Part shown: one piece after another, positions 1 through 64,000 of the stretch
Numbering within the stretch: position 1 is the first letter of the stretch
Layout: every line of letters starts with the position of its first letter
Assembly: GCA_026770705.1 (NCBI GenBank)
Contig: JANJGN010000008.1
Coordinates: 60,946,001-61,010,000, forward strand
Direction: 5' to 3'
Length of the DNA: 64,000 nucleotides
Source of the DNA: Isurus oxyrinchus
Taxonomy: Eukaryota
The notes under the pieces: model-generated
Told to the model about the DNA's origin: nothing
What the model saw: only the letters and a program-made list of their open reading frames with translations
Database searches by the model: none
Position numbers and translations under genes: made by a program

Positions 1-81
1 GAGTTAGAAGGGAGTGGTGCTGGTCTTTTCAAGAATTTTAGTGGAGTTTGAAGCATGCCATCTGAAAACTTTATATCACTC

Positions 82-267
82 ATGGGAGGTATGGTTTCAG
101 TCCCTCTTAGGCTGCAATACAACAGGGAGACAGAGCACAGGCAGCAGAGAGGGACAGAGGGAGGACTCTCAGTAGAAGGCCCCAACCACCAAGGGTCTTC
201 AGAGAGCACTTCTACCTCTATCTCAGCCAGGAGCAGCGTTTGAGGTAGCTAAGATTTATGAAGGAGG
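82..267 (+). pseudogene. 5' part of a degenerate Harbinger (HARBI1-like) transposase, split by the LTR element at 268-23456
   Basis: Reads roughly RRPQPPRVFREHFYLYLSQEQRLR*LRFMKE and joins VVTE...LLQP...SFKAGAGDIA...HCCIREATENL at 23462+, matching the Harbinger N-terminal pattern LRF.KEVVTE.C.LL..DL.P. Confidence 0.7.
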
Positions 268-481
268 TGGTCTGAGCTTGGGTCCTTCTGTCTTGGGCTC
301 TAGATGTGGGAATTGGTTCTTAGACAAACTGTAGACATACTCTGGAATCTGCTTAACATTTGTGTATTAGTACTACTTCTAAACAGGCTACAGAGTAGGC
401 ATGTAACTATCACGCATGATTCCAGCCTCATCATATATGTCACATATTCACATATCCCGCCTGTTAACCCTTCATACTACA
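268..481 (-). repeat. 3' LTR of element A
   Basis: Homologous to 14714-14860 (tctgagcttg..ttctgtcttgg..ggttcttag..ctgtagacatac..tagtactacttctaaacagg) and to 23417-23456; TG..CA ends; preceded on minus strand by PPT GGGGGGAGG (482-490). Confidence 0.8.
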
Positions 482-1791
482 CCTCCCCCCAAGTACGGTA
501 TTCTACTTTTTAACTGCAAAATGAAACTATGGACAGAATTTTCCGTGCCCGCTGGCAGCAGGCCAGGTTTGGCAGTGTGAGGGGACAATATGGTGAGAAG
601 ACCAAAGATCGGTTTCACGACATTGTAAAACCAGTTTGCAAATGTCAGTTCTGCCCATCACTGGCGGGCCACGTTTCCTGTCATCTGAGGTTACAATCTC
701 ATTGTAATACAACTGCATATCATTATAAGGCTAACTCGCCAGAATCATCCGAACATGTCAGCATGATTGAACAGTGACATGTTTCACCATAAGGGGCGTG
801 CACCTGGCAAGCTGCACTTCAAGGGGAACTTGGAGGTGAGTGCACCGTAACGTTGCGTAATGATCGCGAGGTTGCCTGCTGGACTTCAAGGAAGAGGTGC
901 CACACACATAGGCCAGGGCACAGGCAAATCACTTTTTCCTGGCTGGCTAACAGTGCGGTGCTGGGGCAAGGGTTGCCCTGCTGTTGAGGTGACTTCAAAG
1001 GTTGGGGGGGGGGGGTGGCGGGGGTTGGGGGGGGGGGGGGTGTTGTGGGGGGTGCACAGGTTGCCCTGTGGCTGGGGTGAGTTGGGAGAGGGGGCAAGGG
1101 CTACCCTGCGGTTGATGGCAATGTATAAGTACGTGCTGGGAGGGGTGGAAGGGGAGCAGCCACGCATTAGGGATACTTTGTGTAAAGTGACCATTCTTCC
1201 GCAGCTGCGACAGTTCAGGTACAGCCACATTGACTTGCTTAGAGTCCAGCTTCTAGCTTATATGCCCACTCAAGCAAAACAGAAGCATGAGGGGGTCACC
1301 AAGTGCCCCAAAGGTTTTCACCCCTTGGGCACACAAACTGCAAACTAATAAGCATTTTAGTGGACTGCAGAACAGTTGGATGAATGCACACATTGTATAA
1401 TGTCCTTGCTAAAGCTGGCCATGGAGCAGTCACTGGTGGAGGTGCTCACAGCCCTTTGCAATGTCATCATCCCAGTTTGGACCAGTCTCCCTCGTGGTTC
1501 AAGCTAACAATGCAGCCTTGCAGCGTGGGTTATGAGAAGGCCTGAGCTGAGAGCACAGCATACAGTCCAGTGAGTAAACCTGCCGCCAATCGGTCAGGTG
1601 GAATGGGAATGAGTTGGGTGGGGTCTCGGTTTGCCATGCAGCGCACTAAAGTCTGGCCATCCAAGTTTTGACCAGCACTCTTTGGGATGCGTTGAGGGTC
1701 CTTCAGACTTAAACCAAGCAATGTTCTTAGTACAGCCATGCTAATGCACGCATCTCTCTCTTTCAACCTGCAGGAAGAGTACATCAGCAGC

Positions 1792-3005
1792 ATGGAGCCT
1801 GGTGACCAAGCTGTATGCCTCGTGGCTAACAGAGAGTGAAGACAATGGAAGAGAACGCAACTGAGGTGCTTGGCTGGGCAGAGGGAGAAGCAGCATCCTC
1901 AGGAAGAAGAGGTGACTGGGACACCCACACACGTCACTGAATAGCCACAGCGAGCCATCGTTGGTCGGCACCAGCTAGACCCAGGGTCTATAGACGCCAC
2001 TTTTCATTCCTGCATATTACCAGGAACCAGTGTTTCTGAAGACTGCGCATGTCTAGGGAACTGGTCTGTCACATCTGCCAGCTACTGCAGGATTTGGTGC
2101 CATGTGGCCATGGAGGGCATCCACTGCCCATGGCTGTGAAAGTGACCACGGCACTCAATTTTTACGTCAATGGCTCCTTTCAGGGTTCCCCAGGTGATCT
2201 CTGTGGGATATAGCTAGCTTCCACACACAAAGGCATCCATGAGGTCATGGGCTCCAACTTCGCGAAGGCACACAACATTGTGCTTTTTGCCCAGGACCAG
2301 GAAAGCCAGGGATGGGATTTGTCCAGATCTCAGGTTTCCCACAGGTGCAGGGTGCCATCAGCTGCACTCACATGACTCTCAGATCTCCATGGCCACACAC
2401 AGTCAACTATGTCAACCACTAGGTCTCAACTCACTGAATGGGCAGCTGGTGTGCAACCACCACAAATGCATCCTGCAGGTCTGCGCATGGTTCCCAGGGA
2501 GTGTCAATGGCTCCTACATTCTCAATCAGTCTCAAATCTCTAAAGTATTTCAGGGTCCAGACAGGCTGCACGATTGGTTTCTCAGGAACAAGGGCTACCT
2601 GCAGAGATGTGGCTGATGACGCCTGTGTGGCAGCCTCAGACTGCAGCAGAGTGAAGATATAATGAGGCTCTTGGTGGAGCAAACCATCAGGATGCTGAAA
2701 ATGAGGCTCCGGTGCCTGGATCTGTCTGGTGAACCCTGCAATATAGGCAACAGAGGGTGTCATGCATCACCGTTGCCTGCTGAGCTCTTTACAACCTGGC
2801 ATTGCAACAGGGAGAGGAGTTGGCCTAGGATGAGATGCAGGAGCTGTAGGCCTCCTCCGATGAGGAGGACGTTGATGGGGATGAGGGTGAGGAGGTCCTC
2901 GAAGGCGACGATGATGGTAATGAGGCCATTGCATTATCCAGAGGAGGCAGGCACACTCAGGAGGTCCTCATAGCTGCTAGATTTGTGGAGGATGATGACA
3001 ACATG
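1792..3005 (+). pseudogene. Harbinger DDE transposase (HARBI1/DDE_Tnp_4-like) with stops and frameshifts
   Basis: YRRHFSFL..QCF*RLRMSRELVCHICQLLQDL..GHPLPMAVKVTTALNFY..GSFQ; SLNGQLVCNHHKCILQVCAWFPGSV; WFLRNKGY; VEQTIRMLKMRLRCLDLSG; acidic tail; putative 5'UTR intron 836-1773 (GTGAGT, CTAAT branch, polypyrimidine, CTGCAG). Confidence 0.85.
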
Positions 3006-3230
3006 AGTGAGAAGACACCATAGGCCCTCACATTGCATCTGTGAATGTTTGACTCCAGTCTGGCTGATGGCAGCGCACATACCCTCTGTGATAAGGCCCC
3101 TGTCATGGCGACACAGTGGAGGCCCTAATTGTCACTCAATTCCAGGAGGATGATGACAACATGCATTGAGGACACTCCATAGACCTTCACATAGCCTCTG
3201 TGAATGCCTGACTCCTGTCTGGCTGAGGGC
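2988..3230 (+). repeat. About 158-bp imperfect direct repeat between the two Harbinger genes
   Basis: gaggatgatgacaacatg...tgtgaatg..tgactcc..tctggctga at about 2988 and about 3146. Confidence 0.7.
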
Positions 3231-3734
3231 AGTTTGTTTGCACTCTGTGATCAGGGTTATATCATAGAGATGCAGCAATGAAACTTTAAATGCACCTGAT
3301 CCTTTGTCCGCCTTCAGCAGCTGACTGCTTCATGAGCACAGCGTCATTGGTCTCAGATGCTGAAGAGATGGGGCCAGCCCCACCTCAAAGGTGCTGAAAA
3401 CACACAGAGAAAATGTTGGAACTCTGTGACACCTGCCCACGACATTCTGGCAGCAATGACAAGCACCATCGAGATGCAGGCATCACTAATGTGTCCAGTG
3501 AGTGTGATGCCGGACCATCACTTTGGTCTGAAGGCAGCACAAAGCACAGGGAAGTGGCTCTGGACAGAGACACCTGCCTTTATCTTGTACAGGAACCAAG
3601 GTTTCACATCTGAGTGACATGGATACTGCTCATCAGCACAAGGAGCCATAAGCAAGGAAACAGTCTTGGGAGTTTATTTACAATAGTGAACATTATGTAC
3701 AAGTGATTAATACGCGTGTCCAGACTGTGCAACT

Positions 3735-5412
3735 GCAACTTCTTAACCTTCCTAACTCTGCCGCTATGGCTTGGTGCTCCCCCGACATCCACAGCAGAGG
3801 TGAAGGCAGCCTGCTGACTGCTACACCCTGCCTGTGATAATGTTTGTGGCCATCCTCTGTAGGGCCACCTGGAGGGCTCAGGTCTGCTTTCAGGATCCTG
3901 CAGTGTGGCAGTGTCAGTATCCTTGGCCTGTGGAGCTGGAGCTGCTGGGGTCACAGGAAGAGGGGATTTGGATGGGCTGGAGTCTCCCGGAGTCACCTGG
4001 GTGGATGGCCCCAGGGTGTGCACGTGCTGATCCTCCTCCATAAGGGTGCACGAGGACCTCTGGTTGACTCCTTGAGGAAAACGGGTAGTTGGAGTGAGAT
4101 CGAGCTGCACCGCACCCTCCTCCCATTTACACTGTTGGAGGCCAACTATGTCATCAGTGATAGAAATCAGCCTATGCATCAGTGCAAGACTGATGTCCTG
4201 GACCAAGGTCTCCAAGGTGGCTGCCATCCTACCAGTGTTGACCTTGATGTATTGGCATGCCAGTGATATCACCTCAGCCTGAAGGCAGATGGACTCCTCC
4301 ATCATCCCTTGCAATCTGAGGACTGCAGCGGACATCCCTTCCTGTTGTTCCCTAGCTTGCCTTTGCAGCTCCAGCAACTGTAACATGACCGAGTCCAGAG
4401 GGTCGTCATCTGACTCAGACTCAGCAGATTTCTGGCTTCCAGCAGTACGCCGAGTGCCGGAGACCTGGAAAGTCCCTGTTGCCATCTGCTGCAAATCAGA
4501 AAGTGCGACGTGCTCACCAGATTGTGATCTCGAGGCTACTCTAAAGGTAGGTCCTTCTGATATGTGTGTTTGTGCTGGTGGATGGTGTGGGTGAGTGTTT
4601 TGGTGGATCTCTAATGAGGGTGCCTTCAGATTCCTCTTCAGGGGTTTCTTTGGAGCTTGATTGGAGGCCCTGGGTCATGGACTCCATCAACTGTTTCCCA
4701 GATGTGCCTAAGAAAGCAAGGAGAGATAATTACTGCATGGCAGGGAACTGCGGCATAGGACACATCACTCACAGCATGGTTGTCTGATGGATGTTGCACT
4801 GCTGGGTCCTCACTTGGTAGAGCACCGCTGACCTCACCGTCAGCACAGGACCGGTCCAGATCCTCGCCGGCCAGCTGGATGGCTCTGTTTTCAAAGTTCG
4901 TGACGACCTTAATTTCGGGTATTCCTCCACCAGTCAGCAACCTTTCCCTGTTGTGTGCCATCTTGTCCTACATGAATTGAGATGGAGAGAGTGTAAGCAG
5001 GATGCCAGCCAGGCCAGATGATAAGTATGCCTGGCATGTGTGGGTGGTTAGTGGTCCCATGGATGGAGTGAAGACAATGAGAGTGAATGGTGATGTCCCT
5101 TGAACTGGCTGCGAGTGAGATCCCTGTGAATGTCTAGTGTGTGAGTTAAGAGTGATGAGATGAGTAACTTACCCTGGTGGAACGGAAGTGATCATTCATC
5201 CTCTTTTGGCACTGGATGACTGTCCTCTTTTGTAAGACATTGGCACTGACCATTGCTGCCACTGCCATCCACGCTGAAATGGTGGTGTTGCTGTCCCTCC
5301 TGTGGCTAGACGCGGGTAGAGGACATCATGGCGGGTCTCCACGGCACCAAGAGGCGCTCAAGGGATGCATCAGTCTGATGGGGTCAGCAGTCTTCTTGCT
5401 TTTTGGGGCCAT
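3735..5412 (-). pseudogene. Spliced Harbinger Myb/SANT-like (NAIF1/MSANTD-type) accessory gene
   Basis: Exon 1 5412-5173 (MAPKSKK..DASLERLL; donor GTAAGT); exon 2 from 4967 (DKMAHNRERLLTGGGIPEIKVVT.FE.RAIQL); exon 3 from 4707 after a polypyrimidine tract and AG, including the 296-aa open frame 3604-4494 with coiled-coil and Pro/Ser-rich segments and basic end SGRVRKVKK. Confidence 0.75.
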
Positions 5413-5960
5413 GTCTTCTTTGCAGCAGTCCTGGGCTGGAAGCACCGCTGCATTTTCAGTATGGCGCCCTGCGTGACAAAGCAGTGAGGTGATGGCATGG
5501 CAGGCGAATGAGAGCCCATCTGCCATTGAAATGGCATGTTTCCCGAGAATGCATAATTAATGAGGCAGGATTGGGATGATACGGTGTGAAAAGCCGCCAT
5601 TGTGGCCGGCAGGTAAAACATCCTTTTTCCTGCCCGTTATCGCACTTAGTGCAAATCTGGGACAATTTCACCCAATGTCTTTTCCTATTTACATTGTATT
5701 TCTGTAACTCCCCTTTTACAACTACTGATTGTACTTAACTCCAACTCACAGTGCTGGGGGATTCACTCTGCCTCAGTATTCTCGGCCCTTAGGGGACGTA
5801 GGAGTAAGAATAGGCCATTTAGCCTGTTGAGCTTGCTCCACCATTCAGTATGATGATGGCTGATCATTCACTTCAATGCCTTTTTCCCACACTATCCCCA
5901 TATCCCTTTGTGTCATTGGTATTTAAAAATCTGTCAATCTCTGCTTTAAACATACTCAAT

Positions 5961-7236
5961 GGACAGAATTGTCCCAGATTTGCACTAAGTGTGGTAGCGG
6001 GCAAGTAAAACGACATTCTGCTCACTGGCCGCAATGGCAGCTTTTCACGTCATATCGTCCCAAACCCGCTGCATTAGTTATGCATTCCCGGGAAACATGT
6101 CATTTCGATGCTGGGTGGGCTCTTATTCGCCCACCCAACATCACCTCGCCATCACACTGGGCACCATATTTAAAGTCTAGCTGCGCGCACACATCTCAGT
6201 GCTTCCAGTCCATGACTACTGCAGGGAAGATGTCCACGAAAGGCAAAAAGGACTGCAGCCCCCAGGTTTAGTGACGCATCACTGAATTGTCTTTGGGACA
6301 CTGCAGAGGCCAGCCACAACATCCTCAACCCCCGATCTGGTCGCAGGATGGTCAACAGTGTGACCAACCAGGCTTGCTAGGCGATGAAAGTGGTGATCAG
6401 TGCCAAAGCTGCACAGAAGAAGTTGGTCATCCAATTCAGATAAAGGATGAATGATGTCATTCATCCAGCCAGGGTAAGGCAACCATCTCATCGCTCTAAA
6501 CTCACACACTCAAGCCCATCACACATTCACTGGCATTTCACTCAGTGCCAGCTCAAGGGACATCACCACCCATTCTCACGCACATACGCTCACATCTCCA
6601 TCTGGCCTCATCTCCTCTGGACACTGCGTCCTCAGTCCTCACATTCTTGAGGCCACTTGCACAGATCAACATGTCCCCCCACACATGCCCTGGGTTACCT
6701 TCCTTCCCCAGTGCAGCCCTTGTCCTGCAGCCTCTTCCTTTTTCTGAGGCCATTTCTCCTCCTTCCCCAAGCAAGCCCTAGCCCTGCAGCCATTGAAATG
6801 CCACACACATGTGGCTGATCTGGTTGTTAGAGACCTGCTGTGAGCCCCCCTAAAAGTGATGTGGTGCTGTCTGTGAAGCTGGTGATTGTGAGTGCTGACT
6901 GAAGCAAGGTAAGGCAAACAATCCTTGAATTCCTGAGTGAAATGGAGCTGACAGATGTACATTGCATATGTGCTGTTGTAAAAAATGTCATTTTCCCACC
7001 GACGGAGGTGGACGATCCAGCGGGGGTGGGGTGATTCCAGTGGGCTGGCCTAATAATGATATGCAGATGTGTTACAATGAGGTTCCTGATGTCTGGGTGG
7101 GAAATGCAGCCTGCTATTGGCAGGCTGAGTGGATGATCGCAAACTGGTTTCATGCCGTTGTGAAACCGATTGCGCCATATTGTCCTCTCATGCCACCGAA
7201 CGGGCCTGACGTTGACGGGCATGGAAAATCCCAACC
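5961..7236 (-). mobile_element. Internally deleted, non-autonomous relative of the 531-5673 Harbinger in opposite orientation
   Basis: 5961-6300 is the reverse complement of 5350-5673; 6990-7236 is the reverse complement of 531-760; AAT TSD inside the CR1 3' end; retains Myb exon 1 (about 6230-6473, donor GTAAGG); no transposase. Confidence 0.85.
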
Positions 7237-8791
7237 AATGACTGAGCTTCCACAGCCCTCTGGGGCACAGAGTTCCAAAGATTCGTAGCCCTCTGAGTAA
7301 AAAAAAATTCTCCTCATCTTGGTCCTAAGTGGCTTTCCACATAATTTGAAATTGTGTCCCCCAGGTTTTAGACTCCCCAACCATTTTATCTCCATCTACC
7401 CTGTCTATCACTTTAAGTATTTTTTAGGTTTCATTCACCTCTCAGGCCCAGTTTCCTCAATCTTTCTTCATAGGACAGTCCTGTCATCCTGGGAACCTGG
7501 TGAACCTTCGTTGCACTCCCTCCAAGGCAGTATTATCCTTCCTAAGGTAAGGGGACAAAAACTGCACACAGTTCTCCAGGAGCGGTCTCACTAAGGTCCT
7601 ATACAATTGAAACAAGATTTCACTACTCCTGTATTCAAATCCTCTTGCAATAAAGGCTAACATTCTATTAGCTGTCCCAATTGCCTGCTGCACCTGCATG
7701 TTAGCTGCCAGTGATTTATTGACAAGGACACCCAGGTCCCTTTGTGCATCTACACTTTCTAATCTCTCACCATTTAAGGAATACTCTGCACATCTGTTCC
7801 TCCTGCCAAAATGAATAATCTCAATTTTCCACATTTTGTTCCATCTGCCATGTTCTTGCCCACTCATTAAGTCTTGTCCAAATCCCCCTGAAGTCGTTTT
7901 GCATCTTCCTCACAACATACATTCCCGCCTAGCTTTGTGTCATCGATGAACTTGGAAATATTACATTTGGCCCCTGCATCCAAATCATTGATATATATTG
8001 TGAATATCTGGGGCCTGGGTACTGATCCTTTTGTTACCCGACTAGTCACTGCCTGCCAATGCGAGAATGACACATTTTTTCCTACTCTCTGTTTTCTGCT
8101 TGTTAATCAATCCTTAATCTATGCCGGTATATTAACTCATTAATTTTGCTAACTTACCTCCTGTGGGGGACTTTATCGAAAGCCTTCTGAAAATCCAAGT
8201 ACACTATACCCACTCCCCTTTATCAATTCTGTTAGTAACATCCTCAAAAAACTCCACAGGTTCATCAAACATGATTTCCTATTCATAAATCCATGTTGAC
8301 TATGCCCAATCAGATCATTATCATCGAAGTGTTCATTTATCACATCCTTTATAACAAGTTCCAGAATTTTCCCCACTAATGATGTAAGGCTAACAGGTCT
8401 GTAGTTCCTTGTTTTCTCTCTCCCTCCCTACTTCAATAGTAGAGAGACATTGGCTACCTTCCAATCTGCAGAAACCATTCCAGAATCAATAGAATTTTGG
8501 AAGATGATCACCAATGCATCCACTATCTCCATAGCAATCTCTTTCAAACTCTGAGATATACAATATCAGGTCCTAAGGATTTATCAACCTTCAGTCACAT
8601 TAATTTCTCCATTACAACCTTCTTACTAATTTCCTTCAATTCCTCATCCTCCCTAGTCCCTTGGATCTCTAATTCTGAGAGATTTCTTGCATATTCCACA
8701 GTGAAGTCAGACTCAAAGTAATCATTTAGCTTCTCTGCCACTTCTCTATTCCCCATTATAAATTCTCCTGACTCTGTCTGTAATGGACCCA

Positions 8792-9099
8792 AAACAAAAA
8801 CAGAATTACCTGGAAAAACTCAGCAGGTCTGGCAGCATCGGCGGAGAAGAAAAGAGCTGATGCCTTGAGTCCTCATGACCCTTCGACAGAACTTGAGTTC
8901 GAGTCCAAGAAAGAGTTGAAATATAAGCTGGTATTTCAACTCTTTCTTGGACTCAAACTCAAGTTCTGTCGAAGGGTCATGAGGACTCGAGGCGTCAGCT
9001 CTTTTCTTCTCCGCCGATGCTGCCAGTACTGCTGAGTTTTTCCAGGTAATTCTGTTTTTGTTTTGGATTTCCAGCATCCACAGTTTTTTTGTTTTTATA
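8792..9099 (+). mobile_element. Fold-back Penelope-type pLTR insertion: about 137-bp inverted arms plus 35-bp tail, 15-bp TSD
   Basis: Arms symmetric about AGCT 8926-8929; TSD TCTGTAATGGACCCA at 8777-8791 and 9100-9114; each arm carries a hammerhead-like motif; same family as 61530-61765 and 37803-37860. Penelope assignment is inferred from architecture. Confidence 0.75.
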
Positions 9100-12000
9100 T
9101 CTGTAATGGACCCACATTTGTCTTAGCCAAATTTTTCCTTATTGCATACCTATAGAAGCTTTTACAGTCCATTTGTATGTTTTTTGGTAGTTTACATTCA
9201 TATTCTATTCTCCCTTTCTTTATCAGTTTTTTGGTCCTCCTTTGCTGTATTCTAAAATGCTCCCAATCCTCAGGTTTACTACTATTTCTGGCAACTTCAT
9301 AGGCCTTTTCTTTTAATCTTATTCGATGCTTAACTTCCCTTGTTAGTCACGGTTAATTGACTTTTATTTTTGGGCTTTTGTGCCTTGAAGGAATGTATAA
9401 TTGCTGTAAACTATGCAATAATTCTGAAATGACTATCAATTGCCTGTGTACCGTCATACCTTTTAATGTATTTTCCCAATCCACCTCAGCCAATTTGCCC
9501 TTCATACCTTCATAATTTCTTTTGTTCAACTTTAATGCTCTGACTTCAGTTTGAACTACCTCACTTTCAAAGAGAATGTAAAATTCTATCATATTATGGT
9601 CACTCATCCCTACAGATTCTTTCATAACAACACTATTCATTATCCCTTCCTTGTTGCATAATACTAGATCTAAAATTGCCCGTTCTCTAGTCGATTCCTC
9701 AAAATACTGCTCTGGAATACCATCCGTAACACACTCCAGAAACTCATCCTCCACAGTATTAATGCTGATTAGATTTATCCACCCTATATGCAGATTGAAG
9801 TCACCCATGTTTACTTATTACCCATGCTACATGCTTCTCTGACCTCTTGATTAATACCATGACCCACACTAGAACTACTGTTTGGTGGCCTATAAACAGC
9901 TCCTACCTGCTGCTCCTTGCTGTTTCTTAGCTCCACCCAAACAGATTCCACATTTTGTTCTTCATTTCTGAGATCCTCCCTTACTAATGTACTGATCCTA
10001 TCCCTTATTATCAGGGCAACACCACCTTCTTTTCCTTTTTCCCTGTTCTTCTTAAATGTCGAATATCCTCCTTGAATATTCAGTTCGCAGTCTTGGTCAC
10101 CCAGTAGCCATGTTTAAATAATGGCAGTTACATAATACCCACTTACCTCTATTTGCGTCTTTAAATCATCTACCTTATTGTGAATGCTGAGTGCATTCAG
10201 GTAGAGTGCCCTTAACTTTGTCTTTTTTGTCATTTTTCCACATTCTGAGCCTTTCATCTCGCCTGCCTTCTAATGTCACTTGCTACTTCTCTTTCTATTC
10301 CCAGCTTTACTTCATTCCAATATGAGCTACCCCTCAGGTTCCCACCCCCCTGACAAGCTAGTTCAAACTCTCCCCTAAAGCATAGCAAATCTCCCTGCAA
10401 GGATATTAATCCAGGTCCTGTTAATGTGTAACCCGTACATCTTGTAAGGCCCCATCTGCCCCAGAACCAGTCCCAATGCCTCAGAAGTCTGATGTCCTCC
10501 TGCCTACACTAATTCTCCAGCCATGTGTTCAATTGCTCAACCTCCTTTTCCTATGCTCACTAGCACCTGGCATTGGGAATAATCCCAAGATTACTGCTTT
10601 TTAGTCTTCTTAACTCCCTAAAATCAGCTTTCAGGAGCTCATCCCTCTTCCTACCTATGTCATTGGTACCAATATGGACCATGACCTCTGGTGTTCACCC
10701 TCCCTCAGAAGAATGTCCTGCAGCAGCTACATGGCATCCTTGACCCTGACACTACGGAGGTAACACACCATCCTGGCATCATATTTACAGCTGCAGAAAC
10801 ACCTGTCTGATCCGTTGCCTATCACTATTGATCTCCCACTTTTCTTCTTCCCGTCCTGTGCAGCTGAGCCACCCATGGTGCCACGGACTTGGATCTGGCT
10901 GCACTCCTCTGAGGAACCATCACCCTCACCAGTATCCAAAATGGAAAACTGATTAGCAAGCAAGATAGACTCAAGGAGCTCTTGCACTCCCTGCCTGGTT
11001 CTCTTAGGCTGCCTGGTGGCCATCTATTCCCTGTCTGTCTGCATGTTTTAACCTGCAGTGTGACTACCTCCCTAAACATGCTATCCATATAGTTCTCTGC
11101 CCCACAGATTCACCGCAGTTACTCTAACTGCCGCTCAAGTTTCAAAACCCAGAGCTCAAGCTTCTGCAGCTGGAGACATTTCCTGCAAATGTATTTATCT
11201 AGGACACATGGTGTGTCCATGACTTCCAACATACCACAGGGTGTACATTCCTCTCGGCCACGCTGACCTTCACCTGCCTTACCATAACTATTACAATTAG
11301 AATAAGTAAAATATCTTACCAGTTACTCACCAATCAGCGTCTTCCCCTGTACCAAAGTAAGAGCCAACTATGAGAGGCTGAAAAGGTAGAAAAAGAAAGG
11401 AAGGCCTCCCTCACTGAACTCCCTCAATCAACAAACTCCTTGCTTGACACTCCTTGCACTCAAAGCAGCACTCAGGGCAGACTAAGCAGCACTGAGGATC
11501 CCTGATTCAAGCTTTGAAAACCATTTTAAGCTAGCTACCTAATTAACTAGCTATAGCTGCTCTCAGGGAGCTTGTATACCACTGTTGAAGGCCTGAATAA
11601 ACTTAACTTCTCTTAATTTAAGGAACATTTTTAGTGATTGATAAATTAAAGATAAAAAACTAAACTTTAAACTGAATATAACCTTAAAATTCCCTCAGTC
11701 ACCAGACTCAGCAGCTCTCAGTGCAGAAGATGGCTTTGAGACATGAATGCTTTCTTTTGCATCTGGTAGGCCATCATCATCTGTAGAATAGGACAATACT
11801 TTAGCATCATTGCTGTTAGCATAGCTGGGAAGCTGAGTGTAGCTTTCAAGATGACTTAACTGCAAGAACAATGAGGACTGTTCAATGAAAGACTGATTCA
11901 AAAGAGGAAACTGAAGAGAAACAAACTTTGGACCCTCTGGGACTGGACACTCTGAGGAGCTTGTTGTGACCTCGAAGCACTGTGGGAAGAAACTTCAGAA

Positions 12001-13079
12001 GAGTAATGACCTTCAGCTCCTGGAAGACAATCACAGCTTTATCATCGACTGCTGCATCAAAGACTGAAAATACATTGAAGACCTGAGATTTCAATGAACT
12101 TTGGTGATGAAGGAAGGTACAACTAACTTCCTGTAAGACTGTCAGGAAAAGAAGAAGAAATAACTTCCCAATTATATTTTGGGAAGACTGTCTACTTTCT
12201 GTAGGCAGTGGCAAGAGAGCCACATTTCTCTCTGTGTGAAGTTGCTCCACCATGGGCACTAGGGAGAACTGTTGAGAATATGGAGACAAGACAGCTTCAT
12301 CTTCTGTAATGAGAGGAATTTCCTGTAGACGATCAACTTGGGGACAAGATTCCCGTACAGGATTCTGCAGTTTAAGAAGTGCTAAAGATTCTGCTGCAAC
12401 TTCTGTGTTGACCCCCAGCTCTGAAGGGAAGAAGACTTTCGAGTGGGATAGAAATTTTGTACCAATTGACTTTCACCCTGGAAAGGTACCAGCTCTTTAA
12501 CAGCATGATCCTCTATAGACTATAGCTTGAATTCAGGCAAAGCATTCTCTGTGGAAAGTGCTTCATGAACAACAGGAGATAAAGTAGGCAATACATCAAT
12601 AGATTCAGTGGAACTAAGATCTGAATGCTGCTCAGTCACTAAAATCACAGCTGTTTCTTCTAAAAAGACAAAAGAGATGTCATAAGCTGCACACATCAAT
12701 GGTAAAGATGAATCATTCTCTCGGACCTCAATCTTCAAGAGGTCACTCAGTATTGCAAGGGATTCTACCTCATCACTCTCTTGGAAGAACCAATTCAGAT
12801 CCAGTAGGTCTTCATGTGGATGGTCACCAGCTGCTGCAGTGCCTCTGTATCTGCCACCTCTGGCCTTACTTCATGAAGAACTGAGAGATTCATAATTTCC
12901 TTGTCTGCCCTGGGTCTGGTGGATGGTGTCTCTATGAAGGAAAGGAATTTACTGCTGAGTTATAAACTTCCTGAGCTTTTGAAGGCTAAAGTTCCACTGC
13001 TTCTAAATAAAGGTTTGCAGATTGTTGCATGTAAAGCAATGAGCTGTTCAAATGATAAGCATCATCTGTTTTTTCTAGG

Positions 13080-13350
13080 ATTTCTGGATGTAGGCCAACA
13101 TCAACATTCAATAAGAATGTATGTTGTTTGTGAAGAACAGAGAGAATCAATGATTTGTCACCCCTTGAGAGGAACAATAATCCTGCCTTTGATTGGTTGG
13201 TCTATGCCGCCTGGACCTAGTAACTTGATGTCTGATGGATAAAGGGTCGTTAGCTGAAGCTAGGCAAGGTCATCTGCTAAAATGTTAATAGCTGCTCCAG
13301 TACAAATTTTAAAAGAAATATCAAAGCCTTGAACTTGTACTGTAACTGTC
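13080..13350 (-). pseudogene. Retropepsin-like protease domain of element A, catalytic Asp replaced
   Basis: DWTVTVQVQGFDISFKICTGAAINILADD..LYPSDIKLLGPGG..IKG, similar to the Gypsy FKLDTGA..V...L.GPGG..L...G pattern. Confidence 0.65.
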
Positions 13351-13829
13351 CAGTCATCTGAGTTAAGACTTTGGACCCTCTGGGACTGAGCACTCTGAGG
13401 AGCTTGTTGTGCCCTTGAAGGACTGTGGGAAGAAACTTCAGAAGAGGAACGACCTTCAGCACTTGGAAGACAATCACAGCTATATCACCGACTGCTGCAT
13501 CAAAGACTGAAAAGACATTGAACTCCTGAGATTTCAATGAACTTAGATGACGGAGGAAGGAACAACTAACTTCCTGTATCTACTTCCCCTAGGAACCCCA
13601 TAGGGTCATCGTTTTCTGGTCTTTCAATTTCTTGGAAGGAATCCCAGACCGCAAAAACAGTAAAAACTGGGAAATAAGAATACTGATCCTAACTGGTCTT
13701 GTATACCTTAAAATGAAACACCAGTAAAACTGGGGAATAAAAGTACTGATCCGAATTGTTTTTCCTTCTGGGATGTGTTTCATAAATATTTGCAGGTCCG
13801 TGACTTTGATTATAAAATTGTTGAATTAG

Positions 13830-14590
13830 CAGGAAAGCTTGAAATGTCCAGTTTTGCCACACTCGAAGAATTCCGTGACCCCTGCTGGGTTGTCTTAGTG
13901 TCTATGCTGGGATTTTGAGCCACAATGCAAGCATCTCAAAATGGCTGCCAGTGTGGAGTTTCCCACCCTTTCAGTTTGTTTGGTGGGCTTTTGTATAGGT
14001 GAGGCCACTGCCGGTTGGCCTACCCAATCTATGGAGTCATATGAAGACTCAGTGTCAGCACGAATTATAGCCTGAATAATTGCTCTAAACTCGGCCTACC
14101 TCACGTACTGGAATGCTTGATCCTTTGATCTGCAGGAAGTCGGAGAGTTTATCATCCTGAGCACCCATGATTATGCAATCATGGATTAGCTTGTCCTTCA
14201 GCGTCCCATATTTGCAAGAACTAGCAAGGTGATATAGGTCAGTTAGGAATAATTCAGTCAATCCCCCAGATTGTTGTGAGCGCTGGTTAAAACATGCTCC
14301 TTCAATTACTAAATTTTGTTTCAGACTGAAATAGGTGTCAAAGGCTTTAATAATGGAATCAAAATCCGTGGTAGACTTATGCACACTCTGCCTTTAGAGA
14401 GCTTGTCTGCTACCAGACCTACTGCATAAAAAAAGGAACTATCTTGAAGCTTTGGCTCTTCCTCGCAAAGACCTGATGCTGCTCAGTACCAGAGAAAATG
14501 TTGTTTCCATAACTCTCACTGCCGGCCTCTCTGTGGGTCCTTGAGGCAGTCAAACGGGCGGGGCAAGGGCAGGGACTGCTCCCAAGTACA
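13830..14590 (-). pseudogene. Gag of element A
   Basis: LPLPRPFD..WKQHF..Y.AASGL; FDTYFS.KQN.VIE.A.FNQRSQ..G...E.F.TDLY.LA..C.YG.LKD.LI.D.I..G; decayed zinc knuckles CLHCG..H and FECGKTGHFKLSC. Confidence 0.8.
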
Positions 14591-14698
14591 GTCATCGTTA
14601 CCTCTCACCAGTTTGTCTCATTCTTCTGCCAAAATTTCTAGAGCTGCTTTCAAAGGTTTCTTCACTCTGTGGTTCCTCTGTCTTTTAGATTGATGTCT

Positions 14699-14713
14699 CC
14701 ATTGCTGCCACCA
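14699..14713 (-). promoter_or_regulatory. Primer-binding site of element A, probably tRNA-Leu
   Basis: TGGTGGCAGCAATGG immediately 3' of the 5' LTR; resembles the complement of a tRNA-Leu 3' end (TGGTGGCAGCGGTGG). Confidence 0.65.
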
Positions 14714-15168
14714 AGTTCTGAGCTTGAGTCTTTCTGTCTTGGACGTGGTTCTTAGTCAGACTGTAGACATACTATGTTATCTGCTTAACACGTATTTATT
14801 AGTACTACTTCTAAACAGGTTACAGAGTAGGTATGTAGCTCTTAGACATGATTCCAATCTCTCTCTCCCTCTCTGTAGTGATTGTAGGTAAGACATTTCC
14901 TACTGCCTTTAGGGGTTATGTGATTGTACTGAGCGAATGAGCCCTAAGCATGTGTAATCTTAGAAGGCGGAGCTTTCTAGTTGTGGACCTGGTTCTAGCA
15001 TGTAGCTTCTAAAAGAATTCTGTAATAAAGTTATCTTTTTCAAGTAAGTCCAGCACATCAAATTTATTACAACCGGTGACAAGGATAAATAGCTCCGACG
15101 CTGCACTCGCCTTGCGAATGTGCGTCCATCAATTCTTATGGAAAGAAAAAAAAGTATACTCACCAGTC

Positions 15169-18100
15169 ATGCCACTCTTTGGCAGAATCCACCCTTATGA
15201 CTTGTCCATGGAAGACTGGAGCCAGTACATACAGCACCTAGGTTTTTATTTCATGGCAAATGAAATAACAGCGGAGGAGAAGCAGAAAGCAATCCTTTTA
15301 AGTGTCTGTGGTAGAAAGACATATAACCTCATCCATTGTCTGACGGCCCCGAACGCACCCAATTCTAAATCCTTTAATGAGCCGGTAGACCCCGTGAATA
15401 CACATTTTCAGCCGAAGCCATTGGTAATTATGCAGAGGTTCAAGTTCAATTCCAGAGTAAGGGCCCCGGGGGAGTCCATTGCAACTTATATCGCAAAGTT
15501 AAAACAGTTGGCTGAGCACTGCGACTTCGGAGACATACTCAATGACATATTGCAGGACTGGTTGTTTGTGGTGTTCACGACGATGCCATTCAGCGCTGTT
15601 TACTTGCAGAAGTTAACATTAATTTAAAGCGCACCATGGAAATAGCGCTAGCAATGGAGAGCATTGAGAGGGATTCCCAGGCTTTCCAGAGTGTGCAACA
15701 TGGCGCCGTTCTTCAGTTGGGTCTGGAACCTACCAGCTGGTGTGGTGCAAAAACCAGAGAGACAGCCACAAAGTGGGAGACAGTCTCTGCTGCTCAAAAA
15801 ACGAAAAGCCGAGTGGAAGCATCTCAGCAGCAATTCAGAAATCAATCTGTTACCGATGTGGGAGTAACCATGTACAGGAAACCTGCAGACGTAAGGAAGC
15901 AGAATGTCATTACTGCCACAAAAAGGGGCACGTAATAAAGCAATGAAGGGTGAAATTGAGACAGCCAATCAGTCAGCAGACCAAAATAATTGAAGTGCAC
16001 AATATAATTGAACCAGAAGCTGCTGATATTGATATCTATTCCCTATACAATGTCAAAGCAGTAAAAACTGAACCATTCACTGTCACCCTTCAACTGAATG
16101 GAAAGCCTTTAGTCATGGAGGTAGACACAGGAGCCTTGACTACAGTGGTGGGAGAACACACATTTAAGCACCTAAATGAAGGTACCCAGCCACTGAATCT
16201 GGAGGAAACCAGGGCTCAACTGAAGTCATACACTGGAGAGTCAATACAAGTAAACCACATCGCCACAGTGCCAGAGACCTACAAGCAATAGACAGCCCAG
16301 CTTCCAGTGATCATTGTAACAGGTGAAGAACCTAGTCTTCTGGGCCGCAACTGATGATAAAAAATTAAGCTCAACTGGTCAGAAATATTTCAAGTGAGGA
16401 CAGAAGGAATTCCTGACATGTGAAGTGAGTACAATAGCATATTTTGTGATGAACTGAGAAAGATAAAAGGCCTACAAGCAAAAATATATGTAGATTCAGA
16501 GGCGACACCCTGGTTCTTTAAGGCCAGACCTGTGCCTTAAGCCCTAAAGGAGAAGGTGGATGCAGAATTGTGCTGCTTAGAGAAGTTAGGCATAATCCAG
16601 CCAGTTCAATTTTCAGAATGGGCAGCCCCCATAGTCCCTGTGATGAAACCAGATCAAACCATTCGCATTTGTGGAGACTACAAATTAACTGTGAACAAGG
16701 CTGTTAAATTAGATAAATATCCTATCTTGAGGATTGAAGATTTGTACGCTAAGCTCATTGGAGAAAAATTCTACACCACACTGGACATGAGCCATGCATA
16801 CCAACAGTTAGAGCTGGACAGCACATCTATAGGGTATCAATATGCACAAGGGCTTGTACCAATATACATGCCTACCCTTTGATGAGCCATGCATGTGCAA
16901 TCTTCCTAAGGACCATGGAAAGCCTATTGCAAGAACTTTCCCGAGTAGTAGTGTACCTGGATGATGTCCTGATCACAGGGTCAATGGAAGCCAAACATTT
17001 GGCCAAGTTAGAAGAGGTTTTAAGAAGATTTTTGGAAGCTGATGTACAATTGATGAAAGAGAAATATACATTCCAAACTACTGAAGTCACTCCCTTGAGT
17101 CACCGAGTGGATGACCAGGGGTTGCATCCAGTAGAGGAGAAAGTCAGGACAATCAAAGAGGCACCATCTCCGATCAGTGTCACTGAAGTCAAGTCTTTTT
17201 TGGGCATGATAAATTATTACGGTCTCTTCTTGCCAAATTTGTCAACAGTGTTAGCCCTTATACACTTATTATTGAAAAGAACCATTGTTGGTCATGCAAT
17301 ACACAACAAGAAGAAGCCTTCGTGAAAGTCAAGAAACTATTACACTCATCATGTCCTCTAGTACATTATGACCTATCAAAAGAATTAGTATTAACCTGTG
17401 ATGTGTCTCCTTTCAGTGTGGGAGCTGTGTTGTCAAACAGGATGGAAGATGGTTCCGAAAGGCCAATAGGCTATGTCTCCAGAACCCCCTCTGCAGCCGA
17501 GAAGGGTTATTCACAACTTGAAAAGGAAGGTATATCAGTAATATTTGGAGTGAAGAAATTCCATTAGTATCAGCATGGGCGACATTTCACCATAGTGTCG
17601 GACCATAAACCACTAATGGGTTTATTTAATGAAGACAATGCCATTCCGCTGATAGCCTCAGCCAGAATTCAACATTGGGCTTTGATTTTATCAGCATATC
17701 ATTACACCTTTATGCACTGTCCTGGTGTGCATGTTGCAAATGCAGACACCCTCAGTTGTCTTCTGTTACCCAATAGCATTGTACATGCTCCAGTGCTACA
17801 AGAGGTTGTGCTTGTGTTGAATTTATTGGACTCTTTGCTGGTCAGTGTGAAGCAAATAAGGAACTGGACAAACAGGGATCCAATTTTGTCAGAAGTCAAA
17901 GACATTACATTGGCCAGGTATTGCAAGGATGGTCGAACATACCAGTGTCTGAAGAGATAAGACCATTCCATTCCCATAAAACTGAGTTAAGTTGTCAAGA
18001 TGGAATCTTGTTGTGGGATTAAGAGGGATTAAGAGAACCACTCGTGACAGAGCTTCACAGTGCGCATCCAGGCATTTTGAAGATGAAGATGCTTGCGCGA

Positions 18101-19160
18101 AGCTATGTCTGGTGGCCAGGTATAGACGATGATATAGAAAAAATGGTTAAGCACTGTCTCCAGTGTCAGCAACAACAGAAATTGCCCGTTTCAGCTCCAC
18201 TACATCTGTGGGTGTGGCCAGGTCGACCTGGGTTAGATTACATATAGGCTATGTAGGTCCATTTATAGGCACCATGTTTTTATTCATCGATGTGATTCTA
18301 AGTGAATGGATGTGTATGAAGTTACGTCACCGACATCGTGTGCAGCTATTGAAAAGCTGCGCCAATGTTTTAGTATATGCGGCCTACCAGAAGTCATTGT
18401 TTTGGATAATGATACTGCTTTCACAAGTATGGAATTTCAGAGATTCATGAGTTTAAATGGAATTAAGCATATTAAAACAGCACCATATCATTCCTCATCC
18501 AATGGGTTAGCTGAAAGAGCAGTGCAAACTTTCAAATCAGGAATGAAGAAGTTATCCAAACGTACTTTAGAAACTTGAATTTCAGGTTTTCTTCTCAATT
18601 ATCGTATGACTCCTCGTGCAACTATGGGTTCAACACCGTCTGAATTACTGATGAAACACCACCTTTGTGCAAGGTTAAGTTTGGTGTTACCAAACTTAGA
18701 GGGGAAGGTGGAGAAGAATCAGAGTAGTCAGAAATTGAATCACGATATTCATAGCAAAGCTCGAAGATTCACTGTGGGAGATCTAGTTTTCATGCAGAAT
18801 TTTGGAAATGGGCCTGGTGGGGTTCCTGCATAATTGTCTCTGAAACTGGACCTTTGTCATTCCAAGTGGGAGTGGAAGGCTGGATTGTTCGAAAACATGT
18901 GGATCACTGAAGGAGTAGAAAAACATTCCAACAACCAGCTGCTCCACCTGTAATTGATATCGATTCTTTAATCCCTGAGGTGACAGATTGACCTAGAATA
19001 GGCATAGCTGATGTTTCTGCTGAATTACCTAAGCCTGACCTGCCATTGTCTAAGGATGTCCCTGATGCTGCAGTTCCTGATCAGGTCAACCCAGTGAGAA
19101 AATCACAAGTCGTAGAGCTATGCCGATCTAACTGAATTAGAAAACCACCTCAGAGGCTTG
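15169..19160 (+). pseudogene. gag-pol of Gypsy B in PR-RT-RH-IN order
   Basis: Gag MPLFGRI.PYD..EDW.QY; knuckles CYRCG and CHYCHKKGH; PR MEVDTGA; RT SEWAAPIVPV.K..IRICGDYK and YLDDVL; RH LTCD.S...VGAVL and YSQLEKE; IN H..HPG..KMK.LARSYVWWPG, GLPE.IV.DN and SNGLAERAVQTFK; many stops. Confidence 0.92.
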
Positions 19161-22100
19161 GGGCAGAATTTCTCATCTTGTGGGTGGGCATGCACCCGAT
19201 CTGATCGGGAGCGAAATAGTGCGTGATGATATTGGGTGAATGTCCCAATGTCATTGCGCACTCTTGTGATCTTTCAGTCAGCGGGTGCATGTGATAGGTT
19301 GCAGCATGTCTGCTGACAATTAACAGGCTCATTAAGGTCCTTAAGCAATTAATTGATATGCATTTTTTGCTGCCCACTCAAATGTTGGGTTGGCGGGTGG
19401 GCAAATAGGCTAGGCAGCATTTACATTTTTCATGAAGCCTCATAAGACCATAAGACATAGGAGCAGAAATTAGGCCAATCAGCCCATCGAGTCTGCTCCA
19501 CCATTCAATCATGGCTGGTAAGTTTCTCAACCCCATTATCCCGCCTTCTCACTGTAACCCTTTATCCCCTTACCAGTCAAGAACCTATCTATCTCGGTCT
19601 TAAATACACTCAATGACCTGGCCTCCACAGCCTTCTGTGGCAATGAATTCCATAGATTCACCACTCTCTGGCTAAAGAAATTTCTCCTCATCTCTGTTTG
19701 AAAAGGTCTTCCCTTTACTCTGAGGCTGTGCCCTCGGGTCCTAGTCTCTCCTACTAGTGGAAACATCTTCCTCACGTCCACTCTATCCAGGCCTTTCAGT
19801 ATTCTGTAAGTTTCAATCAGATCCCCCCTCATCCTTCTAAACTCCATCGAGTATAGATCCAGAGTCCTCAAACGTTCCTCATATGTTAAGCCTTTCATTC
19901 CTGGGATCATTCTCGTGAACCTTCTCTGGACCCTCTCCAGGGCCAGCACATCCTTCCTGAGATACGGGGCCCAAAATTGCTCACAATATTCTAAATGTTG
20001 TCTGACCAGAGCCTTATAAAGCCGCAGCAGCACATCCCTGCTTTTATATTCTAGTCGTCTCGAAATAAATGCCAACATTGCATTTGCCTTCCTAACTACC
20101 GACTCAACCTGCAAGTTAACCTTAAGAGAATCCTGGACTAGTACTCCCAAGTCCCTTTGCACTCCAGATTTCTGAATTCTCTCCCCATTTAGAAAATAGT
20201 CCATGCCTCTATTCTTCGTACCAAAATGCACAACCTCACACTTGCCCATGTTGTATTCCATCTGCCACTTCTATGTCCATTCTCCTAACCTGTCCAAATC
20301 CTTCTGCAGCCTTCCCGCCTCCTCAATAATACCTGTCCCTCCACCTATCTTTGTATCATCTGCAAACTTAGCCAGGATGCCCTCAGTTCCTTCATGTAGA
20401 TCATTAATGTATAAAGTGAAAATTTGTGGTCCCAACACTGACCCCTGTGGAACTCCCCTAGTCACCGGCCACCATCCTGAGAAGGACCCCCTTATCCCCA
20501 CTCTCTGCCTCCTGCCAGACAGCCAATCTTTTATCCATGCTAATACCTTGCCTCTAGCACCATGGGCTCTTATCTTACTGAGTAGCCTCCTGTGCGGCAC
20601 CTTGTCAAAGGCCTTCTGGAAGTCCAAGTAGATAACATCCATTGGCTCTCCTTTGTCTAACCTACTCGTTACCTCCCCAAAGAATTCTAACAGATTTGTC
20701 AGGCATGACCTCCCCTTGATGAAAGCATGCTGACTTTGCCTGATTTTACCATGAACTTGCAAGTATTCTGAAATCTCATCCTTAATAATGGACTCTAAAA
20801 TCTTACCAACGACTGAGGTCAGGCTAATTGGCCTGTAATTTCCCTTCTTTTGCCTCACTCCCTTCTTAAACAGGGGGGGTTACATTAGTGACTTTCCAGT
20901 CCTTTGGGACCCTCCCTGACTCCAGTGATTCCTGAAAGATCACTACTAACACCTCCACTATCTCTTCAGCTAGCTCCTTCAGAACTCTGGGGTGTAATCC
21001 ATCTGGTCCAGGTGATTTATCCACCTTCAGACCTTTCAGTTTTTGTAGCACCTTCTCCTTGGTAATGGCCACCATACTCATCTCTGCCCCCTGACTCTCT
21101 TGAACTTTGGGGATGTCACTTGTGTCTTCCACTGTGAAGACTGACGCAAAGTACCTATTCATTTCCTCCGCCATTTCTTTGTTCCCCACTACTACTTCTC
21201 CAGCGTCATTTTCCAGCAGCCCAATGTCCACTTTTGCCTCTCTCTTACCTCTTGTATATCTAAAAAAACTCTTGCAATCTTCTTTTATATTACTGGCTAG
21301 TTTACCCTCATATTTAATCTTCTCCCTCCTTATTTCTTTTTTAGTTGTCCTCTGTTGGTCTTTGTAGGGTTCCCAATCCCTTGGTTTCCCACTGCTCTTT
21401 GCCGCATTATATGCTTTCTCTTTAGCTTTTATGCTGTCCCTGACTTCCCTTGTCAGCCATGGTTGCCTGGTCCTCCCTTTAGTATGCTTCTTCTTCCTAG
21501 GGATGAATTTTTGCTGTGTCTCCCAAATTACTCCCAGAAACTCCTGCCATTGCTGTTCCACTGTCTTTCCTGCTAGGCTCATCTCCCAGTCAATTCTGGC
21601 CAGCTCCTCCCTCATGTCTCTGTAGTTGCCTTTATTCAACTGTAATACCGTTACATCTGATTCCAGCTTTTTCCTCTCAAATTGCAGGGTAAATTCTATC
21701 ATATTATGGTCACTTCCTCCTAAGGGTTCCTTTACCTTAAGCTCCCTTATCAAATCTGCCTCATTACACATCACTAAATCTAGAATTGCCTGTTCCCTAG
21801 TGGGCTACACCACAAGCTGCTTCAAAAAGCCATCTCGTAGACATTCCACAAATTCCTTTTCTTGGGATCCAGTACCAACCTGATTTTCCCAGTCTACCTG
21901 CATATTGAATTCCCCTTTGATCACTGTAACCTTGTCTTTCTTACACTCCTTTTCTATCTCCTGGTGTATCTTGTGCCCCACATCCTGACTACTGTTCGGA
22001 TGCCTGTACATAACTCCCATTATGGTTTTTTCACCTGTGCGGTTCCTCAACTCTACCCACACGGATTCTACATCATCTGACCCTACATCATTTTTCGCTA

Positions 22101-23089
22101 TCGAATTAATTTCATTTCTTACTAACAAAGCAACCCCACCCCCTCTGCCAACCTGCCTATCTTTTCGATAGGATGTATATCCTTGGATATTTAGCTCCCA
22201 GTCCTGATCCCCTTGCAGCCATATCTCCGTAATGCCCACCACATCATACCTGCCAATTTCAATCTGCGCCACAAGCTCATTTACCTTATTTCATATACTG
22301 TGTGCATTTAGATACAACACCTTCAGTCCTGTATTTCCCGTCCCCTTTCTCATTGTCATCCCTTTATCTGATGTGCTTGAAGTTAGATTCCTATTTTGTC
22401 CTATTTTGTGTTCTGGAGACTTTAATAGCCTCTCCTGGGCTCTTCTTTCTTTTCAGTTTTTTCATAATTTTCCATGAAGTTGAATCCACCCCCCCCCCCC
22501 ACACGCTAACCTGCTGCTTTGTTTCCCATTAGTCATACTTCTTGGAGTTTTACCCTTCCCTGCCCCTCCCCCCCACCTTCTAGTTTAATGTCCTGTTGAC
22601 TACCCTATTTACCCTTTTCGCTAGAACATTGATCCCATATCGGTTCAGGTGGAGACTGTCCCAATGGTACAGATCCCTCCTGTACCAATACTGATGCCAG
22701 TGCTCCATGAAATGGAACCCCTCTTTACCGCACCTGCTGGCGGGATGAGATTTCCAACAATGACTAAAAGAAAAAGAAATTTTAACATCATATTTTACAT
22801 GTCCCTCTTCATGTAGCTGAGTCACATGTGGGGACATGTTTATATCATTTGTAAAGTTTTTATTTTTGTATTTAAAATTCTTCAGCTCCCTGAGGCAGCT
22901 TTGTGCCTTCAGGGAGCCTTCAGTGCGTGCTCCCCCATGCATGCGCACACGCACGCGCTCCTGCCTCCGCCCCGGCAGTGCTGTATGTTTCAACGTGCCT
23001 TTCATGCTGGCTGGCCATCAATCGCGGGCGGTGGACTGTTACTCCATTGCTCCCGGGCCTGCCCGCCCAACAAAGGGAAAATCTTACCC
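19161..23089 (+). mobile_element. Harbinger-family MITE (19161-19442 plus about 22738-23089) split by a CR1
   Basis: TIRs GGGCAGAATTTC...GAAAATCTTACCC; homologous to the MITE at 62262-62937. Confidence 0.75.
19441..22737 (-). mobile_element. Young 5'-truncated CR1 (HER1-type) LINE with ORF1 C-terminus and near-complete ORF2
   Basis: ORFs 21805-22272 (APE: DVVGITEIWL, YRKDR..GRGGGVAL), 20866-21774, 20271-20858 (RT: YLDFQKAFDKVPH, GVPQGSVLGP, KFADDTK) and 19536-20261; ORF1 end WDSLHLN; tail cttatggtcttatg; only a few lesions. Confidence 0.95.
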
Positions 23090-23456
23090 TAAATCTTTAA
23101 TCGCCTGACCTGAGTATATATGTATATGTAGTGGATTAAGATATTCTTTGTGAACAGGAAATGTAAAAAAATTAAAGGGGGAGGAAATTTATCGATTGTA
23201 GGTATAACCTTTGCTGTTAGGGGGTCATGTGGTTATACTTATGAATAAGCCCTAAGTGCGGGTAATCTTAGGGGTAGAGCTTTCTAGTTATGCACCTGGT
23301 TCAAGCATGTAGCTTCTAAATGAAATCTGTAATAAAGTTATCTGTTTCAATTAAGAAACCTGGCCGATATATCAAGGTTATTACAATGACTGACTAGTGT
23401 CAGTGGTATCTACGCCATACATTAACATATCCATTCTGCTAAGCTTTTATACTACA

Positions 23457-25538
23457 GCAGGTGGTTACCGAACCGTTCTATCTCCTCCAACCAGTCCTGC
23501 AGCCACATTGCAGCTGCAAACCTCATATCATTCAAGGCTGGAGCTGGTGACATTGCCACCATGTTACAACTTACCCTGCATTGCTGCATCAGGGAGGCCA
23601 CAGAGAATCTATAAACAAGAAAAGGGGACTTCATAGTATTCTCTCTGTGCAGAGGAGCAAGCGCTTGTCTTTGCTAGAACAGCATGATTCCTAATGGTGC
23701 GGGGGGACAACAACTACACGCACGTAGCCCTGCAGGCACCTCATCTCAACGAAGACATGTACCAGAACTGCAAGGGGTACAATTCGCATAATGTGAAAGC
23801 TGGTGTGTGGCTATGTGCAAAGAATCACATGTATGCTTGTTATCCTGGCAGCAGCCATGATGTTTCTATTCTGCAGCAGTCATATTTGGCATTCCAACCA
23901 TATTTGGACCAACACAATGAACCAGAGACTGGGTGCTTGGTAACAAGGGATACCTGCTTTACACATAGGTCATGGTCACTCACTACCTCCTGACCACATG
24001 TGAATAGCATGCACCTGATGAAAGCATGATGCCACCAGGAAAGTTGTGTGGCAAATCATCAGTGTTCGAAAACAACTGTTCTGCTGCCTGGACCACCTGG
24101 GGGGAAACCCTACAATACTTCTTGGAGCATGTCTCAAAATTTATGCTGATCTGCTGCACACAACACAACCTGACTCACATGAAGGAACAGGCATTGAGGA
24201 AGTGAATGCTCTATGCAAAACGCTGTGCCAAGTGGAGCCAATCTCCTCCATGCTCCATGACAGTAAGTACCGACTCTGTGGCAGGCTTGCCAATGCACCA
24301 CATATGCCTAACAGCCTTCTCCTGTACACCATCCCATCAAAATCTAAGTCCTCTATAGCAGAACCTGCCTGCAATCTCATCCTCTGGGAAGATACCCTAT
24401 CCTTCCTCATGGCCTGTATGCAGCCCACTGGTGCTCAGTGACTCACCCTGTCCTGACCCAGACTCTATGTTACCCTTGAAAGCACACATAGTGCTAGTAC
24501 TGAGCTGGTGCCTTGATCTTCATCTCACATGAAGGTGGCTCAAGTGGAAAGCAAGAGGTCCATGAGAAGGGTGACATGGAACTTGAGAAGGTATTTAAGG
24601 CAGGAACATGCTGCCATTCTGGATGTTGTCAGTGATATACAACAGCTTCAGTCACTACCAGTCCAATAATTTGCTTCCCTTTCTCCCCTAATGGCTGAAT
24701 AGATGCAACTGTGTCTTTCTCTGCTGGTTCTGTGGCTCTCCCTTATGTTATATGCCGCTTTGTCCTGCTAGACCGAAGAGAGAATGTCAGTGATTGTATT
24801 GCAATGTTTGGGTAATATGCCTGCCTTGGCTGAATAGCTGGAGGTATGTGGAAGGTATGTGGGAGAAGTGGATGTGAGGCTGACAGCTTTAGTAGGTGTT
24901 GGAGGATGAGATGGAGTCTCTGGTATTAAAACTGAATCCTCATTGTTAATTGGTGAGTGATGGGGCATGTTGCATTGAGCAATGTGAGAAGCTGGTGTGT
25001 GGTTGGTAGGAAGGTAGGTAGTCAAAGTCAGTGAAGCCATGTGAAGTCATTGAACTTCTGGTACTACTGTCAAACCCCAAGGCCAGACTCCAGGAATTGA
25101 CCTCCTTGGCCACCTACTCCCATTCTCTTATGAGGATTTGTCTTGTCATGGCTCCTGTAGAAATATTGCTTCTTTCCTCCTTTCCATCTGCTATACTAAT
25201 ACCTCCACTGTACATCAAAAAGCTGGAAGCTCTCTCTCTCTCTCTATCTCTACTCCACTGCTCCATTTGATGTGCTTCTCCTTGTAGCCACTTTCTCCCC
25301 AGTCAGCAGTAGCTTTTATGATGAATGCAGCTCCCCTTTAAGATGTGCAGGCTAGCTGAAACACACGCTAGCCATATTCTGCTTAGCCCCCTGTTGAGTG
25401 TGCAGCCAGCCAGAAGCACGATCACCAATGGTCTGCACACTACAATCTTTCAAACGAGGAGGCAGCACCATGTCTGCGTGGGTTAATTGGGAATCGTGAC
25501 CCCCATACTTGAAAGTAGGAGCAGTCAAATTTTTCTCC
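23457..25538 (+). mobile_element. Remainder of the outermost Harbinger: transposase 23457-24200 (+), decayed Myb gene about 24200-25270 (-), right end
   Basis: THVALQAP..MYQNCKGYNSHNV..ACYPGSSHDVSILQQS; KQLFCCLDHLGG; terminus AAATTTTTCTCC followed by TAA. Confidence 0.7.
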
Positions 25539-26429
25539 TAATATGACCCACAACAGGACTGCAAAACATATTGGTATCTACAGCATTAATCTTAGAGTTA
25601 ATTTATTTTCAAATCTTATCTGTCTGCAATCATATTTCTAATGTATCAACAATCCTACCGTCTTAAAACTAAAGGCTACCACAGTGTCATATTAACATGT
25701 GTATTACAGAGTGAATCACTTTAGTGCAGAATGAAAACCTCTCTATAGCAGTCTGAAATAGGAATTGTAGTGTTGTATTATTATATAAAATAGGTTATGC
25801 TTTGGGCAGCTTCTCACACCAAATTCATATTTTAATCGTTCTGCTCTTTGAGTAAAAAGACTTAATATTTAACTTTAGTCTAAAACTGACAATAACTTGA
25901 AAACAGATCAAGAACCTTGGAAGGGATGAGTTGATTAATTCAATCTTTTTGCAGTTATTCCCTCTTTGGGACTAATTGTAGACATGCTTAGGAATGTTCA
26001 AAAGGATTTAAAAATTACATGTAAAGAAGATGGGAATAAAAGAAAATGAAGTAACTGGATGTTTGAAAGGACTGATCCCAGAATCAGTATAGCAATATGA
26101 CTGAATATATAAATTACCAATAATTCAGTCATTACATTAAAAGGTGTTTTGTGCATATAACTGAAAATCAAGTCACTAGATTTTAAACCCCAGTGAGAAT
26201 TTTTTTACCTGCTGGGCCAGCAGATGGAAAGATATCTTTGGACTTTTTTTGATAAGAACTGAAGGTTCCAAATTGCAGTGTTAAAAACATTAAGGCAAAA
26301 GATGACTTTTTACTATGACAAGTTCAGCACTCATTCACAGTTTAAACATTAATATGGAAAAGAGCTTGCCAGAATGAATGATCAAACAGTGTACAGGGAA
26401 TCTAACAATTTGGGTTAAAAAATCAATGA

Positions 26430-27090
26430 TGTTGGTATTTGGGTGTGGGGATCACGATAGGTGATTACTCTGCACCTGGTTGTGGTGATGCAGGCAGCAT
26501 GTAAACATACTGCTGACTGGCTGCACACTCAGCAAGGGCACCCAGGTGCATGCATGGTTAGCATGATCACAGCTAGCTAGCCTGCACTTCTCAAAGACAG
26601 CCTGCAATCTTAAAGGGAACGTGGATTCAGGCTACAACAGCAGTGAAATTGAATCAAAAATGTTTCAGAGGAAGATTTAAAGTATTATTTGAGCAGCAGA
26701 GTGCAGAGAAGGCTCCCAGGTCCGTTGACACAATACTGGAAGCCTTGGGACGTGGAAAGGAGGAGAGAGGTCATGTCCCCAAAGGGGACCAGTGTATTGC
26801 CCTTCAGATGAAGGGAACAGGAGCAGACAGCTATGGAGGTCAATTCAAGGAGTGCATCCCCAAGGACCTGGTTGCAGTGCTACAAGAAAAGGACCTCACG
26901 AGTGATCAAGGTCAGTGAATGCATCTTCAAATAGCACCTGCTGCCAACGTCACATACTACTCAGTGCACCATATCCCCATCATTCACCCATTAGCAATCT
27001 CTATCCATCAGGTCTTGTGCCAGATGCTTCACCTCACCCTCACCCACTTACCACTGCTGCAAGCCTTATGCTGACATCTCATATCTGTTC
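26430..27090 (+). mobile_element. Decayed Harbinger fragment (end plus Myb exon 1)
   Basis: EKAPRS.D..LEAL..; RTWLQC.KK..DLT..IK followed by donor GTCAGT and a C/A-rich intron, as in other copies. Confidence 0.55.
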
Positions 27091-27514
27091 CTGTGCCCTG
27101 CTCCAGAGTGCTTCCAGTCTCTCTGGTTTCTTGCCCAAACTCTGCTCCATGCTCAGCAAATTTGTCCTGGTCTCAGGGTCAGAGAGTTTATTACTTTTGC
27201 TTTTGTTGATACACCTTCAGCTGCGGGAAAATAAATACATTTTACTGTACAGTCTCAGGACCTTGAACCAATGGTACCTGATGTAAAATGAAGTTACAAG
27301 CAATTTTGGAATAAGGCATTTTCTTACATAATGTTATCTATTTTGTAAGTTTTTCTCTTTTCAGGCTCCTTTTAGTTCAGGAAATACCAGCTGATATTCC
27401 TGAGTATGTGAAGAGGTGATTTATTCTGCTGTTCAAATCATGTTGTCCAGAATATTGAGAACTTCTAGTGCCCATCCATCCACTTTACTACATCCATTTA
27501 TAATCACAGTCCTC

Positions 27515-27682
27515 AAAATTTGACTTGATAACCAATCAGCACCCTTTCGTCATGCAGTATAAATTGTTGTTCCCTTTGAAATTTGGCATTCTTGTGTCTG
27601 TCCTGATGAGGGCAAGATGAAACGCTTTGACAGTATGTCTCATTTCAGCAATACTCAAGTTTTATACTACACAACGACTATT
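27515..27682 (+). mobile_element. Penelope-like pLTR fragment (CCAAT, TATA, hammerhead)
   Basis: Homologous to 52140-52290. Confidence 0.7.
27598..27633 (+). ncRNA. Minimal type-I hammerhead ribozyme motif, decayed
   Basis: CTGTC-CTGATGA-GGGCAAGAT-GAAA-CGC-TTT-GACAG; stem I CTGTC/GACAG perfect; stems II and III mutated. Confidence 0.6.
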
Positions 27683-29049
27683 ACATAAAATTAATTTTAA
27701 TGACATAAAACTGTCAGGAACTCTTATCCCCTAGCCCAGTGTTTTGAAAATATCATAGCACCGTAAGGACCTTAAAGATATATTATAAATAGGAAATAAA
27801 CTCAGGGCTGATGTCTTAATTCCTCAAGCATTTCTGACTTTTTGAACCTATCTGGACCTTTCACAGCTCTCTCATTTAAAAGCCCAATAGCCTTTGCAGT
27901 CTTCAAATGAAAATACTGATCAACGTTCACCCATATTGAGTGGGCAGTGAGCAGAGAGGTTGCACTGCCTGTCCAATATCAGAAGCATGAGGCCCAAACC
28001 ATGTTCAAGTTTGGGCCTCAGTTTCATTGGGTTGGAGAAGCATTAGGTAACCAATGGACACTGATGAACAGCTCACAAATCTTAAGTGGGGTGGGAAACC
28101 TAATAGCTCCATAGCACAGCAGAGCAGGTAGAAAACTGTGCAATCCATGGGGCCACTGTGCAGACTGTAGCGGGTCACAGTGTGTCTGCGGGACCTGGAT
28201 GAATATTCCTGCAAGGACACAAACAAGTAATTTATCTGAAAAGCCTATTGCAATACGTTGGCAAGCAATAGCACATCAAAAGTGTGAGATGTTGAAAACC
28301 ACGCGAGCAAAGCGAGTGAATTTTATTACTGTCATTTCAACCTTGAGATATAGTACAACTCTGGAACATGCTCCAAACTGTTATTCTTTCTAGTACATAC
28401 ATCTGTCATTGTACTAATTTTCTACCCCTGAGTTGTGTTTCACACTGATATTCTCTGCTGGTCCATTCTGAAGATAAAGCTGACAATGAACTTTAATCTT
28501 GTGCAACAATCACCTCCCCAGCTATGGTTGTAGCTGAACTGTCTTCCACAGGAAATGGTGCAAGTACATTTTCAGTTCATTAACCAGGCACTCCAGTTAC
28601 AAAAAATGATGAATTAACTGGAGATACCCTTTTATCTTTCTTACAATGATGAGCAAAGTTACTGCTCTTTACCCTTTTGAAAATCATTGTTATATTTCTG
28701 CTCCAAAACGTAGGTACAAGCTTATTCAAAGAATAACAGCGAGGATGCGTTGCTAAGCAGTTTTACAAATCTGTTTTAGATCCTGCACAGAATATTATAG
28801 AAATTGGAGTGAGAAATGTAGAGAGCTTTCCATGAAAAGGTTCAGTTATAAACATCCTATTTACATTTCTATTGGACAGCTTTTTTCATGAATCCTGAGC
28901 TAATAATACAGTAAACAAGATGAATATCTTATACCTATAACTGAGTCTCATTTTTTTCTGTACTTGCCACCATAACCATTTTCAGTAAAGAATTGTCTTG
29001 AAAATTTACATATTTTTATGGGTTGTAAAAGCCTCTATACCATTGAAAA

Positions 29050-29230
29050 GGCAGAAGTCAGCAATGTGATGGAATACTCTCCACTTGCCTAGATCAGTCT
29101 AGCTCCTACAACAAAGAAGCGCAAAACTGTCTAAGGTAAAACAGTCATTTGAGCAGGACACCATTTAATGCTTAAACATCCACTCCCTCCACCATCAGTG
29201 TACTGTAGCTGTGGTATGTATTATGTATAG
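29050..29230 (+). mobile_element. Decayed fragment of a second LINE family, same as 36550-37180
   Basis: gtgatggaatactctccacttgcct...catccactccctccaccatc shared with 36700-36845. Confidence 0.6.
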
Positions 29231-29609
29231 CCTATGTTAAACATTTAGGAGAAATTATCAGAGTCATTACCATATAGTGCTGAGCCATAAAGACAGGGAA
29301 GATTTGATTCTCGGTAAGCATTCAGCTGATTATTCCTGGAGTGGCACTAGGTGATGATACAATTGGGCTCACCTTCTCTGGGAAAAAATACATGACCAGT
29401 TATTGGAACGCAATGGCCTCCATTGGAACATGTGGACTGAGGTCACCTGTAGTGTCCTCAGTATTAAAAAGCTCCATAGAAAGGTCCTTGTCTAGACTCA
29501 CAAATGAAGAATGACCTCTGTTGGTTGCTGTTGCCTATGGACCAATATCTTAGCATGAGTGTCTCCAGGAGAAATGGGGACAATATGCAACAAAAGGGGG
29601 AAAAAAGGT

Positions 29610-32600
29610 CTGCAGAGTTCAGTTTTCATGGCGCGGGTCCTGACAGCAGACATGGAAGCGGTAGAACAGGATCCATCCAATTATGCAGTGGGGGTGGGCA
29701 GAAGGTCACCAAACCTGCTGTAAACTGGTGGAATTAGAGGTCCTGCCACCTATAGCAACATCGGTATGGCAGAAGCTAGGAACCCCAGGAGCATGATCTG
29801 GACTTCAGCCTTCCCCTTGGCCACTGACCCGAGGGACATCACTTCGACCACACACTCAACTGCCATGTAGCTCAGACAATACACAGCTCCACAGTTCAGC
29901 AATACTTCCCTGTAGGTTCTCCTCCAAGCTGCTTGGGATTGTGAGGTTGGTGCTGTTCCCCATCAATGGCATCAGGAGACCTTCCTGCTTCACCAAGGTG
30001 CCCTGAACAGAGATTGCAGTAGATGTTAGCAGTCGTGGGGTCCAAGGCACACCTGGGTCCTATGCAGGGAAAAGGATCAATGGCCTCCTCCACACCTCCA
30101 GGGTGAGTAGAATAGTTAGACCAATGTGACTCTCATGAGGTCAACAAGGAGTGTGTCTTTCAGCGAGCGGATGGAGCGGGTAGGCAGCTGAATGCAGCGT
30201 AAGGCACAGCAGTAGATGCATCATGAGTTTTGGTTAAATGTGGATCAGAATTTATAGGTTCATGCTTCTGTTGAAGTACAAGTGACATGAGTGTGCGAGT
30301 GTTAATGGGTCACCCAGGAGGCTCCATTGCCCAACAGACAGGTGTATGCTGATAAGAGGGTCACATGTCCATTGAGATGAGACTATTCTCTCCTTCTGTT
30401 TTCAGGAGAAAATAGTACATAATGCCAAAGAACAGGCAAGGAGTGCCTAAAATAAGGATTCTCTCACCTGCCGAGGAAACAGTGGTGGAATTGGTGGACA
30501 GCAGTGCAGCTGGGTAATCATAGACAGCGATACCAGGGTGCAGAGAGAGGAGAGAGGAGGGCGAGGAGGCCTCGAGCCTGGTGTCAACCACTGAGCGGAA
30601 ACGAATCACATATCAGAATGGGATAGGAAGAGGGTTTGTGAATAAACATTATCCTTTGCATTCTCCAATGCAGACCCTTGCATTCCTAAGGGAGGGTCTA
30701 CTCCATGACCCTGTAGTTCACCTCTGAGGGTGAGGACATGGAAGCCTCAGAGGGTGCATCATCACATCTTTCCCTGGCATGCTCCACCAGCTAAGATACA
30801 GTCTTCTCTGTGGTATGCAATTACATTTAGAATGTCACATTCTGGGAAGCACATCACAGACATGCCGAAGCAGCTGATGGGGGCTATGGCAGTTGGGAGC
30901 CCTGACATTTGGAGAGCTCATGCTGAGCTCCATGTCAGGCCTTTAGTCAAGGCTGCACAGAACCTACTGGAGATGCAGCAAAAGATAGGGGAACATCTGG
31001 CGGAGCTGCAAGAGGCATTATGCAGGCATGTGGGAATGATGGAGGAGCCCATCTAGGTCATGAGTTCTGCCATGTCTCGGGGGGCTGAGTGCTTTGCTTC
31101 CTCCATGGAGAGGTTGGTGACTGTCTTGGAGAGCCAGGTTCAGCAAAGCAGTCAGTGGCTGCTAGATTTGTACTTGGAACAGCATACTCTGGCCATGGGC
31201 TGCATGCAGGTGTGACCAGGCGAGAGGGGGGTTGGGGGGGGCAGTGGTGAGGTGCTTGGACCTCCCTTCAGGTGTCCCTCCTACTCTAGTAGTCAGGAGG
31301 TGCCATCGCACAGCAAGATGGATCAGAAGCACCAGTCATTTAGGGGGCTTCCTTCCTGAGCGCTCCAAGAGTGAGCAGATGCTCCTCAGCCACCGGTGCT
31401 TCCAGTAGCCAAGGCCAAAGAGGATGCACCAGCATTCTGAAGTCCTCCAGACCTCAGGCAATCAAAGGATGGCCACCAAGTAATCTCTGGCAATGGGACA
31501 TCACACTCATCACCATCTCCGCTTCAGCTGCAGATGTTGGGGTTGTATCATGTCGCTGTGACCGTAAGTGTAAATGTAAGAGATTGTTATCACACAAAGG
31601 TGGCATGGGTGTTCCAACATCAGATTTCAATATATGGTGTGTGATTAAACATCTTGTTCACTTTATTCATGTGTGGTGCATGATTTTGTTGGCGGGACCT
31701 GGTTAGCAGGGCAATCACTTTCATGATGAGTGGCAATCTATACGGATGAAGGGTGAGTACTGACATCTCAGTGATTGGGGTGGCAAGGATGGAGTGGCTT
31801 GACTGCTTTCATTGAGGGTTTAATGTCAGGCAGATATGCAGAGGTCATGCGGGCGAAAGGCCTAGAGCCAATTGGTTTTCCAAGGTATTATCTTTGCTGA
31901 AACCTGTTCACAATGAGTGACTCTCATGGGTCTTCCTGTTTTGTCTCTACATGGCCCTGGCATCTGATGCTGAAATTCCGCCTTACAGGCCTTCCTGCTC
32001 TGATACATCCTCCCCATTACCCTCATCCCATGAGGAATGTGGCTCCTCTTTGTCTGAGGCTGGCAAGTCTTCTCCTCTTGTGCAATGTGCAGCAGACTGC
32101 AATAATCCTCAAGACCTTCTGAGGTGCATATTGGAGAGCATTAAGGTCACTGAGGGTGTGGCGATAGAAGACCAGGGTGAGCGCCAATCATCTGTAGATG
32201 CAAGTTTCTGGTTGAGGGCATACACCCAGTGTTCCTGGAACCATGGATGGAGGAAGGGTGTTATTGGATCCTGTGCAACAGCAGCCAGAAGGTGAAAAAA
32301 GGGTGGCACCAGATGCTGAGACCATGAGGCCGGAGACCATCGGGCCAATTCGAGCAATGTTGCATTCTGGAATCTATTGCAAGGGCAGTCCAGGCAGTGG
32401 AACATTATTTTCAACATTCCAGTGGCCTGCTCTGTAACCCTTGTGGAAGTATAGCATTCATTGTAGTGCCCCTTGGTTGGATTTAGAGGATTCTGACTGC
32501 TGTCATCAACCAGGTCTTGAGTGGATAGCGCGTCACCCAGGACCCATCCCTACAGGTGTGCGGGGCCTTGAATAGCTGGAAGTAGCGAATCTTGAGAGCT

Positions 32601-33903
32601 CGCTGGCAACTGAGCACACACCTGGAAGATATGTCTTCTGTGGTCGCAGACCAATTGAACATTAATTGAGTAGAATCCTTTTTGGTTTATGCAAGTTGCA
32701 GGCTAGTTTCAGGGAGCTCTGATTGCCACACACATGCAGTCGATTAGTCCCTACAACCGTGCAAAACCCACGATGGCACCAAAGACAATTGATCTTATGG
32801 CCTGACACTCTGGGCCTGTACTGAAGTGCATGAACTCTCCAGCCCTTTTAAATTGTGCATTCATTACCTCTTTGATGCAGCAATGTGTGGCTACCTATAA
32901 GATCCCTCACATGTCCCGCATGGAGCCCTGGAAAGAGCAGCTGATGTAGAAGTTCAATGTCACAGTAAATTTTAAAGCTACTGGCATTGGGTTTCTTCCC
33001 AGTCCACCCTGAAGGAGAGCACACAGGTCAGTGACTAATTCCCTAGACATACTCAGCCATCTTTAGCATTGCAGTCTGCAGATATGTTAGGTGCATGTGA
33101 TAGATTCTAGGATGCGCTATTGCTCAAATCACACCCTGATTGTCTCCATCCTCACGGTCTCAGCATCTGGTGCTGCCCCGTGTTCACCTTGTGGCCACTG
33201 TTGTACAGGATCCAATAACATCTTTCCTCTGCACTGTTCCTCCATCCATGATTCCAGGAACACTGGGTGTATGAGACCTATTTTACCTCCAGAAGTTGAA
33301 CAGAGGCAGAAGCCAGGCAAAGGTATGTTCTCCACTGGTGACATGGCTCTCAACCAGAAACTTGTATCTACAGATGGTTGGCACTCACCCTGATCTTCTT
33401 TCACCACACCCTCAATGACCATTGATCTTCCCTCTATCACAATTAATCTCCCTCCTCCACTCAATCACCCTCGCTATACCTGCGATCATCCTTGACCTGC
33501 CCCATGATGTTTCTCAGCCTCCTCTCCACCCTGACCAGCAAACTCTCCAAAGTGTAATGACAGGCAGCTCCAAGTCACTCACCTTCCACCTCCAGGACTT
33601 CCTCCCTTGTTCCATGCCAGCTTTACCTGGTCATGAAAGTGAAAGTCCGTGTTTCCCCTGCGTCTCCAACTTAATCACAAAGGTAGCATTTAATTCCAAG
33701 AACGAGTGTTTTAATGAGCGTTCATTGCATGCAAATCCATTACAATTAGCTTGCTGCCTTGTGCCTTTGGCATTGATGTCCTGCATCCGTTCCATTGCCA
33801 GAAGAATTTGACGCACCTATACCATTGTCAGGAACTTGAATCTTCAGTTCCTGTCCTACTCATCGCCCCTGCCTGCTCCCTCGGACAGCAGTGAATTCCC
33901 CCC
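29610..33903 (-). mobile_element. Degenerate full-length Harbinger (Myb gene on +, transposase on -)
   Basis: Myb exon 1 about 29866-30102 (APQFS..SL; WVLCREK.N.LL; donor GTGAGT), exon 2 from 30406, exon 3 to about 31570; transposase about 32350-33130 on - (MSRELVTDLCALL..NPMPVALKFTVTLNFY..SFQGS; MLKIMFHCLD). Confidence 0.75.
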
Positions 33904-34373
33904 AGAGTCTAACTTCATTTTGTTTAAAATACAGTTTAACATACTTCAAAATGCAAAATGGAACAGAAAAATATATATTGCAAGCTGTAATACAAAATAT
34001 TCACTTGCAGTTAATGAAAACAACATAGAACCTCCAGCTCTGTATTCAGTGCAGCTGATTGTAAATCATTTGCTTGACAGGTTGTATCTAATTCCTTGTG
34101 ACTCATTGAAAGGTAAAGCCTTTTAGCAATCATTGTCAGAATACTTACTGGCGCCATTCACCTGGTCATGTGATGTTACCATTTTCATCCTAGTGTCTCC
34201 CACACACTATCTTAGTATTTACTCAGTGTCATTCCTCTGCAAAGGTATGTGATTAGAATACATTTCCAATATAAAACCAATTTGTATCATGTTTAATCCA
34301 TCTATTCCAGAGTTTGGCACTTCAACGTTGTCTTCTGATGCTGTAAAAAGAGTGAAAAGACAATTTTAGATAT

Positions 34374-34765
34374 AAGAACATAAGAACATAAGAAATAGAA
34401 ACAGCAGAAGATCATTCGGCCCCTCGAGCCTGCTCCGCCATTCAATAAGATCATGGCTCATCTTCTTGTGTTTCAATTTCCACATTGCCATCTAACCCTG
34501 ATTACCTTTGATTGCCTTACCTAACAAGAATCCATCTACCTCTGCCTTAAAAATATTCAATGACCCCCAACTCCACCACCTTTGGAGGCGGAGAGTTCCA
34601 AAGTCACACAACCCTCTGAGTGAAAAAATATCTCCTCATCTCTGTTCTAAAAGGGCATCCCCTAATTTTAAAACAGTGCCCCCTTGTTCTGGACTCACCC
34701 ACAAAAGGAAACATCCTTTTGACATCCACAGTGTCAAGGCCGTTCAGGATTCTGTATGCTTCACA
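34374..34765 (-). mobile_element. CR1 3' fragment
   Basis: YRILNGLDTVDVKRMFPFVGESRTRGHCFKIRG..FRTEMRRYFFTQRVV; ataagaac tail repeats. Confidence 0.85.
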
Positions 34766-34825
34766 AGCATCATTTATAGTGATTGTGGATTTGTCAAACA
34801 TTATGAAATTTTGTTTGTTCTCCAA

Positions 34826-35458
34826 AGGGTGAATTTTTCCTATGGCGAGCGGGCTGGGCGCAAAGCCAATTGTCGCCCACGATCGGCTGTACGCTGCCAT
34901 TTTATGCGGGCAGGCCAATTAAGGCCTGCCCAATGTAACACGTGATCGGTAGCGCTCAGTGCTACCTGTGCAGGCAAGGGGAGAAGGGAGAGTCGGGACC
35001 TGCGCTCTTTCGTATGCATGCGTGCAAAAGAACGCAGCAATCTCTCTGAGGCAAGGAGCTGCTTCAGGGAGATTAAGTTGATAATTTGTTTTTTGTGCTG
35101 GGACATGTTTGTGAATTTAGCAAAATGTATTTAATTAATTTATAAAACCTTCAGGAAATCTCATCCTGCCCATGGATGAGGTTTCCTGAAAAACGCAAAG
35201 GCTGCTTGGGCTCTTCACCTGCCCGCCAACCATAAGTTGGACGGGCAGCATTGTTAACAACTTTAATTACTTTTTTAATGGCCTCAGTAGGCTGTTGACA
35301 GTTTGGCATGCACGCAGCCACCTCCGGCGCACGCCCGCTGAATGAAATATCGAAATGACGCGCAAGGACATCGGGAAGCACGCCTGATGTCATCGCACGT
35401 CATTTTATGCGTCGGTATGTCAGGCCCACCCCCGCATGCCGACAGCAATATTCTGCCC
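34826..35458 (-). mobile_element. Harbinger-family MITE
   Basis: TIRs AGGGTGAATTTT...AATATTCTGCCC; TSD CAA; central hairpin about 35153-35187. Confidence 0.8.
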
Positions 35459-35559
35459 CAAATCAACTAATTTTCAGAATACCTTTCTTTTCTAATATTT
35501 TGCTCAATGCAATTACATCCCAGGTAGTGAGTCTGGACTCCATAGTAACAGGACAAGTA

Positions 35560-35950
35560 AAGAAACAAAATAGACAAGCATTAAAGGCAACAACAAAATC
35601 ATTACCAGGACCTGCTGTCTGGAAAAATGGGAGTAGTGATTATGATATGAAATTGGTGAACTCAGTGTTGAGTCCAAAGGCTGTGAAGTGTCTAATTGAA
35701 AAATGATGTCCCTCAAGCTTCTGTTGCACTTTATTTGAATAGCACAGCTTTGTTACTCTACTTGTGCCTTTACCACTCTTTTGCCATGCATAATCAGTCC
35801 TCTTGTCATTTTAAACACTCCTGCCTTCCATCTTATCACAGACATTCCCTTTTGTTCTTTCCTTCATCCTCTTCACTGCTTCTGCATTTTCTTAAAACAT
35901 GTCACATCTCTGACTTTCTCCAGTCTTGACAAAAAGTCATAGACCTGAAA
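35560..35950. mobile_element. Old Penelope-type relic ending in a decayed hammerhead; continues at 37234-37297 after an insertion
   Basis: cagtcTTGACAAaaagtcatagacctGAAA | tgttaatctgtttctccctccaaagatgctgc..gagtattttcagca, related to the tail of the fold-back family. Confidence 0.5.
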
Positions 35951-36549
35951 TCCTGGGGGTAATTTTACTCTGAAAAACTGGCGCATTGGAATCAGGAGGG
36001 ATGTTAAAATTTTTAAAACATCAAACTTGACCCCATCTTTCCCGCTTTGGGTTTTAATGGAGGTTGGATAGTGGGCGGCTAACCAACCTGACCCCAAGAG
36101 GCAAGTTGTCCATTTAGATGTTGTAAGGAGGCTGCATTCCGCTTCCGGGTTTAACCCAGGATGGTTGGGTTTTCTGGGTTTCTGGAAACCCGGCAGCTAA
36201 AGGAAGCCGAGGACAGACTCATGGAAATGGTAAATGTTTTTACAGCACTGCTTGTGAGTGAAAAGGAGCATGAGTGCTTCCTTCTAGCCCTCCAAATTTA
36301 CCTTCTTCTCTGCCTGTCAACCCCCTCTGTGACCAATACCCCCCAATTAATGATTACCCTTCCAGCCAAAAATTCCAGACTACCTACATCCCCATTAATC
36401 TAGCTTCCTCTTTCTGGGCTGCAGCCTCCTCCAGAGATTTCCTGCATGTAAGGCAGCCAAATGAGCTGGTTTGTGGGTGAGAAACATGCTCAATAAACAA
36501 GATGCACACCCTGGAGGCAAACATTCAATAGCGTGCAGAGACCTACTAT

Positions 36550-37182
36550 CCACATCCTGGGGATACGATTGACCAGAAACTAAACTGAACGAGTCATATA
36601 AATACTGTGGCTACAAGAGCAGGTCAGAGGCTGGGAATTCTGTGGTAAGTGACTCACCTCCAGACTGCCCAAAACCTGTCCACCATCTACAAGGCACAAG
36701 TCAGGAGTGTGATGGAATATTCTCCACTTGCCTGGATGAATGCAGCTCCAAAACACTCAAGAAGCTCAACATCCAGGACAATGCAGCACACTTGATTGAC
36801 ACCCCATCTACCACCTTCAACATTCACTCCCTCCAGCACTGATGCAGTGGCAGCAGTGCGTACCATCTAAAAGAAGCATTACAGGAATTCACCAACGCTC
36901 CTGCAACAGCACCATCCAAACAGACTATACCACCTTGAAGGACAAGAGCAGCAGATGGATGGGAGAACACCACCATGTACAAGTCCCCACCAAGCCACAC
37001 ACCACCCTGACTTGGAGCTAGATAGCTAGAATTCCTTCACTGTTGCTAGGTCAAAATCCAGGAACTGCCTTCCTAACTGTGGGTGTACCTACACCAAGTG
37101 GACTACACCAGTACTAGTAGGCAGCTCACCACCATCTTCTCAAGAGCAATTGGGGATGAGCAATAAATGCTGACATAGCCAT
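36550..37182 (+). mobile_element. 3' fragment of a second LINE family (CR1/L2 group)
   Basis: ILG..IDQKLN.T.HI..VATRAGQRLGIL; YKAQVRSVMEYSPLAWM; tail gggatgagcaataaatgctg shared with 43478-43805 and 50940-51000. Confidence 0.75.
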
Positions 37183-37802
37183 ATATTATATATATATATC
37201 TATATAAAGACCCATCCCTGGAAATATTGGGGCTGTTAATCTGTTTCTCCCTCCAAAGATGCTGCATGACCTGTGAGTATTTTCAGCAACTTCTGTTAAG
37301 ATTCATAGCATGCCTGGAATAATAATACTTTGGCTGTTGGCTCTTTTAATGGTTTGCAACTGCAATACAGTACTACCTATTATTTCTATACGTAGTTGCT
37401 CTTTTTATTTCTTTTTCTCACCAACTATGGAAGTCTCTGGCTTAGCTAAGACTCTTTCAAAGTTTCAGACAGATGCACTTCAAAGATTACTGACACCCTG
37501 TTTTCTTTTCAAAAGCTTTGCAAAGTTATTGATTTCAAAAGGGCAGGCTGATAAATCCCTTTGAAATTGTAACAGGGTTGTACAGAATTGTGAGTTAAAT
37601 AAATGTTTGTTACTTCAAAAACTGTCAATCAAACATAGCTGGACAAATAAGACAACCATGTTTGTATTTCAACTGAGTAGTTGGGCTTTTTTTCAAGTAA
37701 CGCCCAGTGGATTAATCATACCAAAAACACATTGATTTAAGCTAGGAAACAATTTCTATTGATGGAGCTGATTTGTCACCTTTCACATTGTGTTACATAA
37801 TT

Positions 37803-37860
37803 AAAGGGTCATGAGGACTCGAAACGTCAACTCTTTTCTTTTCCACCGATGCTGCCAGGC
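37803..37860 (+). repeat. Short fragment of the fold-back Penelope family containing the 3' half of the hammerhead
   Basis: aagggtcatgaggactcGAAACGTCaactcttttcttttccaccgatgctgccag. Confidence 0.75.
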
Positions 37861-37997
37861 CTCTCTTTGACCTCCATTCCAATAGTTAGTGTGTAATTTG
37901 AGAGTAACTTAAGCAGACCCTTTTCATTACGGCGAGGTTCACTGATTTTGAGGCTGGAATGAGTCTTAAGTGTAACAGGAGCAGATCATATTCTCGT

Positions 37998-38124
37998 GTG
38001 CAGATTTTCCGGCCCTGCCATGGTGGGACCCACTGCGGGGGAAGCAGTGGTCCAGCCAAAAGTCCATCAACTTTCAGCGGGACTGGACAATCCTGACGGC
38101 GGGCAAGGCTAGAAAATCCCAGCC
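37998..38124. mobile_element. Mini-MITE of about 125 bp
   Basis: GTGCAGATTTTCCGGCCCTGCC...GGCAAGGCTAGAAAATCCCAGCC imperfect TIRs of the Harbinger type. Confidence 0.5.
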
Positions 38125-38699
38125 ATCAAGCCCAAAATACGGGTGTCTCATGTCGTGTTATCAATCGTATTAATTTAAATCCTTGTTTCCGTTAATTTTC
38201 ATTGATCTCATATTGCCAACATTCACAGGTCTTGGCGTTCTAATTTAGGATTCACATCCAAAAAGTAAACATTTTTAAGAATAAGTCTTTTCAAAATTAA
38301 ATTCAAATCGACCATACAAGTGAGTAAGAAATACAAACAAGAGCACCTTTTTTTTAAGAATTGGTAACCAACAATGCAAGGTCCATTAAGCAGCTATATA
38401 ACCATTTTCTACGAGTGAGCAACATCATGGGCAGAGGGGAGTCTCACCTAAAGTCACAAAATTAAGTTGGCGGCCTCAATTCAGAGACTTAAATATGGAA
38501 ATGAGGTTTGCCAGCTGAGTTGCCTCCTTTCTCCACACTCCCAGGTTAACTTAGGTACACTGCAAATTGATTGTGTAAGTTGATTGTGTAATTGAATGTG
38601 TAATTGATTGCCTAATGTCCTGACTCAAGTATACGTCAATTTTATGATATAGAGCTGTATTGCTTGCAAGCACATGTTGTGAGGAGGACACTAATAACA

Positions 38700-40373
38700 T
38701 AACATATTGGGGAACACAGGGTTTAGTGAGAGGGAGGAACTGAAAGAAATCAGTATTAGTAGGGAAATGGTGTTGGGGAAATTGATGGGATTGAAGGCTG
38801 ATAAATCCCCGGGGCCTGATAATCTACATACCAGAGTACTTAAGGAAGTGGCCCTAGAAATAGTGGATGCATTGGTGGTCATCTTCCGAGATTCTATAGA
38901 CTCTGGAACAGTTCCTACAGATTGGAAGGTAGATAATGTAACCCCAATATTTAAAAAGGGAGATAGAGAGAAAACAGGGAATTATAGACCAGTCAGCCTG
39001 ATGTCAGCAGTGGGGAAAATTCTAGAGTTCATTATAAAAGAGTTATTAGCTGAGCACGTGGAAAACAGTGGCAGAATCGGACAGAGTCAGCATGGATTTA
39101 TGAAAAGGAAATCATGCTTGACAAATCTACTGGAATTTTTTGAGGATGCAACTAATAGAGTTGATGAGGGGGAGCCAGTGGATGATGTTTATTTGGACTT
39201 TCAGAAGGCTTTCGACAAAGTCCCACATAAGAGATTGGCGTATAAAATTAAAATGCATGGGATTGGGGGTAGTGTATTGAGATGCATAGAAAACTGGTTG
39301 GCAGACAGGAAACAAAGAGTAGGAATAAATGGGTCTTTTTCCGAATGGCAGGCAGTGACTAGTGGGGTACTGCAGGGATCAGTGCTGGGACCCCAGTTAT
39401 TCATAATATATATTCATTATTTAGGTGAGGGAATTAAATGTAATATCTCCAAATTTGCAGATGACACAAAGCTGGGTCGGAGGGTGAGGTGTGAGGAAGA
39501 TGCAGAGATGCTTCAGTGTGATTTGGACATGCTGAGTGAGTGGGCAAATGCATGGCAGATGCAGTATAATGTGGATAAATGTGAGGTTATCCATTTTGGT
39601 ATCAAAAACAGTAAGGCAGATTATTATCTGAGTGGCTATAAATTGAGAGAGGGGAATATGCAATGAGACCTGGGTGCCCTTGTACACCAGTCGCTGAAGG
39701 TAAGCATGCAGGTGAAGCAGGTGGTAAAGAAGGCAAATGGTATGTTGGCCTTCATAGCCAGAGGATTCGAGTGCAGGAACAGGGATGTCTTGCTGCAATT
39801 GTACAGGGCCTTGGTGAGACCACACCTGGAATATTGTGTGCAGTTTTGGTCTCCTTATCTGAGGAAGGATGTACTTGCTATAGAGGGAGTGTAGCAAAGG
39901 TTTACCCGACTGATTCCCGATGGCGTGACTGACATATGAGGAGAGATTGAGTCGATTAGGATTATATTCGCTGGAGTTCAGAAGAATGAGGGGCGATCTC
40001 ATAGAAACCTATAAAAGTCTAACAGGACTAGACAGGGTAGATGCAGGAAGGATGTTCCTGATGGTGGGGGAGTCCAGAACCAGGGGTCACAGTCTGAGGA
40101 TATGGGGTAGACCATTTAGGACTGAGATGAGGAGAAATTTCTTTACCCAGGGAGTGGTGCGCCTGTGGAATTCGTTACCACAGAAAGTAGTTGAGGCCAA
40201 AACATTGTGTGGTTTCAAGAAGGAGTTAGATATAGCTCTTGGGGCGAAAGGGGTCAAAGAGTATGGGGAGAAAGTGGGAGCAGGCTATTGAATTGGATGA
40301 TCAACCATGATCATGATGAAAGGCGGAGCAGGCTTGAAGGGCTGTATGGCCTACTCCTGTTCCTAGTTTCTAT
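38700..40373 (+). mobile_element. 5'-truncated CR1 LINE (RT half of ORF2)
   Basis: 319-aa ORF 38707-39666 (KSPGPD, NYRPVSL, YLDFQKAFDKVPH, GVLQGSVLGP, SKFADDTKLG) plus C-terminal fragments and 3'UTR. Confidence 0.95.
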
Positions 40374-40947
40374 GGGCAGAATTTTGCCGTCAGTGAGCAG
40401 GGGGTGGGGCCCGCTCACCAACACGTAAAATGACGCAGGATGACATCGGAGGGAATCCCTGACATCATCTCGCCCCATTTAAATTTTCAGGAAGTCGGGG
40501 GCACACCCTGTCAGCTGTGCGCTCGCCGACATGTCATTGGCCAATTGAGGCCATTGACAGGTTCATTTAAACAATTAATGGACCTGCCCATCCAACCTTA
40601 AGGTTGGCGGGCAGGCCAGGAGCCCCGATGGGCAATAGAAAGAACATGAAACCTCATCCAGCGGCAGGATGAGGTTTCATGTAGGGTTTTAAACAGTTTA
40701 ATAAAGTCTTACTGTAACTTATGAACATGTACCCCTGTGCAAAAGAGCGCACTCTTGCTTTTGGGGAATCCCCCCCTGCCCACATGGGAAGCGCATAGCG
40801 CTTCCCGCCAGCAGTCACACTGGACAGGCCTTACTTGGCCCGCTCATGTAAAATGGCGGCGGGGCCCGCTTCTCCGACGGGAATCAGCTCCCTGCCCACT
40901 GGAGATTGGATCGGGCCCGCCCGCCCTTCAGGCAGAAAATTCTGCCC
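40374..40947 (+). mobile_element. Harbinger-family MITE inserted in the CR1 3' tail
   Basis: Perfect 12-bp TIR GGGCAGAATTTT/AAAATTCTGCCC; TSD TAT; central 15-bp-stem hairpin. Confidence 0.88.
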
Positions 40948-42559
40948 TATGTTTTTATATTTCTATAAGACCTTCTCAACTTCATTTTCTTGAATTTCCC
41001 TGCAGATAACTTGTCTTTTGAATCTGAAATTTCAGTAAGGTCTGACATTGTTACCATCTCTTAAAACAAGGGTTTTATTATATTTAACGCTGGATATTGG
41101 CAAGGAACATTTAACTTTGATATTGATTGTGCACAGGGGCACAGTTTTTTCTCTCCTACGTATTTTAGTTTTTTTCAAATCCTTGCAACTGTTCCTAAAG
41201 CACTGCAGAAATTGGCTGTGCAGGGTTATTATCTTATACTTTCTGGATTCAAAATACAGCTAATGATCTTTTGAGGGAATTAACTGGCTATTCACAACAA
41301 TAGAAAAGATTCATGAGTTCCATATTTACGTATAATCCCCACTCTGGCACCTGAAAAGCACATTTCTTCTCCATTTTTTTCCTGAGAATAGTTCTATTTA
41401 TGTATATGATGCCTGTCATTGATGATTCTCACAGCTTGTTTACTGATTTTAAAAAGAAATCCTTCATTACATATAATTTTTATTTACATCCTGGGCTTAT
41501 GTTCTACCTCATGTATTATTTCAGTTTATATTTCCAAAGCTTGTGGAAATTAGCATTCTAATTAAGATATCCCGAGGGTGCATTTGCTGAAAACAGTGAG
41601 ACCATTAAGGTATTAATCTGATATCCTGTTATTTGAGTGCATTAATTCTATGGATTGTTAAATTCAAAGGCTGTACCTTTTTTGAGTACTTTGCCTCCAT
41701 ATCTGACTGTAACATCACAGAAGCCATAAGCAAATGAAAATGAATTTTGAAAGCTTTGAAGATCACTTGAAATCTATTGATTGAAAGAGCTTTTTGTTCA
41801 AAGTGTCAGACAGTAACTTCAATTAAGAGTTTGTAGGAGTAATTCAACAGCTGTGGAGGAGAGATTGATCTCTGCTGTCTGGATTTGCTTTGAAGAGAAT
41901 AAAGGCTTCAGCTTTTGTTATTGTGCAAGAGTGCTGGCTATTATTACCTGCAGTACCTGAAGTGAGATGCAAGAGGATCGCAACCGCAATTGTTCACTTC
42001 CCTCTTCCAAGATTCAAATTGAGCAGTAGGACATTTAAAAATTTACTGATGGTCTGTTTGCAAGAATTGTCGATGAACGGACTAATTCGAATGACTGTGA
42101 GATTTCACTGTTTAAACAAAATGTAAGCATTGTTTTGTATTCACTTTTTCAGAAGGGGCAGAACAAATCACTGCTAAAATATTTAAGACAGGCAAATCTA
42201 ACTCTTGAATTAGCTTATGCATTTATTTTATTCTCATATTAAGGGTCCTTTGTAAAATCGTTTTCAAAATTGTAGTCTTTATTAGGCTGATAGGAAACAA
42301 ATAATTTTTATTTGACCTTTAGAACCTTTTGCTTATGTCATCATAAAAAAATCCCAAAAGATCAATCTGAATTTTGAACAAGATGTATTGGTATCAATAA
42401 TGTCAAATACACAAATATTTATCTGTCCATCTATAGCTACCGCTCCCAGCTCAAAACACTGAAGACTTTGTGTCTAGAGACACACAAGGCAGACAAAGCA
42501 TATGCTTTCATCTGTTTTCTATGGTTTGTTTTTCCTGGAACAGGACCGAACAGAAGGCA

Positions 42560-42770
42560 GAGGCTGTAGCTTGAGGGGGGCCACTCTGCATCAAGCATGG
42601 CTGACTAGGATTCTCTTCCATCTGCAGTAGGTGTGTTGGAAAGATTTGAGGTTGATAATCAACCTGTTTGGCCGTGTTATGAATGTATTTCATCAAGTCC
42701 CTAGAGTAGGACTTGAACCTACAACTTCCAGCTCAGAGGTAGACGTGCTAGCCACTGTGCCACAAGACCT
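42560..42770 (-). mobile_element. tRNA-derived SINE, decayed
   Basis: Minus-strand head ggtcttgTGGCACAGTGGctagc...gtagGTTCAAGTCc with Pol III A and B boxes. Confidence 0.6.
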
Positions 42771-43477
42771 CCTCAATGCACACACAAGGCCTAATGATTA
42801 AGAATGTTGGAATATTTGTGCTTTGTGCAAATTTACAATTAATTACTTGCGAACTAGATAATTTTAAAGTAGAGCTAGTTAATTAACAGCATAACAGATT
42901 TAATTGACTTCTTCCCCATTGAACCAGGAAATGATGAGATTATACTATGATTAAAATGCATTTACCTCATTCTACTGCAAGTATTTTATGCAGTAATCAG
43001 AGAGGTGAAAATTTTCATTCACTTACTCAAGGTTATATTGAAAACAAGGCCAAAGAGAGATATGACTAAGTCCTAACCAACTATGCCATCCAATTGCCAT
43101 TCATACAATCCATTTATTTCAAGCCCATTTATGCAGGCATCCTCCATGGCCAGAATTTTATGTCTTTGGAGCAAACGCACGGCAGTCCCGAATTCACGTG
43201 AAATTGTGCGAGAGGAGATTGGGCGGGCATCCGACATTATTGCGCTGTCATGCTATATTACAGTTGGTGGACACATGCAGGAGTTGGAAGCACACCCACT
43301 GATAAATAAAGGGGCAATTAAGCCAATTGAAAAGGAAATTGTCTGGAATTTTATGTGGTCTGTGCAATTTAATGTTTGGCGCACAGGCCACTCGACCAGG
43401 TGGCCATCACCATTTTAATTGAAACTCGATCCAAGGCAGGATAAAAGTCAACCAGAACCATCGCAATTAGAGTAGGT

Positions 43478-43805
43478 TCACCAAGGCTTCTTCGACAGCA
43501 CCTTCCAAACCCAAGACCACTATCATCTAGAAGGACAAGAGCAGCAGATATATGGGAACGCCATCATCTGGAAGTTCCCCTCCAAGTCATTCACTATCCT
43601 GACTTGGAAATATATCGCTGTTCCTTCACTGTTTCTGGGTCAAAATCCTGGAACTCCCTTCCTAACAGCACTGTGAGTGTACCTACACCACATGGAGTGC
43701 AGCAGTTCAAAAAAGCAGCTCATCACCAGCTTCTCAAGGTCAACTAGGGATGGGCAATAAATGCTGGCCAAGCCAGTGAAGCCCACATCCCATGAATGAA
43801 TAAGA
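43478..43805 (+). mobile_element. 3' fragment of the second LINE family nested in the Harbinger
   Basis: caccttccaaacc..gggtcaaaatcctggaactcccttcctaacagc..gggcaataaatgctggcc..gcccacatcccatgaatgaa. Confidence 0.8.
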
Positions 43806-43969
43806 TAAAAAGGTAGGAATTTAGATGTGAGTTTGTTGAAGGTGGCTTTCACATAGTTCATTGCATTTTCTGTATTTTCTGGAGTACTCTTTGGGTTACA
43901 GGTTTTCTCAGAGGATTTCAGCCGAGTGCCCCCTTCAGTGCATTATCCTGTGCTATCTGTATTTCAGCA

Positions 43970-45190
43970 AATGGGGATTGTCTATTCTGCTGGAGGGACC
44001 TCCTCCATTGAAGGGGAGAGGGCCAGAAGGGAGAGGAGGCCTGTTGTAGCATCCCAGAGTGCAAACTGGGAAGAGAGGTGCAGCCAGAGAGGGTGCTGGG
44101 CTAGCAGGAAGTCCAAGGAGGAAGGGTCCACAGACGACGCCATTATCCTGCATCAAGAGTTTACAGGCAGCACTCTGGCTACCTGGACATGTCTGAGGTC
44201 CAATGCCGAAGGAGGCTCCACCTCTCTGGGGAGACTGTGACCTCCATATGCCACATGATTGGCCCCGAGGTCGGCTCAAACTGTGTAGGTGGCCATCCTA
44301 TGCCAGTGGCTCTTAAGGTTACAGTGGCCCTGAACTTTTTTGCCCCTGGTTCTTTCCAAAGGTCAGCGGGAGATTTATGTGCTGTTTGCAAATCTGCTGC
44401 CCCCAGCTACATCAAGCCAGTCACTGATGCTCTGTTGAGACAGACCAGTAACTTCATTCATTTCCAGACTGATGAAGCCAGCCAGGCTGAGTGAACCAGA
44501 GGTTTTGCTGCAATTGCCGGATTCTCCCCAAACAGGGAGCCATAGATTGGACTCATGTGGCCATAAAAGTATCAGAGGGTAGCCTGGTGCCTTTGTTAAC
44601 AGAAAGGGTTTCCACTCCCTGAATATCCAGATTATTTGCGACCAAAAAACACAAATTTTGCAGGTCTGTGCCAGGTACCCTGGCAGATGCCACGATATGT
44701 ACATTTTGCAGCATTCCCAGATGTCAAGGCTGTTCATCATTCCAGCTCAGTTGGATGATTGGCTCCTGCGTGACAAAGGCTATCCCTTGAAAAGGTGGCT
44801 CTTAACACCACTCAGACACCCAAGAATAGAAGAGGAGGAGGGGTACAATAGGAGTCAAGGGTCTACATGGGCAGGGAGAGAACCATTGGGTGGCTCAAGG
44901 TGAAGTACCGCTCCCTGGACGGACCAGGGGGAGCACTTAAATATCTTCCAGAGCATGCCTCGCTTATTGTGCAGTGCGCACCACACAATGACAATCTGGC
45001 TCAGTCAATGGGGGACCTGTTGGAGGATGAAGACAGCAAGGCAGCTCCACAGGCCACAGAGAATGACTCAAGTGATGGGCGTGAGGAGGAGTCAGAAGTG
45101 GCCCTGGGTGAGGACGTGGATGCGGAAGTGAGGAACATTATGGAAGGCAGGGAGTCCAAAGAGGCCTTGATTCTCTGTTCTTTCATCTAG
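43970..45190 (+). pseudogene. Harbinger DDE transposase, the least decayed copy
   Basis: RRRHYP..RVYRQ..YLDMSEVQCRRRLHLS.ETV..IC..; GGHPMPVALKVTVALNFFAPGSFQ; FVNRKGFHSLNIQIICD; QVCARYPGRCHD.YIL; WLLRDKGYPLKRWLLTP; ERTIGWLKVKYRSLD; acidic tail; stops and frameshifts. Confidence 0.9.
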
Positions 45191-45399
45191 GCATCCAAGG
45201 CATGGCTTGAAAGTAAGGGCAACGGTGAGTCCTGCTTGCTGAATGTTCCTGATGAGGCCATCCTGTCACCCATATGTCAAGTAACGACCTCTGAGATAAA
45301 GTTGCAGCCCATCCCTTCTGTCACAAGCCACTCCCATGCCCTCCACCTATGAAAAAACACGAAGCACAATCAGGCTTCTTCTTATCATGTCCACGGACA

Positions 45400-45870
45400 G
45401 TCTATACATGGCCCAGCCAGAACTGGACACATTTTTGCGCCTTGTTGAATTCGGCAAGATCTGCAACAGTGCAGGGTTCCTCTAGTGATAGGCATTGCAG
45501 GAGATGTTGCATAGTCTGTGGCTCAGTTCCACATTCACAAGTTGTTGGGCTGGTTGTATATTCCCATTTGCTTAGTGACTCCATTGAACGACCTATACCA
45601 GTCCTAAGCCTATTAAGGCACTTCCAGGTTGCCCAGTTGCAATTAGCTCCTGGGGCATTTTGGTAGAATTTCCATTGCTGGGGTTATTCGAGACTGGCGA
45701 GCCGGTCTTTCCACAAGGCGATGCGGGCTTCAGATGGGGTTGATTGTAATGGAACAACACTGTTTATGAAGCTCTTCCTTGACTTTAGGCATCTGGGAGT
45801 AGGTGTTTGACGATGTAGAGGGTGCCTCTCATCTGATGTTTGACGGAGTCACTCTTTCTTGCTGGCTACC
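45400..45870 (-). mobile_element. 3' fragment of an Ingi/Vingi- or RTE-X-like LINE
   Basis: WKCLNRLRTGIGRSMESLSKWEY..SPTTCECGTEPQTMQHLLQC C-terminal Zn-knuckle-like motif. Confidence 0.65.
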
Positions 45871-47199
45871 GTTCTTCTTATATCAGGGGGAGCAATACCC
45901 ATCAGGATATATAGGCTTTTGGTGTTTGACAATGTCACATGAGATGGGACATGTTCGTAATTTATGGATCAACTTTATTAAAATTTTTAACACCCTCCAT
46001 GAAACCTCATCCTGCCGCTGGATGAGGTTTCATGTTTTCTCTATTTGCCGCCGGGGCTCTTAGCCTGCCCACCAACCTTAAGGTTGGACGGGCAGGTCCT
46101 TTAATTGCTTAAATGATCCTGTCAATAGTCTCAATTGGCTATTGACATGTCGGCAGGCGGACAGCTGATTTTGCTGTGCTCCCGCTTTCCTGAAAATTTA
46201 AATGGGGCGGGGTGACGTCAGGGGTTCTGCCCAATGTCCAGCGGGCCCCACCCCCTGCTCGCCGACTGCAAAATTCTGCCCAAGGAATTTATTTCCCATC
46301 TTACCACATTCACAACAATGACCCTTTCCATGTCATCAATATAAATGCTGGCACACTATATTTGTTAAGTGTTTGAAGTTTCTAACAGTATTAAAGGCCT
46401 TCTTTTATGACCACTTTTGTTGACGGGCCCATATTCTCTGCACTCTTTCAGCCAAAACAGAGGGGAGGAGAAACAAGAGCTTCACTGTGTTCTTGTTGCT
46501 TTTTCTTTTGGGACTATCAGAGTAATTATAACCCTCAAGAATAGGTAGGGTTTGGATTGGATGAAAAGTAAATGTTTAATAAATGTTAAATACAACCCCG
46601 AGCTTCCAGTTTCTGGTTATAATGCAGGTGGGCAGGAGTCGGACAACCAATCCACTCTCAGGAAGTGGGTGGGTTGGTTGGTAACATTTTTTAAGGAGGC
46701 TGCGTGCCTTTATTTCTGCAGGCTTTTAATTTTTTTACTTATTTCAAGCAGGTTTCCCAGGCCTCAGGAAATCTGGCAGGTCAAAGGAAGCTTGGAGTGT
46801 TGGATCCATCAGCTAAGTGCATTTATAATATCCCTTGTAGGCCAGGATGGGCAGGGGTATCTCCTCCAGGCCCAGCAAGCTTAACTGCTTCCCTCCCCAT
46901 GCTGATTTCCCACCTTCACAATATACAGAGTTCCCTCCCAAATTCCCCACATTTTGCTCTAATTCCCAATACCACCACACACCCCCCCACCCCCCACCCC
47001 AATCTCCTGCCACTTCAGCACGCCTGCCAGGCCATAATCTCTCCCTCCATTCACCACCATCTCACTGTCCTGGCCATAATCTCTCTCCCCAGCTTCAATT
47101 TATCCCCTCACAACCATGAGCCCCTGCCTAATCAAGATCTCCCGTACCCTGTGATTTCTCCCTCCTTCCCCACCTGCCCTCCTCTTTGGCTGTGGCCTT

Positions 47200-47620
47200 A
47201 TGAACATACAAACATGCGAATTAGGAGCAGGAGTAGGCCACTCAGCCCTTCGAGCCTGCTCTGCCATTCAATAAGATCATGGCGATCTGACTGTAACCTC
47301 AACTCCACGTTCTTGTGTACCCTTGAAAACTTTTGACTTTCTTGCTTATGAAGAATCTAACTCTGCCTTAAAATTTTCAGACTCTGCTTCCACCTTTTGA
47401 GGAAGAGAGTTCTAAAGACTCACAACCCTCTGAGAGAAAAAAAAATTCCTCTTCTCTGTCTTAAATGAGCGACCCCTTATTTTTAAATAGTGACCCCCCC
47501 TGGTTCCAGATCATCCCACAAGAGTGAACATCTTCTCCACATCCACCCTGTCAAGACCCCTCAAAATCTTAAAGGTTCCAATCAAATTGACTCTTACCCT
47601 TCTAAACTCAGGTGGATACA
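47200..47620 (-). mobile_element. CR1 3' fragment inside a decayed MITE-like element (about 46520-47830)
   Basis: ttaggagcaggagtaggcca..gagcctgctctgccattcaataagatcatgg 3'UTR plus ORF2 end. Confidence 0.8.
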
Positions 47621-47948
47621 AGCTTTCCAATCTTTCCAGCCTTGAATGCAGGAATTCCTGCTGACAGGCATGTTTTCTGTTATCCAGACTGTCTGTCCGG
47701 CAAGAAACACGGTGAATGTTCTAAACTGTGCTAATTTTAGCAGGTCGACCAGGAAACTGGAATGGGTTTCCCATTTGGAAATCCTTCCCCCTCCCTAACA
47801 CCAGGTCCTTTCCTACCTCCCTGTAAATATCAGTCTTTTGGCTTTTGGTCATCCTTCGAGAAGAGGCATATGATGTTATTTACCTACATTTTTCCAGGGT
47901 TCCTCAGGGCTTTGTTTACATTTCAGGATTGTAAGACCAACCCCAAGC

Positions 47949-48649
47949 CAATAAACCACATATAGATCAACAAAATTAGAATTGTCCCCAGCATGTCAGC
48001 ATAAGTGGGTAGGACATTGGTCTGTTCTGTCACTAGCAATAGCTTCATTTGAAAAGGGAGGTAATTGTGCATTCAAATCACAAGTTTGCAAAAGCAAATT
48101 GATCTCTTGTCTCCAAGCAAGTATTCCTGGTTTGATGAATAGCCACCTTAATTGGCTAACTGTACTCAGTTGCTGAGTGTTAGTTTGGGGCAAACAAAAA
48201 GATTTCTTGTAAATTTGATTTTAATGGAGGTTTGAATAGCAGCTAATAGTGGACAAATCAGTCAAGTACATTCAGGAATAGAGGGTAAAAGTTAGATGCC
48301 AACCATGAATTCTAAGCAGTAAGAGCCTTTTTTGTAATTAAGACCTGCATTTGGAACAAGAAGGCAAAGTGACTGATTATTTAGGCCCTGACGTTCAAGA
48401 TAGAAAATTGATGTAAAAGGAAAGGCATGGTATTGTGGAAACAAAAATCTATCACCTATCTAATATATGTCAATAAACCACATATAAATCAACAAAATTA
48501 GAATTTTCCCCAACATGTCAACATAAATGAGTAGGACATTGGTCTGTTCTGTCACTAGCTATTGCTTCAATTAAAAAGGAAGGTAATTGCGCATTCAAAT
48601 TACAAGTTTACAAAAGCAAATTGATCTCTTGTCTCCAAGCCAGTATTTC
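47949..48649. repeat. About 180-bp direct duplication (47949-48127 and 48471-48649)
   Basis: caataaaccacatata.atcaacaaaattagaatt...gtaggacattggtctgttctgtcactagc...caaaagcaaattgatctcttgtctccaagc present twice, 522 bp apart. Confidence 0.9.
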
Positions 48650-49080
48650 ACAGGATATTGTCTTTATTACAGTGGAGGGAATTTCTTTTTCATAGTCCTG
48701 TCATGTTTACACTCAGGATGAAATGCGATGGCCTTGAGGCTTTATATATATATAAAAAAAAACCTGAACCTTGAAACTTGACTAAAATCAAATTCCAGGT
48801 ACATTGAACAGAAATACTTACCCTCTTCAATACCATTTCAATTCGCATCTCTATGGGATGGCAATCTGGATGTACATTATATCATCATTATATCGCCTAT
48901 CATGCATTGCCTTTTTGTTGCTTTCTCACCTGTATAAGCTATTACTGAGAATTGGCATGATGTTTGAGTTGATTAGTTTGTTATCTTCTAATGGTGGTTT
49001 GAGTCACATCAGGTTTTTATGGGTTATATTAGTTTGCAAATTGTTTTTCTTTTGACTTGCACTTTTTTTCAAATTTATCA

Positions 49081-50150
49081 GGAGAGAAATTGGAATTTTT
49101 GTGCTGGTTTTCGGAGTGCTTTTAGTATCCCTAGAACTACAAAATTTCATCTGTAGTGCTCGTGCACACTTTTGATGCAAATTACGGCAGATGCCATATT
49201 GTCAAGAATGTTAACACCCACGCAGTGAATGGCCACCGAAAGTATGCAGCAAGGCAGATCATGACACTAACTGATATTTGATGTCAGTGGTGTCATTTTG
49301 GAGCTCAGTGTTCATCGTCAACTACTTACAGATTAGCTGCTTCTTCTGGCTGTTGCTTTCATTCTACAAGTATTTGGTGCTTTGTATATTTGTTTAAAGT
49401 TGGAAAACTCTACAGGAAATGGTATGTCAGGTGCCAAAGAAGTTTTTGCTGACTTCTAGGCTTTTTCACAAAACAGTTTCTTCCAGACATGGATGCACTA
49501 GAAGGTATTCACCTTGGAAAACATCATGACTTAGAAAATGAACAAGAGACCATGCAGAGAGGGACATGCTGCTGGTATAGAAGGAGGAAGGGGAAGAGCA
49601 GCTCATAGCAGGAAGACATATCCACCCAAGATGTTCAGGGAGCAATTCTTCTAACTGAACCACAGAAAGGAACAATGAGTGATAAACATCTCACACCTCA
49701 ATAAGGATGTCCTCATTGGAATCTGCTGCAGCCATAACTGAAACTTCACAGGACAAGGACAGCAATGCCAGTGCTTGCAAGGTGAGTGTGGCTATGAATT
49801 TTAATGCGACTAGCTCCAACGAGGCTAGAGTTGGAGATATTTGTAATATTTTTTAGTTTACCATCCACTGTTGTTGAGGGAAGTCACTGAGGCCCTCTTT
49901 TCAATGAGAACATGTCAATTCTGCTCTATACTGGAAGCGAGAGGGATTCCACTCCTTCAACATACAGCTGGTGTTTAACCATACACAGTAAATCATGCAG
50001 CTCAATACCCAATATTCTGGCATCAATTGTGATGCCTTCATTCAGTGGCAGTGCACTGTACCAGCTACATTTGAGCCTCCATATAAAACCAAAGGTTGGC
50101 TACTGAGTGATGAGCTGCCTGTTAAGCGCATGGCTAATGACTTCACTGTG
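49081..50150 (+). mobile_element. Highly decayed Harbinger (end plus transposase 5' half)
   Basis: GRHIHPRCSGSN/YPPKMFREQF region, NKDVLIGIC, MPVLA..VAMNF.AT, AVVGDICNI..F.IHCC; similar to 82-267 plus 23457+. Confidence 0.55.
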
Positions 50151-50184
50151 TAAAATATGCAGAGATTGCAGCATGCATTTAATC

Positions 50185-51137
50185 TATCATTTACAATTTA
50201 TGTTAAGGACTTGGGTGAAGGGGCAGGGTGTATTGTGGCCAAATTTGCTTACAATACAAAGATAGATGGAACATCCCATTGGGAGGAGGATGCAAAGAGT
50301 CTGCAAAGGGATATAGATAGGTTGAGCGGGCAAAAATTTGGCAGATGGAGTATGATGTGGGAAAATGTGAGGTTATCCATTTTGGTAGGAAAAATAGAAA
50401 AACAAACTATTATTTAAATGGAGAGAGACTTCAGAATGCCCCAGTGCAGAAGGATCTGAATTTCCTTATACATGAATCACAAAAAAGTTATGATGCAGGA
50501 ACCACAAATAATTAGGAAGACAAATGGAATGTTGGCCAATTTTGCAAGGGGGAGTGAATTATAAAAGTGGGGAAGTCTTGCTACCTGAACAGGGTATTAG
50601 CGCGACCAGAGCTAGAGTACTGCAGACAGTTTTGGTCTCCTTATTTGAGGACAAATATACTTGCATTTGAGGCAGTTCAGAGAGGTTTTGCTAGGTTGAT
50701 TCCTGGGATGAAGGGATTGTTTTATGAGGAAAGTTTGAGCAGATGGGGCCTGGTTGAGGGATGATCTTAATGAAATATATAAGATTCTGAGGGGGCTTGA
50801 CAGGGTAAATGTTGAGAAAATGTTTTTCCTTGTGAGGGAACCTAGAACTAAAGGGTACAGTTTCAAGATAAAGGGGGTCTCAATAATATGGGGATGAGCA
50901 GGAATTTCTTCTCTCAGAGGGTCATTAATCTTCTCTACCCCAATAGGGATGAGCAATAAATGCTGGCTAGCCAATGACACCCACATCCCATGAATAAATT
51001 TTAAAAAAACATTCAAAGTTGAGTTACATTTATTTTTGATCTATAAGGGACTTTATGTTATGGTGAGATAGGAAGGAAAGTGGAGTTGAGGCCATGATCA
51101 GATGGCCTACTCCTCCCTATTCCTCCTCTTTCTTATG
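50185..51137 (+). mobile_element. Decayed CR1 3' half
   Basis: FTIYVKDLGEG..VAKFAYNTKI; RPELEYCRQFWSPYLR; tail cttatgtt. Confidence 0.8.
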
Positions 51138-52019
51138 TTAATACATTCTTATGTTCTTACTGAAACAATCCTGCCATATGAAATGTGACAAGAGTATTGT
51201 TGGCATGCTGAAACAGCTCAGCTTTGGCTGACCTGGAAGAGCCCAATGGTACTTGGCAGAGCAAGTGTCAAGATCCGTGGTCTGCTGCATGTTGTACAAC
51301 TTTGCCATCATGAGGCAATAGCCCTGTCCACATAAAACAATGATGAACATTAGATGTGATTCTGCGATTGGACATTTACTAAATAATTCTCAGTGTTAAG
51401 AATTACACTGACAAGCAATTTAAGATCATCAGTTAGGCTTGCAGTGTGGTGCATGTGTGTGTACCAGAAACCACATATATTAATACACGGAGCCCTGTTC
51501 TTTGCAGAGAGAACAAACATGTACACACATTGCGTCTGTTCCAGCTAAACAAAATGAATGACAGCCATTTGCTGACTCATTCCTCAGGGCAATGCCTTAA
51601 CCAATCAGGGTCAAGCTGCCTAGTTTAAATTTCAAACAATGCTTGGCAGTTGGCTGTCAGTCACCATCACTGGTGCATTCTCCATGGCAACACCTCTACC
51701 AATCAGAGTCCACTTGCCAACTCTTTACATACAGTATAAATTGTTTGGACATTGTTTTGTGTCCAACATTAGATGTGATTCCGCGATTGGACAACAATTG
51801 CCAAATAATCCTAAGTGTGCTAAGAATTATGCTGACAACCAATTTAAGATTATCAGTTGGGTTTGCAGTGTGGCGCATATGTGTATACTGGAAGCTACAT
51901 ATATTAATACACAGGGCCCTGATCTTTGCAGACAGAAAGAACATGTACTCACATTGCGCATATTTCAGCTAAACAAAATAAATGACAACCATTTGCTGAC
52001 TAATTCCTCAGGGAAATGC

Positions 52020-52176
52020 CTTGACCAATCAAGATCAAGCTGCATAGTTTAAATTTCAAACAATGCTTGGCAGTTAACTGTCAATCACCATCACTGGAGC
52101 ATTTTCCATGGCTACGCCTCTACTAAACAGAGTCCACTTGCCAACCAACCAGCACTCTCTTCATGTACAGTATAAA
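52020..52176 (+). promoter_or_regulatory. Putative pLTR promoter (CCAAT boxes plus TATAAA at 52171)
   Basis: ccaatca motifs followed by gTATAAAtt; the same arrangement occurs at 27531-27563 and 51601-51740. Confidence 0.45.
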
Positions 52177-52212
52177 TTTGTTGTTTTTCCCTTGTGCTGG
52201 TATTCTTGTGAA

Positions 52213-52248
52213 GTGTCCTGATGAGTGCAAGATGAAAAGCTTCGACAT
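52213..52248 (+). ncRNA. Minimal type-I hammerhead ribozyme motif, best-preserved copy
   Basis: GTGTC-CTGATGA-GT(gcaag)AT-GAAA-AGC-TTC-GACAT: stem I 5 bp, full catalytic core, 2-bp stem II, palindromic stem III AAGCTT, UUC cleavage triplet. Confidence 0.75.
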
Positions 52249-53170
52249 GTTCCTTTTTTCAGCAATTCTCAAGTTCTGTACTATCAAATGATCAATTTAA
52301 GAGTGGGATGATCTGCTCCCAATCTGGGCAAACATTGGTTCCACTGTCAAAATTTTTGGAATTCATTTTTTGGGTGACCCCAACTTAAACTGGGAGCCTG
52401 ATGTCTGTTCAAGCATCCTTTATGCACATTCATCACCAATGAAAGAGTCTTTTTCAGCAGCCAATGAAATTTCTAAAGAAAGTTAAGTGATTGACGCAGA
52501 CAAAATGACACTGCTGCACTGTGAATCTGCTACTTGAATGAGATTCTTCATTCATGCCCAGACACACAGTGACACATAATGAAAGCCCCACATCCCAGTA
52601 CGAATGTTAAGCCTGTCTGGCAGAAGCCTCCAGGGGGTATTTCTAATACCTAGTCACTGACTAAAATCAGGCTTTGCTTAGTGTTTTATAGAAGTTTTCT
52701 TTTACATATTCCTTATGTATTTACCTGCATCGATTTGTTTAACCATTTTGAAAAAAATTCTTTGTTGTGGTATATTGGGAAAAAATAAATTGTGTGATGA
52801 TTAGGAAAAGGACCAAAGAGGAGCTGGGGACTTTCTTTTCTGCAGCCAGTTATGATTTGGACTGCATTGTCTGAAAAGTTGGTTGATGCAGATTCAATGG
52901 TAACTTTCACAAGGGAATTGGATGTACGCAGTGTTTGAAATGGAACAATTTACTGGTTTATAGGGAAATTTATATGTTTCCTCCATGCATGCTGATTGAT
53001 CTGCTATTGTTTTCAGCACTTTCTGTGTTTTACTCCACAAAAATCATGAAGCCAACATGATATTAAAAATATATTGGGGCCCATTTTCACTTTCAATGCG
53101 GGAAGAAAGGTTTGATTGTATTAGCCGACCATTGTTATTGACTGTAACGGAAATGAAAGTTGGATGCACT

Positions 53171-53927
53171 TGTCATGAAGCTATTAATGTGTATATTATT
53201 TTGGAAAATATTTTTCTTTTAAAATAGAGGCTAGTCTATGAGTATGTCTTAATTGGATTAAAGCCAGTTAGTCTGGGTGCTTTGATGCACTAGTTTGAGA
53301 TGTAAACAGGGAGCATTTGCATTTTTTGAATACAGCATTCAAGAAATGGGGTGAAAACTTGATGCCTTTCTAGCAGATACCAAGCTATATGTTTATATTA
53401 CTAATAAAACTGGTACTATGAAAGGGGTTTCATTATTAAAAGGTAAAGTTCAAAGAAACTGGTGATACAATGGGAATTTGAATTCAATCGATGGCGGTAA
53501 ATATAACTTCAGTAGTTTTCAGGTGTGCAGAACAGAGGCAATGTAAGATCAAAAGGCAGCTGCAAGCCTCCAACTGGCTCCACAGTGAAAAGAACCTCAT
53601 TTTTGAAGTCATAAGGTGAAAATGCTTTGCCTGGTATTTCGGTTATGTCTATGGGTTGTTGCTGCCTTAATGGAGATTAGTCTGGGGATTTGATAAAAGT
53701 TATGATAGTAGTTATTTGTAGCCATGTGTACATATATTTTAACCTGTGTAAATTAATAAAATGTCTCAATTAGTTAATGTCAAGCCTCGAGAACTAATGG
53801 TCTGATTCTTGAATTTAGAGTCGTATCTCAAACATAACACTTAAAATTATAGGTTATGACAGTTGTTTAAAGTTTCCCTCTGGGATTTTTAAATAACTCC
53901 GCTTTACCGACTGCATGGGTCATAACA
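53171..53927 (+). mobile_element. Solo LTR, 757 bp
   Basis: TGTCATGA...TCATAACA termini; perfect 5-bp TSD GCACT; AATAAA at about 53755. Confidence 0.8.
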
Positions 53928-56324
53928 GCACTGTATAATGGGAGGCAGATTCACAAGGCTGTTTTTCCAGCTTTGCTGAATGTTACAAGTACCCCCATTT
54001 TAACTGAAACCAAAAATCCCTTCCAGGCCAACTGGGCAAAAAAAAACTTGAATGAATACTGTAGCTATTTATTTATAACCTTCTATTCAATTGTACTAAG
54101 AATCAATCAGAGAAGTTACACTGTAAGCTGAGTGGGTTCAGCTAAACTTTCGTCCATTTAGAAATGATTTGGTATTTTTGAAGCTGGAAGTCAGAAGAAG
54201 ATATTGATATTATTGTTGGAGGTAACAAGAGCTTAGTAGATTCTCATGAAGACAGGCAGAGCAAAATAAAGCAAAAGTTGTGGCAAGTGTGCTGATAGTT
54301 GCTTAAGGCATTCTTTGTCTACCAGGTCTTTCAACTTGCAAACAGCAACAGCAACTACGAAGATCTGCAGAAAAAAAAATGTCAGCACGAAGAGTGCAAA
54401 CCTCCTAGGAAGAGATAACAAATGCTTAAAGTAAACACATGAGCAATAGAAATACTGTTGTTGCTTTGGGTTCCAATGAATTGTGCAGAGCTTGTTTACA
54501 ATAATCTGATTTACAGCTGGTTTGTAGAAGTACAAATATGTTTTGTTACTAAAGTTACAGATGTGCTCCATTATCGATGTAGCCAGCCTACCAACAAGAC
54601 TTAATGTGATCTTTCTTTTAACGTGTACTTTCGCAACAGCAAGTAGTGAAAGAAACTCTGCAAGGTAAACAATACATTGTCCAGTACCTGCTGCGCTGTT
54701 TACAAGGATTATGAAAGTCCCAAATGCAAAAATGTCTCTTTTAGCTCCATAGTGACTCCCTATTACCTTTCTATCCCCTCCCTCATTGCATGAATGATCT
54801 CCAACAGCCAAGCAAAGAACTGGATCGTTAAGTTACAGAATATTACTTGACCATTGAAGACTGGCACTCATATGGCAGCCAGCAGCAAATTTGTTATTTA
54901 ATCTTTGTGGATTCAACTAAACTTTTATGCATTTAAGGGTTTTTTGGGTGTGGCAGTGAGAAGAAAATAATTATATAATACTAATAATATTATTGAAGAT
55001 AGGAAGTGTTTAGGATGTTTGGCTTCTCCATTAAGCCAGGGGTGTCACAGTCCAGTTGCTGACATACTTGATGGTCCCAGTAGCTGGATCTTATGTGCTG
55101 AGGGTCAACTCATTTGTCTGGATGTGTGGCAGATCAGGAGGTCCAGTTCTAATGACATCACATTGGGAGATTATTGCTATCCCACATGGAAAGTTGAAGA
55201 AATCTCAATGGGTTAGGTGTGTATATGAATGTAGATTAACTTTTGTTGTTTATTGGCCGCAAAATTGAACAAATTCAAAAAATTGATGAGGGAGGAGTTT
55301 GGCGATGTGTCCATTGATCCTGTGCCCATTGCTTCCAATGCATGCAGCACACCGATTTTGCTGCCTGCTAATTTAAATTATTGTACCATGCAGCAATGCT
55401 AAACACACTGTTGAGTGGCTGTGTATCTAAGCATAAGGCGCAAAGGAGTGAGGGGCAACACAAGCCAAAGCTATCCCACACGAATTGAAGCCCACCTGTA
55501 CCTCTTAAAGAGATATATTCTGGCTGGAGTAGGTGCTGAAAATCATTCAACAACCGATCTGACCTTAGGAAAACAGAAGAACATGGCAGAGAGCAAAATT
55601 CCAGGATTTTCCAACACTGCACAGGATGCCTTGGTGTAGGAGATGGAATGAAGGGAAATGTCATCTATTGACAGGGACCAGGAGGCCCTCCAGACCAACT
55701 TTATGAAAGAAATGGGACCAGATAGTTGTGGCAGTCAATCCAGAAGTCTAGACCTGCGGGACAGGATATGATGCAAAAATGTTCAATAACTTCAGGATTC
55801 ATCAAGATCGGTGAATGCATCTCTAAAAGCATAACCTACCATCTGCACCCTCACATTCAGACACAGCTCAATGCACCACACACCCATCACTCACCTACCA
55901 CCAATATCTATCAAGCATGACTTATACCTCATATTCAAAGCTTCATTTCAGCTTCACACGCTTAGCACTGCAATAAGTCTCATATCCATATCTCACAGCT
56001 TGCAGGCACTGCAGCTCTTGGAGTATGACAGCTACATCTCACAAAAACATTGTACCACACTTAATGAAAAACTTTTCTTACAGGACAGATGGCACATAAC
56101 CAGATGTAGCAGTACTAATAATCAGGGGGCAGGTAGGGCAGCATATCCTTAGTCTGATGGAAGAGACAGTGATCGCCATCATTGGAGGAACCATGATTGA
56201 GGCAGTGACTAGTGAAAAAGTATTTTGTGTCTGTCAGTAGAAGACACATTATATTCCAGAAGTAAAGGGTACTAAGAGGCTAATAAGATTGAGGAACTTA
56301 AATTAATTAATATCAGCAGAAAAG

Positions 56325-58670
56325 AAAGACTTACATTTAAGTGGTGCTTTTCATGACCACCAGATGTCTCAAAGCACTTTACAGCCAATGAAGCACTGTT
56401 GAAGTGTAGCCATTCTTGCATTGGAAATTACACAAAAAATAGTGAGGGCCAGTTGGGATATTGAAAAAAATTAATCTCGAGTAGAATTTCAAAAATGCTT
56501 AGATTCATTGCAACTTATTTCTTCAAAAAAGTATCTTGGTATGTAAAACACAAAAAATTATTTATAAAAAATGATTTATAAAAGATATGCACAGTATGCC
56601 AAGTGTACAGTTACTAATATGTTTAATATCTTACTAACTGCTAATAACTTAATACATCTTTTTACTTACCAACTGTTCTCCTCCTCTCCCACTTGCCAAC
56701 CCTCCCACCTCCCACTGGCTGACCCTCATATTTGTTGCTTCTCTCCCGCTCGCTGACTCTCTGACTCAATGATCCTCCCTCACACACACCACTTCCCTCT
56801 CCCAAGCCTTCACTGTGACTAAGGGTTGGAAAGAACAGGAGTGAAAGTGAAATAGTGAGAAGGGCTGTGGACAGGAGGGAGGCGGTGAGCAGGGGCATCG
56901 ATGAGCAGGGAGTTTGGTATGCAGGCTGCAGAAATAACAAGGGTGGGCTGGCACTATTGTAATTTAGGAAATGTGGCAGTCAATTTGCGCACATAAAACT
57001 CCTGCAAAAAGCAATGTGATAACCAAATAATCTGTTTTTGTGATGTAGATTGAGGGATGAATATATGCCAGGACACCAGGAAGAACATCCCTGCAATCTT
57101 CAAAATAACGTCATATTCTTTACAGCAACCTGAGAGGGCAGACTGGGCATCATGTTAGGAAATAGGGATAGTTTAATTAAATTATATTGGTATTTGTAAG
57201 TGTTAGGAATTAGTTTTAGCTCTAATGTTTAAGTTTATTTATATTTCTGTATCTGTGCATTAAGAAAAGGTCAAGTTGAGCTTTAGTTTCACTTTAAAGG
57301 GCACCTGCATTTCTAATGAGAGTTTACGACTGTAAGAGAAGTTAAGCAAACACAACAGTAGAAAAAATAGGCTGTTGCCTAGCAACAGGGGACCAGAGAG
57401 GCAGGTCCCTCCCACAGACACACACAGAAACTAGAAACAACAGTTTTTGAGTTCAGTTTTGAAGACAGCTGCCAGCCAGAAGCTGCCTAGAAGGGACAGA
57501 TAACCAGTTCCAAGCTAAAATTGGTTGAAAGTAGTTGCCAAAGAGAGACTGGAAAAAAAGGGGACAGATAAACAGTCCAAAGCTAAAGAAGAAAGTCCCC
57601 AAATCCAGGGAAATGGAACAGGAGAAAGTCCTAAGCAGACCTTCTAGTCAAAGGAAGGACAGGAACCCAGAAAAGGTCCTGTTAAGTGAAGTTAAGAGTG
57701 AGGGGCAGGGAAAGGCTTCAAGCTTAAAGCAGAAAGCAGAGTCAAAGTGATATAAGGTTTATGAGAAGTCAGAAGGTCCAAAGAGGTAATTGAAGTTCTG
57801 TAACTCTTTGCTATGGATATTTGAAGCACTGATGTACTGTTGACAGCTGAGTCATGAGAAAGAGAGAGAGCGTGGAAGAAAGATTGAATGCATGTAGTGA
57901 CCCAAGGGAGAATAATATTGGAAGGAGAGTTCGAAACTTTGGAGGTGAACCCTTGTGGAAGGCGCCTGAGAGAAAGCATCAGTTTGGGCAAAGATCTCAA
58001 GGCGAATTCTTGGAAAGTGGAGGTTGGAAATCCTCGTGTGAAAGACGGAGTTAAGTGAGACAGGTTGGCTTACGGTGTGACAAACATCTGTGGGGAGTTG
58101 ATGAGAGATCTATAGCATCTAGCTGAGGTGGCATCTGTCACTTGGTTTCAGAGTGTAGTGTGTCTGACCACAGGTTGCCAATTGGTTTACATGGACTGTA
58201 CTTACTGTGAAAACATTAGAGTATAAGATAGCTTTTGTAACTTGTGTTTTCCTTACAAATCTGTATATATGTGTAAAGATATAGTTGTAGGTGAAGAACT
58301 ATTGTAATATAGTTAATCTTTTCTTGTTTAATAAATGTTTTATGCTTTTGTTAAAATTCCATTAGCTGACTCTAGTGACTCTGTTCAGTAGCCCCTCTCC
58401 ACGTATCTAAATGAACAAATAAAAGTTAGGACCTATCAAGTTGGGTTCCACCCTGGGATCAGGCTTGTCCAGTGGTAATCACAGCTGGGGATCATAACAT
58501 TCAGCTTAACATCACATCCAAAAGACTGCACCTCCAACAGTGCAGCATGCCCTCAGTTGTGCACTGGAGCATTAGCCTTGCTCTTTTTGCTCAAGTTCTT
58601 GAGTGGGACTTGAACTTGGAAGCTTCTACCACAGAGGTGAAGATGTTACCAACAGACCCACAACTGACAA
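56325..58670 (-). mobile_element. SacSINE1-like DeuSINE in three pieces (56325-56422, 56952-57152, 58500-58670)
   Basis: tRNA-like head with B box at about 58600-58670; cacctgagagggcagac..ttaacatcacatccaaaagac.gcacctcc; tail aaagcactttacagccaatgaag. Family recognised from memory. Confidence 0.65.
57153..58499 (+). mobile_element. Solo LTR of about 1.35 kb inserted in the SINE
   Basis: TGTTAGGA...TCATAACA termini; flanks ATCA/TTCA (4-bp TSD, 1 mismatch); internal repeat aagggacagataa; AATAAA near the 3' end. Confidence 0.75.
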
Positions 58671-59024
58671 TATGATGAAGAGTGTTGGAGAAACCCTAGA
58701 GGCTAAAAGCTGACAAATCTTCAAGCTCTAGTGGCCTACTTTCAGCTTTCTAAAGGAGATAGCTGCAGGTATAGTGCATACACTGGCTCTGACTTTACAA
58801 AATTCTTTAGATTCTAGAATGTTCCCAGTGGATTGGAAGTTAGCAAGTGTAATACTGCTATTCAAAAAAGGAAGGAGAGAGAAAATAGGAAACTAGATGC
58901 AAGTTAGCTTGGCATTAGTTGTGAGGAAAATTCTGGAATCTATTATTAAGGAAGTATTAACAATCCACTTAGAAAATCATGGTATTATCAGACAGAGTCA
59001 ACATGGTTATGCATAAGGGAAATT

Positions 59025-59567
59025 GCTGAAAAAAGAGGTGCGTCTAAGCTTTTTTGTCTTGCACTCATCAGGACACTTGCAAGAATACCAATGTAAGGAG
59101 AAAAATAACAATTTATATTGTATGTGAAGAGGGTGCTGCTGGTTGGCAAGCGGGGTTGCCATGGAGAATGCACCACGGAGGGCGACTGACAGTTAACTGC
59201 AAAGCATTGTTTGAAATTTAATCAGGTAGTTTAACCCTGCCTCAAGTCATTGTCCTGAGAATGAGTAGGTGAATGGCTGTCACTCATTTTGTTTAGCTGA
59301 AACAGGTGCAGTATATATGCATGTTTTTTTCTGTCTGCAAAGATCAGGACCCTGTGAATTAATATTTGTATCTTCCAGTACATGCAAATGCAATCCCGAC
59401 TGACAACCTTTAATTGGTTGTCAGTGTAATTCTTAGCACAATGGACGACATTTGCTAAATAATCCTCAATCGGGGAATCACATCTAATGTGATTCCACTG
59501 TGTTTTGAATTTTGTAAGCACAGGCTGGTTGGGCACAGTCTGTACCCTGCCTGTTGTGAGCAGATAA
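59025..59567 (-). mobile_element. Penelope-like 3' fragment inserted in CR1 with 10-bp TSD
   Basis: IRCDSPIEDYLANVVHCAKNYTDNQLKVVSR homologous to 51765+; TSD AAGGGAAATT at 59015-59024 and 59568-59577. Confidence 0.8.
59040..59076 (-). ncRNA. Minimal hammerhead motif with G12 lost
   Basis: GTGTC-CTGATGA-GT(gcaag)AC-AAAAAAGC-TTA-GACGC; GAAA>AAAA is consistent with CpG decay. Confidence 0.55.
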
Positions 59568-61529
59568 AAGGGAAATTATGTTTAACAAATTTGAGGATGT
59601 AACTAGTTAGGTACAAAAAGGAAATTGATAGATGTAGTATACTTGGATTTCCGAAAGGCATTTGATAAAGTGCTGCACATAAAGCTAATTTGCAAGATAA
59701 AGGGATAATGTATTGGCATGAATATAGGTTTAATTAATGGACAGAGGGCAGAGTAGGGATAAATGGGACATTTTCAAGTTGGCCGGTTGTAACTAGCGGA
59801 GCGCCACAAGGATCAGTGCTGGGGCTATTTACAATTTATGTTAATGACTTGGGCTAAGAGACCTAGAGTAATGCATTTAAATTTGTTTATAATGTAAAGC
59901 TAGGTGGGAATGTAAGTCATGAGGAGGACACAAAGAGACTGCAAAGACACAGGTTAAGTGAGTGGACAGCAAAGTGGGGAAATGTGGGGAAGCGTGAGGC
60001 TCTTCATTTTGGTAGAAAGAATAGAAAAACAGAACACTTTTTCAAAAAGACAAGAACCTTCTAAATGTTGATGTTCAGAGAGACTTAGGTGCACTTGTAC
60101 AAGGAACACTAAAAGGTAGCATGAAGATACAGAAAGCAGTTAGGAAGGTAAATAGCATATTGGTCATTATTGCAATAATAAGGAAGTCTTAGGCTACAAT
60201 TATATAGGACTTTGGTGACACCACACCTGGAATACTGTGCTCGGACTTGGCCTCCATATCTAAAGAAGGACATACTTACTTTGGACCAGTACAGCAAAGG
60301 TTCATTAAATTGGTGTCTGGGATGAGAATGTTGGACTATGCTGAGAAGATGAGTAAATAAGGCTTTTACTCTCTGGAATTCAGAAGAATGAGAGGTCATT
60401 GGAAAATACAAGATTCTAAAAAATGCTTAACAGAGTAAGCACTTGCTTCTCCTGGCTGGGGAATCTAGAACACAGGGCATAGTCTCAAGATTACGAGTTC
60501 ATCATTTAGGACTGAGATGAAGAGAAATTTCTTTACTCAGACAATTGTGGAAGCTCCATTGTTGAATATTTAAATCTGAGACAGACAGACTTTTGGTCTG
60601 CTGGGGAAAAAGGGATATGGGGAGCAGATAGGAGAGTGGAGTTGAGGTCAAAGATCAACTGTAATCATATTGAATGGTGGAGCAGACTCAAAGCCCATAT
60701 GGTCTACTCCTGCTTCTTTTTCTTATGTTTTTATGTAATATGGTTAAACCTCCTTCTCACTTTCCACTTCCCTTTCAGTGTCCTTTGACTTGAAAACTGC
60801 AGATGGTGTAGGCATGCATCTTTCACTTCCCCCTCACTCATCACACCCTTACCCTGTGCCTTTCTCCTTTCGGATACCCAAGAACTGCAACCTGGCTTGG
60901 TGGAAGAGAAAGAGGTAGAAGATTGGGAAATCAGTGGTGAAAAAGAAGCACTGCCACCCATTCTTATACTTGCAGATATAGACACTGGGCATACTTTGGA
61001 GGATAGTTTAGAGGTGAGATCTGCACATGATGAGACACCAGGATGCATGGCCTGTAGCTGGGTAAGGTGGAAAGGTAACAATCATGCTAGAGGGAAAGGC
61101 AATACACAAGTTATGCTGCAGAGGGTTCTGATGAGCAATTTAATGGGGCCAACTACAGAACAAGGCTGGTGGATACGTAAGCCTGCATAAAGCTTGCTGT
61201 CAATGTGAATAGAGATGTGCAGCTCTAACTTGGCACCAGGCTTTGCGCAGAGCTTGGAGCCTATCCTTGGCAGCGTGGAAGTGGTGACCAACTCCATTAG
61301 CATACTCGAAGATTCATTCATGTGCAGTGTCTGATGGTCAGTTTCCATTGTGGTACAAGTAGAAGCCATCAAATGTCTGGGTGCTGCAGTGAAAGCTCAG
61401 AATCATCCTCCAAGACCATCTGCATTCTCCCCCATTGAAAGTCAACAACCTTTCACCAGCTGTGATGCATCCATTAGGGTAGAGCACTGCATGGCATCAC
61501 TAGGGAAGGCAAACGAACAATGCACAAAA

Positions 61530-61765
61530 ATAAAAACAAAAAAAAAAACTGCGGATGCTGGAAATCCAAAACAAAAACAGAATTACCTGGAAAAACTCAG
61601 CAGGTCTGGCAGCATCGGCAGAGAAGAAAAGAGTTGACGTTTTGAGTCCTCATGACCCTTCGACAGAACCAGTCGAAGGGTCATGAGGACTCGAAATGTC
61701 AACTCTTTTCTTCTCCGCCGATGCTGCCAGACCTGCTGAGTTTTTCCAGGTAATTCTGTTTTTGT
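61530..61765 (-). mobile_element. Fold-back Penelope-type pLTR insertion: about 94-bp arms plus 41-bp tail, 11-bp TSD
   Basis: Arms about 61571-61664 and 61673-61765 around a short loop; TSD AATGCACAAAA at 61519-61529 and 61766-61776; hammerhead-like motif in each arm. Confidence 0.75.
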
Positions 61766-62261
61766 AATGCACAAAATGGATCATTTGACCTTTGTAAGCA
61801 ATATGACATAGTTTGGTTTATAGTTGGTTTGAAATATTCATTTTGAGGTCACATTTATTTTCACATTGTGGCCAAGCTCACATTGTGATCATTTAACATC
61901 AGAGGGATGAGAAAGTGTGGGACTGTTGGCGAATGGGGAGTTGGATTCACATTTACTTATATCACAGTCAGATGACTCAATCATGGATAACTTAGCTAGA
62001 AAGATGCTGCACTGGTTGCCCCCTTCCTTCCTCATCCTCTTCCTCCTCCTTCTCCTCAGCTGGTTACTGTACAGCTGTTGGAAAGGGCTGTGTCCTCATG
62101 GTGGCAAGGTTCAACAACATGCAGCAAACCACCATAAACCATGACACACACTCTGAGTACTGCAAGGCTCCCCCAGAGCATTCCAAGCAGTGGAAGCATT
62201 GTTTCAGTGCACAAACGGTCTGCTCTAATACTTTTTAGTGGCAGCTTGGCTTTTGCATTAT

Positions 62262-62937
62262 GGGCAGAATTTTACACTCAGCGTGTGAGTGACTGCCTGA
62301 CACGCCTGAGCGTAAAATAACACATGATGACATCGGGCATGCGTTCCGACGTAATCATGCACTCACGTGATATTTCGTTTGGCAGGCGTGCGCTGGAGTC
62401 AGCTGCGTGCTGGCTGGTAAAAGGCCTATTAAGGCCATTAACAAGCAACCTAAATTCAAATTTATGCTGCCTGTCCAACCTTATGGTTGGCGGGCAGGTG
62501 AAAAGGCCAAGCGGCCTTTACATTTTTTAGGAAGCCTCACCCACGAGCAGGGTGAGGTGTCCTAAAGCAAATAAACATTAAATAAATACTTTAAAATTAA
62601 AAATATGTCCCATCTCATGTGATAAAGTCAGCTGAGGGGACATGTTTTCAAAAATTTTACTGTCTTTATTAATTTTTTAAAAAGCGCTTCATTCTCTCTG
62701 AGGCAGCTCCGTACCTCAAGGAGATTGAAGCACTCTTCTGCGCCCATGCACGAACTGTGCGCCAGGCCCCCTCTCCCTCCTCCCCCCGCCCACAAAGGTA
62801 GTGCTGAGCACAGCTATTCTCAATCCACACAGTGTGGGCCTTAATTGTGGTGCAGAGCCGATCGCGGGCAGCGGTCAGCTTCCCGATCACCCCGGCTGCT
62901 CCCTCCAAGCCCGCCCAAGGAGGGAAAATTTCTGGCC
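62262..62937 (+). mobile_element. Harbinger-family MITE
   Basis: GGGCAGAATTTT...AAAATTTCTGGCC; TSD TAT; central hairpin about 62530-62562. Confidence 0.85.
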
Positions 62938-63519
62938 TATGTGTGCTACACACATGTGGACTGCAGACTAGACTCATAAGCCAAGTTATCAAGGGATAGG
63001 GAGCCCTTGTCACTTAGTAGCCACCCTCTGTTTCGTCATGGCCACTCAAATGCAGATGATCTAGCAGATTACCACAGAATGATGACATCTTGACTGCTGG
63101 CCAGAATACCAGGCATTCGGTTGCGTGATGTGCCGTGTATGGTTGCACACCCGCTGGAATATATTAAGGGACCAGAACTCTTTTGGGCTGTGGTGCATCT
63201 CAGAGTTGACATACAGCTGCATTTTTCTTCTAAATTTCAAACCTTTTAGTAACTTAAAGCTGCCCAGTGAGAGAAGCTTAGTTTAGCAGGTATTCATGCA
63301 GTAAAGAAAGGTTTTGTAGTGTAAAGGTCTGGCACATGCAGGGTTATTATGGGACTGAGTACAGTACTGCCCACATAGTGACAGAAGAAGGCACATGATC
63401 CATGGGGTTAGCATGGTGCTGAACAGGGACATGTTAAGACCTAGACATGGAGATAGCCCTTTGCTTGTAACTAAATACATACTGTAGGTATGTATATAGT
63501 TACAAGTAGTTGGATGGGA

Positions 63520-63648
63520 GAGGTCTGGAGGGTTATGGACTAGGTGCAGGTCAATGGGAGTAGCGGAATAATATTTCAGCACAGACTAAGCACAGACCAG
63601 AAGGGCCGAATGGCCTGTTTTCTGTGCTGTAGTGTTCTATGGTTCTAG
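63520..63648 (+). mobile_element. Short CR1 3' tail, possibly inside a small solo LTR (about 63315-63700)
   Basis: gaagggccgaatggcctgttttctgtgctgtagtgttctatggttcta. Confidence 0.55.
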
Positions 63649-64000
63649 TTAATAAAGACTTGCTGTTAACATACAGAAGATTACAGAGACTTTTTTAACA
63701 GATGCACTCTGTATCCAACACCATCCCAAGAGATTTAACAGATATTAGTATCAGATTTTAAGTAAACCCATACCAAATAAACTATTTATATTGTATGGGA
63801 ATAACTGCTGTTTCCTTTATTCATTGTAATATCTTTGTTAGCAGGGCTATTTACTTTGTGAGAAAAGTTTCCAATCTGTTTGCAAAGCAAGTCATTTATC
63901 TTCTTTCAAATTATTGATTTAGTATCTGTAAATAATAGCCCTGTGCAGCCTTGCTCAACAGAACTCCAGAGGGAATATGTTTATTCTGTGTATTTGAGGC

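Follow-up and report, generated by a model that had tools for sequence, protein, structure and literature searches.

We identify both insertions studied here, on the strength of their sequence, as short head-to-head insertions of a young and abundant Penelope-like pLTR. They lie in a window of 64,000 nucleotides (G000:C8:60946001-61010000) in the 4.98-Gb genome of Isurus oxyrinchus. Their arms match the pLTR attached to an intact RT/GIY-YIG ORF, the head-to-head copies sampled almost always carry exactly one tail and mostly a target-site duplication in a narrow length range, and either arm can be the longer. We consider it likely that both units were made by a double-strand cut with its two nicks about 14 bases apart, followed by copying of RNA onto both ends.

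The first unit, at 8.8 kb in the window, lies between perfect 15-bp target-site duplications (8777..8791 and 9100..9114, + strand). Its tail-less arm (8792..8931, - strand) corresponds to the pLTR 3' end from about -175 to -36 and is 96% identical to the pLTR of the parent locus L031, and its tailed arm (8932..9099, + strand) runs from -167 through the tail (about 9064-9099) at 95% identity. Positions are counted from the tail end, with 0 at L031:6887 and the tail-less end near -36; the 5' end of the tail-less (left) arm was placed by eye from the sequence and the pLTR alignment. The second unit, at 61 kb, has perfect 11-bp duplications (61519..61529 and 61766..61776, + strand), a tailed arm (61530..61669, - strand) in which the tail (61530-61570) is followed by pLTR to -136, the first edge of the hammerhead, a 2-nt centre junction (61670..61671, no strand), and a tail-less arm (61672..61765, + strand) from -131 to about -38. 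The arm reach of the 8.8-kb unit (-175/-167, the tail-less arm being longer by 8 nt) lies beyond a recurrent class of ends at -137 into which the 61-kb unit (-136/-131) falls. The window also holds an internal, non-inverted pLTR fragment of 59 bp that includes part of the hammerhead (37804..37862, + strand; 93-95% to the L031 pLTR).

The inverted arms align over 135 bp at 96% in the 8.8-kb unit and over 94 bp at 97% in the 61-kb unit, and the two units are alike at 93% over 132 bp. The preliminary description had reported near-perfect palindromes with one-sided tails, 15- and 11-bp duplications and different palindrome centres, all belonging to one family, and alignment of both units bore this out. 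The 308-nt 8.8-kb unit is predicted to fold into a single hairpin (-253 kcal/mol, z = -34, equalled by 0 of 100 shuffles). Its host site is an old CR1-like LINE fragment (flank match 47% identity, E 5e-22); a target preference for CR1 was rejected, as 15 of 84 insertions compared with 218 of 1188 control windows show no enrichment.

A genome search with one arm led to the parent at L031:3612-6368, an open ORF of 918 aa flanked by two pLTR copies that form a partial tandem of 1.9 kb at 98.6% identity. Pfam placed RVT_1 at residues 408-571 (E 2e-06) and GIY-YIG at 821-855 (E 9e-04), both below the curated cut-offs, and a PDB sequence search with the ORF gave 0 matches at E 0.01. The ORF contains DKG and YIDD motifs, a CX4CxxC linker and a CxxC within GIY-YIG. 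The endonuclease is of the CCHH type with two internal cysteines (LVYCIRCSQCGLLYIG at 821, histidines downstream), and CPRKRCNTC at 784, ahead of it, has the CX2-5CxxC form of the Neptune and Nematis clades, both features as defined for Neptune/Nematis-type elements in PMC8557442. Judged by these motifs, the parent is classified as an endonuclease-bearing (EN+) Penelope-like element (PLE) with a Neptune-type linker. The family tail is U-rich and lies within the 5' UTR, with the AUG 35 nt beyond it (+35). This locus supplies the RT/GIY-YIG partner, carrying the same pLTR, whose search had been proposed as a test.

Exact matches in the genome to a 30-mer from the pLTR end number 55,772 + 55,349 = 111,121, with 0 for the control. 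Together with the 94-98% identity of the window arms to the pLTR of the intact element, this number implies that the units are short insertions of an autonomous element, and not a MITE or a separate retrozyme. We sampled the DNA around the first exact matches listed on contig C1 (0-6.3 Mb, 586 kb in total) and called insertions at at least 83% identity; because copies were chosen by exact short matches, the sample is skewed to young and two-armed ones. It contained 145 insertions, 142 of them complete. Partial tandems producing direct or inverted pLTRs were both seen; 71 of the 142 were inverted, all head-to-head and 0 tail-to-tail. A duplication was found in 63 of these 71, measuring 13-16 bp in 54, with calls ranging from 12 to 19 bp. 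Arm lengths form an unbroken range from about 60 bp up to 2.9 kb, where they reach into the ORF, so that the short units are its lower end. A DNA-transposon MITE would likewise be short, palindromic and high in copy number, but the duplications of 12-19 bp as called, the asymmetric ends, the variable centres and the RT and GIY-YIG parent speak against it, and the symmetric terminal inverted repeats, fixed short duplication and uniform length of a MITE are not found in the sample; we regard this reading as refuted. One fixed centre with a short fixed duplication, named beforehand as the pattern that would count against a Penelope origin, was thus not seen. Of the two origins offered in the preliminary description, extremely short Penelope insertions is the one upheld, by the attachment of the repeat to an intact RT/GIY-YIG ORF, the variable centres and the long duplications.

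Exactly one tail was present in 67 of the 71 head-to-head insertions, none in 3 and two in 1; by end type, 55 combined a tail with site A and 12 a tail with a shorter end. Arm comparison used the 63 one-tail pairs among 66 simple pairs. In 24 of the 63 the 5' reach of the tail-less arm exceeded that of the tailed arm by more than 10 nt, in 12 the reverse held, and in 27 the two ends lay within 10 nt of each other. The reach of the two arms was correlated (rho 0.86 in the 63 pairs; 0.91 in the 27 longer ones). Non-majority bases common to both arms occurred at 0.0061 per site compared to 0.0006 when pairs were shuffled (at most 0.0022 over 1000 shuffles), and arm-to-arm differences at 0.020 per site compared to 0.031. 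Asymmetry was no greater in pairs whose arms had diverged more (rho 0.02, n = 62), and among 10 pairs whose arms are identical, 2 were strongly asymmetric. Of 42 junctions tried, 2 were skipped and 6 left out, 5 because the gap at the centre exceeded 12 nt and 1 because it had no tail; the 34 clean centres comprised 7 blunt joints, 12 with 1-4 nt of microhomology and 15 with inserts of 1-10 nt, and loop-free centres were present at -137/-137 and -140/-140.

These counts bear on whether one molecule or two gave rise to the arms. Under self-priming, a single cDNA folds back and copies itself, and the asymmetry arises when the centre is later deleted, as is known to happen in long palindromes. 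The roughly tenfold excess of private variants common to both arms over shuffled pairs, the correlated arm lengths and the 27 pairs with nearly coincident ends are points in its favour, and shared variants would also fit later gene conversion. However, whichever strand was made first should carry the tail and also extend furthest 5', a requirement broken by 24 of the 63 pairs, in which the tail-less arm is the longer, and by the 8.8-kb unit, where it is longer by 8 nt. Moreover, asymmetry stays flat with age and is strong even in some identical-arm pairs, and centres without a loop exist. A version in which antisense RNA provides the self-priming template has been proposed (PMC3846280) and is likewise disfavoured by the arm-reach counts. 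We judge self-priming in either form improbable; the data fit better with both nicks priming reverse transcription, at two start sites on the RNA, than with snap-back copying. The fold-back picture drawn in the preliminary description is therefore probably wrong.

The hammerhead string previously quoted for every arm is the majority sequence of the family, and none of the four window arms (0/4) has an intact core. In the 8.8-kb unit, the motifs (8855..8893, - strand, left arm; 8962..9000, + strand, right arm) have GAGG in place of GAAA (A14G and A15.1G), and the left arm additionally carries G12A and G16.2A. In the 61-kb unit, G12A is found in the left arm; the right arm has C15.2T and begins inside the CUG box, which agrees with the earlier remark that it lacks the hammerhead 5' end. 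The palindromic ACGT stem III that had been described is intact in the 61-kb left arm and altered in the other three. Given the known requirements of the hammerhead core, the motifs of all four arms are predicted to be inactive. A-to-I editing was rejected as the source of the A>G changes that cluster in the 8.8-kb unit, as the family as a whole shows no excess of A>G over T>C (p 0.87, 0.64, 0.53). The Rfam scan named as a check in the preliminary description returned no hammerhead match at E up to 1, and miRNA-hairpin matches only, all below thresholds. A long hairpin of double-stranded RNA would indeed form if the 8.8-kb unit were transcribed, according to the predicted fold, but the window arms probably hold no working ribozyme that it could mask in the way suggested earlier.

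The departure from the canonical core extends to the family, which reads CUGUCGA and not CUGANGA, so that the CUGANGA and GAAA combination of a minimal type I hammerhead is absent from its majority sequence. Helix I, helix II, the extra base after position 9 and the palindromic stem III are all present in the family majority sequence, and helix II forms in the predicted fold of the parent; the monomer fold of the motif is no better than that of shuffles, which is uninformative for a ribozyme of the dimer type. Genome counts give U at core position 6 in 69,914 copies and A in 105, which implies that the family spread with a non-canonical ribozyme core and suggests that cleavage is dispensable or tolerant of U6. 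The hammerhead spans -137 to -99 and its predicted cut would leave an end at -102, whereas 0 of 68 arm ends in the 34 short pairs fall between -104 and -100. The remaining origin proposed earlier, a retrozyme-like, non-autonomous element with its own ribozyme, or alternatively a palindromic unit that is itself copied (an option added here), would account for the abundance of short units (both arms are at most 150 nt in 35 of the 63 simple pairs), and retrozymes are reported as derived from PLE pLTRs (bioRxiv 10.64898/2026.07.22.740005). That source describes retrozymes as tandem units, in contrast to the head-to-head units here. Non-LTR retrozymes consist of head-to-tail tandems with complete hammerheads; here tandem monomer arrays are lacking, the four cores are broken and no arm ends at the cut site. 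The continuous length series into the ORF, and centres that differ with no common master except the recurrent end at -137, further speak against a separate element, an explanation that we consider largely refuted and very improbable.

Many arms stop exactly where the hammerhead begins. Upstream continuation appeared to be missing for 37 of the 115 exact cores sampled; 7 of these proved by eye to be a somewhat longer sister variant, and the remaining 30 end between -137 and -142. Arm ends in the 34 short pairs are scattered over -142 to -70; the furthest point reached lies between -137 and -142 in 21 pairs, including 10 at -137 and 8 at -140. Genome-wide, 10,526 matches break before -137 and 50,266 continue; 30 of these breaks were inspected, of which 21 were true and 9 were sister subfamilies. 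Breaks elsewhere number 2,245 at -135, 1,178 at -139, 1,782 at -140 (two of the three possible bases) and 688 at -141. These counts imply that -137 is a real peak and that -140 is over-represented at the start of C1, so that the sampled region is not fully representative. For pLTRs running into the ORF start, 5 of 10 begin at or downstream of -149; for the other 5 a strand jump would be required.

The first base of the hammerhead is likely the RNA start, which is plausible inside a pLTR because the Penelope pLTR of D. virilis has an internal promoter (PMC2377424). Run-off of reverse transcription at this base is the least secure step of the mechanism, and we favour it only modestly. The pile-up might instead mark a pause of the reverse transcriptase or a preferred joining point, an alternative that concerns the run-off step only and that we hold to be possible though doubtful. 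It draws on 5-bp hairpins that can be drawn by eye just upstream in two subfamilies, on the spread of arm ends and on the lack of an extra-G excess (possible copied cap) before -137 among the matches listed. Against a pause, the boundary is constant across subfamilies with differing upstream sequence, solo copies begin at -137 right next to their duplication, and at one locus a 50-nt unit ending there has been copied again. The main subfamily sequence gives no clean match at -137 to the initiator consensus. In transcript data (4 of 23 runs, which were contig-only), the repeat is covered deepest from -137 to 0, in contigs that carry no start, strand or level information. We also rejected, for this family, the idea that splicing to an acceptor at AG|TT produces the -137 end, because the solo copies inspected share no common upstream exon and several abut their own duplication; no GT-AG joint ending at the hammerhead occurred among the joints listed, which in contig data proves nothing.

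We propose that the element's protein would cut both DNA strands about 14 bases apart. One cut end would prime at the upstream RNA start site, leaving no tail, and the other about 35 nt downstream, leaving a tail. Both cDNAs would copy the same stretch, probably of one RNA, since the arms share variants, although gene conversion would leave a similar pattern. End joining or a template jump would then connect the two new 3' ends head to head. In the shortest class, to which the 61-kb unit belongs, priming may have occurred in the 5' pLTR, with run-off at the RNA 5' end, the first base of the hammerhead; in the 8.8-kb unit copying would have stopped about 30-40 nt past that base. The copies would be dead by-products, and ribozyme cleavage was probably not needed to make them.

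Priming from both nicks is also a feature of LINE-1 twin priming, which yields an inversion within one duplication; there the two parts do not overlap, unlike the arms here, which copy the same stretch. The PLE protein of Anolis carolinensis (the Poseidon element PAc) cuts and extends both strands in vitro, with two internal start sites about 35 nt apart downstream of the hammerhead that define the tail and a product length set by the template 5' end; ribozyme mutants still insert, so that its activity is dispensable in vitro (PMC11167929). Two start sites of this kind are likewise proposed here. The strands did not differ in start site in that in vitro assay, and a strict one-tail rule is therefore not predicted; in the genomic copies here, the two sites pair one to each arm. 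The CX4CxxC linker of the present ORF is absent from Poseidon, and the tail is U-rich and lies in the 5' UTR, whereas that of PAc is AC-rich and lies in the ORF.

The layout itself has been published, both as an inverted 5'-truncated copy with a one-sided tail of 30-40 bp in endonuclease-bearing PLEs (PMC8557442, Fig. 2 legend; Pen2a_Av, PMC3846280) and as pairs of minimal type I hammerheads on opposite strands, 100-700 bp apart, in metazoan PLEs (PMC4209133). The latter pairs match the present layout, whereas the core here is CUGUCGA (U6), with further changes in the four arms. The family shares with endonuclease-bearing PLEs the head-to-head inverted pLTR, one-end tail, target-site duplication, partial tandems and single RT/GIY-YIG ORF, but its arms are often just 100-170 bp without an ORF, its copies exceed 100,000, and its duplications are about 14 bp compared to 9-10 bp in the rotifer examples described. 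The origin of PLE inverted repeats and tails is called still undefined in PMC8557442, and the one-tail count and the run-off boundary were not found in the literature searched (subscription papers, Repbase and bioRxiv supplements were outside its scope).

Thus, the two insertions in the window are ordinary dead copies, and it is the population to which they belong that bears on how PLEs make inverted repeats and tails. We see an even chance that PLEs normally integrate by paired reverse transcription, in which a protein dimer would cut with a 14-nt stagger and start two cDNAs, one per DNA end, at separate sites of a single RNA. A cDNA primed in the 5' pLTR would then end in a strong-stop-like run-off at the first base of the hammerhead, the RNA start, and tens of thousands of stubs would map the RNA start and the cut geometry in a family of >100,000 copies with a non-canonical ribozyme core. 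The one-tail rule, the stagger of about 14 bp, the shared variants and the -137 end yield exact predictions for the in vitro system already published. The many perfect hairpins, if transcribed, would also be a large potential source of double-stranded RNA.

The window carries other repeats besides the copies of the Penelope-like terminal repeat (pLTR). CR1-like LINE fragments lie on the minus strand at about 7500-8550 and at 19536-21804, and on the plus strand at 38698-39666, where an RVT_1 match was obtained (E 9e-29). The inverted-repeat pairs at 5503-6131 and 32145-33420 are older (80-89% complementary) and unrelated to the pLTR family. The stretch at 37804-37862 is a solitary 59-bp internal pLTR piece, for which neither partner arm nor duplication was found by eye.

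At the pLTR 3' end of the locus with the intact parent ORF (L031:6840-6887), a similar U-rich motif closes both arm-end sites, which are ≈35 nt apart. Among sampled pLTR insertions, target duplications were richer in A+T than their flanks (66% versus 57%), and 34 of 63 began with T.

Counting back from the tail end, sister subfamilies (L124, L127, L133, L140-L142, and L148-L150) share the pLTR only from -137, the first hammerhead base, onward and diverge just upstream. Several of them show pyrimidine-pyrimidine-AGTT at this boundary, a sequence similar to an initiator. An older related family (L027; G000:C1:881927 and 2844808) has a different helix II, and its L027 copy retains the canonical CUGAUGA box with GUU replacing GUC. 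The class starting at -140 is ≈4 fold denser at the start of contig C1 (G000:C1:1-7.6 Mb) than genome-wide.

At G000:C1:500835-502015 and 1449305-1449716, a short piece from -139/-142 to site A, the tail-less arm end near -36, jumps into the ORF start, followed by a second pLTR that ends at -138/-123. This structure fits reverse transcription running off its template, followed by a template jump. In L152 (G000:C1:11648179-11651207, around 1400-1600), a ≈50-nt unit (-137 to -88) containing the hammerhead motif is repeated head-to-tail, as if copying had run off at -137 and then restarted. These repeats could be the seed of a retrozyme-like array.
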